From positions 4,397,414 to 4,461,413 of the forward strand of contig OZ252032.1 in assembly GCA_965247655.1 (NCBI GenBank): a stretch of 64,000 nt of DNA, written 5' to 3'. Source of the stretch: Candidatus Poribacteria bacterium (lineage in GTDB: Bacteria; Poribacteria; WGA-4E; PCPOR2b). Positions 1 through 64,000 of this stretch are shown here, one piece after another. How positions within the stretch are numbered: position 1 is the stretch's first letter; each line of letters opens with the position of its first letter. The position numbers and the translations under genes are program-made. The notes beneath the pieces were generated by a model. It had not been told where the DNA came from and did not search any database. It saw only the letters and a list, made by a program, of their open reading frames with translations.

Positions 1-507
1 GCGGCACTGATTCCATATCTCATCGGGTTTCGCCCCTGCCCTTGAACTGTGTCCCTACATGGCTGGTGGTCGTCGCGGTGCGATGGGTTCAATAATTGTG
101 CGTCTGTCTGGGGTCAAACGTCCTAATAGTTCTTCTGAGATCTGATAGTTGAATCGCTCACGCACATATCTTGGGGAATAACGATAGACAATCGTCCGCC
201 GATTACCGGGATTGGTACGTTCCGCAGAGCCGTGTGTTATCGCATCGGTGAACATCAAAACATCTCCCGCCTTCAGATACATCTCCTTCACAGCGATTGC
301 GGTTCCGGCGGGTTTACCGCTCACACCGTCGTAAACCAAGCCGCGTCCTTCCACATTCAGCCGAGGGTGGATTTCAGTACACTTGTGGCTCCCCGGTATT
401 AGGACAGGTGGTCCGTCGCCTTCACCGATATCGTTGAGTGCCATCAATACGTTAATTTGACCTACCATCCACTCTCCGGTATTGTTCTGGCGAAAGGTCA
501 AATAGCT

Positions 508-1644
508 GAGGGGTGTTCATAATTGCAATAGAGTCAGGATAACGGTTATAATCTAATCTAATTTCCACCAAAGAAAGGATTATAACATGTGTTACCCTGA
601 CCGTGAGTATTATATCACATTGTTGTTCCAACTGTTTGAAGAATTTGAGGCATCGGATACATTCAAGCGAACCGAGCATCGAGGCCACCCTCAAGTATAC
701 CCCGACAGTTCACTGATTGTCTTTTTCGCCATAATGACCCTCAAAGCCGTCAATCGCTTCAAAGCGCAACACAGATGGCTTTTGGCACACCCCGATTGGC
801 TGCCACGGCTGAGGCTTGAAACGGTGCCATCCCGGGTGACTCTCTCCCGCCGTTACAAACAGTTGGCACCGACTCTTGAAGCGTTTGTTGCCTACCTTGG
901 GGATATGGGAGTGGGATTGGATATAGAGACGACCCCAGAAGTAATATATGAAGACAAAAGCCTGTATAAGGCAAAAGGAAATGTGTGGCATCAAAAGGAC
1001 CGAAACGCCAACATCATCCCCGATGGACTTGGCAATCTTGACACCGATGCGAGTTGGTCAACGAGCAAGTATCGGGGGTGGGTTTACGGGTATGGACTTC
1101 ACCTAACAACCACCGCAAGCGGGTTTCCACGCTTAGCTGCGGTCTATACCGGCTCAGTCAGCGAGAAAGCGGTGCTTGACCACAAAACAGAGGCACTGCT
1201 TGCGCGCAATATCCGGTATGTGACTGCTGATGCGGGGTATACTGACCTCAACCGGGTCAAGCAATTGGCAAGCGCAGGGATATTGCTCTTGACGCCGGTT
1301 ACGGGTGCCAAAAGCGATAAGGCACTTGGCTATCTTGATGCAATAGAGACCTCGGACCCATTGAACTGCTATCAGAAACAGCGGAAAACGGCGATTGAAC
1401 CGGTGTTTGGGGTATTGCTTGAATTGGGGGCAACCGATGCCAATCAGAAGCAACTGCCGGTCAGTCGGCTTGACAATGTACGTCCCTTTTTGCTGCTTAC
1501 CGTAATATTACTTCAATTAGCAATGCTGGTCAATTCCATCTGGCATTTACCTTTCAGAAATGTTTCAGTGATGATGGCTTCATTTCGTTAAAAGGATTGA
1601 TGGAAAATTGACTATCTTGTGATAAGTATTTATGAACACCTCTC
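508..1644 (+). mobile_element. IS982-like insertion sequence (1137 bp)
   Basis: TIRs gaggggtgttcataa (508) and ttatgaacacctctc (ends 1644); 8-bp TSD aaatagct at 500-507 and 1645-1652. Confidence 0.88.
587..1591 (+). CDS. DDE transposase, IS982-like
   Basis: GWVYGYGLHL (cf. IS982 GWFYGFKLHL), ADAGY, RKTAIEPVFG; lies within TIRs. Confidence 0.85.
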   Translation: MCYPDREYYITLLFQLFEEFEASDTFKRTEHRGHPQVYPDSSLIVFFAIMTLKAVNRFKAQHRWLLAHPDWLPRLRLETVPSRVTLSRRYKQLAPTLEAFVAYLGDMGVGLDIETTPEVIYEDKSLYKAKGNVWHQKDRNANIIPDGLGNLDTDASWSTSKYRGWVYGYGLHLTTTASGFPRLAAVYTGSVSEKAVLDHKTEALLARNIRYVTADAGYTDLNRVKQLASAGILLLTPVTGAKSDKALGYLDAIETSDPLNCYQKQRKTAIEPVFGVLLELGATDANQKQLPVSRLDNVRPFLLLTVILLQLAMLVNSIWHLPFRNVSVMMASFR

Positions 1645-2258
1645 AAATAGCTGAGTGGGACATGCCCACCGCAGTGAATGTGGATATAGCCACCGGGACC
1701 GCGGACATTGAGAAAGTTCTCGTGGATCGAAAGTCCATTTATGGAAGAATGGATGTACTTCTTGACCAAGTCAATCCAAGCAGGGTAGTCTATCAACCGC
1801 TCGAAAACGGCACCACCCTCAATGATATTCTGAAAGTTCACGCCGTTTTCTTCGTTGTATGTGTGCGTTTCCACGTTTCCAATCCAGCGACTTCTCTCAC
1901 GCGGATTAGCATTCGTGGACCACGGCTCCTCGACATAAGCCTCGTGATCGTCTATCCACCGGTTCATCTCGCGCAAATCTCCCCCCGAGATAGCGTTTTC
2001 TAAAACCAGATAGCCTTGTAGGTCAAATAGATAGTCCTGTACATTTTGATCCATTCTTTGCTCCTGACTTACTCATTGAAGCAGCGCAAGTGCCCATGAG
2101 GCAAGGCTACGCGCTACAAATGGTCTCAATTCTAATTTACCACAGTCAAAATATAATTCCAAGTCTATTCAAGAAAGAGGATGGTAAATCCTAGCGTGTC
2201 TCAGAACGAGAGTAACACCGAGACAGTTCCCACGCAAAGCAGAGGTATAACAGAATCT

Positions 2259-2672
2259 TTACATGACGACTGACGGCGTCTGCACATGGGGGGGCGGAAT
2301 TAGTCTAGTTGGCTGGTGGGTCAATTGGGAAAGACAATCGGCGAGCATTTTATCTACCTCTTGGCGAGTATCATCACGTAGAGGTCCGGCAAGAGCAGCA
2401 TGATAGAGATTCACGGCACGAATTAAGTCACCCGCCTTCTGATAGCACGATGCTGCGCTGACTCGATGAACAGCGGCTTCCAACTCCCTACCCAGACTGT
2501 CCAGTAGCGGCGCAATGGATTCCTCATAGGCGGCGGCAGACATCCAGAGTGGTTGTGCCGTTTCCAACATTCCCACCTCTGAAAACACATGTGCCTTCGA
2601 GAGGATGTGTGACTTCTCGCCCATCAGATCTTTGATAACTTTCGTGTGAGACTTGACTTTAGATTGACCCAT
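2259..2672 (-). CDS. Hypothetical helical protein
   Basis: 137-aa ORF overlapping the upstream DUF2283 gene; no family recognised. Confidence 0.55.
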   Translation of the reverse strand: MGQSKVKSHTKVIKDLMGEKSHILSKAHVFSEVGMLETAQPLWMSAAAYEESIAPLLDSLGRELEAAVHRVSAASCYQKAGDLIRAVNLYHAALAGPLRDDTRQEVDKMLADCLSQLTHQPTRLIPPPHVQTPSVVM

Positions 2673-2907
2673 CTACTGATTCCCTCCGCAGATGCGCGGA
2701 AACCGGTAATTGAAAGAGTTCCTGACGTAATAATCGTGTAGAAAAAAGTAGAACTTCAAGATTTTCGATTTCGTCGGTCACAGGGTTAAATCGTGCGATG
2801 ACTTCATCCTCAAGTTCTTCGCTCTCCTGTTCTGGATACGGGGCACAGGTATTTATGTACAGAATATCCGCTTCACGATCATATTGAAATGTTAAGTGCG
2901 TTCCCAC
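2659..2907 (-). CDS. DUF2283-domain small protein (antitoxin-like)
   Basis: N-terminal YDREADILYI motif, acidic, 82 aa. Confidence 0.7.
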   Translation of the reverse strand: MGTHLTFQYDREADILYINTCAPYPEQESEELEDEVIARFNPVTDEIENLEVLLFSTRLLRQELFQLPVSAHLRRESVDGSI

Positions 2908-2988
2908 TCGATGTTTCCTTCCTTCGCCGACACGAGAACCTCGACTGAATCAGTAGGTCGAGATTCATATCTCGACAGCTACTAGAAA

Positions 2989-3185
2989 TAACCAAATCTA
3001 CTAGGATAACGCAAGCCCCGCTGGGGCTTTAGGGTGTGGAAAATCGGGAGTGCTATACACATATCGCCCCGCTGGGGCTACGATGGTTCATTGGTGCAAT
3101 TAATGAACTCTTGAGGTTACGGCATACGGAACCCCGATAAAATCGGGATTCAAAGCAATATACCTGCTACTAGCAATTTGGGTAA
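2989..3185. repeat. REP-like cluster (gccccgctggggc x2; cccgataaaatcggg)
   Basis: Palindromes recur at ~11150, ~11200, ~11250, ~63595 and ~63645. Confidence 0.8.
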
Positions 3186-3263
3186 TTATAGTCTCATAGC
3201 GAAAGTTTAGTCAAGAAGATAAACGACGATGAGGTTATCAAGAAGCACAACCTGACCCATCCT

Positions 3264-4973
3264 TCACGAATGATACTCGTGACCGTAGCGGATGGTGTAG
3301 CGGTAGCCTTGCTCGGTGAGGAAAAGTTGACGGTTGACAGCAAACTCCTGATCTCGCGAATCGCGGGTGACAATCGAGTAGAAGTGCGCGAGCGAGCCGT
3401 CGGTTTTGGGACGGAGGATGCGTCCGAGACGTTGCGCTTCTTCTTGGCGCGAGCCGAAGGTGCCTGACACCTGAATTGCGACGTTTGCATCGGGGAGGTC
3501 AATCGCAAAGTTCGCAACCTTGGAAACGACAAGCAGCTTAATCTCTCCCCGCCGAAATTGGCCATACAGTTTTCCGCGCTCAAGGTTCGGGGTTTGTCCC
3601 ATAATCAGCGGCGCATTCAGGCTTGCAGCTATCCCCTTGAGTTGCTCGATATACTGCCCAATAACAAGTACCAGATCCCCTTCGTGTCGATCAATCAGTT
3701 CCCGTACGATGGGAAACTTGTCCGGATTCTCGGAAGCGATGCGGAACTTCTGCCTTGCGCTGGCGACAGCATAACCCATTCGGAGGTGTTCGGGCAGGTC
3801 TACGCGAATCTCGGTGCACTCGGCGGTCGCAATCCAGCCCTGCTGTTCCAATTCTCGCCAAGGCACATCATACTTTTTCGGCCCAATCAAGCTGAACACA
3901 TCGTCCTCCCTGCCGTCTTCTCGCACCAGCGTCGCAGTCAATCCGAGGCGACGTTTCCCCTGAATCTCCGCAGTCATCCGGAACACGGGGGCGGGTAACA
4001 GATGAACCTCGTCATAGATAATTAAGCCCCAATCCATCCCGGAGAAGAGTCCCAGATGAACGAACTCCTCCGATTTACGCCTGCGATATGTCATGATCTG
4101 GTAGGTAGTTACTGTGATTGGACGGATTTCTTTACGGTCACCGGTGTATTCACCGATCTCTTCTGGCTCAATCGTCGTCTTATCAAGGAATTCATCGATC
4201 CATTGGCGCACAGCGATCGTGTTTGTCGAAAGGATCAGCGTGTGGCATTTGGTCTCGAACAAAATGCCAAGCCCAACCATGGTCTTTCCCGCACCGCAAG
4301 GGAGGACAATCACGCCGCTGCCACCGCGCACGTCGCCTCCCATATGAAAAACTTCAGCTGCATCGCGTTGGTAATCGCGCAGATCGAAGGCAGCCCCCGA
4401 TAGTGTTGTTGGTCGGGGCGCAATCTCCAGATAGCTTCCGCTGACGTATCCCGCGAGGTCTTCGACCGGAAACCCGATCTTGATCAACGCCTGCTTGATA
4501 TGTCCGCGAAGCTGATAGGGAACGGAGATGGTCTGGGAATCAATTTGCTTGCCCAGCAGATTTCTCATTGATTCACTGTGAACAATTTCAGCCATGAGCA
4601 CCGGATCTTCGGCGTACAAGACCAAGTCGTTATCCCCAACGCAATCGGGATTCAGGTCGGCGTGCTTCATCAACTTAACCCGTCCGTAGCGAGAAACATA
4701 ATCGGTTATCTCGGCGACTATGTTTTGTGGTACATCATATTTGGTATACCTATTGATTGCCTCCAAAATATCTCCCACTTCTATCCCCGCAGAGGCGGCA
4801 TTCCATAACGAAAGGGGGGTGATGCGATAGGTGTGGATATGTTCGGGACTCTTTTCCAACTCTGCAAAACTGGCAAGCGCGTCTCGTGCCGCCTCATAAA
4901 GCGGACTGTCAACTTCAAGGAGCACTGTCCGATCACTCTGGACGATCAACGGGTTTTGTGGGTTGTATGGCAT
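3264..4973 (-). CDS. XPB/Ssl2/Rad25-type DNA helicase with N-terminal helicase-associated domain
   Basis: PLIVQSDRTVLLE, LPCGAGKT, DEVH, LGLTAT, QRLGRILRPK. Confidence 0.93.
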   Translation of the reverse strand: MPYNPQNPLIVQSDRTVLLEVDSPLYEAARDALASFAELEKSPEHIHTYRITPLSLWNAASAGIEVGDILEAINRYTKYDVPQNIVAEITDYVSRYGRVKLMKHADLNPDCVGDNDLVLYAEDPVLMAEIVHSESMRNLLGKQIDSQTISVPYQLRGHIKQALIKIGFPVEDLAGYVSGSYLEIAPRPTTLSGAAFDLRDYQRDAAEVFHMGGDVRGGSGVIVLPCGAGKTMVGLGILFETKCHTLILSTNTIAVRQWIDEFLDKTTIEPEEIGEYTGDRKEIRPITVTTYQIMTYRRRKSEEFVHLGLFSGMDWGLIIYDEVHLLPAPVFRMTAEIQGKRRLGLTATLVREDGREDDVFSLIGPKKYDVPWRELEQQGWIATAECTEIRVDLPEHLRMGYAVASARQKFRIASENPDKFPIVRELIDRHEGDLVLVIGQYIEQLKGIAASLNAPLIMGQTPNLERGKLYGQFRRGEIKLLVVSKVANFAIDLPDANVAIQVSGTFGSRQEEAQRLGRILRPKTDGSLAHFYSIVTRDSRDQEFAVNRQLFLTEQGYRYTIRYGHEYHS

Positions 4974-4976
4974 TTG

Positions 4977-5489
4977 TCAAATCCTTACATCAATTTTTGG
5001 AGGTGGTGCCGCGAGTTTGACGGCTTTCTCGTCATTCAGATTGGAGAGTAGGGTTCGGATATTCTGTTGAAAGATTGGGTGGAGGACGTCAGGGGCAATC
5101 TCTGCGAATGGGACAAGGACAAAACTGCGCCGGTGCATTTCGGGGTGCGGCACGATCAGATTGGATGTATTGATGCAACACTGGTCGTAGATTAGGAGAT
5201 CCAAGTCTACCTCTCGCGGTCCCCAACGTGCCCGGTGCTGTCGCCCAACGAGTTGTTCAATACCCTTTAGCAACGCCAATAACTTATGGACTGATAGATC
5301 GGTTTCAACTGCAACGACGCCGTTCAGAAACCAATTCTGCTCCTCATAACCGACAGGCTCGGTTTCGTAGAGGGAGGAGATCTGTATCAGCGAAACATCA
5401 TCTGCTTCTAACAGCAGCCGCAACGCTTGAGCGATATAATTGAAGCGGTTGTCGATGTTGGAGCCAAAACCGATGTATGCGTGTGCCAT
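4977..5489 (-). CDS. folK: 2-amino-4-hydroxy-6-hydroxymethyldihydropteridine diphosphokinase
   Basis: AYIGFGSN, SSLYETEPVG, FLNGVV, WGPREVDLDLL, PHPEMHRRSFVLVP. Confidence 0.96.
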   Translation of the reverse strand: MAHAYIGFGSNIDNRFNYIAQALRLLLEADDVSLIQISSLYETEPVGYEEQNWFLNGVVAVETDLSVHKLLALLKGIEQLVGRQHRARWGPREVDLDLLIYDQCCINTSNLIVPHPEMHRRSFVLVPFAEIAPDVLHPIFQQNIRTLLSNLNDEKAVKLAAPPPKIDVRI

Positions 5490-5626
5490 TGTTAACTCGT
5501 ATGTCGGTTCATTGGTTCATTTGTCAAAGGTCAACGGAACTCCCATTCCGCTTTTATATTGACCCTTGAAGTATGTTCTGTTATCATCTAGGCGTATGCA
5601 GAGGTCACAGAATCGGAGGAATTGAG

Positions 5627-6253
5627 ATGCTTAGTAAATATATCAAGCGTGGACTAATCGTTTGTATGCTAGCCCTTGTGTTTCTCGTGCTAGCGTATCT
5701 CCTTGGCATCAAGATATACGATGCTCCTAAAAAAGAGAAGACTCAGGTTTATGAGACGGATTTCTCTATTCTTCGTACATCAGAAACTATCCGTCTTTCC
5801 CGCTTTGAATCAACACTGAAAAAGCTGCAACAGTTTGGAGGGGGTGAGGTGATTTTTGAAGGCGGAAAGGGATTTGTCCTTTTTCGAGTTCACAAAGATG
5901 GTAGTCTTGTGGCAAAGGTCCCAGTTTTTGCATCAATTCCACACATCTCATCCACCACTCTGTTTAGGCTTATTCTCCTATCAAAGAGATACTACACCAT
6001 CAGGTTAACCTCTTGGGACAGGAAACAACTGGATCAGATAGCACCCTTCCAAGATGCACCAGAGCGGGAAGTCCCATATCCGAAAACAGACCCGCATATA
6101 TTCCTTGAGGCAGACCTGGGATCGGATATATCAGCCACCGCCGAGTTGGCTGAAGCTGTCTTGACCAAGGTCTTTCAGGTCAAGAAGGGCATGATGACAA
6201 TCTACGCAGGAGATTACCGTGAATTCCGATCGTCCGCTCCACTCGGCCGGTAG
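5627..6253 (+). CDS. Hypothetical protein with N-terminal membrane anchor
   Basis: GGAGGA RBS at 5615-5620 before ATG 5627; hydrophobic N-terminus. Confidence 0.6.
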   Translation: MLSKYIKRGLIVCMLALVFLVLAYLLGIKIYDAPKKEKTQVYETDFSILRTSETIRLSRFESTLKKLQQFGGGEVIFEGGKGFVLFRVHKDGSLVAKVPVFASIPHISSTTLFRLILLSKRYYTIRLTSWDRKQLDQIAPFQDAPEREVPYPKTDPHIFLEADLGSDISATAELAEAVLTKVFQVKKGMMTIYAGDYREFRSSAPLGR

Positions 6254-6276
6254 GGAGCGGTGAGATGGTGATAGAC

Positions 6277-8007
6277 TTACCCATCACCTAGCGGTTTCGC
6301 TTGCTTCGCTATCTCCAAAATCCCATCAAGTACTTCGGATACCTCTGAATCTATCTGATCTGGGAGAACATATTGGACGAGGGTGTGATAATTTGTTTTT
6401 CGCATCAGATTCTCCAATCCCAGTTTGTTGAAAAAGGATTCAAAAAGCGGATCCAGAAAATCATCACTCACTTTGGTATCCGGCGACCAAGGTGAACCCT
6501 TACCAAGTGTCTCTAGGGCGTTTTCAATCTCATCAATCGTTTCTTCCATTGTAGACACCAATTGAGAGGCTTCTCCCCATCGTTCTGCTTCCGCTTGCGC
6601 CCAGTCGATTAGAATCTCTTTTTGGCATACAATGTAATTCTCAATCTCACGTCGCTTCCACTGATACTCCCTAAATTCAGGGTTCGTTTGAAGCTCTGAC
6701 TCAATCCGATCGAAGAGACAGAATCCAACCAAATCAGTTTTCGCCTCCCGCAGCCCATAAAAGTGTTTGCGGGCTTCCTGCGGTTGATTTTCAACGTAGT
6801 GTACAAATGGACGTTTTAATATATCCCTCGCGGGGTGATCTAGCTTCTCAGCGAACGCCTGCAAAATTGCGAGGTCTGTTGAACCTTCGAGATAGAGGGC
6901 CCAGCCCTTTTGTTCCGCCTGAGAATACTGTTCAAAGCCAATACTCGTAAGCGATTTCAAAAGTTGGCTACCACGGTCATCAATGCGATGCGGTGCTCCA
7001 AGAAAGGCAATAACCATATCACGACCAGCTGCTTCGTTAAGAATGACCTCAGAATGGCTGGCGATAATGATTTGACTGTCGTGTTCCGCAGCAAACCCGG
7101 TAAGCATCTGATAAATCTGCCTTTGTCGCATGGTCTCAAGGTGTGCGTCTGGCTCATCCAGCAGAAGGACTGACCCCGGATGCGTTACCATATACACAAT
7201 CAGAAGTAGTGTTTGTTGAAGTCCACGCCCCGATGAGGAGAGGTCAAGAGAGATACCTGATCTATCCCGATAACCCATCTCAATCTCTCCACGCTGAAGA
7301 ATGTAATTCGGTTCATCAAGTTCAACGCTGAACAGTTCTCGGATTTGCTGGCAGATTGTTTCCCATTTTTTGCTGCCTCCGCGCTCCTGTAAAATCTGAT
7401 AGCAGAGATTGCGAAGAACCTCTGCGGTCCGTCCCTCTCCAACACGGACATTGATCGCCCCCGGGTCAAGGCGCATTTCATTCGACGCAAGTCCAGACAT
7501 CGGTGGAAGGAAGGCAACATCAAGGTTTGCTGCCTCCTCAGGAACAGGCATCCGTTTCAATCTTCTACCCTCCCTTTCTGATAATCGCAGGGGCCGACAG
7601 TAGAAGGACTCCTGATTGGCATAATCAAACTCCAAGCCACATTCCCACTTTTTGCCCGTAGTAACGCCTTCAACGATAATATCCATACGGACGTTTTGCG
7701 TCTGTTGCCTACCACCAATTCTCCGAATATCTCTGACCTGCAAATTTCGCCAGAGCAACCTTGTACTCGGCACAGGAACGAAGATGGGGTCGTGCCGGTT
7801 GATGGCAACACCCGGTCGTTTTTCTGAATTTGGTTTCCCCTTACGGTGCTCGTTCCAACGTTTGAGCCCAATATCCCACAGGGTGAGTGCCTGTAAAGCG
7901 GTGGTTTTGCCAGAGTTATTCGGTCCAATGAAGACTACGGGATTCCCCAATTCGACTTCAATTTCTCCAAAGCGTTTGAAATTGCGGCAAATCAGTTTTG
8001 TTAGCAT
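6277..8007 (-). CDS. ABC-type ATPase + TOPRIM-like domain (OLD-like nuclease)
   Basis: RNFKRF, GPNNSGKT, LSSSGRG, LLLDEPD, ASHS, then LYLEGSTD and REIENY. Confidence 0.8.
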   Translation of the reverse strand: MLTKLICRNFKRFGEIEVELGNPVVFIGPNNSGKTTALQALTLWDIGLKRWNEHRKGKPNSEKRPGVAINRHDPIFVPVPSTRLLWRNLQVRDIRRIGGRQQTQNVRMDIIVEGVTTGKKWECGLEFDYANQESFYCRPLRLSEREGRRLKRMPVPEEAANLDVAFLPPMSGLASNEMRLDPGAINVRVGEGRTAEVLRNLCYQILQERGGSKKWETICQQIRELFSVELDEPNYILQRGEIEMGYRDRSGISLDLSSSGRGLQQTLLLIVYMVTHPGSVLLLDEPDAHLETMRQRQIYQMLTGFAAEHDSQIIIASHSEVILNEAAGRDMVIAFLGAPHRIDDRGSQLLKSLTSIGFEQYSQAEQKGWALYLEGSTDLAILQAFAEKLDHPARDILKRPFVHYVENQPQEARKHFYGLREAKTDLVGFCLFDRIESELQTNPEFREYQWKRREIENYIVCQKEILIDWAQAEAERWGEASQLVSTMEETIDEIENALETLGKGSPWSPDTKVSDDFLDPLFESFFNKLGLENLMRKTNYHTLVQYVLPDQIDSEVSEVLDGILEIAKQAKPLGDG

Positions 8008-8043
8008 TTCCAGTCCTCCGAACTGCGGTGATTTGACGGTGTT

Positions 8044-9681
8044 CTAGTCCTCAATTGGCAATTGAATCGGCAGCTTGCCTTGAGCCTCACGTGCCCCGAC
8101 AATCACCTCGACAGCTGCGGACACAGAGGCGTCGTGGAGGTCGTAAGCGGCGAGGGATGCGGAGACAGCAGGACAGCCCCGGAGCGTGTAGGGTGAGCCA
8201 AGCGCGATGACGATGACAGGGGTTGGCCTGAAACTGAATTGATGGACGAGCCCTGCTTGTTCAATATTCGTAATTCCAGCGATGATGACATCGGCATCTC
8301 TCGCTTGAGGGGGCAGTTGAAGTTGGATTTGCGCCCCACGCGGTGTCTCCGGGATTCTCGCCTCACCTGTGTTCGGGTGATGTGCTTTGAAGATATCAAA
8401 TAAGGTCGGTGATGCGCTCAGGATCAGGACGGAGGTCTCAGGCTTTAACCTTAAGGGTAGGATGTTATCTCGATTCCTCACCACTGTAATTGCCCGCGAT
8501 GCGATTGTCTGAGCGAGTTGCTGATGTGCCTTCCCCCCGACAGCTGTCTCCACTGCTTCCACATCAACGAAACGTCGGTCAAACGCTGTCCCCTTACTTT
8601 TCAGGATACGCTTAACGGATTGATCCAATCGGGCTTGAGAGATACGTCCGCTTTTGACCGCTGATAGCAGTGCGCCAAAGACCTCAATCTGCTTTGTGGA
8701 TGTCCAGAGCACCATCACGATGTCCGCCCCAGCCTCAACCGCCATGACCGCGGCTTCGCCCGATTGGTAGCGATCGTCAATTGCCTTCATCTCCATGTCA
8801 TCGGTAATGAGCAAACCGTCAAAGCCGAGTTCCTTTCGCAAGAGATCGGTTAAGATAGTCGGCGAGAGCGTGGCGGGTCGGTCGGCATCGAAGGCGGGAT
8901 AGACGATATGCGCCGTCATGATTGCGGCGACATCGGCATCAATCGCGGCACGAAAGGGTTGCAGCTCAAGGGCGTGGATGCGCTCTAAGTCATGGCTCAC
9001 GGTTGGCAGCTCAAAGTGCGAGTCAACGGTGGTGTCTCCGTGTCCGGGGAAATGCTTTACGGTTGCTAGCACACCGTTGCGTTGCAACCCGCGGATGTAA
9101 GAGATTCCCAAACGGGAAACGAGTTCCGGCGATTCGCCGAAGGAACGGCGACCGATAACGGGATTGTCTGGATTGTTGTTGACATCCATAACCGGCGCAA
9201 AGTTGAGGTTAACCCCCACCGCGGCGAGTTCGACGGCGGTGATTTCTCCTGCGCGCTCTGCCAGTTCGGTCGAATTGGTCGCGCCCAACGCCATATTGCC
9301 GGGCAGCACTGTCGCACCTTCCTTCAAGCGAATGACCCAACCGCCCTCCTGATCTATCCCAATAAACAACGGAATTTGACGCGCTGTTGCTTCCGCCAAT
9401 CGCTGGAGTTCGTTCGTTAATTCCGCTGTCTGCTGCGGGGATTGGATATTCCGACTAAAGAGGACGACCCCACCGACAAACCGCTCGCGGATATGGGTTT
9501 TGATGGCTTCATTGGCTTGAGTCCCCTCGAAGCCGACCATGATGAGCTGCCCAACTTTTTCCTCGATTGTCATTTCGGCTATCATTGTGTCAATTTCCGG
9601 ATCGGTGAGGGCAGAAATTGGGGACGAGACCGCCCCGATCAGAAGTGCGGCAAATAGGTATGAGAGCGGTGTGTCATGCAT
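8044..9681 (-). CDS. nagZ: Beta-N-acetylhexosaminidase, GH3, secreted
   Basis: Signal peptide; DQEGG, KHFPGHGDTTVDSH, ITDDMEM. Confidence 0.9.
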   Translation of the reverse strand: MHDTPLSYLFAALLIGAVSSPISALTDPEIDTMIAEMTIEEKVGQLIMVGFEGTQANEAIKTHIRERFVGGVVLFSRNIQSPQQTAELTNELQRLAEATARQIPLFIGIDQEGGWVIRLKEGATVLPGNMALGATNSTELAERAGEITAVELAAVGVNLNFAPVMDVNNNPDNPVIGRRSFGESPELVSRLGISYIRGLQRNGVLATVKHFPGHGDTTVDSHFELPTVSHDLERIHALELQPFRAAIDADVAAIMTAHIVYPAFDADRPATLSPTILTDLLRKELGFDGLLITDDMEMKAIDDRYQSGEAAVMAVEAGADIVMVLWTSTKQIEVFGALLSAVKSGRISQARLDQSVKRILKSKGTAFDRRFVDVEAVETAVGGKAHQQLAQTIASRAITVVRNRDNILPLRLKPETSVLILSASPTLFDIFKAHHPNTGEARIPETPRGAQIQLQLPPQARDADVIIAGITNIEQAGLVHQFSFRPTPVIVIALGSPYTLRGCPAVSASLAAYDLHDASVSAAVEVIVGAREAQGKLPIQLPIED

Positions 9682-9712
9682 TAGTCATCACTACAAAGGG
9701 TCAACGATGCTG

Positions 9713-10456
9713 CTACGAGTCATCTTCTTCGTCTTTAGCGGCGTATGATTGGCCTGCGAAAGCGGCTCGGACGTCCGCTGCGGTTTTCGCAGTTTTCAGC
9801 GCATTAATCCGTGTCTCTTCTTCCTGCAATAACGCCTTAACGTTAGTTAGAACCGCTTCCGCCTTATCGGCTGGAAACTTGCATGCGCCATTTTCGTCCA
9901 TGTGGACAAGCTCGCCCGGAGAGACATCCATCCCTCCCACCGAGACGGGCACATTGACCGCTTGTACAGCCATATCGCCGTGTCCTGCCGTGACGCCACT
10001 GAGCATATACTGAAACTTCATGGGACGAATTTCATCGATGTCCCGTGAAGGACCATTGGATATGGCACCGACACAGCCGACCGCTTTCATCGCAGCAGTC
10101 ATATTTCCGCCTGCTAGTCCAGCCTTAGCGTGAAGTTCAGGCGGCCACTTTTGCTGGAAGACGAGAACCGTCGGTTTCTTTGATGCGTCGAGTGCGTCAA
10201 TGACATCCATAAAGGTTAAGCGTGAGTAATTCGGGTCTGGCAATCCATACACGCATGTGACCGCATATCCAACGAGCCTGCCTAATTCGGGATACATACA
10301 ACGGATGGATTGGTCGGTATACCAGTTCTCCGTCCAAGGGTTATAAAGCCCAAGACAGAGGGGGTTCTTTGGGTAGGTGGCAACAACGTTGGTGATTGAT
10401 GGTGTATCGTAGTTTCGCAATTCCTCTAAAATTCCTGCTTCCGTTAATTTTGCCAT
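9713..10456 (-). CDS. RraA / HMG-CHA aldolase family protein
   Basis: GYAVT, GGNM, NGPSRDIDEI, VSPGELVHMDENG. Confidence 0.85.
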   Translation of the reverse strand: MAKLTEAGILEELRNYDTPSITNVVATYPKNPLCLGLYNPWTENWYTDQSIRCMYPELGRLVGYAVTCVYGLPDPNYSRLTFMDVIDALDASKKPTVLVFQQKWPPELHAKAGLAGGNMTAAMKAVGCVGAISNGPSRDIDEIRPMKFQYMLSGVTAGHGDMAVQAVNVPVSVGGMDVSPGELVHMDENGACKFPADKAEAVLTNVKALLQEEETRINALKTAKTAADVRAAFAGQSYAAKDEEDDS

Positions 10457-10577
10457 GAGTCACCTCCTTGTAAGTACACTGTCAGGCAAATGAGGATGGA
10501 ACCGACAGTTAGTAGTCCCGCAATTCATTACGCATCGGACGGACGATAAATTGAGTACCAGCACTGAAATCTGCTCG

Positions 10578-10994
10578 TTAAGGATTCGGCGGTGAGGTAC
10601 AGATGAGAACCTCCATCGTCTCATTTCCAGTGTTCTCGATGCCGTGTTCGCACCATGGTGGCAGATGGATAAAGGTGCCTTCCTGCACATCGACCTTCTC
10701 GCCGGCGAGCGTCATGACGCCTTCCCCGCGTATAACAACGTAGCACTCCTCGGTGTGGTGACTGCCCGGTTCTAGTACAACGTGCGGGGGGATATAGAAC
10801 ATGACCAATCCCAGATTCTCAGCGGGTGCCTTGGGGTTGGCGGGATGGACGACCCGCACACCAATCCCATCGCAACCGGGATATTTCACCGGCACACCAT
10901 CCTGCGCACTGACAACATTTGGCAGTACCTTTTCTCTTGGTTTGGGGAATGGTGGCTCGCCTTGGTAACCTGTGAACATTGTAATTTTTGCCAT
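10578..10994 (-). CDS. Cupin-domain protein
   Basis: SHHTEECYVVIRGEG and PPWCEHGIENTG cupin motifs. Confidence 0.88.
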   Translation of the reverse strand: MAKITMFTGYQGEPPFPKPREKVLPNVVSAQDGVPVKYPGCDGIGVRVVHPANPKAPAENLGLVMFYIPPHVVLEPGSHHTEECYVVIRGEGVMTLAGEKVDVQEGTFIHLPPWCEHGIENTGNETMEVLICTSPPNP

Positions 10995-11039
10995 TGTTGT
11001 TACCTCACTTTTGATGATAGTTGATATAACTCAAGTAGA

Positions 11040-11420
11040 ACGTGAAACGCAAGCGTGGGTTTCACTATCGCTCAACCCAACCTGATATAAAAACTAGAAG
11101 CAGTATTTTTCTCGATTTATCGTGCATGTCCCCAATACGACACACATGTCGCCCCGCTGGGGCTTTAGGGAATTTGGGTTGTTGATATTCTATACACATA
11201 TCGCCCCGCTGGGGCTTTAGATATGTTCTGCTATACACATCGCGCTCCTCCCCGATAAGATCGGGATTCAAAACTGGAGCGAAAGGCACATCAGCTTTAA
11301 TAGAAAACCGATGGATTTTCGGTGTCTAGTAACTTGGTTATGATAGCACAAGTCTCCAGTTATAATCAATGTAAAGCGGTAGAACGTGAAACGTGATGCG
11401 TAAAACGTGAGCATGGGTTG
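11040..11420. repeat. REP-like intergenic cluster
   Basis: gtgggtttcac..caacccaac, two gccccgctggggc copies, cccgataagatcggg, cgtgaaacgtgatgcgtaaaacgtga. Confidence 0.75.
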
Positions 11421-11470
11421 CACTATGGTTACGGCATACGGAGTATGCCTACTACTTTGGTGACACTTCC

Positions 11471-11839
11471 TCAACTTCTGATTGCCGCCCATAGGAGACA
11501 GCCCCAGCCGATGATAAAGGCGACTCCGCCGATTGGTGTTATCACACCGAGCCAGCGGACACCGGTTAATGATAGAATATAAAGGCTGCCCGAAAAAATA
11601 ACGATGCCTGCCACAAATAACCAGCCGGATGCGGCGATCAGTTGGCTGCTCCACTGTGACGCGGCCCAAGCCACGGCGATTAATCCCAACGCATGATACA
11701 TCTGATAGCGCGCAGCAATCTCAAAGGTTTGGAACATATCCGGTGATAGCCGTGTTTTCAGAGCGTGGGCAGCAAAGGCACCTGTTATCACAGCGATCAG
11801 CGCGAAGCCAGAGCCGAGCGCGAAAAAAAGGCGTTGCAT
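11471..11839 (-). CDS. DUF423 / YgdD-TMEM256 membrane protein
   Basis: GAFAAHAL, ARYQMYHAL, FSGSLY, ITPIGG. Confidence 0.92.
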   Translation of the reverse strand: MQRLFFALGSGFALIAVITGAFAAHALKTRLSPDMFQTFEIAARYQMYHALGLIAVAWAASQWSSQLIAASGWLFVAGIVIFSGSLYILSLTGVRWLGVITPIGGVAFIIGWGCLLWAAIRS

Positions 11840-11965
11840 ATCTTCTTCTCCTATAACCTTGCATAAATCAATCGTAAAGGAAGGGTTGAAATCCACGTTT
11901 ACACAGATACTCACAAAAGAACGCAGTCAACTCCAAACAGCAGAAAACCAGCTATTCAACGGCTT

Positions 11966-12832
11966 TCAAAATGGTGTATTTTCTCCCACCTCTAAATCTT
12001 CAGACAGTATTTCTGACTCGGCGTATTCTGAATCAGCCCCCTTCTCGTTCAGTGTGAGAGGCGGCTCAGGACTTTCGGGGACTTCACTGGTTTTTGCCGC
12101 AGCGTCCAGTTGCTGGATGCGCCCCACCAACTCCTTGAAAAGCTCTGGCGCGGAGGTACCGGCTTGTAATTCCGCAGAAAGCTGGGTCCACTGCATCTCA
12201 GTCATATCGTTACGGGATTCAACAGCGTAACGACGCTTCACATAGTTCCAAAAATCGGACTTTGTGATGCCCTGTTCTTCAAATTTGCCTTCCAACTTGC
12301 TAGCCATTGCAAATGCGGCTTTCTGTGCATTGGAAACCTTACTGGTCGCAGCTGCACTCGGCAAGCCCATCTGAGCCGTTTCCGCCCCTGCTTGTCGATG
12401 AAGGTAGAAATTCAGTACCTCTTTGATGACCGTAACGGGTAGCAGCTGTTTGACGGCGTTGCGCTGCGCTTTGTGGATCGCTTTCGTGAACGCATGGGGA
12501 TCCTCGCGATTGCCCATCCGTTTCGCCTGCTCATACGCCCCATACCGCGACGAGCCGGTTACCGTATCCGTCGCTTTGGCTATAACAAGCCAAGATTGGT
12601 CCCGCTCTTCGTAGTTCACATCATCAACCTGAATCCCGCCTCGGCGATTTGCGGCTTCGTTTATTCCCGCAAGCGTTAACCCCTCGACAGTCTTACCGCC
12701 TTGCTTAAATGAGTAGACATAATCTTGAATGGCTTGTCCCGTCATCATTTCAACAATCGCTTGGTCATCAACCTGATCTAAGACCTCGTAGTCCGCGACC
12801 GGAACAAGTTCATTTTTTGTATCTTCAGCCAT
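11966..12832 (-). CDS. Hypothetical protein, possible Rad52/Sak-like ssDNA annealing protein
   Basis: Beta-strand run followed by helix AFTKAIHKAQRNAVKQLLP; linker with SNAQ; acidic tail ending PF. Confidence 0.45.
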   Translation of the reverse strand: MAEDTKNELVPVADYEVLDQVDDQAIVEMMTGQAIQDYVYSFKQGGKTVEGLTLAGINEAANRRGGIQVDDVNYEERDQSWLVIAKATDTVTGSSRYGAYEQAKRMGNREDPHAFTKAIHKAQRNAVKQLLPVTVIKEVLNFYLHRQAGAETAQMGLPSAAATSKVSNAQKAAFAMASKLEGKFEEQGITKSDFWNYVKRRYAVESRNDMTEMQWTQLSAELQAGTSAPELFKELVGRIQQLDAAAKTSEVPESPEPPLTLNEKGADSEYAESEILSEDLEVGENTPF

Positions 12833-12900
12833 TTTTTATCCTCCAGTATTTCGGAATATGCAAACAAAATTGAACATCCTTTCTCACTAGAATATTGTAA

Positions 12901-13068
12901 CGTAAGTTGCCAGTTATGGGTTATGTCGCAGCTTGGGTCAATGAGAACCAAAGTGAACCAATCACCGCTTGCAGTGGATTGACAAATCCACTGCACAGGT
13001 GCAAAGCCCGATAAATCGTGACCAGGAATGGCTTGGATATGTCTATCCAAGCCGAGCAACACTTATAC
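12901..13068. ncRNA. Candidate structured RNA
   Basis: Hairpins tgcagtggatt/aatccactgca and ggcttggata/tatccaagcc; closing stem taagttgc/gcaacactta. Confidence 0.35.
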
Positions 13069-13276
13069 CTAAGAATACAACACAGTTACCAAAAAAGATG
13101 CAAAATGTTCCAATTTTCAATGACTAGCAACTTGGGTTATTGTAACAAATTTTTTAACAAATGTCAATACACAATTCCCATCTGTTAAAAGCATTCCATA
13201 TATGCCAACGGTTTGTTGTCGCCTGCAATCGGATCGGAAACTTGCCCATTTCCGGAGTGACTTCGTGGTTGAAAGT

Positions 13277-13837
13277 TCACCACCGCGTCGCCGCCTCACG
13301 ATAGAGCGTAATCTGCTGCATATTGCGACGGATCTCAAGCTGGATTGCCTTCCGCTGTCGGTTGGCATCTTTGATAATGATTGGCGCACGGAGTATGTTG
13401 GTCATTGTTACTGCCCCCGATTGAAAGAAAATCCACATCCGCTGCTCGGTGTAGGGGTTGACGATGTACTCTTGCCCCGGCTCAAAGAAATCATACTTCG
13501 GGTATTCTAACCCAATCGTTTTGTCGTAGCTATCAAGTATCAATTCTTCTGGGCCGACCTTCGGCGAATAGCCGCTGAGTTTGCATCGCCGGATTCGGAT
13601 TGGGCTACCGGACTTATTGATAAGCCGCAGGGAGACGATGATTGCCAAGCGGTGGTTGTCATCACGGTTGATAAACCACGTATCGTCTTGGATGGCTTCG
13701 ATCGTGAACCCGGGAATCTGACGCTTCTGATGATAGATAGCCGCAAATGCAATGAATCCCCCGATAGCAGCAAGCGTCCAGAGACCGGTCGGCGTCGATA
13801 GGAACTGGAGCAGCTGTTTTAATATTTGTTGTAGCAC
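13277..13837 (-). CDS. Hypothetical single-pass membrane protein
   Basis: 186-aa ORF, GGAGG RBS, N-terminal TM segment. Confidence 0.65.
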   Translation of the reverse strand: MLQQILKQLLQFLSTPTGLWTLAAIGGFIAFAAIYHQKRQIPGFTIEAIQDDTWFINRDDNHRLAIIVSLRLINKSGSPIRIRRCKLSGYSPKVGPEELILDSYDKTIGLEYPKYDFFEPGQEYIVNPYTEQRMWIFFQSGAVTMTNILRAPIIIKDANRQRKAIQLEIRRNMQQITLYREAATRW

Positions 13838-13906
13838 CCTGCCTCCTCTAGGCTTGTGTTTGAACTGATAGAAATTCGCGTCGGCACGTTGTAGTGAAGT
13901 CGCCTT

Positions 13907-14569
13907 TCAATCTGGCGCACCGGTCATCGGAACAAAGCGAACACCGCTGACGGTTTTGCACTCAATACCGTGTTCCGTTCTGCAAATCCGAACCAAATCC
14001 TGATGATAGTCACCGATCGGCAATATCATGAGTCCGTCCTCCGCCAACTGCTTGATGAGACGATGCGGTAGCTTCTTTGGAGCGGCAGTCACAATTATTC
14101 GATCGTAAGGGGCGTATTTCTCCCAACCATAGTAGCCGTTACCGTGTTTTTTATTGATGTTTCGATAGTCGGACTCCTCAAACCGTTTCGACGCACTCGC
14201 CGCGAGTTCGGGGACAATCTCAACGGTGTAGACGTGTTCAACCATCTCCGCTAAGACAGCGGTTTGATACCCACACCCTGTGCCAATTTCTAACACTTTT
14301 GACGCTGTTTTCAATTCCAGCAGCTCGGTCATCAGCGCAACGATGTAAGGCTGAGAGATTGTTTGTCCACACTGAATTGGCATCGCGTTATCTTCGTAAG
14401 CCTCCCCCATACTATCTGGATCGACAAATAGATGCCGCGGTACTTTCTGCATGATTTCCAGCACTCTTTTGTCTTTAACCCCGCGTCCTCGGATCTGTTC
14501 ATCCACCATTTTCTCGCGCAGATCGGTATAGTGATCATCATTCTGCGTTTTTTTTCGATGGAAAAACAT
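13907..14569 (-). CDS. pcm: Protein-L-isoaspartate O-methyltransferase
   Basis: VPRHLFV, GQTISQPYIVA, VLEIGTGCGYQTAVL, APYDRIIVTAA, FVPM. Confidence 0.96.
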   Translation of the reverse strand: MFFHRKKTQNDDHYTDLREKMVDEQIRGRGVKDKRVLEIMQKVPRHLFVDPDSMGEAYEDNAMPIQCGQTISQPYIVALMTELLELKTASKVLEIGTGCGYQTAVLAEMVEHVYTVEIVPELAASASKRFEESDYRNINKKHGNGYYGWEKYAPYDRIIVTAAPKKLPHRLIKQLAEDGLMILPIGDYHQDLVRICRTEHGIECKTVSGVRFVPMTGAPD

Positions 14570-14614
14570 TGTGAATTACCCAATCTTGTTAGAATGCTAG
14601 CAGAAATGTGAGAC

Positions 14615-15283
14615 CTATTGATGGATACCGGACTTATTTCCAGTCGGACATTGGCTCCGCAAAATGCACCGCTCACACTGGGGTGTTTTTTGGCATATCC
14701 GTGCGCCGTGACGCACAATCAGGGCATGATATTGATTGAACAACTGGCAGTCGTGAGGGAGGTTTCCCATGAAAATCTGTTGTAGCCGACCGTAATGGAA
14801 TTTGCCGCTGAACCACCCCAGCCGTTCCAACAAGCGATAGGTATAAGTGTCAACGACGAAACTCGGCTTTTTGGCGGCGTAAAGCAGGATTGAGTCGGCT
14901 GTTTCCTCACCGATTCCATAAATCGAAAGCAGCTCTTTCCTAAGCGTCGGCAGCTCCCGTGCAAATAGTGAACTCAACTGATTGTTGTGGTGCGCTTGTA
15001 GATGTGTGAGAAATGCCCGGACCTTCTTCGCTTTGGCACGGTAGTATCCTGATGGAAGGATGAGCGTTTCTAATTCGTCTTGGGAAAGTTTGCCCAATCC
15101 CTCCGGATTCAGTAGGTTCGCAGCTTTGAGGTTGTTAATCGCCTTGGCGGCATTTCCCCAAGCGGTTGCTTGACCCAAGATTGCACCGATAATAATCTCA
15201 AACGGTGTTTCGGCGGGCCACCAGTTTAGTTCGCCATACTCGGCATAGAGGCCATCGTACAGTTTAAGGAGTTTCTTACGCAT
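14615..15283 (-). CDS. Endonuclease III-related HhH-GPD glycosylase with 4Fe-4S motif
   Basis: WWPAETPFE, GIGEETADSILLYA, FVVDTY, CQKTPQCERCILRSQC. Confidence 0.9.
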   Translation of the reverse strand: MRKKLLKLYDGLYAEYGELNWWPAETPFEIIIGAILGQATAWGNAAKAINNLKAANLLNPEGLGKLSQDELETLILPSGYYRAKAKKVRAFLTHLQAHHNNQLSSLFARELPTLRKELLSIYGIGEETADSILLYAAKKPSFVVDTYTYRLLERLGWFSGKFHYGRLQQIFMGNLPHDCQLFNQYHALIVRHGARICQKTPQCERCILRSQCPTGNKSGIHQ

Positions 15284-15300
15284 TATGCCTTCCGATGTAG

Positions 15301-16479
15301 TTAAGCTTCTTGGTGTGCAAGAAGATACGATGCTTCCAAGTATTGTGGATCTATTTTGCGTTCGCGTGGAAGGTAGATTGCGACTTGAATCCCTATCCCG
15401 TGCAAGTACCTACACATGAGCGGGCCCACATCAGCCCAATTCAAATTACCCAACCCACAACCTAGCGCCGGCATCGCTAGAGATTGAATCCCCTCCTCCT
15501 TAAAGTTTCTTTTTACCCAATCTAAACCATCCTCGATATCTTCCAAGCGCGAGTTCTCTCGCCACTGTCGCTTCGTTGCAAAGAGCAAAAACCACTTTAC
15601 CGCATTAGGCGTCGAAAGCGGCAAACTAGGGTCCGCCAACTCTTGATCCAGCGAAGTCTCGCGCTTATACAGATACGGTTTCCTCGCTGTAATTTTTCGA
15701 GCACGACAGGCATCCTGATAAATGACATAAACATCAGGGAATTGATACTTCGCTCGTGATGCCAATCCCTTTCCCATTACTCCTTGAAGATTTACACTGA
15801 TTGTCAATGTTTGCATGGTGGAAAAGAACATATCGCCATCAATCAGGGAAATGTTGTCTCCAATCTGAGTTTTGGATTCTGGTTGAAAGAACCTATGAGG
15901 TTCTGGAATGACGGGAATTTGGCGGTTCCCAACGATCTGCCTCACCCGATCTCTGGTGGTATCGTTAGCGACAAAAAACGAATGGATGTATTCCGGCTTG
16001 ACTTGACCGGGTACTAAACATTCCGCCATAATTTTGCGTTTGGAGCCGTCCCCTTCCTTCCACCAATCGCTCTGAATAACCGTCCGCTGCTCGTAGAGCA
16101 CTGCTAGCCCCTCGGATTGGGAGTAAAATCGGGTTGGATCGTTGGCTGCGTTACCATCCGTGATAACAATATCTTGTTCTTGCAACACCTTTTTCAAGAT
16201 ACCAACGATGACCAGATCTTCTTTCTCCTTTTGATGAATAAGGCAATACATCATTGGGTTACGCGGTTGAAAGTATAGGTTAGCGTAATCCCAGAGGCTT
16301 TTTCCGTCCAGTGTAAATTTGTCTTTGCGCTTGCTAACGATATCTATGTTATAAATCGGTGTGGAGGATACATTTAGTTCTTCAATTTTTGCGTGAGCAA
16401 GGATACCTTTGTCAAGGATGGATGGTAGGTTATCTATGTGAGTAATGTAGTAAAGTGATACAGGATCGAACGTTCTCAT
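15301..16479 (-). CDS. darT: DarT (DUF4433) DNA ADP-ribosyltransferase fused to a DarG-type macrodomain
   Basis: YYITHIDNLPSIL, YANLYFQPRNPMMY, TDGNAA, MAECLVP; then GDMF, VNLQGVMGKGLA, FATKRQWR, AMPALGCGLG. Confidence 0.88.
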   Translation of the reverse strand: MRTFDPVSLYYITHIDNLPSILDKGILAHAKIEELNVSSTPIYNIDIVSKRKDKFTLDGKSLWDYANLYFQPRNPMMYCLIHQKEKEDLVIVGILKKVLQEQDIVITDGNAANDPTRFYSQSEGLAVLYEQRTVIQSDWWKEGDGSKRKIMAECLVPGQVKPEYIHSFFVANDTTRDRVRQIVGNRQIPVIPEPHRFFQPESKTQIGDNISLIDGDMFFSTMQTLTISVNLQGVMGKGLASRAKYQFPDVYVIYQDACRARKITARKPYLYKRETSLDQELADPSLPLSTPNAVKWFLLFATKRQWRENSRLEDIEDGLDWVKRNFKEEGIQSLAMPALGCGLGNLNWADVGPLMCRYLHGIGIQVAIYLPRERKIDPQYLEASYLLAHQEA

Positions 16480-16658
16480 AGCTTCCCTCCTTCCAATAAC
16501 AACGTTTAACTCGCAAATACGCTACAAAATGAAGGGGCTTATGCAGTGATTCATACCTGCTTGCACTTCCCAGCCTGAAAATCTGCAATTGCTTGATTAG
16601 CCAGTTAATCTAACTTTCCAGATTTTGTATCTTCCTCAAACAGTAATTCCCGCTGCAT

Positions 16659-16943
16659 CTACGAGATTACATCTTCCAGCCCTTCCGATTTTCGCAGGTC
16701 CCTAAACACGGCAGGCTTTTCACCGCGCATCCGCTTGGTATCTCGTGCCATGACAGAGAGATCGGCGCCGACATATTCCGCCAAATCTATCTTATTGATA
16801 ATTAGCAGATCGGAGCGCGTAATTCCCGGACCGCCTTTCCGGGGAATCTTATCCCCGCCGGCAACATCAATCACATAGATCGCGGCATCAACCAACTCAG
16901 GACTGAAGAAGGTGGCGAGGTTATCCCCACAGCTCTCAAGAAG
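16659..16943 (-). pseudogene. ureG: Urease accessory GTPase fragment (3' half)
   Basis: [47 protein letters not shown]; no N-terminal half; TAG at a probable Trp position. Confidence 0.88.
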
Positions 16944-16958
16944 TCGTAAGATTTACAG

Positions 16959-17465
16959 TCATTCTATAGACAGACTATAGATCTCGAAGCCAAGTTCTTC
17001 GTCGATAGTGTACTCCTCATAATCGATCGACGCCTTTACGGGATAACCCAATTCAGAGTGATATTCGACTGAAATGCTGTGTGCATTCTTATCGATTCCT
17101 TCTTGCAGGAAATCAAAAAGCCCCTCAATTGTGAGGTAACGCTTGACAGCGACTTCGACGGGAATTGGAACACCACCTATCGCATAAGCGGCACTGTCAA
17201 TTCTGTTTTCGCGCACGGAGATGTTAACCGGGTCAATATATTCCGGAGCGCAAAAACAGGACCATCGGAAATTGAATTGATAGTCTGATACCATTTTCGA
17301 CGCCCACTGCCTCCGATTCTGATCCAGTTTCGATTGAATATCAGTCAGCCCAGGCTCATCGTCTGGCTTGATCACAGAGTCGATTGGTATACAACCAAGC
17401 AGTAGGGGGAGTGTAGCGCATAGTAAGATCATGCGATATAAGGTGTGCATATTTTTCATTGTCAA
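16959..17465 (-). CDS. DUF6174-like lipoprotein, copy 1 (divergent)
   Basis: Lipobox LLLGC; CFC, TIEGLFD, YHSELGYP, DEE. Confidence 0.75.
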   Translation of the reverse strand: MTMKNMHTLYRMILLCATLPLLLGCIPIDSVIKPDDEPGLTDIQSKLDQNRRQWASKMVSDYQFNFRWSCFCAPEYIDPVNISVRENRIDSAAYAIGGVPIPVEVAVKRYLTIEGLFDFLQEGIDKNAHSISVEYHSELGYPVKASIDYEEYTIDEELGFEIYSLSIE

Positions 17466-17601
17466 TTTCCTCCATCATAGTTGTTAGTTTTCAGACAACT
17501 TCTCTACATTTCATGAGCCAGACACCACCGCTTCTATCTACGTAGCGCGGTTCTCGTCAGGGGTGCGATTGGAGTTTGTGTATGACTCGCGTGACTTATA
17601 G

Positions 17602-18081
17602 TCATTCTATAGACAGACTATTGATATCGAAGCCAATTTCTTCGTCGACAGAGGACTCCTCATAATCGATCGACGCCTTTACGGGATAACCCAATTCAGA
17701 GTGATAGTCAGCTGAAATGGCGTGTGCATTCTTATCGATTCCCTCTTGCAGGAGATCAAAAAGCCCCTCAATTGTCCGGTAATCCTCGATACCTCCAATA
17801 GCAAATGGAACATCATCTTTCACGAAAGCGACATCAACAATCCTGCTTTCACGCACGGAGATGCTAACCGGTTCGACATATTCCTGACTGCAAAAACACT
17901 TCCATCGGAAATTAAATTGATAATTAGACGCCATTGCCGATGCCCACTTCTTCCGATTCTGATCCAGTTTCGACTGGACATCAGCCAGTCTGTCGTCCTT
18001 TAGAATACAACCAAGCAGCAGGGAGAGTGTAGTGCATAGTAAGATTATGCGATATAAGGTGTGCATATTTTTCATTGTCAA
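17602..18081 (-). CDS. DUF6174-like lipoprotein, copy 2
   Basis: Same motifs as copy 1; intact. Confidence 0.75.
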   Translation of the reverse strand: MTMKNMHTLYRIILLCTTLSLLLGCILKDDRLADVQSKLDQNRKKWASAMASNYQFNFRWKCFCSQEYVEPVSISVRESRIVDVAFVKDDVPFAIGGIEDYRTIEGLFDLLQEGIDKNAHAISADYHSELGYPVKASIDYEESSVDEEIGFDINSLSIE

Positions 18082-18217
18082 TTTCCTCCATCATAGTTGT
18101 TAGTTTTCAGACAACTTCTCTACATTTCATGAGCCAGACACCACCGCTTCTATCTACGTAGCGCGGTTCTCGTCAGGGGTGCGATTGGAGTTTGTGTATG
18201 ACTCGCGTGACTTATAG

Positions 18218-18611
18218 TCATTCTATAGACAGACTATTGATATCGAAGCCAATTTCTTCGTCGACAGTGTACTCCTCATAATCGATCGACGCCTTTACGA
18301 ATTGTCCGGTAATCCTCGATACCTCCAATAGCAAATGGAACATCATCTTTCACGAAAGCGACATCAACAATCCTGCTTTCACGCACGGAGATGCTAACCG
18401 GTTCGACATATTCCTGACTGCAAAAACACTTCCATCGGAAATTAAATTGATAATTAGACGCCATTGCCGATGCCCACTTCTTCCGATTCTGATCCAGTTT
18501 CGACTGGACATCAGCCAGTCTGTCGTCCTTTAGAATACAACCAAGCAGCAGGGAGAGTGTAGTGCATAGTAAGATTATGCGATATAAGGTGTGCATATTT
18601 TTCATTGTCAA
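18218..18611 (-). pseudogene. DUF6174-like lipoprotein, copy 3, 86-bp frameshifting deletion
   Basis: gcctttacg|aattgtcc junction at ~18299 lacks the ggataac..cccctc segment present in copies 2 and 4. Confidence 0.8.
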
Positions 18612-18747
18612 TTTCCTCCATCATAGTTGTTAGTTTTCAGACAACTTCTCTACATTTCATGAGCCAGACACCACCGCTTCTATCTACGTAGCGCGGTTCT
18701 CGTCAGGGGTGCGATTGGAGTTTGTGTATGACTCGCGTGACTTATAG

Positions 18748-19206
18748 TCATTCTATAGACAGACTATTGATATCGAAGCCAATTTCTTCGTCGACAGTGT
18801 ACTCCTCATAATCGATCGACGCCTTTACGGGATAACCCAATTCAGAGTGATAGTCAGCTGAAATGGTGTGTGCATTCTTATCGATTCCCTCTTGCAGGAG
18901 ATCAAAAAGCCCCTCAATTGTCCGGTAATCCTCGATACCTCCAATAGCAAATGGAACATCATCTTTCACGAAAGCGACATCAACAATCCTGCTTTCACGC
19001 ACGGAGATGCTAACCGGTTCGACATATTCCTGACTGCAAAAACACTTCCATCGGAAATTAAATTGATAATTAGACGCCATTGCCGATGCCCACTTCTTCC
19101 GATTCTGATCCAGTTTCGACTGGACATCAGCCAGTCTGTCGTCCTTTAGAATACAACCAAGCAGCAGGGAGAGTGTAGTGCATAGTAAGATTATGCGATA
19201 TGGCAT
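18748..19206 (-). CDS. DUF6174-like lipoprotein, copy 4, native 5' end replaced
   Basis: Identity to copy 2 stops at ~19201; alternative ATG (MPYRIILL) at 19206. Confidence 0.6.
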   Translation of the reverse strand: MPYRIILLCTTLSLLLGCILKDDRLADVQSKLDQNRKKWASAMASNYQFNFRWKCFCSQEYVEPVSISVRESRIVDVAFVKDDVPFAIGGIEDYRTIEGLFDLLQEGIDKNAHTISADYHSELGYPVKASIDYEEYTVDEEIGFDINSLSIE

Positions 19207-19222
19207 CGGGTTACTTGTGTTG

Positions 19223-19432
19223 TTAGACACACCCTTCAAGAGGAAAAGGCTGCGCCCATTTCCAGTATCCACTTGAGTTTTCATATAATTGGACAACATT
19301 GCAGACCGCACGGATTGGTCCCAAGTCCTTCATTATCCCCAAGAGTTCCGCCTCTGCAATAGCCGATAACTCTGCACTCCGGTTCGCAACCCTCAGGTGC
19401 GGAATGATCTCAGTGAATTTCCCACCGTACCC
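19223..19432 (-). pseudogene. 3' fragment duplicate of the 2'-5' RNA ligase-family gene
   Basis: YGGKFTEIIPHLRVANRSAELSAIAEA.. closely matches the C-terminus of 20257-20793. Confidence 0.85.
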
Positions 19433-19510
19433 CACCGCAACCCGAAAAACATTAATAAAACCATAACCTAAACTGTCAACTCCAACGGCTAGTTCGGCTG
19501 TCGTTGTTTT

Positions 19511-19708
19511 CTACTCCAACTCAACGGATGAATTCTGAAGTACCATCATCTTTTTGAGGCGTTTGGGCGGCAAAGAAATCACTTTTTTATGACTCAACCT
19601 CTGTTTTTCCTGTAAATCCCGGCAAATCGCGTCAAGATCATAATTGAATTTTTTGGCATACGCATCGCGTGCCTGACGAACTTCCTCGACTATTGTATCT
19701 AGTTGCAT
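19511..19708 (-). CDS. Small PIN-associated protein (putative antitoxin)
   Basis: DTIVEEVRQARDAYAKKFNYDLDAI; 4 bp downstream of the PIN gene. Confidence 0.65.
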   Translation of the reverse strand: MQLDTIVEEVRQARDAYAKKFNYDLDAICRDLQEKQRLSHKKVISLPPKRLKKMMVLQNSSVELE

Positions 19709-19712
19709 AAAT

Positions 19713-20186
19713 TCATTCCTCCATTAATTCAAGGGGTGTACAAAGAATTGGTGCTTGGTAGCCAGTAGATTCACAAACGATGTTAATCTGGTGGCGGAAA
19801 GTGGCATTGGCAATATGGCGACAGTTCCATGTTAGCAGATAATCCATCCCATGAGCAGTCGCCACAGCAATGTGCAACGCATCAATTTGAGCTCTTTCTG
19901 GTAACGGCGTGTTGGAAATTAACGTCTTGGCTAAATCGCGTGCACTATCGGTGATATCAAGTTCAGGAATATCCTCAAGTACTTGAAGCCGTCGTCGCAC
20001 TGCATCTGGATCGCCTACCGACGCTTCTTCAATGACCGCTCTTGAGGTAAACACGTCGAAGTTGCTTTTCTGTTCGTCCCACCAAATTCGCGTTGCTTGT
20101 TGATGTGCTGCCATCAAGAGTTGTGGACTTCGCCAAGCAGTCAAATAGCTAACAACTGTTGTTTCGAGATACACTTTCTCCTTCAT
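19713..20186 (-). CDS. PIN-domain (VapC-like) toxin
   Basis: VYLETTVVSYL, DALHIAVA, DYLLTWNCRHIAN. Confidence 0.88.
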   Translation of the reverse strand: MKEKVYLETTVVSYLTAWRSPQLLMAAHQQATRIWWDEQKSNFDVFTSRAVIEEASVGDPDAVRRRLQVLEDIPELDITDSARDLAKTLISNTPLPERAQIDALHIAVATAHGMDYLLTWNCRHIANATFRHQINIVCESTGYQAPILCTPLELMEE

Positions 20187-20256
20187 CTCCTTTTCCCTCC
20201 CTCGAAGCCATTGACCACTCTGGCATTCTCCCAGCCACCCAAATTGCTTTCAGTTG

Positions 20257-20793
20257 TCAGACACTGCCTTCGAGAGGGAAGGAGTGCGCCCACCTCCAGT
20301 ATCCGCTTGAGTTTTCATACAATTCGACAACATCGCAGATCGCATGGATTGGTCCTAAATCCTTCATTCTCGCCAAGAGTTTCGCCTCTGCGATAGCCGA
20401 TAACTCTGCACTCCTGTTCGCAACTGTCAGGTGCGGAACGATCTCGGTGAATTTTCCGCCATAAGGTGGATACTCAGGGAATTCGCGCACAATCGCCTCG
20501 GTGAGCGAAATGAACGGCTCATCGAGTTCGGGTACGAGATAAAGGGATTCGGGAAATCGACCAACTTGCCCAAACCTGAACTCGAACGGTCGAAAAAGTT
20601 GGAATGTTTCGGTGGCTCTAGCGAGATCGCTGTCTGTGAGCAAATCGGGGGATATAAACGGGAAAAGTACTGTGATGTGAGCGGGCATCCCAACTGCAGC
20701 AATTGGATCGTAGCGTTCACGCAGATTCTTTACCCAAGGTTCTGCTTCTGGAACAGGGACACCGAGTGCTGATTGTGGTATGTTGTTTGACAT
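20257..20793 (-). CDS. 2'-5' RNA ligase / 2H phosphoesterase family protein
   Basis: Two HxT motifs: PAHITVLFPF and PHLTVA. Confidence 0.85.
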   Translation of the reverse strand: MSNNIPQSALGVPVPEAEPWVKNLRERYDPIAAVGMPAHITVLFPFISPDLLTDSDLARATETFQLFRPFEFRFGQVGRFPESLYLVPELDEPFISLTEAIVREFPEYPPYGGKFTEIVPHLTVANRSAELSAIAEAKLLARMKDLGPIHAICDVVELYENSSGYWRWAHSFPLEGSV

Positions 20794-21011
20794 ATAGCTG
20801 GTAATTAGATGAAGCGTTGGGTTTCACTCGTATTTCGGAAATTTCAAGTGGCATGAAGCCTCAAAAGCCTTTCTGCTGCATACGATTCTTTATGGATTTC
20901 CGTTCAACCCAACCTACGCGCTGTTGCACTACGCACTCAACACACAACCTCCTCCGATTTTGCATCGAAGGCAATCGCAGATTGGGAAATCTGCGCCACA
21001 ACTCGCTTGCT

Positions 21012-21743
21012 CTATTGCATCGCGTAATCGACTGTCACCACAGAAGTAACCTTCTTGGATATAGACGAGACATCATCGCCGCTTCTCTCGGAAATACTAC
21101 TGGAATCTGCAGAACGCACCCTGAATACTCCCTGACGCGCTGCGCGGAGTGGTCCCAGTTCTACCCCACTACCTTCAGCGAGCGTCTGCGCTCGCATCCG
21201 CGCATCTTTTGTTGCTGCCACCAGTAGATCGCTCTTCAACTCGTTCACTTGCGTGTAATAATAGCGAGGCATTCCCGCCTGTAGGTCTATGCCTTCTCCT
21301 ATTAGGTCGGCAACTATCGTCGATATTTTTGCTATCTTCTGCACATCTCTCGATTTGACCTCGATTTTTTGCGACAGTTCAAATGCCTCCGTCTCACTTG
21401 TTTTGTGTCCCTTTTCTGTCAGCTTCTTGTGCTCATCCACATCAACTGAGAGAATTTTTGTCTGTTGGGCTTCCACGCTATTCTCCTTCAGAAAATCTAA
21501 CACCTTCTCACGATGTCCGGCAAGAACCGAATATGCTTTTGCCATATCTCTATTTCTTGTTTTGACTGTCATGCCCCACATCGCCAAGTCCGATTCGACT
21601 TGGGTTTCGGCATATCCTCTAACCTTGATAATTTGGTGAGACATCCGTATATCCCGCATCGCATCTGTAACGAGATGCGTCGAAATCACAAGACCAAGTG
21701 CGAGCAAGAATCCGAATGGTACAATTGCCTTTGCGTTGTTCAT
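21012..21743 (-). CDS. SIMPL (DUF541) domain protein
   Basis: TM anchor; IKVRGYAE..SDLAMW; ATKDARMRA; LRAARQGVF. Confidence 0.85.
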   Translation of the reverse strand: MNNAKAIVPFGFLLALGLVISTHLVTDAMRDIRMSHQIIKVRGYAETQVESDLAMWGMTVKTRNRDMAKAYSVLAGHREKVLDFLKENSVEAQQTKILSVDVDEHKKLTEKGHKTSETEAFELSQKIEVKSRDVQKIAKISTIVADLIGEGIDLQAGMPRYYYTQVNELKSDLLVAATKDARMRAQTLAEGSGVELGPLRAARQGVFRVRSADSSSISERSGDDVSSISKKVTSVVTVDYAMQ

Positions 21744-21807
21744 GTTCAAATCTCTCCTTATTCTAGTTGATAAAGCCACAACTCCCGACGTCAACTCCAA
21801 CAACGGG

Positions 21808-22257
21808 TTAAACGAAATACTGTCCCTTTTTTGGGTTGGGAAATCGTCCCTCGTCCCAGTCGATAACGTCATAGAACGTCTGAACCTCAGGATCATCGCA
21901 TCCAGAGTAGATGCTGTTCAAAGCCTCTTCAAACATTAAGCGAGAACGCGCTCCATTAGATCCGAGCGACACGGCGAAATCGTTCCACTGACTGATTGTC
22001 TCTAGTGTCACACCGTGCAATCCTAAAAACCACCTCTCAAGGTCCTCATCGGTCAAATGTTTGCATACATTGTCGACAAGTTCATCAGAATCTAGGTCGA
22101 AGAAATACAAGAACAACCCATCCGTTGCACTAGGATTACACAGATACTCCTGATACTCTTCGCCTAAAGTGCCTTCCTGATCTCGCCGAATTTTGTCAAC
22201 AATTCTTGCCAGCCATGTGCAGCCAGCAAGTTGATCATAGGGACTGCGGATATTCAC
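21808..22257 (-). CDS. DUF5069-like protein
   Basis: RSPYDQLAGCTWLARIVDKIR, TFYDVIDWDEGR; GGAGG RBS before GTG 22257. Confidence 0.7.
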   Translation of the reverse strand: MNIRSPYDQLAGCTWLARIVDKIRRDQEGTLGEEYQEYLCNPSATDGLFLYFFDLDSDELVDNVCKHLTDEDLERWFLGLHGVTLETISQWNDFAVSLGSNGARSRLMFEEALNSIYSGCDDPEVQTFYDVIDWDEGRFPNPKKGQYFV

Positions 22258-22344
22258 TGGTCTCCTCCATCTCCTACAAAGCACGTTCAGTCCTTCAATG
22301 AATCGGATAAGCACGCCACCAAAACACTGCATTGCCTTAGTTCG

Positions 22345-23163
22345 TTAGTCCGGCACGGCAAACCGATCAGGCGACAGGTACAGGCGGGGCGCTTTGTGAA
22401 ATCGAACCCCTTCAAACGCGTCCCGTCTGTGAAGGAAGTGCGCGTTATCGTAGATGAGCATATCTCCCATGCGCCAGTTGTGCTGATAGATATGTTCAGG
22501 TCGAAATTGATATGAAAGTAGTTCTTCTTTCAGGGCACGTCCTTCTGCATCGTCCAACCCTTCAAAGCCCCGTGCGCCGGGACCGACGTAAAGAGTTTTG
22601 ACCCCGCTCTCAGGATTTACGAGAATGGCGGGATGGGTGACCTCAATATCCGGAACGCCGTGTGATTTACCCGGGCTGCACAGCACTTTCATATTTTCGA
22701 GACGATCTTTGAGTTCAGGCGGCAAGGATTCGTATCCCATCCGAGTGCTAGTGAAGCTAGTTCCACCACCGGATTCTGGGGCAATAGCGCAGAAAAGAGT
22801 AGATAGGGTAGCGGGGTTTTTCTGATACGCCTGATCCGAGTGCCAGCCGCTGTCCGTTTTGTCAATAAAATTTCCTTTGATGAGCGTTCCGTCGAGGCTA
22901 TTGATATTCGCAAGGTAGACGATTGACTTGAAACCGGGACTGTGGTTGTCTTTGGCTGCGGGCGGTTCCTCGACTGGACCGAGTGCCGCACTCAGTCGGT
23001 AGATGTCTTCGTCGTGCAGGGACTGTCGGCGAAAAAGCAGGAGTGCGTGCTTGTGAACAGCAGATAGAATTGCTTCCGCCATACTCCCATCGATCTGCGT
23101 CAAATCTACGTCGAGGATTTCGGCACCAATGTTCTCTGATAATGGTCTAGTATGAAAGTGCAT
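22345..23163 (-). CDS. TauD/TfdA family 2-oxoglutarate dioxygenase
   Basis: GAEILDVDL, WHSDQAY, GGTSF, WRMGDMLIYDNAHFLHRR. Confidence 0.92.
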   Translation of the reverse strand: MHFHTRPLSENIGAEILDVDLTQIDGSMAEAILSAVHKHALLLFRRQSLHDEDIYRLSAALGPVEEPPAAKDNHSPGFKSIVYLANINSLDGTLIKGNFIDKTDSGWHSDQAYQKNPATLSTLFCAIAPESGGGTSFTSTRMGYESLPPELKDRLENMKVLCSPGKSHGVPDIEVTHPAILVNPESGVKTLYVGPGARGFEGLDDAEGRALKEELLSYQFRPEHIYQHNWRMGDMLIYDNAHFLHRRDAFEGVRFHKAPRLYLSPDRFAVPD

Positions 23164-23251
23164 AGTGGTTTGTTCTTCACTAGCCGATGAGAAATTACTT
23201 TTTTAGCGGTGTGAATCAGCCATAACCACAGGATTTTCACGCCGAATCCCC

Positions 23252-23608
23252 TTAACAAGTTTCGATGGCGTAACCATCTCGTTTCCACCAGTCCAAGCCT
23301 CCCATAAGCTCCTTCACACGAAATCCTAACCGTGCCATATTAAGTGCGCCCTTCGTTGACGCATTGCAGCCGATACCGTCGCAGTATGTCACATAAAGTG
23401 TCTCTCGATCCAGATCTGCTGTTGAATCCGTGTTCATATTCCGATGTGGGAAGTTGATTGCGCCCGGAATATGCCCTTCCGCGAATGCTTCTGGGGATCA
23501 GGCATCAATTACGACGACTCGATCGCCATTCTGGATTGCTTCATTGAGGTCCCAAGAGTCCGTTTCGTATTTTAATTTATCTTCGTAGTGTTGAATTTGG
23601 CTCTTCAT
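23252..23608 (-). pseudogene. Rhodanese-domain gene with in-frame TGA
   Basis: MKSQIQHY..VIDA*SPEAFAEGHIPGAINFP..YCDGIGCNASTKGA; TGA at 23498-23500 where DxR expects Arg. Confidence 0.82.
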
Positions 23609-23736
23609 TTCTTTGCTTCCGTTGCCTAACGTATGGTTATGAAGAGAAGTTCTGGCATAACCCGCAATTAGACGGTATTTTTCTGTTTGATAATTACAAC
23701 ACAGTCACCTTCTACAGACATGCCGCCTCTCTGGGG

Positions 23737-23865
23737 CTAAATGTGCCCTGCCGTGACCAAAAGTTTGCATACCTCGGCATCTCCCCATGTTGCTGTGAAT
23801 AGGTCGAGATCGTCAACCGTGCATAGGCGAAGGAGAAGTCGTTCGGTCTGCAATGTTGCGTTCAT
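23737..23865 (-). pseudogene. RimJ/RimL GNAT acetyltransferase 5' fragment
   Basis: MNATLQTERLLLRLCTVDDLD..; ends at a degenerate REP (gccgcctctctggggct). Confidence 0.6.
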
Positions 23866-24041
23866 GACTTGCCATAGTTATGTTTCTGCTGCATGTATTT
23901 CTGAAATCAGGCTCAACACCCCAATTCAGAAAACCACTGATAATTATAGTACCACAGCACGGCTCAGTCAAGTATATACTTGGGCATTTTCCGGGAGTTT
24001 GTTTTGCAGAAAAGTCACCTTGAATGTGTCAATCCTTATTT

Positions 24042-24174
24042 TAACCTAAGTTCCTAGTTGCGTTACAATACGACACACACGTCGTCCCGCCCCCGATCCC
24101 GCGAAGCGAGGATGCACGGAATGGCATAAGGTCGGGATTCAAAGCAATATGCCTACTACTAGCAACTCGGGTTA
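24042..24174. mobile_element. MITE-like element with 16-bp imperfect TIRs
   Basis: taacctaagttcctag / ctagcaactcgggtta (13/16 match) enclosing a repeat also seen at ~31660-31770. Confidence 0.5.
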
Positions 24175-26163
24175 TTTTATAAGCCACGCTGCGATATCTG
24201 CCTCGGATACTGTTTCTGTCTCCACGCGCAACCGATTCGCAGCACCAACGGCTCGATAAACATCCGCGATCCAATCTGTCTGAAAGATGTTGCCGGTATT
24301 GTGGATAAGTAGATGGCGCGGTGCGACGAGGGTCCCTGCCGTGCGAAAGTCGCCGACACGTCGAATGCCCGGAATAGGGAGGGTCTGGAGGTATGCCGCG
24401 TCGTTATCGCTATCGAACCCGTTCGCATCGACAACGGTGTAGGCGACATCGGCAAATCCGGCGGCGAGGAGGCACCACAAACCCGCTTCCCCAAGCCCGA
24501 TCAGGTTAAGGCTTGACATCGCTGCTTGGGATTTCAGATATGTCAGCGCAGTCAAAATGTCCTGAACCCGCAGGGCGGCATCGGTGCGATTGTAGGTCGT
24601 AAAGTGTCTGTTACTAGTATCCCGTATCACTTTTCCGTCCGCGGCACTGTGCGCACCGGTCAGAAACAGATCTACCCCCAAGACCGACTCCCCGGCGGCG
24701 AGGAGATCCGCCACCAAACGTGTCGGTTGGTCTGTCTTAGAGTTGATTAGATTCATCGCCCCTTGGGGGTGGACAATTAGCGTCGCTGAACCGTTCTCTG
24801 CCCCTGGTTTGGGTGTCAAGAACAGTGCAGGGAGTCGATCGTTTCCACCAATTAGAAAGGGTTGAGCGGTAAAATCGTTCCCTTCAACGGGGTTCGGGCG
24901 GGTCAAGTCGGGGATAGAGATTGCGAGCGAACGCCGGAGCGCGGCTCCCATCTCCTCACGGAATTGCTCAAGTGATGCTGCGTTGGTCGGCTTACGTGCT
25001 GCTAGTTGCTCCTCGGCACTTTCGATCCATGAACGGGTGAGTCCTTCTGCATCAAGCGCGTGTTCGGGCAGCTCTCGGTTATGAAAAACCAGCAGGTCTT
25101 CGTCCCTCTCTATCTCAAAGGGCACCTCTTTGAATTTTGTGGCGTCATCTTCGCCCAGAAACCATTTGCCGAACCAAGCGTAGACCGCCTCACGGCTGTC
25201 TTTGTTGTAGTTATGATCTGCATCGATCTGCACTTGATGCACCTTGTCCTCCACGTCGAAATGTGCGTAGATACTGCGAATCGCCGGGTATTCGACGGTG
25301 GGCGTATTCTTCGTCCAATCCCCCGTCGCGGAAACGAGTAACAGGGGCTTGGGTGCCATCAGGGCACCGATTTCGATGTTGCTGATGTTCAGTCGTAGGT
25401 TCGGTGCGTTCTCACAGAGGCAACCGCCCTGCATGTGCGCGGAGATCATGTTGACCGGCGCGGACACTTTGATCCGATCATCAACCGCTGTGAGCATGAA
25501 CGTCTGTGTCCCCCCACCTGATGCACCGGTACAGCCAATCCGATCGGTATCGACATCGGGCAGCGTTTCTAGGAAATCAACGGTTCGGATAGCGTTCCAC
25601 AACTGAAGTGCCATTAGGCTCAAGCCCCAGAGTGCTTCGCGTTCTCCACCGTACGCGTGGTCGATCTGCTCCCCGCTGTCGCAGCGTCCGACCATGTCAT
25701 ACGAAAAGATCACGTAGCCCTGTTTGGCAAAGTTGATACAACGTCCGGGCACCGAACCGGCTTCGCTGTTCTCCAGCCGTCCTCTGCCCCAGTGCCCGTG
25801 CGGACTGACAATCCCCGGAAACGGTCCTTTCCTCCCTTTCGGGCGGTAGAGGTTTCCGGTCGTGAAAAAACCGGGATAGGCTTCAAAATAGACCTTCTCG
25901 ACGGTGTAATCTTCGCGTTCAATCCGCCCGAAGACGTGAGCGTTCAGCGGTGTTTTTTCGGGCATCGGGGTCAATCCGTTGCTGACCAAAATATGTTCCC
26001 GAAGTTCTGCCGCTTTCGCCGTCCATTCGGCTTTGGTATAGCCGGGAAACGTGTAGAGTGTACTGACATTTCGGGTTTGATAGACCCGCGTATCGTTCAC
26101 CGTTTGAGAGACGCCAGTGAATAGATTAGCGAGTTCGCCGCGATGTCGATCGGTGTTTGACAT
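24172..26163 (-). CDS. Tandem alpha/beta hydrolase (acetyl xylan esterase-like)
   Basis: SPHGHW, GCTGASGGGTQT, GGCLCEN; degenerate second hydrolase domain. Confidence 0.85.
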   Translation of the reverse strand: MSNTDRHRGELANLFTGVSQTVNDTRVYQTRNVSTLYTFPGYTKAEWTAKAAELREHILVSNGLTPMPEKTPLNAHVFGRIEREDYTVEKVYFEAYPGFFTTGNLYRPKGRKGPFPGIVSPHGHWGRGRLENSEAGSVPGRCINFAKQGYVIFSYDMVGRCDSGEQIDHAYGGEREALWGLSLMALQLWNAIRTVDFLETLPDVDTDRIGCTGASGGGTQTFMLTAVDDRIKVSAPVNMISAHMQGGCLCENAPNLRLNISNIEIGALMAPKPLLLVSATGDWTKNTPTVEYPAIRSIYAHFDVEDKVHQVQIDADHNYNKDSREAVYAWFGKWFLGEDDATKFKEVPFEIERDEDLLVFHNRELPEHALDAEGLTRSWIESAEEQLAARKPTNAASLEQFREEMGAALRRSLAISIPDLTRPNPVEGNDFTAQPFLIGGNDRLPALFLTPKPGAENGSATLIVHPQGAMNLINSKTDQPTRLVADLLAAGESVLGVDLFLTGAHSAADGKVIRDTSNRHFTTYNRTDAALRVQDILTALTYLKSQAAMSSLNLIGLGEAGLWCLLAAGFADVAYTVVDANGFDSDNDAAYLQTLPIPGIRRVGDFRTAGTLVAPRHLLIHNTGNIFQTDWIADVYRAVGAANRLRVETETVSEADIAAWLIK

Positions 26164-26315
26164 GTCTTTCTCCATAGGTGTTGATTTCAAGAATCAGTTA
26201 ATTATAGTAGATTTTAGAATTAATTAGACACTCCCAATATACAGCTAACCCCCTAAATCCCCCTTATCAAGGGGACTTTGGAAACTTCGGAAAGACCCAA
26301 ATTATTAGCAAATGT

Positions 26316-28298
26316 TTACTTATTTATAGACTTCACCATACTATCAATTTGAGCGATGGCGTAAGGGAGCAGGTCTAGTTCAAGCGTTCCTTCAGCGTCC
26401 CCCACAAACTCACCGGTTTCTGCACGGAAGGCTTCGGGCGATGCCATTGCGGATTGTGCGTTGGTTTCGTCCAAGTGGCGAACCCGGACGGTCCCCGTCA
26501 AGTTCCTCACCCTGACCTGTTGCGAGCCAGAGGTCAAGTTCGCAAGCAGCGTCCGCGTTTTTCCGTTCTTGCGAAGTACAATCCCCTCCACCTTCAACGG
26601 ATCGCTCGATTTTGAGACCAAGACCTCTCCCCCGGCAAATTCGCCTACGTCAGCAAGGACGTGATAGAGCGGAAAGACCGTGCCGGGGAGGGAACGAAAT
26701 TTCTCCGGCAACGGCGAACCACCTACTCTCTCCATCACGCCGCGCCATCCGGTTGTTTCGTAGTAGGTCACACTCGATGAATCGCTTTCCGATAGATATT
26801 TGATGCTGCCGAGCGTCCAGCCTGCTCCAAATAGTGACATCTGCCGTATGTCAACTTGTGCTGGCAATTCGCCCGGCGCGGGTTCAGGCTCAGGTCCGGT
26901 GGCATTGGGATTGAAGCGTGCCAAGAGCGTGACGGGCGTAACCGCGATGGGTAGTCCGTTCGCGAATTGCTGGGTGCTTTCAACGGTCGTCGCTTGTGCT
27001 TCCAATGTCTCCATCAACGAAGAATTGTCAAAGGCGTGCACCTGCGGATTGATCGAATAGCAGACGAGGTCTAGCACCTCCACAGGGGGACGCCCACGAT
27101 TGAGGTCGGTAAAATACGCGTTGGTGCCAGCTCCAATCTTTGCGTCGGAGAGGTAAGACCGCGCTTGGGCAACCCATTGGGCTGAGGTGGAAGCCTCCGT
27201 TTTGTGGAAGATAAGGTATGCTCCAACCGGTGGTTTCAAACGATCGACCACTTCCGCGAAGGCGCGTAATTCCTCCGCTGCTGCATCGGTTAGAAAAAGG
27301 GCAACTTCAAGTGATACCCCCAACGCTTTCGCTTCGTCGGTCGCTCGATGCAATACGGATTCATAATCGGGTTGCGTCAGATCGACATCCACACGCAGAT
27401 GTGAAAGGTTGAGCGGCTTAAGCCGTTCCAACCCCTCCGTGTTGAGCGGCTCTCCGTGCGAGGCAACACCCAACCCAATTCGGGGGAGCGGTCGAGGATC
27501 GCCGGACGAGATTTCCAAGGTGAGTGGTTGAACCGTTGTGTCTTGCGTCTCGGTACTTGACTCACGCTGTGTTTTGAGGGCTAAGGTAATCCGTTGGGAA
27601 ATTTTCGTACCGGCAGGGACTTCCACCGGGAAGGGTTGGCTCAACGGTGTCCCGTAGGTCTTGTAGGAGGCATCGGTCCAATTGCGTTGATCTTCCATCT
27701 CGAAGATCTCGCCATCGAATCGCACCTCTGCCTCAACACCAGAGGTAACCTCGTACCTGACCGCTCGCATATTGTTAAACGGTGCGACCGGCTTAATCTC
27801 GCCATCGATCAGAAGTTGAGGGGCAATAGTAATTGGGAAGGCACTCTCTTCAACCGCCCCGTCTACCTTCTCAATACGGCAAGGGACGCCTGCACAGCCC
27901 ATCGGGTGCAGCACACAGAAACCGATGCGATTGCGACGGAAGGTCGACCGTGCTTCCCCGTCCATCGAGAAGGTGATGGTCCCATTTGCATCCCCCGTGA
28001 TTGTCCCCTGCCAGAAAAAATCGACATCAGCACCCTTGTTTTTCACATCGTAGGTGATGCGAAAGGCGTCACCGTCGTGTTCGATTTGAACGTTTGAGAG
28101 TTGGAGGAGTACCGTGTCCCAATTGTGATCGCGGACAGCGACATAGATACGGCGGAGAATCTCGTGGTCGCCGAACCGAATGTAGCGCAGGTCTCCCGCT
28201 TCAAAGATCATAGATAAGGAACCTGCACGGAGTTGTGTCTGCTCTGGCAGTGGTTCATCTTTTCCGCAATGTAACACGCTGAGTGGCAGTTGGCTCAT
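26316..28298 (-). CDS. Conserved protein resembling the D-apionate lactonase (ApnL) family
   Basis: VAVRDHNWDT, NRIGFCVLHP, FEMEDQRNWTDASYKTY, NPQVHAFD; family assignment from memory. Confidence 0.5.
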   Translation of the reverse strand: MSQLPLSVLHCGKDEPLPEQTQLRAGSLSMIFEAGDLRYIRFGDHEILRRIYVAVRDHNWDTVLLQLSNVQIEHDGDAFRITYDVKNKGADVDFFWQGTITGDANGTITFSMDGEARSTFRRNRIGFCVLHPMGCAGVPCRIEKVDGAVEESAFPITIAPQLLIDGEIKPVAPFNNMRAVRYEVTSGVEAEVRFDGEIFEMEDQRNWTDASYKTYGTPLSQPFPVEVPAGTKISQRITLALKTQRESSTETQDTTVQPLTLEISSGDPRPLPRIGLGVASHGEPLNTEGLERLKPLNLSHLRVDVDLTQPDYESVLHRATDEAKALGVSLEVALFLTDAAAEELRAFAEVVDRLKPPVGAYLIFHKTEASTSAQWVAQARSYLSDAKIGAGTNAYFTDLNRGRPPVEVLDLVCYSINPQVHAFDNSSLMETLEAQATTVESTQQFANGLPIAVTPVTLLARFNPNATGPEPEPAPGELPAQVDIRQMSLFGAGWTLGSIKYLSESDSSSVTYYETTGWRGVMERVGGSPLPEKFRSLPGTVFPLYHVLADVGEFAGGEVLVSKSSDPLKVEGIVLRKNGKTRTLLANLTSGSQQVRVRNLTGTVRVRHLDETNAQSAMASPEAFRAETGEFVGDAEGTLELDLLPYAIAQIDSMVKSINK

Positions 28299-28430
28299 AT
28301 TTACAATCCCTTCCCGATTGAAACAGCATTTTGTCGAGATATAAATCTCGACCTACGGGGTCTTTTGGCTGCTGAACATTTGGATAATTGAGGGTTCTTT
28401 CGTTCTCCATTTCTCTCATGCTGCCCCTGT

Positions 28431-29465
28431 TCACGCCCCGTATCGGCGCAATTTTTCTTGAAAGCGTGGGTTGTCCAACGCATCGCGGTTCACTACGTTT
28501 TTTGGAACCCGTCCCGCTGCGACATCTAAGATGCTTTCGCACGCACTGCGTCCATTGCCGAGGAAGCACTCGTCCGTCCAGCAGATGCCGTGCGGCGTGA
28601 CGATGACGTTATCTAGCGTTAAGATGGGATCGTTGGGATCTACCGGCTCCTGTTCAAACACATCAAGAGCTGCCCCTTGAATGCACCGTTCACGCAATGC
28701 AACGGTGAGCGCAGCCTGATCGACGATGGGACCGCGAGCAGCGTTGATTAGATAAGCGGTCTCCTTCATCAGTGCGAGTCGCTCCGTGTTAATCAGGTGG
28801 TGCGTCTCTGAGGTCAGGGCGCAACAGATGGAGACGAAGTCCGATCTGCGGAGCAAGGTCTCTAAATCAACCAATTCCACCCCCGCAGCGTTCGCCTGCT
28901 CCGGCGTTAAGTAGGGGTCATACGCCAGATGACGCATCCCAAACGGTTGGGCAAGTTTGAACACTTCACGCCCGATATTGCCCAGTCCGACCAAGCCAAG
29001 TGTCCGTCCGGTAACCCCCATCCCCATATAGTCCAGTTTCTCGCCCCAACGTCCGTCGCGGGTGAGGCGGTCCTTAATCAGCAACTTCTGGCTGAGTGCC
29101 AAGATGAAGGTGATGACGGCCGCTGCCACAGGGCGGCGCACACCGTCGGGTGTGATGGTCAATAGGACACCGTTTTGGGTGCAGGCGTCCACATCCACAG
29201 CGTCGTATCCAACGCCGAACCGCGCTAAAATTGTCAGACGGTCAACGTCTTCCAAGGTGTCGGTAGTTATTGATGGTCCCAGTACCAGCAAGGCATCATA
29301 ATCTTGCACCTGATCACGGCGCAACGTCGGTGTATTTTCCGCTAAGATCTCCCACTCCACCCCTGCAGCGTCGTCCAGCAGACTCAAACCGATGTCGCCG
29401 AACCCAATTGTTCCGTCCGGTTTCAGGATGTCGCGGGTGAGTCCCACGCGAAATGCTTGGCTCAT
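28431..29465 (-). CDS. D-isomer-specific 2-hydroxyacid dehydrogenase
   Basis: GVGYDAVD, GLVGLGNIG, INAARGPIVD, LDVFEQEP, TPH. Confidence 0.93.
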   Translation of the reverse strand: MSQAFRVGLTRDILKPDGTIGFGDIGLSLLDDAAGVEWEILAENTPTLRRDQVQDYDALLVLGPSITTDTLEDVDRLTILARFGVGYDAVDVDACTQNGVLLTITPDGVRRPVAAAVITFILALSQKLLIKDRLTRDGRWGEKLDYMGMGVTGRTLGLVGLGNIGREVFKLAQPFGMRHLAYDPYLTPEQANAAGVELVDLETLLRRSDFVSICCALTSETHHLINTERLALMKETAYLINAARGPIVDQAALTVALRERCIQGAALDVFEQEPVDPNDPILTLDNVIVTPHGICWTDECFLGNGRSACESILDVAAGRVPKNVVNRDALDNPRFQEKLRRYGA

Positions 29466-29666
29466 AAAATTTTCCCTTTCGTGAAATGTAAAAGTGAAAC
29501 GTAAAACGTGAAAACCATTTGTTCATCGGTCAATTAGTTCATTAATGTACCAGTGAGCCAATGCACTCCTGAACCACTTTTGGTTGACAACCCCTGAGTG
29601 TGTAGCATAAAATTAAGATGTGGTTTGATAGAGACTCGCTCAATCTTTCAAAGGCGGTATGCAAAG

Positions 29667-30296
29667 ATGTCAGAAACATCGCATTTTGAACAGTTCAAAA
29701 AGACGTTCGATGCCTATTTTTTAAAGTGGTGGAAAGTTGCTAGCGTTTTAATGCTACTCGTTTATCTACTCGCTTTTGGTCTGTACACAATCGGGATTCT
29801 CAACAAACACTTAGACATAGCCCTTCCGTCGTTTCTGCGTGCGATAGTCACTTTTGAATATTGGTCTTGGATGAATGACATGGTAGTTGAAGCAATCGGC
29901 ATCGGCTTTATCTCCGTTGGTGCATTGACCGTCGGCGTAGTTTCTATCGGTGCATGCTCCGTCGGTGTAATTTCTATGGGAGCTTTCTCTGTCGGTATCG
30001 TTGCGGTCGGTGCGTTTTCTATCGGTATTTTTGCGTTTGGTGGCAATTCTTTCGGGGTCATCGCCATCGGAGCAGGTACACGCCATGGGTACGAGGTCGG
30101 TCCTAGGGGACGGTTCGATATCGGTAGAGCGGTTGGTGTGATCGCTATCGGTCCTGAAGCCCACGGTGTCTACACATTATCCTATACGGGCAGAGGTGTC
30201 TATACGCTCTCACCGGATCACCAAGATGCCGACGCGGTCACGTTGTTTACACGATGGATGCCGAAGTTCAAGGGGGCATTGTCTCCTGCTTCCTAG
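29667..30296 (+). CDS. Membrane protein with xx(S/A)(I/V)G pentapeptide repeats
   Basis: About 12 tandem 5-residue units, AIGIG FISVG..VIAIG. Confidence 0.7.
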   Translation: MSETSHFEQFKKTFDAYFLKWWKVASVLMLLVYLLAFGLYTIGILNKHLDIALPSFLRAIVTFEYWSWMNDMVVEAIGIGFISVGALTVGVVSIGACSVGVISMGAFSVGIVAVGAFSIGIFAFGGNSFGVIAIGAGTRHGYEVGPRGRFDIGRAVGVIAIGPEAHGVYTLSYTGRGVYTLSPDHQDADAVTLFTRWMPKFKGALSPAS

Positions 30297-30349
30297 GATA
30301 GCATTCGGTATAATGTGCATCCCGGTCTGCCTTCTAATAAACCAACGGC

Positions 30350-31603
30350 TTATTCCCCCTCATACCCCATCTCGTCCCAAACCTCCCGTGCAAAAGCGAT
30401 AGCGTCATCGCTCGGCGGATTGAACCCGTTAATGCTGGGCGGTGGCTGACCGGGACCGCCGTGTTCGGGCCAGGGCGACCAGTTGTCGTCCTCGTACTCC
30501 ACCCGGACGGATTCACGACGGAAATCTGGAATCTCATACGGCGCACCGTTATCTAGACACGATCGCCACGCTTGGATCCCGACCATTGCCATCTCAAGGC
30601 CACGGTAGACATCGAAATAGGGAGTTTCGTTTTTGCGGATGGCTTCGGCGAAATGGTAACTTGTGAAGAAATCGCCGCCGCTGTGTCCCGCCCGTCGCGC
30701 TTCCTCAGCGTGGTGAGGAAAGTCCGGTGCGTAAATTTTTTCGCGTTCATCGCCCTCCCGCAGGTCCCACGGTTCGTGCATCACCCGTAAAGAGCCGGTA
30801 TCCCCAGACCGTAGGTTTTCCATCACTCCACGTGCACTGTGAATCCGATACCAAACGCCGTGTCCGCGCATCTTCAGCCCCATAATCCGGACGACCGAGT
30901 TGTTGTCCATACGGCAGAGGATGATGCCGCCGGGATCGCCTCGCTGGACATTCAATTTTTCGGTGTCGTTTTCGGAGTGGGGAATTGACAGCGCGTTCAC
31001 GCTGACCGGATGGGTGTCGGTGATGAACATAATCGGTGCAAGCGCGTGAGAGCAGTAGTAGGTGGAGGGAATCCAATTGCGCCAGTGGTTCATCCCCGGC
31101 GATAATCGATTGTAAGTCCGTGAATCCATGGGGTGGTTATACTCCCCTTCGCCGTACTGCATCTCGCCGACCTCATCGTTCTGGTAAAGGCGACGCATCT
31201 CCTGATTGTAGGCAAAATAGGGATAATTTTCTGCGAACAGATAGATCTTGCCGGACTTGTCCACCGCTCGCGCCAATGCGACCCCTTCTGCTGGTGTCCC
31301 ACACGCTGTTGTCTCGCTCATCACATGCATCCCCACCTCCAAAGCTTTGACGGCGAAGGGAGCGTGCTGATGAAAGTAATTCGCCAAAACAATGGCGTCC
31401 ATGTCGTGGGAGAGAAATCGATCGTAATCCGTGTACGTCGCAACGTTTAACTTTTTTCCCGCCTCACGCAGCTTCTCTTCCCATGTATCGCACAGCGCAA
31501 CCAATTCCATGCCAACAAAGGCAGCCCCCTGCGCGAACCCCATTCCGCGCCCGACGCCAACAACGCCAACGCGGATCTTATTTTGATCGATTTTCTTTGT
31601 CAC
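30350..31603 (-). CDS. Gfo/Idh/MocA oxidoreductase
   Basis: VGVVGVGRG, HVMSET, AENY, GEGEYNH, GHSGGD. Confidence 0.9.
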   Translation of the reverse strand: MTKKIDQNKIRVGVVGVGRGMGFAQGAAFVGMELVALCDTWEEKLREAGKKLNVATYTDYDRFLSHDMDAIVLANYFHQHAPFAVKALEVGMHVMSETTACGTPAEGVALARAVDKSGKIYLFAENYPYFAYNQEMRRLYQNDEVGEMQYGEGEYNHPMDSRTYNRLSPGMNHWRNWIPSTYYCSHALAPIMFITDTHPVSVNALSIPHSENDTEKLNVQRGDPGGIILCRMDNNSVVRIMGLKMRGHGVWYRIHSARGVMENLRSGDTGSLRVMHEPWDLREGDEREKIYAPDFPHHAEEARRAGHSGGDFFTSYHFAEAIRKNETPYFDVYRGLEMAMVGIQAWRSCLDNGAPYEIPDFRRESVRVEYEDDNWSPWPEHGGPGQPPPSINGFNPPSDDAIAFAREVWDEMGYEGE

Positions 31604-31654
31604 GGATGTGCTCCTTTCAGAACATCAGAAATCCACCCCTAAATCCCCAGTTGT

Positions 31655-31925
31655 TTTGAATTCCGATTTTATGCCGTTCCGTGCATCTTCCGACTCGTCG
31701 AGAATCCTCGTTGTTGTTTGGATTGTTCCAATCCAACAACATCGGGACTCGCTTCGCGGGGGCGGGGCGATAGGTGTATAGCATTGGGGGCTGCACGATA
31801 AATCGAGAAAAATACTGCTCCTAGCACAGCAACCCTGATAGCTAATCTAAGTAAATTTGGTCATTTCTAGTAGGTGTAGAGTATGGAAACTCGACCTACA
31901 GGCTACCTAGTAACTTGAGTTATGT
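31655..31925. repeat. Nested REP-like palindromes
   Basis: Inverse copy of the 24085-24147 repeat with inserted hairpin gttgtt(t)ggatt..aatccaacaac; gtaggt..acctac. Confidence 0.6.
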
Positions 31926-32142
31926 TAGTGATTTTGCTTGTTTGATATCTTGTTGTTGAATATAGTGTTGCATAAATTGCTCAAATAGTTGCATAATAAG
32001 AGAGACCTAATCGGTCAACATTGGCTTTGGTGTCATGGCGGGTCTCCCTTTTGTTGGGCTAACAATAGGAAACCCTCTTTGGCTGATTGTGTCAACTATA
32101 TTTTTGCACACTCTCTCTTAACTTGTATTAATAGGAATAGCC

Positions 32143-33132
32143 ATGCAACTTCCCCAACTTACACCGGATCAGATCCAACAACGCTGTACAGAGCAAAGTT
32201 TCACGCGCGGCTTAGACTACTTTCATGCCGGCGCAATTGACAATCCGGTCCTCCACGGCTACACCCTGTCAGCAACATGCGAGGGTACGGATATAGACCC
32301 GTATCGTGTCACTGTAGAATTAATGCCGACAGAGATCGCCTCCACCTACTGTTCGTGTCCATACGACTGGGGAGGAGATTGTAAACATATTGTCGCACTG
32401 CTATTGACCTATGTTCATGAGCCGGACGCCATTCTTTCCCTTGAACCCTTATTCGCCACACTTGAGGCAAAACCTAAGTCAAGCCTACTACAGGTCATTT
32501 CAGAATTGCTCAAACACGCACCCGAACTGGTTCCCATTGCTCAAGCATACTTAGACATTCCCGCCATCCCACTGGAGCCCGGACCGCTTCCACTCGTCAC
32601 AGCTTACCGGGAACAGATTGATAGCATCTTTGAGGATAGCTTTCTCGAACAGCACCACTTCCATCAGGTGATGGTTCAACTCGAAAGTCTGAGGCAGCAG
32701 GCGGAGTCACTCGCACAACTGGGTGAAACGGAACGTGCATTGTCAATTCTTCACGCGTTGATACATCAATCTATCGCGCGCTATTCCGACACGTCCCAGA
32801 CAAGCGAATTGCCATGGTTCGTCGATAAATGCACGCAGGCATTCACACAAATCGTCGTAAACGCGCAAGAGCCAGTTGAAATCCTTGAACACTGCCAAAT
32901 GCTGTTGCGACTGAGTTTTGATGCGGAACAGGTCTTCACACCACTTCTGACATATTTCCTAGAACAGCTCTGTTTGACGCAAGATCTAGCGGACCTAGAA
33001 ACAGCGATTGAACAAGATCTTGATGAGAGTCCAGATCGACAGGCGCATGTTCGGCTCCTGCTTGCATTGGATTTTCAATCCGGCCAGACTGAAGATTACC
33101 TCAGGCTCGTCCAATCCGAAGAGGAGGGATAG
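32143..33132 (+). CDS. SWIM zinc-finger protein, probably 3'-truncated
   Basis: RGLDYF, CSCPYDWGGDCKHIVALLL; frame reads on past the TAG (QLIHALFAG). Confidence 0.8.
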   Translation: MQLPQLTPDQIQQRCTEQSFTRGLDYFHAGAIDNPVLHGYTLSATCEGTDIDPYRVTVELMPTEIASTYCSCPYDWGGDCKHIVALLLTYVHEPDAILSLEPLFATLEAKPKSSLLQVISELLKHAPELVPIAQAYLDIPAIPLEPGPLPLVTAYREQIDSIFEDSFLEQHHFHQVMVQLESLRQQAESLAQLGETERALSILHALIHQSIARYSDTSQTSELPWFVDKCTQAFTQIVVNAQEPVEILEHCQMLLRLSFDAEQVFTPLLTYFLEQLCLTQDLADLETAIEQDLDESPDRQAHVRLLLALDFQSGQTEDYLRLVQSEEEG

Positions 33133-33246
33133 CAGCTGATACACGCTCTGTTTGCAGGGGAGAAATCGTCATTACGAAGCATTGAGGTATTCAACTGCGT
33201 AAGCTCTTACATTATTTCAGTAGTTTGCTTTATGAGCACTCCTTAG

Positions 33247-35154
33247 TTAATTTTGTAGAGTGATTTGAGTGGATAAAACTTCGATGAGTTCGTTCAAGTG
33301 AACATGTCGAAAAAACTCCGAAAGCCGCTTCTGTTTCGGTTTAATCGGGAGCAAGATAAAATCTGAACGATCTTCTTGGAGGTATTCAAACACCTTGCGA
33401 TACGCTTGGCTTGTGGCATATCCGACAACCAAAGTATAGTGATCACTGTGCTTATCAAGATAGGCTTTGAATCGATCCGCACCCAACTGGATCTGCGCGG
33501 TATTTCTGGGGGACAACTGGAAATCATAGCGCACGACAGGCTCCTCAGATTCAAACTCTTCTGGTACTGGACCATAGAGTCCGGAGAGAGTTATTTTGTG
33601 AATCGCGCGTTGATTGTTCCCAAAGGCATTTTGTAGTTTGGTGTTGATGATAGTATGTGTACGCGAAAGTGAATATGGCTTTTTTCCTGCACAGGGAATT
33701 GCCAAAAGAACCTTTTTATCCTGCGGAGGTTTGTAATCTGCTGGAATGGAAAAGGAATCAGGTGTATAATCCAGTGAAATCGTCGGTTGTTCTTTCTGAA
33801 GAGCTGAATCTGTTTCTTTTGTTGAAAATGCCGGAAAAAGTTCCAATTGATAGGGATTACTCTTGGCCGTACGCCGGTTTTCTGGCGTGGAGATACCAAC
33901 GACGGTCTTTGCCATACGATTAGCAAACTCTTTATTATTCTCCATCAACCAATCCACTGCCCTACGGATGCCTCGCCCTGCTGAAGCATGATGGACTAAC
34001 TCTTCGAGTGCCTCATCGGCTTCAATAGCGTCCTTCATACGAGACAACAGCCCCGCTTCCAACTCGAAATTATGCAAGGCGATCGCCGCATAACATTCGC
34101 TCTTGTATTTTCCGGTCGAAGTCCGCTTATAGCTTACCTCTTCCATTAAAGTGCGTTGCATCTCATCAAGGGAAACCTCCCGGCAGATGCGGCAAGTACA
34201 GGTCAGTTCGTCCAATTCCATCAGTTTCCGTTTTGTTCGTGTTAACGGATCGGAATAGCTGAGTCCACGTGCTGCTTGAATGTAGCTGGTGCTATCAAAG
34301 CTATCGACACCCATGTAAGTCAGTATAGGTGCCAGTTCACCGGAGACACCGAAAGCGTGGATGGGGGTATGGTGCCGCTCTGACGCTGGGATCGCTTTTT
34401 GAACTCCGCAGATTCGCTCAAGTATTGCTGCATCCTGTTTCCCCCGCAATGGGACTAAAGAGCCTACCGCGAGGCCAAATGAGGGCAGCACACCTAAAAG
34501 CCGGTCAAAGACCTGCCTAACATAGTTCTCAATATCCGATTGGGATTGTCCATGACAGCAAACGTATAAAAAGGGTGGTTGTGCTTTGGCTGCAAGTAAT
34601 GTAGCTACGCGACAGGCATTCTCCAGACTTAGGTTCATCCGTTTCTCAGCTTCGGAGCGTTCCAAACCCGGGGGTAGCGGATAATCTAAAGAAGCGATAA
34701 TTTCGCCCCCAAAATCTTCTTGAAGCGCGAAAATGTCATCGGCTTCGGTTTCCTTTTCAATTCCAAATTTCTTTAGGTCTAACCCTGCCTTGTAAAGCAG
34801 CTTAAATCCACCGGAGTCAAGAAATAGTGGGGCATTATAGACACCGTTTACCTCTTGATACCATTCACGCACTGTTTTTTGACGCCACTTGCTTAAATGT
34901 TTTCCCTCCAACGGAAAGTCCAGAAAGTGCAAGACTTGGGATAGCGTCGGGACATCGTGCTTCATCAAATCACGGAGCAGGTACTTCCAAAGACCTCCTC
35001 CGCGTGGAGTTGAACCAGTCAAAAATGAAACCACCGGATACAGTATCGGCGTTGCTAGAGGTGGTAAGACTTCGCCATTGCGTTGCAAACGAAGTTCACC
35101 GGTTCTGCCGCCTTTTCTCTGAACGATTGTATGGTAAGTTGGGATTGTGTTCAT
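33247..35154 (-). CDS. tRNA-guanine transglycosylase-fold protein fused to ArcS/DUF5591-like domain
   Basis: LFLDSGGF, SLDYP, AVGSLVP, IHAFG, GVDSFDS, CTCRIC..ALHN; C-terminal IPCAGKKPYSLSRTH..SGLYGPVPEEFE. Confidence 0.8.
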   Translation of the reverse strand: MNTIPTYHTIVQRKGGRTGELRLQRNGEVLPPLATPILYPVVSFLTGSTPRGGGLWKYLLRDLMKHDVPTLSQVLHFLDFPLEGKHLSKWRQKTVREWYQEVNGVYNAPLFLDSGGFKLLYKAGLDLKKFGIEKETEADDIFALQEDFGGEIIASLDYPLPPGLERSEAEKRMNLSLENACRVATLLAAKAQPPFLYVCCHGQSQSDIENYVRQVFDRLLGVLPSFGLAVGSLVPLRGKQDAAILERICGVQKAIPASERHHTPIHAFGVSGELAPILTYMGVDSFDSTSYIQAARGLSYSDPLTRTKRKLMELDELTCTCRICREVSLDEMQRTLMEEVSYKRTSTGKYKSECYAAIALHNFELEAGLLSRMKDAIEADEALEELVHHASAGRGIRRAVDWLMENNKEFANRMAKTVVGISTPENRRTAKSNPYQLELFPAFSTKETDSALQKEQPTISLDYTPDSFSIPADYKPPQDKKVLLAIPCAGKKPYSLSRTHTIINTKLQNAFGNNQRAIHKITLSGLYGPVPEEFESEEPVVRYDFQLSPRNTAQIQLGADRFKAYLDKHSDHYTLVVGYATSQAYRKVFEYLQEDRSDFILLPIKPKQKRLSEFFRHVHLNELIEVLSTQITLQN

Positions 35155-35266
35155 AGCACGATGTTTTCTCGTTAGTCCATTTACGCATTAACAATGCAGT
35201 GGGATTGAGCGGAAGTTATTCTGCTTATCAAATCTATAGTTCTTTGATGCAATTAGTTTTGCATTC

Positions 35267-35884
35267 TCAAAGGGACGGAAAAATGAATTGTTTGAGAAAA
35301 GTGGTTCTTGCATAAAACGCTCTCGTTGTACTGCCATGTCCCCTACCTTTGGTTCTTGGCTGAATATACACTCCCATTTTTCCAGTTAAAGTAGAAAACC
35401 CCGTTGTACGAATAGTTTCCCTCACCAAGTCATAATCGGCTTTGATTTGATCGTAGATAGCAGAATCATCTAAATCGAAGGTTGTCACAATGTAGAGTAT
35501 CGATTGCTTTTCTTCTCTGCTCTCCCAAATTCTGGCAGCGACGATTAGCTTACTCAATTTAGCTAATAAGTGGCTATTTTCAAAATCAGTACTTTCAACA
35601 TTGTAGGGATCAATCATCGTAATTGACATTGTTTCTTTGACTGTCAAGTCACCACTTCTTAGATATTTCAGAGGAACAACCTTTAGTTCCCACGAACCAA
35701 AATTGGGAGATTGGGAGGAATTAATGGGTAAGTTAAGATGGCACTCAAGAACGTGCCCGGCCCAACCTTTGTTCGGTTTACCTTCTTTGAAAACCGTTAC
35801 TTGGTATTTATCAGCGAAAAGCCGTAGGTCTTTTCCGATAAGCTCGGACAATTTTGAGAGCGCTTCCTGTCTTTCCATATCCAA
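35267..35884 (-). CDS. MutH/Sau3AI/MvaI-like endonuclease, single domain
   Basis: NKGWAGHVLE, SPNFGSWELK, KETMSIT, IKADY, GVYIQPRTKG, RAFYAR. Confidence 0.82.
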   Translation of the reverse strand: MDMERQEALSKLSELIGKDLRLFADKYQVTVFKEGKPNKGWAGHVLECHLNLPINSSQSPNFGSWELKVVPLKYLRSGDLTVKETMSITMIDPYNVESTDFENSHLLAKLSKLIVAARIWESREEKQSILYIVTTFDLDDSAIYDQIKADYDLVRETIRTTGFSTLTGKMGVYIQPRTKGRGHGSTTRAFYARTTFLKQFIFPSL

Positions 35885-35906
35885 TTCCTTTATAACGAAT
35901 ACCTAA

Positions 35907-36908
35907 TTACTTCTCGGCTAGCTCATCAAGCCTCTTTTGAGCAATCTGGTTATACGATTCTTCTTTCTCAATCATCACCCATTTTCGGTTCTGTTTTTCC
36001 GCGACGACCCCGGTCGTCCCAGTCCCTGAGAACGGATCGAGAATCAGATCATCTTCATTGGTTCCCGCCAAAACGAGCCGTTCGACGACTTTGAGCGGCT
36101 TCTGCGAGGGGTGTTTCCCATATCTTCGTTCCGAAGGTTTAATCAGCGGAATTTCCCACATATTTCGCATCTGTTTGTTATTATTCATCGCCTTCATCGT
36201 TTGATAATTGAACGTCCAATTCTTTGCCTTTTTACTTTCATTGTTGACCGTCCATAGGATGAACTCAGTAGACTCGGTAAACATTCGACAGGTAATATTG
36301 GGCTGTGCATTCGGTTTATACCAGACAATTTGAGTGATAATCCGCCGGTCAAATATATTTTGTAGAATAAACCCAAGCGTAAAGATGCTGTGGAACGAGC
36401 CGAAAACAAAGATATTCCCGTTTGGCTTGACAACTCTCAGGACTTCAGTGACCCAATCGAGTGTAAACTGGAAATATTCGTCTTTTGAGAAAATATCCCA
36501 ACCTTCCTGCATGGTAATATGGGAACTAAACGCCCAGCCCAACCCCTTCTTTTGAGATATATTGAACGGTGGATCCGCGATGCAGCAATCGAAGACAGTG
36601 TCCGGCAAAGAAGGCAGAATACTGAGACAATCGCCGCATAAAATCTGCTTGACAGGCAAATTCTCAAATGAAGAATCCGGGAATAAGGTGAGCACGTCTT
36701 CTGATAAAACTGTCTGTATCTGATTTTCTGACGCAACTGTACATTCCGCTTCCGGATCTGAATCGAGCACAGTTTTCGGTTGAAGTGGATGGACTTCCGT
36801 TGTAAGATATTGAATCAATTGGGCTTTATTCAGGGATGAGTATCGTCTTAATCCACGTTTTTTCGCCTCTTTCCTCAGATCTTTGTATCGCATATGATCA
36901 AAGCTCAT
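35907..36908 (-). CDS. Beta-class amino-DNA methyltransferase (DpnA-like) with N-terminal Rho-N/SAP-like domain
   Basis: ADPPFN (motif IV) precedes LDPFSGTGTT (motif I); KPNAQPNITCR, KQMRNMW, GKHPSQKP; N-term KDLRKEAKKRGLRRYSSLNKAQLI. Confidence 0.9.
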   Translation of the reverse strand: MSFDHMRYKDLRKEAKKRGLRRYSSLNKAQLIQYLTTEVHPLQPKTVLDSDPEAECTVASENQIQTVLSEDVLTLFPDSSFENLPVKQILCGDCLSILPSLPDTVFDCCIADPPFNISQKKGLGWAFSSHITMQEGWDIFSKDEYFQFTLDWVTEVLRVVKPNGNIFVFGSFHSIFTLGFILQNIFDRRIITQIVWYKPNAQPNITCRMFTESTEFILWTVNNESKKAKNWTFNYQTMKAMNNNKQMRNMWEIPLIKPSERRYGKHPSQKPLKVVERLVLAGTNEDDLILDPFSGTGTTGVVAEKQNRKWVMIEKEESYNQIAQKRLDELAEK

Positions 36909-37061
36909 TGGTTTTCACTCCTTCAATTTCTTGATAGGCAAATCAATCTGTTGATACAGTATTTTCGTTACTTCCTCGCTTACTACTAACGCTTCTTTAT
37001 CCAACACCATGAGCTAGGCATCTCGCTCTACTTCAAGAAAAACCATACCACGAAATCCATC

Positions 37062-38657
37062 CTATGCCCGTCGCAGGACGTGCCCACTACGCTCCCCGGT
37101 CAACTCCCCATCTTTCACAGCTACTTTTCCATTGACGATGACATGGTGCATACCGATGGCGGTCTGGTTGGGCTCAAAGGTGGTGCCCTGATCCGCGAAA
37201 GCCACCGGATCGAAAATTGCCACATCCGCCCACGCCCCCTTGCGAAGGACACCCCGATCGGTTAAACCGAGTCGGTTGGCTGGCAGCAACGTGATCCGGC
37301 GGACAGCCTCTTGCGGACTGAGGGTCTTTTTGTCGCACACAAAATGCTGATAAAACCAAGATGCCCATGTGTACGCGCCGTGGAACGATGTGCCTGCTAA
37401 AGGTCCGTCAGTCGCCAACGCGGTGGCGTCGGAGCCAACCATGCAACCGGGATGCTCAAAGGCGATGCGAATATCCTCTTCCCGATAGGTGAAGGCGAGA
37501 ATCATCAGGCTGTGGAGGTCGTCGATCTCAGCGAGCAAGAGGTTGTAGATAGTGTCGAACGGGTCAACGCCCGTCAATTCGCTGACTTCAGCGATGCTCT
37601 TTCGGGAAAATTCGGGATGCGCTCTGCTGTCAAAGAGGACGATGTTGTTCCAATCACCCCGTGCTAGAGCGGTGATGATACTGGGATAGGTTTTCAACTC
37701 TCGGCGGGTGGCAGCTGACTGTAGGCGTACGGCGATGGCGGTTGTATCCCCCTCTAGCACCCAAGGCGGCAAGGCAGCACTCAGATTGGTGGTTCCGAAC
37801 AAGCGTGTGTGCATATCAAAACCGACATCTAACCCACGATCCTGTGCCTCGTCAACCTGCCTGAGCGCATCTTCGATTGCCCCCCGTCCATCTTCAGCCA
37901 GCCGCGAGACCACGGAGATGTGGGAGATCTGTAGAGGTAGGTTCGATGCAGCCCCGGTCCGGATTGCCTCCGCGATGGTTTCCTGCGCCTCCCCGTCCCG
38001 ATTGCGGGTATGAGTTGCATAGAATCCGCCGGCATCAGATGCTACTCGACAGAGTTCAATGATCTCCGCTTCCGTACAGTCTCTCTCAGGTCCGTATTCG
38101 AGACCTGTGGAAAAGCCGAACGCCCCTTCCTCTAGGCTCTGTGTCAGCAGGTTTTTCATCTGCCTAAGTTCATCCGGTGTTGAGGGACGATCCACCAATC
38201 CGGCGACGGCGAGGCGTAGGTTGCCGTTCGGAACGAGGGAAGCCACGTTGACCGTTGGCTTGCCCACTTCAAGAGATTCGAGGTATTCAGCCATGGTGCG
38301 CCAGCCGATCTCGTGCCCTTCTTGGTGCCCGTAGATGTTCATCTTTGCCAATTCCGGGTCGCCGATGGGCGCACACCCGTGACCACAGTTGCCAACGACT
38401 TCGAGCGTCACGCCTTGGGTTATTGAGCTCAGTGCCCGTGGATCGACGATTATTGTGAAATCGGAATGGCTGTGGATATCAATGAAGCCGGGTGCGACAA
38501 AGAGACCTTGGGCATCCAAGCACGGTACACCCTCCTGTTTTTCGATCGTCCCAATGTCGAGGATTCTGCCATCTTTGATTGCCACGCCCCCACGAAAAGG
38601 TGGGGATCCTGTGCCATCAATAACGGTCCCGCTGTGAATCAGGAGATCAGCCTGCAT
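37062..38657 (-). CDS. N-acyl-D-amino-acid deacylase
   Basis: PGFIDIHSHSD, GNCG, GFSTGLEY, GSD, ADVAIFDP. Confidence 0.9.
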   Translation of the reverse strand: MQADLLIHSGTVIDGTGSPPFRGGVAIKDGRILDIGTIEKQEGVPCLDAQGLFVAPGFIDIHSHSDFTIIVDPRALSSITQGVTLEVVGNCGHGCAPIGDPELAKMNIYGHQEGHEIGWRTMAEYLESLEVGKPTVNVASLVPNGNLRLAVAGLVDRPSTPDELRQMKNLLTQSLEEGAFGFSTGLEYGPERDCTEAEIIELCRVASDAGGFYATHTRNRDGEAQETIAEAIRTGAASNLPLQISHISVVSRLAEDGRGAIEDALRQVDEAQDRGLDVGFDMHTRLFGTTNLSAALPPWVLEGDTTAIAVRLQSAATRRELKTYPSIITALARGDWNNIVLFDSRAHPEFSRKSIAEVSELTGVDPFDTIYNLLLAEIDDLHSLMILAFTYREEDIRIAFEHPGCMVGSDATALATDGPLAGTSFHGAYTWASWFYQHFVCDKKTLSPQEAVRRITLLPANRLGLTDRGVLRKGAWADVAIFDPVAFADQGTTFEPNQTAIGMHHVIVNGKVAVKDGELTGERSGHVLRRA

Positions 38658-38669
38658 CTGTTTGTCCCC

Positions 38670-39428
38670 TTATCTCGCTGTCCAGCCCAGATCTATTGTC
38701 CAGTCCGCACCGGTGATGGCACCGGCTGCCTCGGAGCAGAGGTAAGCGACAAGGGCAGCTACCTCCTCCGGCGTGATGAGTCGCTTGATGGCAGCAGGTT
38801 CTAACATAACCTTTTCAATGACATCTTCGGTCGAAATCCCGCGTGTCCGCGCTTGATCGGCAATTTGGTTCTCAACCAGCGGTGTACGGACATACGCCGG
38901 GCAGATGGCATTGACGGTGATACCGTGTTCGCCGCCTTCCAGTGCTGCAGTTCGCGTGAGTCCGATGAGACCATGTTTGGCTGTTATGTAAGCACTTTTG
39001 AAGGGAGAAGCAACCCGTCCGTGAATGGAGGAGATGTTGACGATGCGCCCGCACCCGCGGGTTTTCATTGACCCCCAGACATATTTGGTCAGCAAGAAGG
39101 GCGCAGTGAGCATCACCGCCAACATTTTGTCCCACGTGTCTTCGGGAAAGATCTCTATCGGGTCAATATGCTGGAAACCTGCGTTATTGATCAGAATGTG
39201 GACACCGCCGTAGTGAGCCAATGTCTCGTCCACAAGGCGTTTGCAGTCTGTCCGTTGCGACAGATCTGCTCTTACGAAATGCCCACTGATTGTGGCGGCG
39301 AGCTCTTCGCCCGCATCAGCATTCAGATCAACGACGACCACCCGATCTCCACCGTCCGCAAGTGCTTCGGCGATGGCTTTGCCGATTCCACTCGCCCCTC
39401 CGGTAACAATAGCAACACGTTCGCTCAT
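38670..39428 (-). CDS. 3-hydroxybutyrate dehydrogenase-like SDR
   Basis: [42 protein letters not shown]. Confidence 0.88.
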
Positions 39429-39468
39429 CTTCCCTCTCCTCGCTATTGTTGGTTGGCTTTGTTGTGAT

Positions 39469-39885
39469 TCAGAGCGGAGAATCTTGCAAAGCCGGTGTGC
39501 TAGGAACCTCAAGAGAGAACGAAACACATTCAATTTCCCAATCAACCCATGACACTGGTTTCTCCAAAATTCCCTCAAGCCCAAAGATTAAATGTGCTTC
39601 ATTATTATGTGAAAACGGTCCATCTATCACTTTTTGGGCACTTTTGAACTGACCTTGGACGGGATCCCCAATGTATTCAAAAAGGGTTCGCTCAGATCTA
39701 ACCACTCCTTCAAAAATCATCGTACAGTCCTTCAAATATAGGAGCCGATCTGATGAATTTAGCGGATGGTCTGGCATAATACCCAGATTATGAATTGCAA
39801 CTATCAGCCGGTTGCCCTCTATTAATGGAGGCTGAAGGTGGCATTCAAAAAAATCATAATAATCATGATAGCCTGTTATTTTCAT
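39469..39885 (-). CDS. Hypothetical protein (immunity-like)
   Basis: 138 aa, acidic/aromatic, AT-rich; overlaps the upstream gene by ATGA. Confidence 0.55.
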
Positions 39886-40310
39886 CTTATTTTTTTGAAT
39901 ATTGTTGTTCTGACTGCCAAATTCGGAATAGGAATGCTATTAGTCGAGCGAAAAACAAGATGAGAAAACTTTTCAGGTAGTTCTCCAAATCGTTGGATAA
40001 CACATAAACCCATTCGGTCAAGATCTTGTTGAGACGGAAATCTTCCATTTCTGACCCCGAACCGAAAACCGTTGTGTTCAGTAGCATTTATGAAAACTTT
40101 TCCGTCTTTTTTCAGGACACGAGCAGCTTCATCAAGAAATACGGCGCGTGGTCCGCTTGCAATGATTTCATCCACCGAGTTCTCATGAAAAGGCACGCCT
40201 ATGCTAATATCAGTCCTAATACCTTGTGCCGCTATCCTATCTACGTTTATCGCCCCAGGAATTTGTGAAGTCAGCCCACCAAAAAGATCCAAAATTATTA
40301 TATTTGTCAA
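39882..40310 (-). CDS. Minimal class I SAM-methyltransferase-like protein
   Basis: LDLFGG, GAINVD, PFHENSVDEIIA, LDEAARVLKKDGKVFI. Confidence 0.55.
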   Translation of the reverse strand: MTNIIILDLFGGLTSQIPGAINVDRIAAQGIRTDISIGVPFHENSVDEIIASGPRAVFLDEAARVLKKDGKVFINATEHNGFRFGVRNGRFPSQQDLDRMGLCVIQRFGELPEKFSHLVFRSTNSIPIPNLAVRTTIFKKIR

Positions 40311-40337
40311 GGAAAAACTGCTCTTTGATTATCGACT

Positions 40338-42077
40338 CTAATATTTCGGGTTATCGCCGTGCGCTTGCTCGCGAAGGACTGTGGTAGCGGCTTCATCCAC
40401 TGCCAATGTCATCTCGTCAAGGACCACACCATACGCTTCCCGCGCTGCTTCAAGCGAAACCTTGCCGTTCTTGACATCACGCGCCACATCAACCGGTGGA
40501 CGCAGCAGCGGGTCGCCCCATCCCCCGCCACCCGCCTGACGATGATAAATCCGCTCGTCCGCCTCCATCGATGTGGATATCATGGTCTGCAACACCTCTT
40601 CCTCTCCGTCGGTGTGATGGAGGATATTAATCGATCCTCTGCCCGGCTTCCCACCGTAGAGACCGTAGGGAAGGTGGTCTCTCCGATCGGAACGGATGGC
40701 GAGGTGCGCTTCACCGGAAAGTAGTCGCCATTCACGCTCAAGCCCCAGACCGCCGCGGAATTTGCCCGCGCCGCCGCTATCCATAACATATCCGTAGCGT
40801 TCGATGTGCACCGGGTATTCGGATTCCGCCTGCTCAACTGGGATATTGCTGGCAACGTTGGCGGGGTTGCACAGTCCGTCAATCCCATCGCGGTCAGGAC
40901 GCGCTCCCCATGTTCCCGACATCAGTTCGTAGTAGACATACGGCGTACGGTCCTCCCGCTGCCCACCAATTATCACGAGGGAATTGCCCCCTTCGCCGGC
41001 GGCTAAAACTCGGTCTGGCAGTAAGCCTGCTAACGCGCCGAAGATGGTGTCCACCAATCGAAATCCGGTGATGCCGCGCATTGAGGACGCAGCCGGCATA
41101 ACGCCGTGAACCACTGTCCCCGCTGGGGCGATAATTTTTAATGGCTTGAACATGCCCGCTGTATTCGGAATATCCTCCCGTATCACCGAGCGGACGCACA
41201 GCGCAACCACCGACGCAGTAAAGGAGAGAGTATTATTGATGGCACCTCGGACTTGTGGGTTTGTGCCGGTAAAATCAGCGGTAAGGGTATCACCATCTAC
41301 CGTCATCGTTACCGTAAGGCGCACAGGCGGTCCCCCGACACCATCGCTGTCCATGTAGTCTGTGAAGGTATGGCTTTCGTTGGGCCAAGAGGCGATTTCT
41401 GCACGGACAAGCTGCTCGGTATAATCGATGAGTGAATTGGCACAGGTGGTAAAGGTTTCCAATCCATAACGTTGGATTAGTGTGTGCACCGCACGCTCGC
41501 CGATATGACAGGCTGCCAGCTGCGCCCGCAAATCTCCGATAGCCATATGGGGCACCCGAACATTTGCACGGAGCAGCGTGAAAATTGCCTCATCAGGTTC
41601 GCCGGCATGATACAGTTTCAACCAAGGAATACGGAAGCCATCCTGAAAGATTTCGGTATTATCGCAGGCGGAGCTGCCGGGCAAGCGTCCACCCAGATCC
41701 AAGTGGTGGGCGGTGCTGACGGCGAACCCGACGCGCTTATCCTCCCAGAAGATAGGTTTAACGATAAAGATGTCCGGGATGTGCATCCCGCCATCAAAGG
41801 GGTCGTTGAGGATAAAAACATCGCCGGGCTGTATATCCCCCTCAAATTTCTTAAACAGCGTTTCCATCGCGAAGGGAACGGAGCCAAGGTGGAGGGGAAT
41901 GGTTACGCCCTGCGCGATCATCTCGCCGTCAGTGTTACAAAGGGAGGTGGAGTAGTCGAGACAGTCCCGGACGATGGTTGAATAGGCGGTGCGGTATAAT
42001 GCCATAGCCATTTCGTCGGCAGCCGACGCCAAGGCATTTTGCATAATCTCACGCGTAATCGGATCGATTTCAGGCAT
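40338..42077 (-). CDS. Hydantoinase B / oxoprolinase family protein
   Basis: RTAYSTIVRDCLD, NDPFDGGMHIPD, DSGGAGKFRGGLG, GGGGWGDP. Confidence 0.93.
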   Translation of the reverse strand: MPEIDPITREIMQNALASAADEMAMALYRTAYSTIVRDCLDYSTSLCNTDGEMIAQGVTIPLHLGSVPFAMETLFKKFEGDIQPGDVFILNDPFDGGMHIPDIFIVKPIFWEDKRVGFAVSTAHHLDLGGRLPGSSACDNTEIFQDGFRIPWLKLYHAGEPDEAIFTLLRANVRVPHMAIGDLRAQLAACHIGERAVHTLIQRYGLETFTTCANSLIDYTEQLVRAEIASWPNESHTFTDYMDSDGVGGPPVRLTVTMTVDGDTLTADFTGTNPQVRGAINNTLSFTASVVALCVRSVIREDIPNTAGMFKPLKIIAPAGTVVHGVMPAASSMRGITGFRLVDTIFGALAGLLPDRVLAAGEGGNSLVIIGGQREDRTPYVYYELMSGTWGARPDRDGIDGLCNPANVASNIPVEQAESEYPVHIERYGYVMDSGGAGKFRGGLGLEREWRLLSGEAHLAIRSDRRDHLPYGLYGGKPGRGSINILHHTDGEEEVLQTMISTSMEADERIYHRQAGGGGWGDPLLRPPVDVARDVKNGKVSLEAAREAYGVVLDEMTLAVDEAATTVLREQAHGDNPKY

Positions 42078-42107
42078 TCTCAGGCTCCATCAAGGGGAGG
42101 TATAGTT

Positions 42108-43510
42108 TTGACATACTCCCCGCCCTAAAGGACGGGGATTCTTTTGATGTCCTTTAGTGACGTGAATTGTGCTATCAACAAAGTTAGCCACCCGAAGATG
42201 GTCTTACAACTTCTCCTTCAAGGGTTGATGCCCCAACCCGAAAAATGTTAATTGCTGCGTTTCTATCTCTATCATGGGTGGTGCAACAATCAGTACACTG
42301 CCATGTCCTATCACGCAAGTTCAACACTTCATTCACAGTGCCACAAACTGAGCAAGTCTTAGACGAAGGATACCACTTATCAATGAAAGTGATTTTGACA
42401 CCCTTTTTGGAAGCAATATATACCAACTTTTTAACGAAATCGGCAAAACCTAAGTCACTGACCTTGCGTCCCCAAAGGGCTTTCATGCCTGTGAGGTTCA
42501 AATCCTCAAGACGTATTTCGTCGTATAGGTCCGTGAGCTCGTGTGCAAGTTTCCAGTGGAAGTCCTCTCGTTGGTTGCCTATCTTACGATGTTTGCGTGC
42601 TAAATCAAGTCTTGCCCGTTCACGGTTCTTTGACCTTTTCTTGGTTCGTAAATGGTTACGATTGGCACGTTTGATAGCGTTGATACTGCGTTTGAAAAAC
42701 TGTGGCGATTCTATATCATGTCCATTTGACCCGGTGAGATACCTGTTTAGACCAAAATCGAAGCCTGCGATTTTACCCGTCATGACTCGATTGAGGTCAG
42801 GTTCTACATAGTCAGTTAGCACACAGATATAGACATCGCCAATGGCGTCCCGCTTGATAGTGCAACGCTTGGGATTGCCTTCAATATTACGGGACTTAAA
42901 ATACTGATAGACGCACTTGCCAATACGAATCTTGTTACCCGGTAGAAGTTTCCACCCGGCCTGTAGTAATGTAAATGACTTATATTGACGACGTGGCTTG
43001 AAACGAGGCCTGCCCCATTTCTTACCTTTGGTTCTGGCTTCAAACATTGCCTGGTAGCCTTTATCAATTCGGGCTGCTACGTCCTGTATTGCTTGACTCG
43101 GTAGTTCATTCCAATGGGCAAACTTGGGAAGCCTTTTCAGTTTGGATATGTGGTTAATCAACCTAAACTTGCTGATATATTTGCCGTAGATAGCATAGTA
43201 CCGACGCTGAAGGGCTACGCAATGATTCCACACCTGAGCGTGTTCATCTATCGTTTTATGCAGTTCACGATTACCGTGATTAGAATACAACCTAAACTTG
43301 TAGGTTTTCATGGGATTTGTCCTTTGTCCTTCAACCTGTTTCACGAGGAAGCGGGAGACCCTATCGTGCAATAGGGGTGAAACTCTCCCGCGAAGGACAA
43401 AAGAAGCATACCATATTTTACCTACAATTTCAACCGTTTTTAGACGTTAACACAAGGAGCCAATCTGTATCCCCGCCTTGAAAGACGGGGTTTTAGATTG
43501 GAAGATTTTG
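42108..43510 (-). mobile_element. IS200/IS605-family TnpB-only element
   Basis: Subterminal hairpins ccccg..cgggg at ~42117-42137 and ~43470-43490; right end ..GTCAA; TTAT next to the putative left end; no tnpA. Confidence 0.8.
42184..43311 (-). CDS. tnpB: RNA-guided endonuclease TnpB
   Basis: KTYKFRLY, GFDFG (RuvC-I), LEDL (RuvC-II), SSKTCSVCG..CTDC, DRDRNAAINI (RuvC-III). Confidence 0.95.
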   Translation of the reverse strand: MKTYKFRLYSNHGNRELHKTIDEHAQVWNHCVALQRRYYAIYGKYISKFRLINHISKLKRLPKFAHWNELPSQAIQDVAARIDKGYQAMFEARTKGKKWGRPRFKPRRQYKSFTLLQAGWKLLPGNKIRIGKCVYQYFKSRNIEGNPKRCTIKRDAIGDVYICVLTDYVEPDLNRVMTGKIAGFDFGLNRYLTGSNGHDIESPQFFKRSINAIKRANRNHLRTKKRSKNRERARLDLARKHRKIGNQREDFHWKLAHELTDLYDEIRLEDLNLTGMKALWGRKVSDLGFADFVKKLVYIASKKGVKITFIDKWYPSSKTCSVCGTVNEVLNLRDRTWQCTDCCTTHDRDRNAAINIFRVGASTLEGEVVRPSSGG

Positions 43511-43755
43511 ATAACAACAGTTCGGTTCACACTTTACGGCCGCCTTAAATGGTCTTTTTTATAAGGGGAAAGAGGTGGAATGAAAAGGAAGGGTACTACA
43601 GATCTCAGTCGCCAGCCGAGGCACGGCTAAAACAGACGCAAAGCAGTGGAGAGGAAGATCTGTAGACAGTTGTCTTGAACTCTCATCTTCCTCCCTTTTC
43701 GCCAATCTGTTTGTTCATGGTTTTCCCGTACTATTATTTGTTAGTGTTACAACTT

Positions 43756-43860
43756 CTAGCGTGCTTGCTTCAGTGCCAATTTCTTTCTCTTGAGACGGCG
43801 TTTTTGGCGTTGTTGAATCTGTGTTCGTCGCCGTACTTGTCCAACTTTCGATCGTGCCAC
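43756..43860 (-). CDS. 34-aa highly basic small protein (not in the ORF track)
   Basis: AAGGAGGTGA RBS, GTG start, MARSKVGQVRRRTQIQQRQKRRLKRKKLALKQAR. Confidence 0.6.
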   Translation of the reverse strand: MARSKVGQVRRRTQIQQRQKRRLKRKKLALKQAR

Positions 43861-43917
43861 GGAATCACCTCCTTTTAGCGAATTGTTTTAACCTCATAAA
43901 AACTGGCTACTTTTCTT

Positions 43918-44967
43918 TTATGCATCGTCAACTGTTCTTGCTAAATAGAATAGTGCATCATTACACAGGGTCTCGACCTCTGCCATTGCAACATCCAATA
44001 GTTCTTTCGAGGGACATTGCAGCAGCAGCCGATCCGTAGTAAGCGTGATATAACGCTGCCCATCTGTATGGGCGAATTCTACCTGCGAGTCTGTGGTCTG
44101 AACGACCCGATACCCATTTCCGAACTCAATCGTGTTCCGAATTTCCAAACCATCGGCGTTTTTGTATAGTGCTTTAGCCCTCAGCGTTTCCGGTAAGACC
44201 TCCGGAACGGGAGGAGCAATTTCGGGCTTGGTCGTTTGATCTTCTTCTTGTTCAAAGATCAAGACTGGCTCACTTGCCGAATCAACAGTTTCTTCATCTT
44301 CGTCCGAATCTCCCGGTGTTTCCGGTTGATCTTCGGTCTCTGCCGACTGGCTTTCCTCAAACACGTCGGAGAGTACACCTGTGATAGTGTCGGGTGCAGG
44401 TTGAGGGTCTGCCAACATCTCCCTCAGTGTACGGACGCAGATATTGAAGATAAGTGGATGAAACGCGAGAGTCTCTGGATCAGCGCACTCAAAAAGCGAT
44501 CTCGCAACGAATGCTATTTCTGCCTGCTCTCGATTCCCCATTCGTTTGAGGCGCGTTTCGCACGCCTTGAGTGCATACGACACAGTGTTAATAAATTCCA
44601 CGGTAATCAGGTGGCGAAGCACTTCAAAACGGAAGATGTCACTAATGCTTTCAGGACCTTCCTCACCCTCTGGCGTTGCCTCTTCACTACCTTCAACTTC
44701 AGAAGTGAACGAACCTGCTTCAAAGGCTTCCATCGTTTTCTGCCGTAACAGATCTTGATCAAAGGTGATATTTTCAAATTCAGGCTCATCAAGCAACAGC
44801 CTGCTGTTCACAATTTTGTCCTGTAATAGCTCTTCATCGGACTTTGCTGCTTGTAACGCCCGCTGCTTCTGAATAGCCAACTGCTTGCGCTTGGATTTCT
44901 GATTTTGTTGGCGTTTTGCACGTTTACGCGCAATGTTGAGGTGTCGATTCTTCCTTTTTTTCGCCAT
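43918..44967 (-). CDS. Hypothetical protein, basic N-terminus and acidic linkers
   Basis: 349-aa ORF; no family recognised. Confidence 0.7.
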   Translation of the reverse strand: MAKKRKNRHLNIARKRAKRQQNQKSKRKQLAIQKQRALQAAKSDEELLQDKIVNSRLLLDEPEFENITFDQDLLRQKTMEAFEAGSFTSEVEGSEEATPEGEEGPESISDIFRFEVLRHLITVEFINTVSYALKACETRLKRMGNREQAEIAFVARSLFECADPETLAFHPLIFNICVRTLREMLADPQPAPDTITGVLSDVFEESQSAETEDQPETPGDSDEDEETVDSASEPVLIFEQEEDQTTKPEIAPPVPEVLPETLRAKALYKNADGLEIRNTIEFGNGYRVVQTTDSQVEFAHTDGQRYITLTTDRLLLQCPSKELLDVAMAEVETLCNDALFYLARTVDDA

Positions 44968-45266
44968 CTTTGACCCGATTTACGATTGTGGTTGGATGAA
45001 ATCGTTCTGAAGGGAATTCAGATTAGGAAAAGTATACAGAATAAAGTTGGAATTGTCAACTCTGATTGAGGGATATAGGAAGGAGAATAGGGGAACGGAC
45101 TGATCGTCCTTGCTGCTATCTACCTATAAAGGCTCATGCAAAAAGTGTGAAACGTGATGCGTGAAAACCACTTTCATTGGCGCAGTCGGGATAGGAAGCC
45201 CAACCTACGAACTGTTGTGCACATGTCGCCCGCCCCGACCTACGGAGATGGTGCGGTTTGATACGC

Positions 45267-47762
45267 CTAATGTGGAATCCTTAACTGATGCATCCGTCGA
45301 TGGAGGGCTTCCTGTGCCTCAATAAACGGACGTTCAAGGAAAGCCTGATGGTCGTCCTCTCCGTGATGGTGCGTCACTGTGCCCGGACGGTGGTGGCGGG
45401 CAGTTTTGCGGATATATGACAATCCGCCCTCAATTAGTGTCAGCATATAGTTTGCGGTTTCCGAATCAAACATCCACCACTCGTCGCCAACGGCGATATA
45501 GACCGGGGAGGTGTGGGCGATAATGCCACGTCTCCAACCGTCGTGATGCGGAACCGCTTGGGCATAGTTGGGTCCTCCGCAGCGGGCTGCAATCCACGAG
45601 TGCTGATTGACTGGTAGCGTTGTTTTCAGATGCAATCTACGTGCTCCATTATTCTCCGCTGTCGAGGCGACAACCCTCCCCGCCTGAACAATTTCTAACG
45701 TGTGAATGGGGAATATGGACTCCGCAGAGGCTTCAATCTCTACTGTGCCGCCGTTGCCCGGTAGGTTGATTGTACTCCCAATAGGTTGTCCATCAACCGT
45801 CAAGCGAATGATGGGACCGCCGCTGAGGAAAGTGTTTCCAGCGCGGAGATACTTGCACCAGTTATCGTAGTTAAATTCCTGATCGTCGGGGATGTGGACA
45901 TAGGTGCGATACACGCCGACGGGCACGTCACTGGTCATTTTATCTGTTCCACCGACCAGTGGTAGTTTGTAGCCGCAGTTGAGATAACGGTAATACTCGA
46001 TGTGACCGTACATCGCTTCAGTCAGGTACTCGACGGCATCTACACGATTGGTGGCAATTAGGGTTGCCGGTTCACAGTTAGGATTCGGGATGTGGGGCAG
46101 GACAACGGTGCCGCCCTGTGCATGGCAGGCATCTGCCCAATGCGAGAGTGTGGTTTCCATGTTTCCACCGAGTTCTGCTTCGCCGGGACCATCGGAACAC
46201 CACGGACTCACCTGCTCTTTCAAGCCGAGCAGCGTGAGATGCCCAAGCAGATGCTGGCGATTTTCCTGCGTGGCGTAAACGATACTACGACCATCGTCGG
46301 AGACGGTCGGGCGACCAATGAACTCCTCTGTGTTGGTAAAGAGATGCCCCCATTGAGAGAGAAGTAGATTGACGACGTTGAGGTCTTCGCCTCGTGCCTC
46401 TGTGTGGGCACCCTGCGTTGAGAGGAAATGGACGTGGGTGTCGCCGCTGAAGTACCTTTCAGCGTTCATGTTGCACCAACGCTTGAGCCGTAGTGTCAGT
46501 TCGCGTTGGCCCGGTTTAATCTCAACCCTCGTTCGCAACGGCTCATATTCGTAGCCTCTTGCGGCATCAACGATGACCTCGCCGCGCGGAAGCCAGCCTT
46601 GGCATGTTCCGTCAGTGTAAGCGTAAGAGATTTGCCCCAGCCGCACATCTCCGCCAACATCAACATGCCAAGTGCCATTGTTTGAGTTGACGTGTGCGTG
46701 GTGTCCGTGCGGCGCGTAAGGCACGCCTTTTGGGGAACGGAAGTGGATACGGCACGGGATTGGCTGATTGGTTTCATCATCAACCACCTTCGTGTGAACC
46801 CAGTTTCTGCCGGTGTCAACAATTTCGACCTGTACCCGCTCGTTTGGTGCTATCTTCCCCTTCTCCTCTAACTCCCCCCATTTCAACGTGCCTAACGTTT
46901 CGTCGTGATTCTTGACTGTCATTGTCGCCGATGGGGTTGCTGTCACTTCGACATAGGCAGGACTGCTATTATTATTCTGTGTCTCGCCCCAGCCTTTTCG
47001 TTCGTCATCAAGAAATTCGTCCGCTGACTTCTCTGACAGCGGATAGGGATAGGTCGCCACACCGCGGTCAACCTCTACTTCCATGCGGAAAGGCTTCGTG
47101 GCATCTTCCTCCTGCGGCAAGGTAATCAGGACATCGCGGATCGCCTTCCTAGGAATAGGGTCTTCATTGAGGTTCCCCAATGTAAGGGCAGCGAGGATAA
47201 ATGTTGGTCCCTCCGGCACGATTTGCAGGGATTCCAGTGTCTCCGACGGGTTCGGATTTTCCCAGACCCACAGATAGTAGTCCCTAGGTCCTGCTTGCGT
47301 GGCTTCGGTCTGTCGGTTGCCGGCTGCGTTCCAATTCCCTTCGTAGCGTGGATGGAGACCGTCTTGCTGATCTGGCCATGCGAGAAATGGCAACTGCCCC
47401 CAGTCCGGCGGGACGACGGCGATCTCGAAACGTTCTCGTATCGGCACACTGACCGTTTCACCGTTTGCATAGCGGAAAATGTAGCTCGCAATCAAACGCC
47501 CGACGGGATCGCCCTCAAAGATTTTTGATTCGAGCAGCCGATGTGCGACGATGATCCGTTTCGGTGTCGCGTTGAGTGGTATGACAGCCGGCTCCGTGTT
47601 AATCTCGTTGCCGAAACCGAGAAAACAGTTGCCCTCCGCGCCGATCTGGAAAGGTAGTCCATGGAAGGTTTGTTCGCCGATCGCGGGATTAGCATTTTCG
47701 CCGAGAACTCCTGTACTAACGTTGCAGAGTGATGAGAGCTTTAGTGGTTGATAGTCTGGCAT
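45267..47762 (-). CDS. CehA/McbA-family metallohydrolase (PHP-like)
   Basis: SGDTHVH, ENRQHLLGH, YYRYLNCG, GGTDKM, AHTSPVY. Confidence 0.82.
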   Translation of the reverse strand: MPDYQPLKLSSLCNVSTGVLGENANPAIGEQTFHGLPFQIGAEGNCFLGFGNEINTEPAVIPLNATPKRIIVAHRLLESKIFEGDPVGRLIASYIFRYANGETVSVPIRERFEIAVVPPDWGQLPFLAWPDQQDGLHPRYEGNWNAAGNRQTEATQAGPRDYYLWVWENPNPSETLESLQIVPEGPTFILAALTLGNLNEDPIPRKAIRDVLITLPQEEDATKPFRMEVEVDRGVATYPYPLSEKSADEFLDDERKGWGETQNNNSSPAYVEVTATPSATMTVKNHDETLGTLKWGELEEKGKIAPNERVQVEIVDTGRNWVHTKVVDDETNQPIPCRIHFRSPKGVPYAPHGHHAHVNSNNGTWHVDVGGDVRLGQISYAYTDGTCQGWLPRGEVIVDAARGYEYEPLRTRVEIKPGQRELTLRLKRWCNMNAERYFSGDTHVHFLSTQGAHTEARGEDLNVVNLLLSQWGHLFTNTEEFIGRPTVSDDGRSIVYATQENRQHLLGHLTLLGLKEQVSPWCSDGPGEAELGGNMETTLSHWADACHAQGGTVVLPHIPNPNCEPATLIATNRVDAVEYLTEAMYGHIEYYRYLNCGYKLPLVGGTDKMTSDVPVGVYRTYVHIPDDQEFNYDNWCKYLRAGNTFLSGGPIIRLTVDGQPIGSTINLPGNGGTVEIEASAESIFPIHTLEIVQAGRVVASTAENNGARRLHLKTTLPVNQHSWIAARCGGPNYAQAVPHHDGWRRGIIAHTSPVYIAVGDEWWMFDSETANYMLTLIEGGLSYIRKTARHHRPGTVTHHHGEDDHQAFLERPFIEAQEALHRRMHQLRIPH

Positions 47763-47800
47763 CAATTGCTCCTTGAATTGATAGTTGTAATTATTTGTTA

Positions 47801-49168
47801 CTAAAGTTTGTACAATTTTTAGGTGAAAAAAGGCAGAAAAGAGGTTATCCTTTCAGAAATCCATCACAATTTTGAAAGGAGAAGTTAATGCCCCTCATTT
47901 TCTGCCTCGTTGATATTTTAACGCAATTTCGTCCATTATTCAACCGTCAAAACTTCGCCCTGTTTTGTACCTTCATTGTCGGTCTCATCACGCACCGCCA
48001 TCGTGCGACGTTGACGGGCATCTATCAAGCGGTTCGCCCAAAGGTCGGTTACGGTTCATTGGTGAAGTTCCTTTCCCGTGGCAAATGGGACAGCGATGCG
48101 GTTGCTCAACGTCTGATTAAGTTGCTACAAGAGCGGTTTGACAACTGGGTCTACGTTTACGACGAGACCCGAGCGATAAAGACCGGGGAGAAGCAATTTG
48201 GACTCCATTTCTTCAGAAATCATCGCTACCCAAAGCGCAACACCAATCAATCGAAGTTTCACTTCGGTCATCAGTTTGGGGCGTTGGGGTTGCTTTGTAC
48301 CACCGTGACAGAGACGATTCTGTTTCCGGTGTGGGTGAACCTGATATGTCCCAAGACCCATCGGGACAACAGTGGGTCGGTACTGAAGCGGATTTGCTCC
48401 CAAATCCCACCTGGACTGATTATCTTTGACCGGGGATTCAATAGACGGAAAGTGTTTGAAGCCGTCCTTAACGCAGGACATCATCTGTTATGTCGAGCCA
48501 AGTCCAATGCGGTCTTTTATCTGTTACCTACGGTCTGCAAGCGACCCAAACCCGGACGTCCAAAGACATACGGTAAACGCATCCATCTTCGGCATCTGCG
48601 GTATAAAGCTATTGATATTGACAACAAACGGTGTTCAGTCGCATCTAAGGTCGTTCGGACAAAAATGTGTCCCACTCAAGTCCGATTGGTGGTGATGCGA
48701 ACCCGACATAAAAAATCAAAGCCGTTTCGATATTTCTGTGTCTACACCACTGACTTGACACTTGACCTATGTCAGATAGTTCGATACTATCGGCAACGAT
48801 GGTTGATTGAGACCGCTTTTCGGGATACCAAGCAACACTTCGGGTTTGACAAGTACCGAGTCAAATCTCGGAAAAGCATCAATCGATTGGTACAACTCAG
48901 TTTCGTCGCAACTTGCATCACACAATTGATATTCAATGCCACTTCTGCTATGGGTAGTTCCATAACAGTCGATAAGGTATGCAGGGAATTAGGCATTGAC
49001 TGGTATCGACCCACTAAGTTGACACGCGGGTTGATGGTTCAGTATCTATCTGCCTTTATTGAGGGGCGATTATTTTCGGCGACAACCGCCGAGGATACCA
49101 ACTCGCCCGATATTCAACAAACACTTGATAACGCTGCATGAATTGAAATCAAATTGTACTAACTTTAG
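47801..49168 (+). mobile_element. IS701/IS4-like insertion sequence (1368 bp)
   Basis: TIR ctaaagtttgtacaattt / aaattgtactaactttag (17/18); 9-bp TSD tatttgtta at 47792-47800 and 49169-49177. Confidence 0.92.
47888..49141 (+). CDS. DDE transposase
   Basis: YDET, FDRGF, GRPKTYG, YRQRWLIETAFRDTKQ (YREK motif). Confidence 0.92.
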   Translation: MPLIFCLVDILTQFRPLFNRQNFALFCTFIVGLITHRHRATLTGIYQAVRPKVGYGSLVKFLSRGKWDSDAVAQRLIKLLQERFDNWVYVYDETRAIKTGEKQFGLHFFRNHRYPKRNTNQSKFHFGHQFGALGLLCTTVTETILFPVWVNLICPKTHRDNSGSVLKRICSQIPPGLIIFDRGFNRRKVFEAVLNAGHHLLCRAKSNAVFYLLPTVCKRPKPGRPKTYGKRIHLRHLRYKAIDIDNKRCSVASKVVRTKMCPTQVRLVVMRTRHKKSKPFRYFCVYTTDLTLDLCQIVRYYRQRWLIETAFRDTKQHFGFDKYRVKSRKSINRLVQLSFVATCITQLIFNATSAMGSSITVDKVCRELGIDWYRPTKLTRGLMVQYLSAFIEGRLFSATTAEDTNSPDIQQTLDNAA

Positions 49169-49304
49169 TATTTGTTAAGATCTTCGGTTAATCGCTCTAT
49201 ACACACATGAGGTAGTGGAATTTTGAACGGAATTAAATAGCAACTCGCGTTATTATAGCATAATCCCACGCAGATAAAGGCTGATTTTCAACGCTCTGCA
49301 TAAC

Positions 49305-49334
49305 AAAAAAGCCCCATGCACAACGCACAGGGCT
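49305..49334 (-). terminator. Intrinsic terminator
   Basis: Minus strand agccctgtgc-gttgt-gcatggggct-ttttt, downstream of 49382-50503. Confidence 0.65.
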
Positions 49335-49381
49335 GGATTGTTTATACTTACTTACCGAACTTACAAAGGTTGGAAGACTAT

Positions 49382-50503
49382 CTACGCTTGCTTCTTTCCC
49401 TGAATCTGGGGCATGTAGTTTTCTCTGCCCATCTGAGGCTTTTTGTTATCCATCCGCGAACTTTTCGGGAAAAGTCTAAGGCTACGGTCTTCAAGGGGGA
49501 GCCTCACTGGTGTGTGTCCGCGTCGGTGCGATTCCCGCAGCGCAATCGCGATTTCTAGTACCTTGCGCCCATTGTCGCCGCTGCCCCTCGGCTCGATGTT
49601 CTTTTCAAGTGCATCAACGATGGACTGGACGCTCGCAATGTTTCGGTCCCCTGGCCATCTCCAACCTTCCTCATCGTAGCTACCGCTCATTCTGCCGTAA
49701 ACGCTGGTTTCGGGAAACACTCCCTCCACTTTCTTGATCGACCCCCACGTCGGTCGATCGACATCCTCGTCCGCTTTCCACAGGCTGAGAAAACCGTTAT
49801 TACTGCGGAATACACCCCGGCTGCATGAGACCTCAAATCCATTTCCCCTCGCATCGGTTTCGCGGTGCATGAAGGCTTCAATACCGTTCGTGAAACGCAG
49901 ATAACCCGCTACGCCTTGGTCATGATCGCTCTCCGGGTCGTCGGCGACCCAGCCAATCACCCATGCGACATCGGCATCCCCGGCAAACAAACGCATCAGA
50001 CTAAAAAGCTGACAACCACCGCCTGACATCTCTGTGCCGCTCCCGCCTGTGAAGTTGATGCTTTTGACCTCACCAAACTCACCTGACTCAATGATTTCAA
50101 GGGCTTTCCAGTACTGTGGCAGATTGCGGTCTAGGTCACCAGCCCCCAACTTGATTCCTCGCGATTGGCAGGATCCCACCATCCGATCCGCATCTACAAG
50201 CGTTGCCGCAATGGGCTTTTCGCAAAGGATTGCCCGTACACCCGCTTCAGCACACCCAATGACAACCTCCGGGTTTGGCCTAACCGGTAGGATAGGCGCA
50301 GCAATGTCAATTTGTTCCTTCTCAAGCATCTCTCGATAGTCGCTGTACCCTGGGACGCCGTAGTATTCACAGTACAACGCCAAGTTCTCAGAATCGGTAT
50401 CAGCGAATGCGACGACTTCGGTCAAGGGGTTGAGTGCATACGCCCGCGCGTGCTGTCCACCCTTCCTTCCACAACCGATGACTCCGACTCGATATTTAGC
50501 CAT
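49382..50503 (-). CDS. Gfo/Idh/MocA oxidoreductase
   Basis: VGVIGCGRKG, ILCEKPIA. Confidence 0.9.
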   Translation of the reverse strand: MAKYRVGVIGCGRKGGQHARAYALNPLTEVVAFADTDSENLALYCEYYGVPGYSDYREMLEKEQIDIAAPILPVRPNPEVVIGCAEAGVRAILCEKPIAATLVDADRMVGSCQSRGIKLGAGDLDRNLPQYWKALEIIESGEFGEVKSINFTGGSGTEMSGGGCQLFSLMRLFAGDADVAWVIGWVADDPESDHDQGVAGYLRFTNGIEAFMHRETDARGNGFEVSCSRGVFRSNNGFLSLWKADEDVDRPTWGSIKKVEGVFPETSVYGRMSGSYDEEGWRWPGDRNIASVQSIVDALEKNIEPRGSGDNGRKVLEIAIALRESHRRGHTPVRLPLEDRSLRLFPKSSRMDNKKPQMGRENYMPQIQGKKQA

Positions 50504-50579
50504 TTAAGTTTTTCCTTGTCTGACGTAGTCGGCTAACTCTATATCGAAACTAGCAGTTTAGTATCGCAAACTTAAGTTC

Positions 50580-51428
50580 CTAAACGTTTACATATCTCCG
50601 TATCGGTGCAATACTGCCGAGTAATCCAATCAGAGTGCCTCCGAGTAGAATCAGACCGAGTTGATCTAGCGGAATGAACTTCATCTCACTAATTCGCGGC
50701 ACGAATATGCGAAATAGTGTGTAAAAACTAACTATTCCAGATAAACTCCCGATAAACCCTAGAAACACCCCTTGGGCGATAAGTGGGACACGGATGTACC
50801 AATAGGTCGCCCCAACCAGTCTCATGACCCGGATTTCTTCGCGGCGAAAGTAGGCGGTCAGCATAATCGAAAAGCAGACAATAATCACCGAAGCTCCACC
50901 CATTAATCCGCCTAACCCCAGAAGTAGCATTTCCACCTTGCGGATAAATTCAGAACTTTCCTGCTCATATTTGACATCCTCCACTTGGGCAAAGGACCGA
51001 ATCTGATCCGCATGCTGCAACAATTTTTCCGGAGGTAATAAGGTATCTTTAATATAAATCTCTAGCGAGGCGGGGAATGGGTTACTATCTGCAAATCCCT
51101 CTGTGAGGGTCTTTCCAAATGCACCAAACATCTCCTCACCTCGGGCAAGGGCTTCCTCTTTAGAAACATAAGTCACTGTTGCAGCCCAATCAATCTTCTC
51201 AATTTGGCTGCGAAATTCCCGCCCTTCGGACTCACCAACGCTGTCTGTAAGAAAAACAATCATCGCTGGTTTGTCTTTAAGACCTTCAATTTCCTCGCGT
51301 AGATGGTTGCCAATTAGGATTAGCGCACTCCCGATTGTGACTGTCAGGGTGACAATTACAATGCTTAGGAAACTAACAAAACCGCCATGTCGAATATTGG
51401 AAAATGATTCTTCAAATAAGTACCACAT
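50580..51428 (-). CDS. ftsX: Cell-division permease FtsX
   Basis: VSKEEAL, NPFPASLEI, RREEIRVMRLVGATYWYIRVP. Confidence 0.9.
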   Translation of the reverse strand: MWYLFEESFSNIRHGGFVSFLSIVIVTLTVTIGSALILIGNHLREEIEGLKDKPAMIVFLTDSVGESEGREFRSQIEKIDWAATVTYVSKEEALARGEEMFGAFGKTLTEGFADSNPFPASLEIYIKDTLLPPEKLLQHADQIRSFAQVEDVKYEQESSEFIRKVEMLLLGLGGLMGGASVIIVCFSIMLTAYFRREEIRVMRLVGATYWYIRVPLIAQGVFLGFIGSLSGIVSFYTLFRIFVPRISEMKFIPLDQLGLILLGGTLIGLLGSIAPIRRYVNV

Positions 51429-51484
51429 AGATAGATATCAAAAATAATAGGTAAGATGTAAAAACTGCACCAAACTGCACCAGT

Positions 51485-52459
51485 TTATAAGGAACTCAGA
51501 ATATTCTTAATTATATCATCGGTTTGGATGCCCTCCCCCTCGCCTTCAAAATTCAAAATGATACGGTGGCGTAAGGCTGGCAGCACAACAGATTGTACGT
51601 CTTCAAAAGCGACATTGTAACGCTCATCAAGTAACGCTTTGATCTTCGCCGTCAATGCAATCGCTTGCAGCCCACGAATACTTGCACCCAATTCAACATA
51701 TTGCCTTGTCATCTCTGGGCTGTTGGAATTATCTGGATGCGTAGCACGGATGAGCTTAATGATATACCGTTCCACATGTTCGGCGATCAGTACACGCCGG
51801 ACTAGCTGGCGCATTGACTGAATCGTCTCTGCATCACTAATCTTCTCAATAGAGGTCTCCGCCTCCGATGTTGTTCGTCGCAGGATCTCACCAAGCTCAT
51901 CTTCGTCTGGAAAGGTAATCTGAAGTTTGAACAGGAATCGATCCAGTTGCGCCTCTGGCAAGCGGTACGTTCCGTCCATCTCAATAGGATTCTGAGTCGC
52001 AAGTACACAGAAGGGCTCTTCCAGTTTATAGCTTGTCCGTGCTACGCTCACGGTACGTTCCTGCATCGCCTCTAGCAGGGCAGATTGCGTACGGGGTGTC
52101 GCCCGATTAATTTCGTCTGCGAGGATAATCTGTGCAAATATGGGTCCCTGCTGAAACTCAAACTGCTTTCGTCCCTGAGCATCTTCGATCAGAAGCATTG
52201 TGCCTGTGATGTCTGATGGCATCATGTCCGGCGTAAACTGAATCCGGTTGAACGACAAGCTGAGTGCCTCGCTCAGGGTATGAATCAACTGCGTTTTACC
52301 TAAGCCGGGGACGCCTTCAAGAAGCACATGCCCATTGGCAAAGAGGCAGAGTAATACGCCTTCAATCACCTCATTTTGCCCAACGATGCGCTTGTGGATC
52401 TCTGCCTCCACTCGGCTGAAGTTTTCCTTAAACTGCTGTACTTGAGCTTCTAGAGGCAT
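51485..52459 (-). CDS. MoxR AAA+ ATPase
   Basis: GHVLLEGVPGLGKT, RIQFTPD, DEINRA, LPEAQLDRF. Confidence 0.95.
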   Translation of the reverse strand: MPLEAQVQQFKENFSRVEAEIHKRIVGQNEVIEGVLLCLFANGHVLLEGVPGLGKTQLIHTLSEALSLSFNRIQFTPDMMPSDITGTMLLIEDAQGRKQFEFQQGPIFAQIILADEINRATPRTQSALLEAMQERTVSVARTSYKLEEPFCVLATQNPIEMDGTYRLPEAQLDRFLFKLQITFPDEDELGEILRRTTSEAETSIEKISDAETIQSMRQLVRRVLIAEHVERYIIKLIRATHPDNSNSPEMTRQYVELGASIRGLQAIALTAKIKALLDERYNVAFEDVQSVVLPALRHRIILNFEGEGEGIQTDDIIKNILSSL

Positions 52460-52555
52460 GGTTGAGACCTAGTCTATTAAGTAGAGATGGCTCATTCTGC
52501 TATCATTAACTATTCAAGAAACTCTACAAAGTGGATGCTGCGTTGATTCACCGAT

Positions 52556-53416
52556 TTATCGCCAACGCGGCGGCGTTTCAACAAACTGATTGTAGCAATC
52601 CTCAACATTAGCATCAGTTGCATCGCCCTCGTGGATGAGAATACGAAACCGTTGCGTCAAGCGTTCACCACGGGAAAGTTGGTACTGGCCTAGCAAAGTG
52701 AAGTTTGTTAGAAACGTACCGTAATTCCGTGTAAAAAATGCCGAAGGCGGATTCGATGGGTGGTTCATCAGTGTAACACCGACTGTTTTACCGGCAACAA
52801 CTCCGCTGTAGTCTGTCCAATCGGCGGACTGTCGCATCGCTTCTTCCTCGTTACGTTGACCGTTGGCGTTGAGGATTGTCCCTCCATCTTCCACATCCAT
52901 CGTATCGGCAACGCGCACACCGAGAAATGCGTGGTTATCTTGTGCAAACGTCAGATCCGTTTGACTGGCAATCAGTGTACTTGTTAAGTCAATGATATGA
53001 GCCTCCTCACCGGGAATAACTGTGAAGTTGCGCTCCTCATCCAACAAACGAACATCTGCCTTCGTTATCCAACCGTTATGTGTCATGACGTGAATACCGA
53101 TCTCATCAATCTCATGCTGGCTTTTTTCCAAGACAATGTCACCGAGGTTTGACCGGGTTGGATTGTTGTCATGGAAGAAGTTAATTCCATTCACGTCCGC
53201 ATGACCGATGAAAATCGATTTGTGATGATTGTAACGGTATGCACAGGTGCATGTCACTTCGCGCCCGCTGGGAGAATAAGCAGGATAGAAATCAGGACGC
53301 GATTTGTACATATCGCCGTATTGGGTGTAACCCCTATTGTAGGCGAGGAAGAACGCCTCTCCGTTATAGAATTTGAAGCGCAGATCTTCTTCGATAATTC
53401 TTGGAACAACAGGCAT
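52556..53416 (-). CDS. DUF6807 / 'PmoA'-family protein
   Basis: RPDFYP, HHKSIF, FLGVRVA, WTDYSG, HPSNP. Confidence 0.7.
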   Translation of the reverse strand: MPVVPRIIEEDLRFKFYNGEAFFLAYNRGYTQYGDMYKSRPDFYPAYSPSGREVTCTCAYRYNHHKSIFIGHADVNGINFFHDNNPTRSNLGDIVLEKSQHEIDEIGIHVMTHNGWITKADVRLLDEERNFTVIPGEEAHIIDLTSTLIASQTDLTFAQDNHAFLGVRVADTMDVEDGGTILNANGQRNEEEAMRQSADWTDYSGVVAGKTVGVTLMNHPSNPPSAFFTRNYGTFLTNFTLLGQYQLSRGERLTQRFRILIHEGDATDANVEDCYNQFVETPPRWR

Positions 53417-53510
53417 TGGATAACTCTTATTGGTATCGCCAAGGTGTAATCGCAGATTAGGAAATCTGCGCCACAAACTGTGGAATTTAACTGCGTAATC
53501 CCTAAATCTA

Positions 53511-56500
53511 TCAGACAAAATTCATTACAGAAGAGGATTTCTCTCCAACACGGGCAGTGCGATTGCTCGGCTTAACGGAGTCGCTGCCGAAGATGACTTC
53601 AATTTCCGACACCGTTGGAGACGGAAATGAAATGTTGTAGCGTGCGCTGCACTGTGCAACGATCTCACCATATTTGGGAGTCAGGAGGCGTAGGATAAGA
53701 TTATGGTCACCATCTCCCTTCGAGCAGATACTCCGCAATGCCTCCAGCTTTTCTTGATTAGCCACATCGCTTTCAGAGATCGTGACTTCCACTGCTGATG
53801 TCAATCGCTCGACAACCGCATCAATGGGCAAAATCTCTTCCGCCTGAATCTGATGCGTGTCCTCCTCTATTTCGTCATCGCCCCCACCATTTCTCCGCCG
53901 ATTTTCGCTGACATTCCCCCGAATCCACACCACCGCGTCCTCCTCTATTACATCGCGCGACTTCTTGTAGGCTTCTGGGAAAACAACAACATCCGTAGTT
54001 CCCTCCAAATCCTCAACAACGAGAATTGCCATTGGATCGCCCTTCTTCGTCTTCGTGAGGCGGACGGAGATAAGCTGACCGGCGACATATACCTCTGTCC
54101 CGTTTGGAGGCTCCCCAAGCGTTTGCGAGGTAACGGTGGTATAGTACTTCATAATGTCCCCATACTGCTCCAGTGGGTGTCCAGAAAGATAGAAGCCGAG
54201 TTGTTCTTTTTCATTTCTTAGTATATCGGCATGCGACCATTCTGGCACGTCAACCAGTTCCACCTGTGTCATCGGCGTCTCTTCAGTCGTACCGAAAAGG
54301 CCCATTTGCCCTTTTTCCCGGTCTTGCTGCGTACTTTGAGCTACTTTCATAGTCTGTTCAAGGCTTGCCAGTTGTTGCGCCCGATGTCCATCAAGTGCAT
54401 CAAATGCTCCCGCCATAATCAGACTTTCAATCGCCCGTTTATTGACCACTTTTGTGTCAACCCGTTCGCAGAAGTCTTGGATCGATGCGAATGAGCCGCC
54501 CTGCTCCCGCGCTTCGACAATCGCCTCAAGCGCGATTTCGCTGACATTTTTGACCGCAGCGAGTCCGAAGCGGATGTCGTCCCCAACGACGGTAAAATCC
54601 TTGCTACTGCTGCTAATGTCCGGCGGCAGGACTTGGAGTGGCGTTTCGAGGTATTCTGACAGTTCGCTACATTCAGCGATGTATTTTCTAATCTTGTCGC
54701 TGTCAGCAGATTCGCCGGTCATCATTGACGCCATAAACTCACGGGGATAGTGCGTCTTGAGGTAAGCGGTCTGATAGGAGAGAATTGCATAAGCAACGGT
54801 GTGGGATCGGTTAAAAGCATATCGACCAAAGGGTTCAAGATAATTAAAAACTTTTTCAGCGTCTTCCACCTTGATGTTATTGTTGACAGCACCTTCGATG
54901 AATTTTTCACGCTGCATCTTGAGGACATCCATCTTCTTCTTGCCCATCGCATCTCGGAGGACATCTGCCTCACCAAGCGTAAAGTTAGCCATATCTCGTG
55001 CGATCTGCATCACCTGTTCCTGGTAGATGCACACACCGTAGGTGTTCTTCAGTGCATCTTCAAGGGTCGGATGGAGATACTCTACCTTTTCAACTTTAAG
55101 CTTTCTACGGATGAAGCTGTCCATCATACCACTGTCGAGGGGACCGGGACGGTAGAGCGCGGGAATGGGAATGAAGTCCTCAAAGTTGCTCGGTTTAATC
55201 TGCATGATGACGCGGCGCATCCCGGGCGAGGTTTCCAACTGAAAGAGGCCCCCAACGAGACCGTGACTGACAAGTCCATACGTCTTTTCGTCATCGAATG
55301 GAATATCCTCAAGCGAGAGCTCGACACCGTGATTTGCCTTAATTCGTGCAAGGCAGTCGTAAACTTCGCTCAAAGTTCGGAGGCCGAGGAAGTCGAATTT
55401 GACCATGCCGACATCTTCAAGAATTTTGAGATCAAATTGTGTTGCAATGCGGTCATGCTTGTCCTTGAAGAGGGGGACGTAATCGGTCAGCGGACCATTC
55501 GACAGCACCACCCCGCACGCATGGATGGAGACATGCCGTTTCATACCCTCAATCGATTTGGCGATGTCCATCATCTCCCTGTTTTCCTGCGCTTCGGCAA
55601 CCTCGCGAAGTTGTGGCACCTCCTCCAAAGACTCATCAAGCGTCACACCGGGAATGGTTGGAACGAGCTGCGTCACTCGCCGAACATCCTGCACCGGCAC
55701 ATCGAGTGCCCTGCCAACATCGGCGACAGCGGCCTTCGCACCGAAGGTGCTGAATGTTGCCACCTGTCCGACGCAGTCCGCTCCGTACTTCTCGGTCAGG
55801 TAATCAATGACAACCTTGCGATGTTCATCTCCAAAGTCAATGTCAATATCGGGCATACTGATACGATCAAGGTTCAGGAACCGCTCGAACATACAGTCAT
55901 ATTTCATCGGTTCAAACGTCGTAACACCAAGCGCGTAAAGTGCTAAACTCCCACCTGCTGAACCACGTGCATTGAGCGGGAACCCGCGTTCGCGGGCGAA
56001 ATTAACATAATCCCACACAATCAGCAGATAGCCGGCATAACCTGTCTTCTGAATAATGTCAAGTTCGTAGTCGATTCGCTCTTTTATCTCGGTCGAAAGC
56101 TCACCATATTTTTGACGGAGCGCGTCATAGCACAGTTTGCTGAGGTATGAGTCAGCCGTATAGCCCTCAGGGACTTCGTATTTCGGCATGATGTGTTCGC
56201 CGTAATCGAGTTTCAGTTGGCAGCGATTGGCAATCTCAAGTGTATTTGTAACCGCTTCAGGAGGGAATTCCGCTAGAACTTGGTGCATTTCATCAACATT
56301 TTTGAAATAGAACTGATTCAAGAACCGCATACGGTCTTCTTCCTTCACCCCGCGCTTCATTTGAATACATAGCAGTACATCGTGCATCGTGTGGTCGGTA
56401 TTGTTAAGATAATGGCAATCATTTGTTCCGACAATTGGCAGGTTGTGTTCCCTGGCAAGCTCAACCATCACCGGGTAGGCACGCGCTTCTTCGGGGATGC

Positions 56501-57038
56501 CGTGATTTTGAACTTCAACGTACAGGTTATCCTTGCCCATGATATCTTGGAGCATTCGGAAGTTTTTTACCGCCCCCTCACGTTGATCGGAGGCGAGAAG
56601 TGCGGGAACATAGCCTTGAATACACCCTGTCAAGGCAATAATCCCCTCGCGATGCTCGCGCAAAATTTCCATATCAATGCGGGGTCTTGAGTAGAAGCCT
56701 TCAAGGTAAGCGATCGACCCGAGTTTCATTAAGTTTTTATACCCGGCCGCATTTTCAGCCAGTAGCGTTAGATGGTAAGGACTGCCCTGATTTTTTCCGC
56801 GCTCATGGCGGCTGTTGGGAGCAACGTACGCCTCACAGCCGACAATCGGGTTGACACCTTTGTCCTTTGCTTTCTTGTAAAACTCCCACGCACCGAACAT
56901 GTTGCCGTGGTCTGTGAGCGCGACAGCGGGGACGCTGCTTTTATAAGCCCATTCAATCATGTCGGAGATTCGACAAGCACCGTCAAGCAGGCTATATTCG
57001 CTATGATTGTGTAGATGAACGAATGCGGATTTTGCCAT
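53511..57038 (-). CDS. dnaE: DNA polymerase III alpha subunit
   Basis: FVHLHNHSEYSLLDGA, RGSAGGSL, MPDIDIDF, KFDFLGL, YAFNRSH. Confidence 0.98.
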   Translation of the reverse strand: MAKSAFVHLHNHSEYSLLDGACRISDMIEWAYKSSVPAVALTDHGNMFGAWEFYKKAKDKGVNPIVGCEAYVAPNSRHERGKNQGSPYHLTLLAENAAGYKNLMKLGSIAYLEGFYSRPRIDMEILREHREGIIALTGCIQGYVPALLASDQREGAVKNFRMLQDIMGKDNLYVEVQNHGIPEEARAYPVMVELAREHNLPIVGTNDCHYLNNTDHTMHDVLLCIQMKRGVKEEDRMRFLNQFYFKNVDEMHQVLAEFPPEAVTNTLEIANRCQLKLDYGEHIMPKYEVPEGYTADSYLSKLCYDALRQKYGELSTEIKERIDYELDIIQKTGYAGYLLIVWDYVNFARERGFPLNARGSAGGSLALYALGVTTFEPMKYDCMFERFLNLDRISMPDIDIDFGDEHRKVVIDYLTEKYGADCVGQVATFSTFGAKAAVADVGRALDVPVQDVRRVTQLVPTIPGVTLDESLEEVPQLREVAEAQENREMMDIAKSIEGMKRHVSIHACGVVLSNGPLTDYVPLFKDKHDRIATQFDLKILEDVGMVKFDFLGLRTLSEVYDCLARIKANHGVELSLEDIPFDDEKTYGLVSHGLVGGLFQLETSPGMRRVIMQIKPSNFEDFIPIPALYRPGPLDSGMMDSFIRRKLKVEKVEYLHPTLEDALKNTYGVCIYQEQVMQIARDMANFTLGEADVLRDAMGKKKMDVLKMQREKFIEGAVNNNIKVEDAEKVFNYLEPFGRYAFNRSHTVAYAILSYQTAYLKTHYPREFMASMMTGESADSDKIRKYIAECSELSEYLETPLQVLPPDISSSSKDFTVVGDDIRFGLAAVKNVSEIALEAIVEAREQGGSFASIQDFCERVDTKVVNKRAIESLIMAGAFDALDGHRAQQLASLEQTMKVAQSTQQDREKGQMGLFGTTEETPMTQVELVDVPEWSHADILRNEKEQLGFYLSGHPLEQYGDIMKYYTTVTSQTLGEPPNGTEVYVAGQLISVRLTKTKKGDPMAILVVEDLEGTTDVVVFPEAYKKSRDVIEEDAVVWIRGNVSENRRRNGGGDDEIEEDTHQIQAEEILPIDAVVERLTSAVEVTISESDVANQEKLEALRSICSKGDGDHNLILRLLTPKYGEIVAQCSARYNISFPSPTVSEIEVIFGSDSVKPSNRTARVGEKSSSVMNFV

Positions 57039-57119
57039 ATTATGTATCCTTCCGAGCTCATACCAAAAGAAAGTGCAAAACACTAAGAGTATGAAATGTG
57101 AAAACAATATAATTTACTA

Positions 57120-57928
57120 GGTTCTGTTGACATTTCATCGTAACCAGATAATCGTGGCAACGAAACTCAGAAATCCCATATATCGAACCGCTAGCTTATC
57201 AAACCGAGAGGAAATACGACGATACTGTTTCATTTTGTTGATGAAACATTCGACTAAATGTCTCTCTTTATACAGATGCGCATCATAAGTGCGTGAATCC
57301 CGACGGTTGGCACGTGGGGGTATCACCGGCACCGCCCCCCTTTGGGTTATCGACTCAATCAATGCCATCGAGTCATATGATGTGTCAGCTATCACATACT
57401 CACTGTTATAACCGTCAATTAACGCCTCAGCACAAGTGATGTCGTGCCGTTGACCCGCTGTCAGCATAAAATGTAAGGGATTGCCTAAGCCATCAACAGC
57501 GATATGAATCTTAGTTGAGAATCCACCCCGGCTGCGTCCAAGTGCTTGTGAGGCTTGACCCCCACTTGTTTTCAATGCACCCCCAGCACATGGGTGTGCG
57601 CGAATGATAGTGCTGTCAATGATAAGCCACTCCATATCGGGGTCTTTGGCAAAGTGTTGGTGCATGCGTTGAAAGATATCTTTATCGCACCATCTTGCGA
57701 ATCGTTTATAGACACTGTTCCAATTGCCGTACTGGTTAGGTAACAGGCGCCATTGACTGCCACTACGAGTTATCCAAAGCACCGCATGGATAAAACGTTT
57801 TAAGTGTGTGTGTTGTCCGGTATAGATATCAGGACAGGTTTTAAGGAATGATACTATTTTTGACCATTGACTATCGGATAGGGTGAATGTGGACATATTA
57901 CCATTATGACACAAATGTCAACACGCCC
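57120..57928 (-). mobile_element. IS5-family element (809 bp) in a CTAG target
   Basis: TIRs ggttctgttgacattt / aaatgtcaacacgccc; TA duplication; empty site tttactagtaaa. Confidence 0.9.
57135..57896 (-). CDS. IS5-family transposase
   Basis: GSQWRLLP..YGNWNSVYKRF, IDSTIIRAH, GRSRGGFSTKIH, YKERHLVECFINK. Confidence 0.95.
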   Translation of the reverse strand: MSTFTLSDSQWSKIVSFLKTCPDIYTGQHTHLKRFIHAVLWITRSGSQWRLLPNQYGNWNSVYKRFARWCDKDIFQRMHQHFAKDPDMEWLIIDSTIIRAHPCAGGALKTSGGQASQALGRSRGGFSTKIHIAVDGLGNPLHFMLTAGQRHDITCAEALIDGYNSEYVIADTSYDSMALIESITQRGAVPVIPPRANRRDSRTYDAHLYKERHLVECFINKMKQYRRISSRFDKLAVRYMGFLSFVATIIWLR

Positions 57929-57951
57929 TAGTAAACCGTTTCTACCAATAA

Positions 57952-58899
57952 CTAATGATCTTCCTCATGGTGATGGTCATCGTGTTGGTGATCTTGGTGC
58001 TGATGTCCGTTGCGTTGATGTAAGCTATGGTGATCGTGAGTCACATCACGGGTCAAGAGGAAAACAGCCAATAAACCAACCGCGAAAGCCATCGCCCCGG
58101 TGACCTTATCAAGCGACAATATTCTTTCTCTTATCGAAGGAACCTCGTGAGAATGTTCTTCTTCAGGAGGAGAATGTTCCTCCTCGGAATGCGGCGCGTG
58201 TGCATGTGACGCATGACCGCCATGAAAGCTCTCAATTACCACATTCAGCAGCGTGCCAGCAGCAAAGGCTGTCAGGTATCCGATAAATTCGCCGAATCTC
58301 CCGGTCAAAATCCGCTCCCCGATGAGAGCACCAACCACCGGCGCGATTGAGAGTGGGAGAAGCCGTCCGACGGTTGAGATAAATGCTAATCGTAAGCTAA
58401 ACTGCAAACGAGATCCGAAAGGGAGACCGCGTCCGATGGTTGCAATGAGTGAGTTGTCGCTGAGAAATGCCAGTGTCAGCACAAAAGCAATCGGCAGATG
58501 ATGTATTAAAATTACAACGGCAAGTCCGGGACCAAGCATCTCGTTCTTGCTTGCAATAGCGAGGTTAAATCCATCGGCCAACGCATGGATTGATAGCCCA
58601 ATCACAGTCAAATCCGCGACCCATCGGTGATTTTGTATCGGGAATCGTGGGTTGCGATGACTGATCCGCTCGATTAAAAAGATGGGCAGAAAACCGGATG
58701 CCATGAGAAGGAGGCTTACCCACCCGAGATCTTCATACAGGTGGGGGATAAGGTAAAAACCAACGAACCCCACAACGGTACTGGCAGTGAACCCTGTGAG
58801 TATCGCGAAAATGACCGGGTCCGAACGTAACGTGTAAAAGGCAATCACGGCACCGATGAAGACTGAGAGAACTGCTATTATGAGATAGATGATTAGCAT
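57952..58899 (-). CDS. ZIP-like metal permease with His-rich segments
   Basis: Multiple TMs; IHALADG and ILIHHLP; His-rich loop and C-terminus. Confidence 0.75.
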   Translation of the reverse strand: MLIIYLIIAVLSVFIGAVIAFYTLRSDPVIFAILTGFTASTVVGFVGFYLIPHLYEDLGWVSLLLMASGFLPIFLIERISHRNPRFPIQNHRWVADLTVIGLSIHALADGFNLAIASKNEMLGPGLAVVILIHHLPIAFVLTLAFLSDNSLIATIGRGLPFGSRLQFSLRLAFISTVGRLLPLSIAPVVGALIGERILTGRFGEFIGYLTAFAAGTLLNVVIESFHGGHASHAHAPHSEEEHSPPEEEHSHEVPSIRERILSLDKVTGAMAFAVGLLAVFLLTRDVTHDHHSLHQRNGHQHQDHQHDDHHHEEDH

Positions 58900-59078
58900 T
58901 GGATCTTGGGATTGAACCCCTACTCCTTAATTGGGAAGAAAACCCCGATCCTCCGTATGTAGAGGTAATTTACCTTATTGTAACTCAATTACTATGTTTT
59001 TGTCACTGAAAATCCGAAGGTAATGAGTGAAACAATTTATCCTAAAAATGACAGACTTAAGACCTAAGGGGTTGGAAC

Positions 59079-60449
59079 CTACGCCTCTGCTGTCACGGGA
59101 TTCCGTCGTCTGCGCTGAGACATCCCTTTTTCGAGTGTGTCCTTGGTCACTAGTTCATACAGAATCGCATATTTCCCCTCACGTTTGCGGAGAATGCGGC
59201 CTAGCCGTTGGGTGTATTCCCGTGTGCTCCCGCTGCCGCCGAGGATAACCCCGATGTTTACCTCCGGGACATTGATTCCCTCGTTAAGTACCTTTGATGT
59301 AACGATTGCGGGATATTCGCCGGTGTTAAAGTGTTCGAGAATCCGTTTTCGTTCTTTGGTTTTGGTCTGATGCGTAATTGCCGGTAGCAAGTGGCGTATG
59401 GAGATGCGATAGGCGAAGCGGTTACTTCCGGTAAAAATTAAGACTCGGTCATTGCGATGCTGTTTCAGCAAGGATTCGAGAAGCCCTAACTTGGCTCCGG
59501 CTTCAAGCGCAACAGTTTTGGATCTGTTTAGGGCAAGCATCGCCCGTCGTGCCGCCTTTTCTCGTGTGCTCAGTCGGACAAATTTGCTCCAGCCACCTCC
59601 AAACAGTTGGATATTTCGATCGCGCAGAAAATCGAGGTAGATTGTCCGTTCTCGTGTATATTCCGCTCGTTCTTCTTCAGTCAGTTCGACGTACAACCGA
59701 ACGGTTTCATATTCTGATAGATATTCACCCTTGAGTTCGTCAATTGACTTTCGATAGACCACTCCACCAATCAGTTGGCGAAGTCTCCCCTCCATTCGGT
59801 CTGCCCGTTCATACGTCGCCGTCAGGCCGAGTCGTCTGGAAGCGATACTGAGTTCTGGAATGTGGCTGTAACTCGGAGAAGGAAGATGGTGTACTTCATC
59901 AAAAATAAGGAATCCGAAGCGGTTGCCGTATTCGTTACTGTAGCGATACGCACTGTCATAAGTCGTGACGGTGATCTCTTGGAGTTCGTGGTATCCGCCG
60001 CCCAAAATGCCGATTTCGAGGTCGAAAGCGTTGGTCAGCAGGTCGTACCATTGGTTGAGCAGATCAATCGTTGGCACAATGATTAGTGTGCTGCGCCCCA
60101 CATGTTCAATTGCCTTGAGAGCAAGGAGCGTTTTGCCTGCACCTGTCGGCAAAACAACCGTACCGAGACAATCCGCATCGATCCACGCCTGCAATCCTTC
60201 CTGTTGATAGTCGTGGAGGTCAAAATCCAGTTTGAGCGTTGGCTTGATGGTTCTGTATTTCGGAACGGTCGTCGTGTATTGGACACCGTTTTCGCGCAAC
60301 TGCTCGACAGCGATTGGGTAGTGCAACGCAAGGGCACGCCATTTTTCAACCCGCGTGTCCCACTGAAAGTGTGGGGGCGGTGTCTCTGCGTGTTCAGCGA
60401 TAACCGTGCCGTCGTCATAGCGGAAATAGATTTTCTTTTTTTCGCTCAT
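59079..60449 (-). CDS. Second XPB/Rad25-like SF2 helicase (short type)
   Basis: YDDGT, WDTRVEKWR, LPTGAGKT, DEVHHL, LGLTAT, QRLGRILR. Confidence 0.9.
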   Translation of the reverse strand: MSEKKKIYFRYDDGTVIAEHAETPPPHFQWDTRVEKWRALALHYPIAVEQLRENGVQYTTTVPKYRTIKPTLKLDFDLHDYQQEGLQAWIDADCLGTVVLPTGAGKTLLALKAIEHVGRSTLIIVPTIDLLNQWYDLLTNAFDLEIGILGGGYHELQEITVTTYDSAYRYSNEYGNRFGFLIFDEVHHLPSPSYSHIPELSIASRRLGLTATYERADRMEGRLRQLIGGVVYRKSIDELKGEYLSEYETVRLYVELTEEERAEYTRERTIYLDFLRDRNIQLFGGGWSKFVRLSTREKAARRAMLALNRSKTVALEAGAKLGLLESLLKQHRNDRVLIFTGSNRFAYRISIRHLLPAITHQTKTKERKRILEHFNTGEYPAIVTSKVLNEGINVPEVNIGVILGGSGSTREYTQRLGRILRKREGKYAILYELVTKDTLEKGMSQRRRRNPVTAEA

Positions 60450-61303
60450 AATTGATCGGATCTATCCCCAGACACATCTTCAGAAACCGTATCGCTCGTT
60501 TTCCGAAACTGATGGATTAGGAACCATATTCCTATCGCTACTAAAATGACTCCAACAAAGTCAAACCAGAGGGGTTGGAATTCAATCGTTCCGAAATCGC
60601 TTGTGTAACCCGGTATATCGAATGGAAGAAGAGTCGTAGCGGCTAATGGCAATGCGTTAGTAAGCGCATGACCAAAAAAACAGGGGAGCATCGATCGGGT
60701 CTCTATAAACCACCATGCAAACAGAACCCCTAATGTAGTAGCACCGATGAATTGCCATGGATTAAGGTGAAGCACTGCGAAAAATATGGCAGAAGCAAGG
60801 ATAGCTTTTCGTGTGCTATAATGACTCAGAAAGCCGCGTAGTATCAGTCCTCGCACCAACAGTTCCTCGGTCAAGGGGGCAACCACCACGAGTGCTATAG
60901 TTGAACCCCAAAGGCTTACTTGGGCACTTACAAGACTCGTGAGATAGTCGGAAAACCGTGCTGGCGGGGGGAGGACGGTTCGTTGTAAGTTATTTATTTC
61001 AGAGATCAGGATAGAGGTGCCGATAACTGTGAGCACCATAGGGAAAAGCAGGGACGGTCGTACCGGCGCGAGCGGACATATCTCTCTGAGAGAGGCTTGG
61101 GCTCGTTTAAGCCCTCTTATCAAAATTAACCCGAAGGCAATAACACTAATCAATGAAAAAACAGCGGGGTGATCTGAAAGTGGAAAGTCGATAACACTCC
61201 CAAGGATTTCAAAAGGGATAGATAACACAAGCATTAGAATGCTGAGTAATATCAGAATCCAGATAGATTGGAGAATATTGGGGTAACGGTAATTTTGAGT
61301 CAT
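60446..61303 (-). CDS. CPBP (CAAX/Abi) intramembrane metalloprotease
   Basis: APLTEELLVRG, FAVLHLNPWQ, HALTN. Confidence 0.9.
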   Translation of the reverse strand: MTQNYRYPNILQSIWILILLSILMLVLSIPFEILGSVIDFPLSDHPAVFSLISVIAFGLILIRGLKRAQASLREICPLAPVRPSLLFPMVLTVIGTSILISEINNLQRTVLPPPARFSDYLTSLVSAQVSLWGSTIALVVVAPLTEELLVRGLILRGFLSHYSTRKAILASAIFFAVLHLNPWQFIGATTLGVLFAWWFIETRSMLPCFFGHALTNALPLAATTLLPFDIPGYTSDFGTIEFQPLWFDFVGVILVAIGIWFLIHQFRKTSDTVSEDVSGDRSDQL

Positions 61304-61342
61304 GTCAACCTCCGATCTGTGAAACGCCCGATTCCCCTAGGA

Positions 61343-61771
61343 TCACCCATCGGGGTTCGCATTTTCTGTCTCACTAAAGACTTCCATCCCAGCGGACCCA
61401 TCGGCAACTTTCCGAATTTGGGTCTCGAAGCCGGGGGGCGAAAGTGCCCACGTAATCCAGAGTGGGGTATCGCCAGTGTTGACAAAGCGGTGTTCGACCT
61501 TCGGCGGCAGGTAAATCACTGTTCCCGGTTTCAGGTCTGCCACCTCATCAGCGACATATCCTACGCCCTGCCCACCAAATACAAAGATAATTTCTTCCGC
61601 GTCGGCGTGCGAATGCCACGGGATTTCGCTGTGGGGATCAATCTCCTCCAGCCCCATCGAAAAATGCTTTGTATCCGTTGTCTTGGGTTCAATACAGGTG
61701 TACAATGTGCGCGGTGCTTCGCCTTCAATCCGAACTACTTCCGCATCTTCTTTATGGAAAAAGTATCCCAT
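61343..61771 (-). CDS. Cupin-domain protein
   Basis: HSHADAEEIIFVFGGQG, PPKVEHRFVNTG. Confidence 0.88.
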   Translation of the reverse strand: MGYFFHKEDAEVVRIEGEAPRTLYTCIEPKTTDTKHFSMGLEEIDPHSEIPWHSHADAEEIIFVFGGQGVGYVADEVADLKPGTVIYLPPKVEHRFVNTGDTPLWITWALSPPGFETQIRKVADGSAGMEVFSETENANPDG

Positions 61772-61827
61772 TGTATCTTCCTTTCTATGTGTACAGCGTT
61801 GATGTTTCACGTTTTACGTTTCACGCA

Positions 61828-63132
61828 TCATGTCTTTTGTGGTTTCTTCTTCGCAGCAGGAAACAAGATGTTATTCAGGATAAGCCGATACCCCGGCGAA
61901 TGTTTATGAAGGCCTAAGTTGGTCGGGACTCTTCCTTCCCCAACGAGGTGGCGATAATCCTCCGGATCATGACCGCCGAAAAATGTGAACGTTCCCTTTC
62001 CCAATTTGCCGTGAATGTACTTGGCGTAGCGGGTCCCTTCAATGTCCCCCATGATTGTGATAGTTTCACGGATGGTGCTCTTGTTGAACGATGTGGTTTG
62101 TCCGAGGAATCCACGCACCCGATTCACATGATTTTGGGTGAGCATAGTGGGGATAGGGTCATGCTTTGCGGCGAATTCAAATAGGATGAAATCCTCTAGA
62201 CCTGCGAGCGGATTGAGTTCTGGTCGTGGGTTATCAATATTTGAAAATTCATATCGATTCGGGTTGGGGTAGAGGACAAACCTCTCAAAAGCAAAGGTTT
62301 TATTGAAATCGAGCTTGGACTGATAGCCTGGATCTAGCGGGGTCCCGTCGAGTTCGGGGGCAACGATGTCCACACCTCCTCCGTTTGTAGAGAGCGCGAT
62401 ATCCAACGTTTCCGGTGCGGAACACATGGCGAAAAGGAATCCACCTTTGACGATGTAATCTTGGATCAACTGAGTAATGTATGCTTTATGTTTCGGCACA
62501 CTATTAAATCCTGCATCCGCCGCAGCCTGCTCAAATAGATGTTTGCGCTGTTGATACCAGACCTGTCCCTTATACGCACTGTGGAATTTTCCGTGTTGCC
62601 CTGTAAAATCTTCATGATGCAGATGCAGCCAATCATACTGCTCTGTAAACAGAATCCCAGCTTCAACCTCTTTATCCCAGATTGTATCGTAAGGGATCTC
62701 TGCGTACTCAAGGGCGATTTTCACGGCATCATCCCACGGGTCTCGGTAGGGTGAATCCTTCGATGGGGCGTATACGGCGATCTTGGGAGCCTTTTCCAGC
62801 AAGATCTCATCCATATTGCTGTTATCCATCTCGGCTTGGATCGCACCATACTCGGCAGTTGAGATTGGTTGGAAATTGACCCCCATCGTTCGCGCTTTAA
62901 GTTGTACATCCGGGGAGTCACTCAGAAGAAAAGAGCCGCCGCGATAGTTTAATAACCACTTTGCGTCATATTCACGGGGAACTTCCAACGTCCAGTAGGT
63001 CAGTCCGTAAGCCTTCAGATGGTTGACTTGTGTATTATCCATCGGCACAAGCAACCACTGTGGGTAGACGCTGCTCGTTATTGCAAAAAAAAGAAGTAAG
63101 GACAGTGAGGCGATTTTGTTTGTTGGGGTCAT
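61828..63132 (-). CDS. Conserved exported protein (family often labelled 'asparagine synthetase B')
   Basis: Signal peptide; HLKAYG, LLNYRGGSF, PWDDAV, HLHHEDFTGQ, FAMCSA, SPGYRLILNN. Confidence 0.7.
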   Translation of the reverse strand: MTPTNKIASLSLLLFFAITSSVYPQWLLVPMDNTQVNHLKAYGLTYWTLEVPREYDAKWLLNYRGGSFLLSDSPDVQLKARTMGVNFQPISTAEYGAIQAEMDNSNMDEILLEKAPKIAVYAPSKDSPYRDPWDDAVKIALEYAEIPYDTIWDKEVEAGILFTEQYDWLHLHHEDFTGQHGKFHSAYKGQVWYQQRKHLFEQAAADAGFNSVPKHKAYITQLIQDYIVKGGFLFAMCSAPETLDIALSTNGGGVDIVAPELDGTPLDPGYQSKLDFNKTFAFERFVLYPNPNRYEFSNIDNPRPELNPLAGLEDFILFEFAAKHDPIPTMLTQNHVNRVRGFLGQTTSFNKSTIRETITIMGDIEGTRYAKYIHGKLGKGTFTFFGGHDPEDYRHLVGEGRVPTNLGLHKHSPGYRLILNNILFPAAKKKPQKT

Positions 63133-63278
63133 CGATTTTTGTCTTATTCGAGAGATCTGTGTGTATAACCGTATTCGGGGGAGTTGTCTTTGTTAAAAGA
63201 TATGAGAGTGTAGCATAGGTTGCTTTAGATCTCAAGGAAAAATTTGTTGGACAGTACTATATCAAAGGTAAGTTACTA

Positions 63279-63552
63279 GGGCGTGTTGACATTTCCCATC
63301 AGATGCGCCTTAAGACGATTTGGGAAATTGTTATCAAAATCCACAAAATGTAGGGGATGGCAGCTCATATCGGGGCTAGGAAGCCCCTCCTACAAGGACC
63401 GCTAGCGGCGGAGCAAGCAATCAATGGCACAACTACAAACCAGGACCCGATGAATCGGGCAACTGCATTGTAGGGGCGGGGGGACCCTACCCCTACGATT
63501 AGGTACTTATCACCGAATCATGGACACGGTTCACATAAATGTCAACACGCCC
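63279..63552. mobile_element. 274-bp MITE with IS5 ends
   Basis: gggcgtgttgacattt..aaatgtcaacacgccc, identical to one end of the IS5 at 57913-57928; CTAG context; no transposase. Confidence 0.85.
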
Positions 63553-63584
63553 TAGCGAAACAATCGAGTCAAGAACTGAATTGA

Positions 63585-63760
63585 TACACATGTCGCCCCG
63601 CTGGGGCTTTAAGACATTTGGGGATCGCGTATGCTATAAACATGTCGCCCCGCTGGGGCTAAAAACTTGAGACTGACATCCGCTATACACATTGCGTTCC
63701 GCTGGGGCTATGGGTCGGGCAAGATGCTCGACCTATGGGGATGTACGGAGGTTACGGCAT
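63585..63760. repeat. REP-like cluster
   Basis: catgtcgccccgctggggct x2 plus a degenerate third copy; ggtcg..cgacc. Confidence 0.8.
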
Positions 63761-63864
63761 AGGGACAAGGAAGGAGGGACTAGCGAGAAAATTGATTGAT
63801 GGGGAAACGAGCCGGTGAAGCTTATTTCCCCTAAGTGTGGGTAGATTTTCTGAGAGGATTTGCG

Positions 63865-63999
63865 CTATTGAACTTGGCTGGCGGCATAGTGGAGGATATT
63901 CTCGATCAATTTCTTGTTTCTCTCAACGGTGTACCGATTATCATTGCGGAGGCTCGTGATGATGTATAAACCTTTGCCGTGTTTTCGCACACCCACAAC
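63865..63999 (-). CDS. 3' end of a gene entering from beyond the window
   Basis: Open frame ..VRKHGKGLYIITSLRND..LIENILHYAASQVQ*. Confidence 0.5.
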   Translation of the reverse strand, partial: VVGVRKHGKGLYIITSLRNDNRYTVERNKKLIENILHYAASQVQ

Positions 64000-64000
64000 T

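Follow-up and report, generated by a model that had tools for sequence, protein, structure and literature searches.

What does a bacterial protein that joins a TGT barrel to an ArcS-like domain modify? The gene that raises this question (33247..35154) lies on the minus strand (-) of the window, by which we mean the whole 64-kb stretch of DNA that was analysed, from the genome of a Candidatus Poribacteria sponge symbiont; the open reading frame list and translation give it an ATG start and a product of 635 residues, and all features located below lie on the same strand (-). ArcTGT and ArcS are tRNA enzymes. We argue that the product of the fusion gene probably marks DNA, not tRNA, with a 7-deazaguanine, and the place of its relatives in DNA-defence islands points to DNA as the target.

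The AlphaFold model of the protein (pLDDT 91.9, pTM 0.90) consists of a complete TGT barrel, a disordered linker and a DUF5591 domain, in that order. The (beta/alpha)8 barrel, with its zinc subdomain and a helical extension, takes up residues 1-420 (33895..35154) and is matched by Pfam TGT (PF01702) over residues 106-387, with 51.7 bits against a gathering threshold of 26.3. The linker (residues 422-452; 33799..33891), recognised by a pLDDT below 50, varies in length among members of the fusion family. Following it, residues 455-635 (33250..33792; pLDDT 92.7 for the domain model) form the DUF5591 domain, the C1 core of ArcS, matched by Pfam (PF17884) over residues 473-595 with 57.5 bits (gathering threshold 26); the roughly 40 residues beyond that match belong to the same domain in the AlphaFold model. 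Pfam finds nothing besides TGT and DUF5591 at E <= 1, and no PUA domain in particular. A sequence-only reading of the gene, which had described a TGT barrel fused to an ArcS-like domain without PUA, is borne out by these matches, and the motifs that it listed are all present.

The best solved match of the barrel is ArcTGT (1iq8; profile E 2.4e-34, Foldseek E 5.4e-20), and alignment to this structure locates most of the motifs. In DSGGF (residues 113-117; 34804..34818), D113 corresponds to Asp95, the general acid/base of ArcTGT and DpdA (PMC10164549); SLDYP (residues 155-159; 34678..34692) aligns with LDIP, making D157 the counterpart of the base-binding Asp130; and GVDSFDS (residues 282-288; 34291..34311), aligned with GVDLFDS, holds the equivalent of the nucleophile Asp249 (Asp256 in DpdA). 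The zinc site C319-x-C321-x2-C324 ... H361 (34069..34200) is made up of CTCRIC (residues 319-324), a Cys cluster that aligns with CSCPVC of 1iq8, and ALHN (residues 359-362). The fusion barrel and ArcTGT thus have in common the equivalents of Asp95, Asp130 and Asp249 and a CxCx2C...H zinc site, and the GSLVP loop of the former resembles GGVVP in the latter, though the spacer from the third Cys to the His is 36 residues in the fusion protein and 22 in ArcTGT. The pocket also differs: where ArcTGT has Gln, the fusion protein has His, within the motif HGQ (residues 201-203; 34546..34554), whose His201-Gly202 is placed by the alignments at the position of the Gln-Gly of tRNA TGTs. Haloarchaeal ArcTGTs also carry Gln at this position in our second alignment (A2), which takes in haloarchaeal ArcTGT and ArcS sequences, and the Gln-Gly pair is absent from the fusion protein. 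The DpdA of S. Montevideo reads its base via His181-Gly182 (PMC10164549), and the fusion protein keeps the whole DpdA residue set, with H201-G202, D113, D157 and D287 against Asp95, Asp130 and Asp256, as compared through the ArcTGT alignment and not directly.

In terms of curated models, the barrel passes NCBIfam tgt_general (58.3 bits, cut-off 47.6), reaches 75.4 bits with the ArcTGT equivalog TIGR00432 (TgtA), below its cut-off of 350, and falls far below the cut-off of the queuine/preQ1 Tgt model TIGR00430 (Q_tRNA_tgt; 24.4 bits, cut-off 306.75). It is therefore not nested within the bacterial queuine TGTs, and the host genome encodes a separate canonical Tgt (553 bits, Pfam TGT), together with QueA and QueC. 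With the DpdA model NF041059 the score is 23 bits (cut-off 200), and with the corresponding PADLOC model (PDLC02807) 22.2 bits (E 1.3e-5). The barrel resembles ArcTGT more closely than DpdA, by HMM (75.4 versus 23 bits) and by profile comparison with solved structures (E 2.4e-34 versus 3.5e-4), and this counts against a DNA substrate.

With TgtA, 1iq8 and the ArcS equivalog NF040592 (alpha subunit; 90.8 bits, below the cut-off of 440) as top curated models and structures, all of them tRNA enzymes, the protein could instead be a bacterial enzyme of tRNA or other RNA, a compact ArcTGT plus ArcS that puts preQ0 in place of an RNA guanine and turns it into an archaeosine-like base. This would agree with the label 7-cyano-7-deazaguanine tRNA-ribosyltransferase that JGI gives to three close homologues, and with the acceptance of short RNAs and mononucleotides by ArcS described in PMC11298593. 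We nonetheless consider it unlikely, owing to the DpdA-like His-Gly pocket where the aligned haloarchaeal ArcTGTs have Gln-Gly, to the absence of the C2 and PUA RNA-binding domains, and to the canonical Tgt and QueA already in the genome. The missing PUA domain, taken from the sequence as a sign of a non-tRNA substrate, is a real absence but weak as sole evidence, since the PUA domain of ArcTGT is reported to be dispensable (Sabina and Soll 2006).

The C-terminal half is a true DUF5591/ArcS core. It aligns with AF0587 (2q07) at Z 16.5 and 2.3 A rmsd over 136 residues, the next match having a Z of 8.1, and its second-best viral structural match is the DUF5591 protein of Vibrio phage nt-1 (E 1.9e-5, TMq 0.62). 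Residues 487-500 (33655..33696), PCAGKKPYSLSRTH, form an exact copy of PC-X3-KPY-X2-S-X2-H, the ArcS motif according to the reviews PMC10516641 and PMC5699537, which also describe ArcS as having a TGT-like domain at its N-terminus, with the C1/DUF5591 core next in order. ArcS and the fusion protein hence share both domain order and this motif, and the join of ArcTGT to ArcS suggested from the sequence, though right as to the two domains, is not a new one: insofar as those reviews describe it, ArcS already is a TGT-like barrel plus DUF5591, so that the fusion protein is laid out like an ArcS without C2 and PUA, but with a barrel that is catalytically complete. In A2 haloarchaeal ArcS has a degenerate barrel, shortened and without the HG and GSLVP regions, whereas the barrel of the fusion family is complete; ArcS itself does not carry out base insertion.

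A more distant relationship leads from this domain towards DpdC and YaaA. The second conserved motif, SGLYGPVPEE (residues 524-533; 33556..33585), is the counterpart of LSAxxG in DUF6884, being paired with LSAKHGLI by hhalign, which relates DUF5591 to DUF6884 with a probability of 88.9% (E 2.4e-6). DUF6884 is in turn a distant relative of YaaA, and a DUF6884 protein encoded beside one of the fusion genes matches DpdC in PADLOC (E 1.4e-5), DpdC being counted as a member of Pfam family PF03883 (YaaA). A phage YaaA model also matches the C-terminal domain (E 1.1e-3), though YaaA (5caj) is absent among the 50 VIA matches listed for it. The link to YaaA and DpdC is drawn from the hhalign result, the PADLOC match of DUF6884 and the phage model.

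The same architecture is seen again in 654 library representatives (E <= 0.001). Both domains are present in 56 of the 68 long family representatives, and a PUA domain in none of the 68 (E <= 0.001). In an alignment of 39 family members at 30-68% identity (A1), the Asp of DSGGF (D113) is invariant in all 39, as are D157 and P159, H201 (with G202 at least 90% conserved), G282 and D287, and C321, C324, H361 and N362 of the zinc site (with C319 at least 90% conserved); D284 and D287 are invariant in A2. For the DUF5591 domain, P493 and Y494 are invariant and C488, K492 and S497 at least 90% conserved, and G525, G528 and P531 are invariant in the second motif (A1). With 654 representatives and (near-)invariant motifs across the 39 aligned members, architecture and motifs lie far beyond chance. 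Our search of open-access papers turned up no earlier account of a TGT-DUF5591 fusion from cells, though such proteins might be among those tabulated in the supplements of PMC10516641 and PMC12839542. A scan of viral contigs with the family alignment gave only three weak matches, all to the TGT part, without finding the fused form, which counts against a DNA substrate; PHROGs gave marginal matches only (E 1e-3).

Conservation of this kind bears on the suggestion that the protein is not an enzyme at all, but a reader that binds 7-deazaguanine-modified nucleic acid, for instance a sensor that outlived the decay of a defence island. The Poribacteria copies are indeed stripped of island partners, one related genome has an internal TAG in its copy of the second, paralogous gene, and the copy at another locus (L028) is split. 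However, the catalytic Asp pair, the zinc ligands and the Cys and Lys of DUF5591 are (near-)invariant family-wide and kept in both copies of the host genome, and the gene studied here is an intact reading frame with a fold predicted at pLDDT 91.9, which makes a reader highly improbable.

Further evidence for DNA comes from the neighbourhoods of relatives. We counted as partners DpdJ-, DpdK- or DpdH-like proteins, GHKL ATPases, DUF6884 proteins, a second TGT, QueC, QueD or QueE, and a preQ0 transporter. Outside the Poribacteria-like group at least one of them is found at 63 of 70 loci, or 24 of 25 identity groups, with DpdJ/K/H-like neighbours at 28 of the 70 loci and QueC/QueD/QueE-like or YhhQ neighbours at 24. 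The labels, assigned from one representative per BLAST cluster, include DpdJ (195 bits), DpdK (E 2e-7), DpdH (E 7e-18), and QueC (187 bits) and a queuosine-precursor transporter (138 bits), the latter two over their cut-offs. Such surroundings of DNA helicases, nucleases, ATPases or preQ0 supply genes, in all but one of the non-Poribacteria identity groups, speak against an RNA enzyme, as does the patchy presence of the gene, an accessory one (39 of 121 genomes across the phylum, 10 of 13 within the same genus). The Poribacteria themselves weigh on the other side: Dpd-like partner clusters occur at 0 of 39 Poribacteria-like loci, which counts against a DNA substrate, and copies that lack restriction partners and are inherited vertically within the clade would suit an RNA enzyme. 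In the host genome the DpdJ model finds only a 37-bit generic helicase match, which tells little, as the control was likewise positive for 12 of the 14 unrelated genomes used. In the tree, the Poribacteria (17 rows, SH-aLRT 99) form a clade nested within clades that have Dpd context; it has lost the restriction partners, and keeps only a DNA methylase, at the window copy, or a QueD-like gene, at the paralogue.

Upstream of the fusion gene in the window is a MutH/Sau3AI-like type II restriction endonuclease (35267..35884; Pfam MutH; PADLOC REase_II, E 1.4e-12), which scores 68.6 bits against the NCBIfam Sau3AI family, below the cut-off of 300, and neighbours the fusion gene at three loci only, the window included. 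Further upstream lies an N6/N4 (CcrM-like) DNA methyltransferase (35907..36908; Pfam N6_N4_Mtase, 174.9 bits; PADLOC MTase_II, E 1.1e-75), found upstream of the fusion gene at 11 of 15 clade-A loci, window counted; confined to close relatives, this adjacency may be inherited synteny. Metatranscriptome contigs from four runs of two studies cover 20 to 30 of 30 bins at 92-99% identity, and a single contig spans the junction of endonuclease and fusion gene, which amounts neither to proof of a shared transcript nor, as contigs from RNA libraries, to proof of transcription. A scan of 32900-37200 gave 9 promoter-like elements and 1 terminator-like element, against shuffle values of 6.0 +/- 2.2 and 4.2 +/- 1.9 respectively, which says nothing about how the operon is built.

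The second copy in the host genome lies among the housekeeping genes Pth, RsgA and ArgD, which again counts against DNA. A QueD-like gene precedes it, one base apart, a link that survives at another locus (L026) in an otherwise different context; this QueD-like gene is divergent (35 bits to the QueD model), and the host genome has another, tandem PTPS. A KamA-family radical SAM protein (lysine 2,3-aminomutase-like), the only radical SAM protein nearby, is encoded 2.5 kb downstream. As a possible RaSEA substitute or supplier of beta-lysine it is no more than a lead, its position being conserved Poribacteria synteny only and lost at L026. Some Poribacteria loci have GNAT neighbours, which might have tied the family to the TGT-GNAT 'BRC' systems (PMC12839542); we rejected this, as the one GNAT with a match scored as RimI (119 bits, over cut-off).

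The coupling of the paralogue to an extra QueD-like gene, the nearby aminomutase, and the ability of ArcS to use the 5'-monophosphate of the preQ0 nucleoside, noted in PMC11298593, would all fit a pathway acting on free nucleotides, nucleosides or small molecules, with a 7-deazapurine metabolite as product and no mark on a polymer. We regard this as quite improbable: the characterised members of the TGT superfamily in the papers cited here (including PMC10164549) all exchange bases of polynucleotides, in the wider family the gene is accompanied by helicases and nucleases and not by biosynthetic tailoring enzymes, and the aminomutase link does not reach beyond Poribacteria synteny.

On balance we lean towards a single-chain enzyme, first inserting preQ0 in DNA and then converting its nitrile. 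In the first step the DpdA/ArcTGT-like barrel would swap guanine for preQ0, drawn from the cell's own Que pathway, with Asp113 as putative acid/base, the Asp of GVDSFDS as nucleophile, and Asp157 and His201-Gly202 reading the base. In the second, the tethered DUF5591 domain, similar to ArcS and phage ArcS2, would attack the nitrile of the inserted preQ0 via Cys488 and Lys492. The order follows from the requirement of ArcS for a preQ0 nucleoside in place of the free base (PMC11298593), which puts insertion first and decoration second. The predicted product is an amidine-type base, either dG+ or a lysine adduct, an amide being less likely. The family would have begun within Dpd-like restriction-modification islands, as their modification arm, and the Poribacteria copies, on losing their helicase, nuclease and ATPase partners, would have become orphan modification genes comparable to orphan methylases, with the window copy placed behind a type II restriction-modification pair. 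The 'insert then decorate' scheme with a non-tRNA substrate, suggested from the sequence at the outset, has thus gained from the His-Gly pocket and from Dpd-like islands with preQ0 supply in relatives, with substrate and product still predictions.

More tentatively, and with some doubt, we suggest that these proteins make up an undescribed but widespread Dpd-like branch of bacteria and archaea, in which a single chain of DpdA-type barrel and ArcS-type core writes amidine-type 7-deazaguanine (dG+ or a lysine adduct) into chromosomal DNA, and that Poribacteria, having shed the restriction arm, retain the enzyme, in at most two copies, as an orphan that writes an epigenetic mark and may protect the genome of the symbiont against nucleases of its own or of its neighbours. 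If so, orphan hypermodification could account for part of the resistance of sponge symbionts to foreign nucleases. A fused DpdA-type/ArcS-type enzyme in cells would, if confirmed, be new chemistry for host restriction-modification systems and would allow DNA to be labelled site-specifically with deazaguanine by means of a single compact gene, and proteins now named after a tRNA enzyme would be due for re-annotation. The islands provide a new defence-system layout that can be tested, with the fusion gene, DUF6884, a second TGT, a GHKL ATPase, a DpdJ/K-like helicase and nuclease, and QueC/D/E.

Compared to known systems, the fusion protein differs from ArcTGT in having DUF5591 in place of C1 and no C2 or PUA, and from ArcS in lacking the C2 and PUA RNA-binding tail. 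The bacterial Dpd system comprises DpdA, DpdB and DpdC with the restriction proteins DpdD-K, whereas the window copy has no restriction partners; its nitrile-acting module is fused and ArcS-type, where the Dpd system uses a free DpdC, and in the islands of relatives we saw no ParB-like DpdB but a GHKL or STAND ATPase instead. The cellular 7-deazaguanine marks of DNA are dPreQ0 and dADG, made by separate DpdA, DpdB and DpdC. To our knowledge dG+ in DNA is known from phages only, and we know of amidine-type 7-deazaguanine marks solely from phage DNA and archaeal tRNA. The phage example is instructive, as co-expression of DpdA2 and ArcS of Vibrio phage nt-1 is described in PMC10516641 as yielding dG+ in E. 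coli plasmid DNA. The nt-1 DpdA2 and ArcS2 combine a transglycosylase with a PUA-less DUF5591 core, and hence the two activities that we propose for the fusion protein, but they do so as two separate phage proteins, whereas the fusion is a single chain encoded in cellular genomes.

The fusion gene (window 33247–35154, minus strand) is an intact ORF of 635 aa with an ATG start, in which Pfam places a TGT domain at residues 106–387 (51.7 bits) and a DUF5591 domain at residues 473–595 (57.5 bits). The motifs quoted in the sequence-only reading all lie where it had placed them and, since Pfam gives no further match at E ≤ 1, a PUA domain is absent, as it had also claimed. In an AlphaFold2 model of the whole protein built on a 39-sequence alignment (pLDDT 91.9, pTM 0.90), a barrel with a helical extension (residues 1–420) is joined by a disordered linker (422–452) to a compact alpha/beta domain (455–635). 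The closest solved relative of the barrel is Pyrococcus ArcTGT (1iq8), by phmmer (E 3.5e-12), by the family profile (E 2.4e-34) and by Foldseek (E 5.4e-20). The C-terminal domain, modelled separately (pLDDT 92.7), matches AF0587 (2q07) with Z 16.5 and an rmsd of 2.3 Å over 136 residues, the runner-up having Z 8.1; with the Pfam score, this upholds the ArcS/DUF5591 identity proposed for it. Structures of the UDG superfamily (UDG, MUG, UdgX, SMUG2, TDG) also match the C-terminal model (window 33250–33792), at Z 6.3–7.2 and below AF0587, values for which a common arrangement alone could account. A search of viral models with this domain matches the DUF5591 protein of Vibrio phage nt-1 (E 1.9e-5, TMq 0.62); one YaaA and several DUF6884 proteins, all from phages, come lower in that list.

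The family profile matches a 12-sequence DUF6884 alignment with a probability of 88.9% (E 2.4e-6), pairing PCSxxKPY with SCSKSK of DUF6884 and LSGLYGPVP with LSAKHGLI, and DUF5591 therefore groups with DUF6884. According to its Pfam authors, DUF6884 has CxxxK and LSAxxG motifs, is distant kin of YaaA and is predicted to hold a site for base flipping (PMC11701544). The enzyme that turns dPreQ0 in DNA into dADG, DpdC, is placed in the YaaA Pfam family PF03883 (PMC12839542), and its PADLOC model is matched by the DUF6884 protein of the islands described below (E 1.4e-5); these YaaA and DpdC ties of DUF6884 appear weaker than its grouping with DUF5591. ArcS and DpdC, the two that have been characterised, both act on a preQ0 nitrile within a nucleic acid.

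A word-indexed search finds 415 relatives, and 119 of the 120 among the matches listed carry both Pfam domains. An exhaustive search of 50%-identity representatives gives 654 at E ≤ 0.001, of which 104 reach E ≤ 1e-30; both domains are found in 56 of the 68 representatives of at least 440 aa, and PUA in none of the 68. The representative library also holds a 600 aa variant with the TGT barrel joined to a Schlafen AlbA_2 domain (P0194) and one of 880 aa with two DUF5591 stretches (P0155). Across an alignment of 39 members (30–68% identity to the query), the invariant residues are D113 (DSGG), D157 and P159 (LDYP), H201, G231-S232, H266, D287 (FDS), C321, C324 and H361-N362 in the barrel and P493, Y494, G525, G528 and P531 in DUF5591, while G202, C319, C488, K492 and S497 are at least 90% conserved. 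In the alignment with 1iq8, catalytic Asp95 corresponds to D113, catalytic Asp249 to the Asp of GVDSFDS, and the structural zinc site to the Cys/His set of the fusion protein; judged by such residues, both halves look catalytically active. Close homologues carry database names of a tRNA enzyme, a TGT/DUF6884 cluster has the automatic Atlas label “DpdA”, and the open-access full texts searched hold no description of a cellular TGT–DUF5591 fusion and mention “DUF5591” in the phage ArcS2 study alone. The relatives form a genuine enzyme family that is well conserved and uncharacterised.

We fetched 80 metagenome loci, clustered all ORFs by BLAST and labelled each cluster from one representative. 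A recurrent island has as its core the fusion gene (~660 aa), a DUF6884 protein (158 aa), a second TGT (415 aa) and a GHKL ATPase (~525 aa), often with QueC (187 bits, above cut-off), a QueE-like radical SAM protein and QueD, and includes a DEAD helicase (~1300 aa) matching DpdJ at 195 bits and a PLD-like DpdK (E 2e-7). In further groups of loci the neighbour is HerA/NurA/UvrD, a DpdH-like ATPase (E 7e-18) or YhhQ, the transporter of queuosine precursors (138 bits, above cut-off). When the Poribacteria-like group is left out, DpdJ/K/H-like neighbours occur in 28 of 70 loci (15 of 25 identity groups), Que genes or YhhQ in 24 (10 groups) and at least one partner in 63 (24 groups); the same partner clusters occur in none of the 39 Poribacteria-like loci. 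DISARM genes, Pbe genes and integrases lie nearby, with PbeA/PbeC (540 and 720 bits) and DISARM DrmB (268 bits) at L097:2496-6204 and L067:880-2970, an adjacency typical of defence islands. Some of the loci are archaeal, as TFIIB and Cdc6 genes indicate. Two haloarchaeal loci (L030:3906-11028 and L031:7779-12580) have a short His-Gly TGT (341–346 aa) with a BrxC/D-like ATPase and DUF6884 proteins, and the second encodes a 563-aa TGT–DUF6884 fusion (10889-12580), parallel to the TGT–DUF5591 fusion. In a maximum-likelihood tree from a quick search (LG+G4, with SH-aLRT as the only support measure) rooted on ArcTGT, the fusion family forms a single clade (58 rows, support 96). The short TGTs of haloarchaea, the third TGT of Poribacteria and the second TGT of the island branch outside it, whereas the Poribacteria fusion sequences make up a clade (17 rows, support 99) that lies within a set of clades having Dpd context. 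The reading we favour is that the family provides Dpd-like DNA modification systems with a fused DpdA-type/ArcS-type module, of which the window copy is an orphan.

Close loci in reference genomes are Poribacteria in 26 of 27 cases, and the fusion gene is an accessory gene, found in 39 of 121 sampled genomes of the phylum (10/13 in the same genus, 0/32 in another). Upstream of it lie a MutH/Sau3AI-like endonuclease (window 35267–35884, minus strand) and a CcrM-like N6/N4 DNA methylase (35907–36908, minus strand). The methylase is 5′ of the fusion gene in 11 of 15 clade loci, with three distinct flanking contexts; the endonuclease occurs at three loci of the clade, and two others have in its place a type II endonuclease of the DUF6996/6997 kind. 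As these genomes are all close kin, such recurrence is not independent evidence. GC is 0.467 and 0.448 over window 32001–36000, which holds the fusion gene and this pair, and 0.50–0.55 in both flanks, which hints at an acquired segment. A convergent SWIM zinc-finger protein (32143–33132, plus strand; PADLOC candidate PDC-S62, E 1.6e-9) adjoins the fusion gene only here and in L004, and an IS605-type TnpB/Cas12f-like ORF of 395 aa (42184–43371, minus strand) lies 7 kb upstream; its kin adjoin the paralogue in L021 and also occur close to L017 and L007. Metatranscriptome contigs from four libraries in two studies cover most of the fusion gene at 92–99% identity, compatible with its transcription though not proof of it.

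Besides QueC, QueA and a canonical Tgt that scores 553 bits against Pfam TGT, the host genome has a 615 aa fusion paralogue (65–68% identical). A divergent QueD-like gene precedes the paralogue, one base apart, a pair retained at L026 despite an otherwise different context; another tandem PTPS lies elsewhere in the genome. That the paralogue sits among housekeeping genes, that Poribacteria copies are without restriction partners and that HMM scores place the barrel closer to ArcTGT than to DpdA together keep action on tRNA a live rival, though we hold it unlikely. The His-Gly pocket, the Dpd-like context and the ancestry point the other way, to a substrate that is probably DNA. A KamA-family radical SAM gene (L042:12463-13524; 477 bits to lysine 2,3-aminomutase AblA, cut-off 525) lies 2.5 kb downstream of the paralogue and merits attention given the use of lysine by ArcS; beyond their synteny, conserved in Poribacteria, no independent support for a link was found. 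In one related Poribacteria genome (L028:7860-9882) the paralogue is split or frameshifted, giving two tblastn segments, and the phylum scan finds an internal TAG. A separate candidate system outside the window (L043:4415-11684, host G000:C1:5071414-5078683) comprises a DUF6884 protein (148 aa), two small unknown ORFs, an IS4/5 transposase, a PIN_4 protein, a 306-aa unknown, a BrxD-like ATPase (389 aa) adjoining the host's third, short His-Gly TGT (399 aa, weak DpdA matches) and an EEP-family nuclease.

For a Dpd-like module, the conserved residues suggest that the barrel would first insert preQ0, for which the ArcTGT-like GSLVP loop would provide a suitable pocket, and the tethered DUF5591 domain would then convert its nitrile. 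Insertion would come first because the minimum substrate reported for ArcS is the preQ0 nucleoside, the free base not being used (PMC11298593). By analogy, dG+ and a lysine adduct are both possible products: the T. kodakarensis ArcS is reported to transfer lysine and to need RaSEA, that of M. jannaschii reportedly uses ammonium, Asn or Gln (PMC11298593), and DpdA2 and ArcS of Vibrio phage nt-1 are reported to yield dG+ in E. coli plasmid DNA (PMC10516641).

Compared with known enzymes, the fusion protein reaches none of the curated equivalogs tested: ArcS (90.8 bits, cut-off 440), TgtA (75.4, cut-off 350), Tgt (24.4, cut-off 306.75) and DpdA (23, cut-off 200), the Tgt score speaking against an ordinary queuine TGT. 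ArcS is itself described as a TGT-like N-terminal domain followed by C1 (DUF5591, PC-X3-KPY-X2-S-X2-H), C2 and PUA (PMC10516641, PMC5699537), so that the fusion protein has the ArcS layout ending after C1. The proposed ArcTGT–ArcS-type fusion thus stands as TGT then DUF5591 in one chain, though not as a new join. When haloarchaeal ArcS and ArcTGT genes were fetched and aligned with the family, ArcS proved to have a shortened barrel, without the HG and GSLVP regions, and a long C2/PUA tail, whereas the fusion barrel is complete and such a tail is lacking; in the pocket, Gln of ArcTGT stands where the fusion family has His-Gly. That His-Gly pocket is shared with S. Montevideo DpdA, in whose reported structure the base is bonded by His181 and Asp130, with Asp95 and Asp256 as the catalytic residues (PMC10164549).

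Follow-up and report, generated by a model that had tools for sequence, protein, structure and literature searches.

In the genome of a Candidatus Poribacteria sponge symbiont, a cluster of three minus-strand genes (33247-36908 of the window, the whole 64,000-nucleotide stretch analysed) is better read as two co-inherited modules than as a single system with three obligatory parts. One module is a predicted type II restriction-modification (R-M) pair, and the other is a single polypeptide that joins a TGT domain to an ArcS C1 domain. The fuller reading, in which the R-M pair is co-inherited with a one-protein inserter and finisher of 7-deazaguanine in DNA, has about an even chance of being right.

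According to the open reading frame (ORF) listing of the window, the genes are co-oriented and closely spaced, as an earlier note on this DNA had stated, and the gaps re-derived from the list are identical. The methyltransferase gene (35907-36908, minus strand, 333 aa) is separated by 22 bp (35885-35906) from the nuclease gene (35267-35884, minus strand, 205 aa, TTG start), whose relatives in databases begin two codons later, corresponding to 203 aa. A 112-bp spacer (35155-35266) follows, for which site prediction on the minus strand calls neither terminator-like nor promoter-like elements, and then the fusion gene (33247-35154, minus strand, 635 aa). Both gene junctions are bridged by RNA-library contigs, and the contig covering 35138-35525 (X2, record 20) is compatible with read-through without being proof of it. 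The GC content of the cluster is 0.444, compared with 0.522 and 0.510 in the 10-kb flanks and 0.493 in the whole genome, so the AT-richness described earlier is real but modest; it sits mostly in the R-M pair (0.405 for the nuclease and 0.436 for the methyltransferase, against 0.468 for the fusion). The adjoining ORFs are metabolic or SWIM, with a plus-strand SWIM-domain ORF (32143-33132) on one side and catabolic genes on the other, a setting confirmed by the ORF list and domain annotation. The reported absence of queC from the window is also correct, the genome's only strong QueC match lying approximately 1 Mb away.

The assignment of the three products to a methyltransferase, a MutH-like nuclease and a TGT/ArcS-like fusion agrees with their domain matches. 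The 35907-36908 product is predicted to be a beta-class N6-adenine (m6A) DNA methyltransferase, with matches to PF01555 N6_N4_Mtase (3.1e-51) and PADLOC MTase_II (1.1e-75); its closest solved structures are CcrM (3.6e-47) and H. pylori DpnA (1.5e-31). It carries a DPPF motif, of which D112-P113-P114 is invariant across 15 sequences (alignment A3), and begins with a SAP/Rho_N-like helix-hairpin segment (aa 1-35). The 35267-35884 product appears to be a small stand-alone MutH/Sau3AI-family endonuclease. It matches PF02976 MutH (4.4e-13, 49.4 bits against a cut-off of 23) and PADLOC REase_II (1.4e-12) and can be aligned to MutH 2AOQ and Sau3AI 4PXG. Its NCBIfam scores fall far below the equivalog cut-offs for both Sau3AI (4.8e-19, 68.6 bits against 300) and MutH (1.4e-13; 50.5 against 243 and 34.8 against 229.9). 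Residues E47, E66 and K68 are retained, whereas Asn61 takes the position of the Asp of the D-x(n)-E-x-K motif, catalytic in MutH and Sau3AI, in 8/8 orthologues. Because the canonical Asp is replaced, activity of the nuclease is uncertain.

A methyltransferase with a (D/S)PP(F/Y) motif lying beside a co-oriented nuclease from a known REase family is the make-up of a self-sufficient type II R-M pair, as which these two genes are classified from sequence, with the nuclease as the probable restriction partner. The arrangement recalls GATC systems of the DpnII, MboI and Sau3AI kind, in which an N6_N4 methyltransferase likewise adjoins a MutH/Sau3AI-family nuclease, although the 205-aa nuclease contrasts with the 509-aa solved Sau3AI chain. 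The DpnII system has two methyltransferases, and one variant locus, L110, repeats this layout with an N6_N4 methyltransferase, a nuclease and a Dam-family methyltransferase. The nuclease is probably GATC-specific, as suggested by its family membership, the Dam-family methyltransferase of L110 and the depletion of GATC (observed/expected 0.64).

Comparison of Poribacteria loci reveals both the association of the modules and their separability. The methyltransferase adjoins the fusion in 13 of the 19 loci of the fusion's clade and also in the basal locus L038, where the methyltransferase stop and the fusion start overlap by 4 bp (ATGA). This two-gene unit is found in at least three differing flanking contexts, identity to the window co-varies between methyltransferase and TGT (Spearman 0.83, n=12), and the three-gene unit is ancestral in its Poribacteria clade. 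The compact three-part defence module proposed in the earlier note thus stands insofar as its genes are co-inherited neighbours. As a fixed unit it is weakened, since 4 related genomes carry the methyltransferase and nuclease but no TGT fusion, and the fusion occurs without the methyltransferase in 6/19 own-clade loci; the same is true of two other Poribacteria paralogue clades and of other phyla. The MutH-like gene is missing from 8 of the 13 methyltransferase-bearing loci. Decay follows an order in which the nuclease is lost first, the methyltransferase next and the fusion last, the latter always being intact, and the fusion therefore keeps its value without R-M genes. It is this order, together with the independent occurrence of pair and fusion, that favors two co-travelling modules.

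These data also make an integrated system unlikely, in which methyltransferase, nuclease and fusion would be interdependent and, for example, a deazaguanine at or next to the methylated GATC would serve as a second self-mark, with the nuclease reading both. Such interdependence would fit the adjacency, the overlap in L038 and the varied contexts, the bridged junctions and terminator-free spacer, and the co-variation. It would also fit L030, L036 and L110, where the nuclease has been replaced by another REase_II family (DUF6996/6997, 3.3e-29) while methyltransferase and TGT remain. However, vertical co-inheritance alone would also give co-variation and adjacency, the fusion survives loss of either partner, and the R-M pair exists without it. 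Beyond the clade, an N6_N4 methyltransferase lies beside the fusion in 0/80 metagenome loci; the 65 loci that do not belong to the methyltransferase-bearing Poribacteria group contain a single one, in a Kuenenia locus, 36% identical and 2 kb from the fusion. The check on homologue linkage suggested earlier does not refute the note's proposal: restriction-type and 7-deazaguanine neighbours of the fusion recur in four other phyla. Methyltransferase linkage is confined to one Poribacteria clade.

The 635-aa protein is predicted to comprise a full TGT domain, a variable linker and an ArcS C1 core (DUF5591), with matches to PF01702 TGT (8.9e-14) and PF17884 DUF5591 (1.8e-15). The TGT domain (aa 1-393, 33976-35154, minus strand) is defined by PF01702 and by alignment to P. 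horikoshii ArcTGT 1IQ8, in which the DSG and FDS motifs pair up, and contains catalytic Asp113 and Asp287, substrate-pocket Asp157 and the Zn site C319/C321/C324/H361. The C1 core domain (aa 473-599, 33358-33738, minus strand; PF17884) can be aligned to AF0587 2Q07 and carries the ArcS signature PC-x3-KPY-x2-S-x2-H (aa 487-500, 33655-33696, minus strand), a motif described in passages of PMC10516641 and PMC5699537. Among 78 full-length family members from 7 taxon groups, D113, D157, D287, C324 and H361 are kept in 78/78, C319 in 77/78 and C321 in 70/78; in the C1 domain, C488, K492, P493, Y494 and S497 are kept in 78/78 and H500 in 77/78. Only approximately 40 residues follow the C1 domain, and a domain search finds no PUA or C2 tRNA-binding domain in the window protein, its own-genome paralogue or 10/10 longer members.

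The fusion falls below every equivalog cut-off, with 90.8 bits against 440 for ArcS (NF040592), 75.4 against 350 for TgtA, 24.4 against 306.75 for bacterial Tgt and 23 (3.2e-05) against 200 for DpdA (NF041059). DpdA is also the only PADLOC return for the protein (22.2 bits, 1.3e-05), over aa 166-294 only. For comparison, the TGT-like accessory gene of type IV CBASS is accompanied by a CD-NTase cyclase and by QueC-like and OGG-like genes. With archaeal ArcS and ArcTGT, the enzymes of tRNA G15, it shares an N-terminal TGT-like domain, a C1 domain with the signature motif, an archaeal-type pocket and the Zn site. It differs from them in these low scores, in lacking C2 and PUA, and in its bacterial, patchy distribution, with relatives in defence-type neighbourhoods.

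The fusion belongs to a large cellular family whose function is predicted, and relatives are found neither in 50,697 phage records nor in an IMG/VR scan. Neighbourhoods were annotated for one representative per cluster at 36 non-Poribacteria loci, and because the genomes are related the counts are non-independent: GHKL ATPase at 10/36 loci, DpdJ-like helicase (1.6e-53) at 9/36, GmrSD_N/NsnA-like plus HEPN at 8/36, QueC and DUF6884 (DpdC-like) at 7/36 each, YhhQ and DpdK-like PLD at 5/36 each, a second large helicase at 3/36 and DpdH-like genes at 2/36. The 80 metagenome loci contain GHKL ATPase (42), short TGT (37), DUF6884 (33), QueD (19), QueE (15), DpdJ-like (14), QueC (12) and DpdK-like (10) genes. 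In haloarchaea, QueC-QueE-QueD immediately adjoin the fusion gene, and two megaplasmids carry the same islands; in cyanobacteria, genes of the GmrSD_N/NsnA-like and HEPN types come after the fusion gene. The DpdJ/K/H-like, queC/D/E, YhhQ and GmrSD-like neighbours in Chloroflexota, cyanobacteria and haloarchaea point to 7-deazaguanine modification of DNA.

This gene content brings the family close to the Dpd system of Salmonella Montevideo and other bacteria, in that both have a TGT-fold enzyme predicted to place a preQ0-derived self-mark in host DNA. As in DpdA, the TGT fold of the fusion contains both catalytic Asp residues and a Zn site but lacks PUA, and DpdJ/K/H/C-like genes and queC/D/E flank the relatives in the three groups just named. 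The fusion nevertheless scores low on the DpdA model and contains an ArcS-C1 domain instead of a separate DpdC. The window cluster has no dpd genes, tblastn of the whole Poribacteria genome with fusion neighbours from other phyla as queries finds no DpdJ/K/H-like gene, and the sole adjoining nuclease, a type II enzyme of the MutH family, comes with an m6A methyltransferase of its own. A second counterpart is DpdA2 with ArcS2 of Vibrio phage nt-1, which makes 2'-deoxyarchaeosine and, as described in part of PMC10516641, combines a DNA transglycosylase with the ArcS C1 motif without PUA; here a single protein would combine both activities, and its genes lie on chromosomes and megaplasmids of cells.

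Alternatively, the fusion could be an RNA enzyme, a bacterial archaeosine-type modifier of tRNA or rRNA that stands beside the R-M pair by historical accident, although this is improbable. Its top family scores are those of archaeal TgtA and ArcS, tRNA is the native setting of ArcS chemistry, and relatives are annotated in their sources as tRNA ribosyltransferases. Moreover, three Poribacteria paralogue clades hold stable, chromosomal, syntenic positions amid metabolic genes, in a genome without Dpd-type restriction genes. Both the closeness of the TGT domain to archaeal tRNA enzymes rather than DpdA and this housekeeping-like placement count against a DNA role. Against an RNA substrate stand the missing PUA and C2 domains and the wide margin to every equivalog cut-off, the helicase, PLD/GmrSD nuclease and DpdC/H/J/K-like neighbours in four other phyla, and the patchy distribution (27/41 relatives, with absences even inside the same genus) that extends to haloarchaeal megaplasmids. 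A canonical tRNA Tgt is encoded elsewhere in the genome (535.8 bits), and tRNA-Q34 is therefore already served.

The two-module reading with a DNA-marking fusion draws on the conserved catalytic centres, the absent PUA/C2, the separate Tgt, the Dpd-like neighbourhoods and the supply of QueC. In the first module, the m6A methyltransferase would shield host sites, probably GATC, against the MutH/Sau3AI-family nuclease. In the second, the TGT domain would swap guanine in DNA for preQ0 supplied by the host's own QueC pathway, and the ArcS-C1 domain would turn the preQ0 nitrile into a formamidine (2'-deoxyarchaeosine) or a lysine-type adduct, a step that, by analogy with ArcS, would also stop reverse exchange. 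Marking would be independent of the adjoining methyltransferase and nuclease, and the mark would probably guard the chromosome from restriction enzymes generally, within a symbiont community where R-M systems abound. QueC is present in 41/41 relatives, and QueC and QueF of the own genome score over their cut-offs. Precedents come from passages of three papers: phage nt-1 DpdA2 with C1-only ArcS2 produces dG+ in plasmid DNA of E. coli (PMC10516641); even preQ0 nucleoside is an ArcS substrate, and lysine transfer prevents reverse exchange (PMC11298593); and DNA containing dG+ withstands many type II enzymes while adenine methylation is still possible (PMC5567051). Counted against the scheme are the requirement of T. 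kodakarensis ArcS for the radical-SAM partner RaSEA, reported in part of PMC11298593, the weak QueE match of the own genome, inside a 592-aa frame, and Asn61 of the nuclease.

The earlier note had also considered that the fusion might act on incoming phage DNA, as a defence effector or sensor that exchanges or strips out deazaguanine, instead of marking the host. The reversibility of TGT base exchange would agree with this, as would the cyanobacterial GmrSD_N/NsnA-like and HEPN neighbours, which are of kinds that target modified DNA or RNA. The idea is nonetheless very improbable. Both catalytic domains are strictly conserved, including an ArcS-C1 finishing domain without a role in excision, and the genes for preQ0 synthesis and for the YhhQ importer beside family members favor insertion. 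Moreover, the sensors of deazaguanine phage DNA known from part of preprint 10.1101/2025.10.29.685425 belong to the DNA glycosylases rather than to the TGT-fold proteins.

So far, 7-deazaguanine marks in DNA have been described for Dpd islands (dPreQ0, dADG) and for phages (dG+, others). It is proposed, tentatively and with well below even confidence, that cellular DNA of Poribacteria, Chloroflexota, cyanobacteria and haloarchaea bears a 2'-deoxyarchaeosine or lysine-type preQ0 adduct made by the fused enzyme and that, in one Poribacteria lineage, its recruitment into an operon with a GATC-type m6A R-M pair gives the chromosome two chemically unrelated self-marks on neighbouring bases, within one site or in sites close together. 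If so, deoxyarchaeosine-type marks would reach bacterial and archaeal chromosomes, a one-gene tool to produce deazaguanine DNA would be at hand, and reduced Dpd-like systems would be defined, either fusion plus DpdJ/K-like genes or DUF6884, short TGT, GHKL ATPase and fusion, which today's defence catalogues miss. The Poribacteria fusion that survives decay of its R-M neighbours would be the deazaguanine counterpart of an orphan methyltransferase. The literature searched, with the 2016 PNAS Dpd paper and supplements outside its scope, describes neither the fusion family nor its methyltransferase link, except for a 'data not shown' remark in a passage of PMC5567051 that DNA methyltransferases can adjoin tgt genes.

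A TGT homologue has also been proposed as a DNA self-marker outside Dpd in BREX-related BRC systems with TGT and GNAT modules, according to part of PMC12839542, which makes no mention there of an ArcS-C1 fusion for the BRC TGT. The window fusion has no HerA/FtsK, PglZ or BrxC-type neighbours, whereas 6 Poribacteria loci have a GNAT gene immediately after the fusion. In addition, a QueD-like gene lies 1 bp upstream of the fusion's own-genome paralogue.

The locus is read as a standard type II restriction-modification (R-M) pair joined to an autonomous modification gene and long co-inherited with it. Its three minus-strand ORFs, a methyltransferase (35907-36908, 333 aa), a nuclease (35267-35884, 205 aa) and a TGT-ArcS fusion (33247-35154, 635 aa), are present in the window exactly where an earlier note had placed them, with gaps of 22 bp and 112 bp. 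The cluster has a GC content of 0.444 (fusion 0.468, nuclease 0.405, methyltransferase 0.436), versus 0.51-0.52 in the flanks and 0.493 in the genome, and lies between a SWIM-domain ORF and amidohydrolase/dehydrogenase genes. No direct or inverted repeats flank it as cassette marks, only short two-copy matches. The SWIM-domain ORF (32143-33132, plus strand, 329 aa) partially matches the PADLOC candidate PDC-S62 (aa 7-126, 566-position profile); it adjoins the fusion in only 2 of 16 close loci, and a SWIM protein also lies near fusions on a Haladaptatus plasmid. Amid the catabolic genes, two small minus-strand ORFs of 138 and 142 aa (39469-40310), common only to the window and its closest relative (locus L033), lie in a patch of sharply raised AT content (GC 0.388 at 39500-39999), a second small insertion in the window.

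The R-M pair itself is an ordinary type II pair. The 333-aa protein is a predicted beta-class N6_N4 methyltransferase (PF01555 at 3.1e-51; PADLOC MTase_II at 1.1e-75), with a DPPF motif that is invariant across 15 sequences and with CcrM and H. pylori DpnA as its closest solved structures. The 205-aa protein, judging from its sequence, falls into a large family (3430 proteins at E<=1e-5) of MutH/Sau3AI-like endonucleases that are small and stand alone, and it scores far below the MutH and Sau3AI equivalog cut-offs. Its residues E47, E66 and K68 align to the catalytic Glu, Glu and Lys of MutH, and the motif Asp is replaced (Asn61 in 8 of 8 aligned orthologues). The pair is autonomous, since four genomes of a neighbouring family carry it with no TGT fusion anywhere in the genome; in one of these, the nuclease is interrupted by an IS element.

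GATC is the likeliest recognition site of the pair, because of the family of the nuclease, the Dam-family methyltransferase of a variant locus and the depletion of GATC in the genome (observed/expected 0.64). Known MutH/Sau3AI-family nucleases cut GATC, and in the variant locus, L110, the fusion is preceded by an N6_N4 methyltransferase, another REase and the Dam-family methyltransferase. GANTC, suggested by the CcrM-like best match, was set aside as the less likely site because it is not depleted (0.91-0.99) and GATC is. In the whole genome GGCC is extremely depleted (0.21), followed by AGCT, at the same value as GATC; this hints at strong restriction pressure at these sites, past or present.

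The history of the cluster is recorded among related Poribacteria, where the fusion has a patchy distribution (present in 27 of 41 related genomes, with within-genus absences and at most three copies per genome). In the tree, Poribacteria fusions form one clade (45 rows, SH-aLRT 99) with three paralogue groups, each with its own conserved synteny: one is preceded by a QueD-like gene, another sits amid unrelated metabolic genes, and the third (19 rows, support 100) is the window's clade. An orthologous methyltransferase lies directly upstream of the fusion in 13 of these 19 loci and is absent from the remaining six. The MutH-like nuclease is kept in five of the 13, another REase_II family (DUF6996/6997, 3.3e-29) replaces it in two, and six have neither nuclease; L110, a third replacement locus, was left out of the tree, since the contig ends within its fusion. 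The block from methyltransferase to fusion has differing flanking genes in at least three contexts, and each context has a sister locus cleanly lacking the cassette, from the end of the upstream gene to 3-17 bp before the fusion start codon; one such sister retains a 70-bp nuclease remnant next to an IS-type ORF. Identities to the window rank alike for methyltransferase and fusion (Spearman 0.83, n=12). The triad was already in the ancestor of the window's clade, and its erosion took the nuclease first and then the methyltransferase; in R-M decay the nuclease usually goes before the methyltransferase. In six Poribacteria loci (L035-L037, L039, L040 and L076) the gene immediately downstream of the fusion (about 9918-10460) encodes a 164-aa GNAT acetyltransferase, in L036 despite otherwise different flanks; this adjacency is reminiscent of the TGT+GNAT pairing that has been proposed for BREX-related systems.

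The earlier note had regarded methyltransferase, nuclease and fusion as one compact defence module. A system of three interdependent parts is favoured by the operon-like layout and by the basal locus L038, from another genus, in which the methyltransferase stop and the fusion start overlap as ATGA. It is nevertheless unlikely, as the pair is found without the fusion and the fusion without the pair. The two-module reading is preferred because each module also occurs alone and the fusion is intact in all 19 loci of the window's clade.

The R-M pair and the fusion are probably co-transcribed. A scan called no terminator-like site in the 112-bp gap, and overall it yielded no more sites than shuffled sequences did. 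All three genes are partly covered by RNA-library contigs (four studies), and two contigs span gene junctions; DNA carry-over is possible in these contigs, which carry no level or strand information. Contigs of two studies depart from the window at 35922, at the methyltransferase/nuclease border, and others near the nuclease/fusion border (35167-35313), which fits co-existing strains without the nuclease gene.

The fusion consists of a complete TGT domain, a variable linker and an ArcS C1 core (DUF5591). The TGT domain aligns to P. horikoshii ArcTGT and keeps the Zn site and the two catalytic Asp motifs; aa 487-500 of the fusion match the ArcS signature PC-x3-KPY-x2-S-x2-H from the literature. 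Across 78 full-length members from Poribacteria, cyanobacteria, Chloroflexota, haloarchaea and others (ORFs below 550 aa excluded), D113, D157, D287, C324, H361, C488, K492, P493, Y494 and S497 are kept in every sequence and H500 in 77. A domain search found neither a PUA nor a C2 domain in the fusion or in 10 of 10 longer relatives. The protein fails the equivalog cut-offs of ArcS (90.8 bits, cut-off 440), TgtA (75.4, cut-off 350) and DpdA (23, cut-off 200), and PADLOC does not call it DpdA either (22 bits).

When 1.84 billion representatives were scanned without a profile, 654 proteins passed E<=1e-3 and 104 passed E<=1e-30. In genome contigs, a scan located 80 loci, with 92 of the 94 pattern matches being relatives; no relatives were found in the phage collection or IMG/VR. 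The family carries generic annotation only, as on two haloarchaeal megaplasmids whose sole annotation for it is 'tRNA-guanine transglycosylase'. No description of it was found in the searched literature, a scope outside which the 2016 PNAS Dpd paper and supplements lie; the naming lead 'tgtA3/tgtA4' came to nothing and was dropped.

Neighbours were taken from crude ORF calls (longest ORFs, greedy overlap filter), which were clustered, with one representative per cluster annotated. Among 36 non-Poribacteria loci, they include a GHKL ATPase (10), a DpdJ-like helicase (9; PADLOC 1.6e-53), a second, short TGT in haloarchaeal loci (9), a GmrSD_N/NsnA-like gene followed by a HEPN gene in cyanobacterial loci (8), QueC (7), DUF6884, which is YaaA/DpdC-like (7), a DpdK-like PLD protein (5), a YhhQ-type transporter (5), another helicase of 1575 aa (3) and a DpdH-like protein (2). 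In haloarchaea, QueC-QueE-QueD directly adjoin the fusion. The same picture is given by 80 metagenome loci, with counts that are non-independent, as many contigs are truncated and haloarchaeal-type kin predominate: GHKL ATPase 42, short TGT 37, DUF6884 33, QueD 19, QueE 15, DpdJ-like 14, QueC 12, DpdK-like 10 and YhhQ 6. The recurrent linkage of fusion homologues to a methyltransferase, raised in the earlier note, holds in the window's clade and does not extend to these loci (N6_N4 methyltransferase 0/80; MutH-like gene 0/80). A recurrent haloarchaeal core (L086, L087, L134-L191 and others) comprises DUF6884, a short TGT of about 415 aa, a GHKL ATPase of about 520 aa and the TGT-ArcS fusion, often with queC-queE-queD and DpdJ/K-like genes; therefore, two different TGT paralogues share one island. 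An ESM Atlas cluster (rank 17) auto-named DpdA, of about 590 aa and mostly from Planctomycetota, joins DUF6884 and TGT in one protein; taken as a lead, it would give inserter-plus-finisher fusions a second form next to TGT+ArcS-C1.

The most likely job of the fusion, predicted from sequence and analogy, is to insert preQ0, the 7-deazaguanine precursor made via the QueC pathway, into DNA and to finish it. The inserted base would be converted on the spot to the formamidine (2'-deoxyarchaeosine, dG+) or to a lysine-type adduct. This role is favoured by the lack of tRNA-binding domains, the strict conservation of both active sites, the Dpd-like and preQ0-synthesis neighbourhoods, the phage nt-1 precedent, the activity of ArcS on a nucleoside and its irreversible product. 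Phage nt-1 DpdA2 with a C1-only ArcS2 produces dG+ in E. coli DNA (PMC10516641), ArcS acts on the bare preQ0 nucleoside and its product is no longer exchangeable back (PMC11298593), and dG+ DNA resists many type II enzymes yet stays open to adenine methylation (PMC5567051), so that the two marks can coexist. That the fusion instead modifies RNA is improbable; affinities to archaeal tRNA enzymes and stable, defence-poor contexts in Poribacteria speak for it, and the missing tRNA-binding domains point to DNA. A sensor or excision enzyme has little in its favour and is very improbable. With DNA insertion and finishing as its predicted role, the locus belongs to the known deazaguanine DNA-modification theme, as a fresh variation on it.

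The window's own genome encodes a true Tgt elsewhere (535.8 bits), together with QueC and QueF; QueC is found in all 41 related genomes. QueE is represented only by a weak match (about 1e-9), divided over a 592-aa open frame (C1:6546017-6547681, minus strand); QueE may contain a large insertion or be part of a fusion. A fusion paralogue of 615 aa (C1:2884034-2885848), 68% identical to the window's and belonging to the paralogue group preceded by a QueD-like gene, starts 1 bp after a 128-aa PTPS/QueD-like gene (locus L013 8644-10879 = C1:2883643-2885878). A radical-SAM gene of lysine-2,3-aminomutase-like type follows this paralogue 2.4 kb downstream in conserved synteny, which deserves mention because ArcS chemistry draws on lysine and on a radical-SAM partner. 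A second TGT-type cluster (locus L113 7415-14684 = C1:5071414-5078683, plus strand) contains, in order, DUF6884 (DpdC/YaaA-like), two small unknown ORFs, an IS4/5 transposase, PIN_4, an unknown 306-aa ORF, a BrxC/D- or TniB-like ATPase, a 399-aa TGT-like protein and an EEP-family nuclease. The arrangement resembles a further reduced Dpd-like system, which the IS element may have disrupted.
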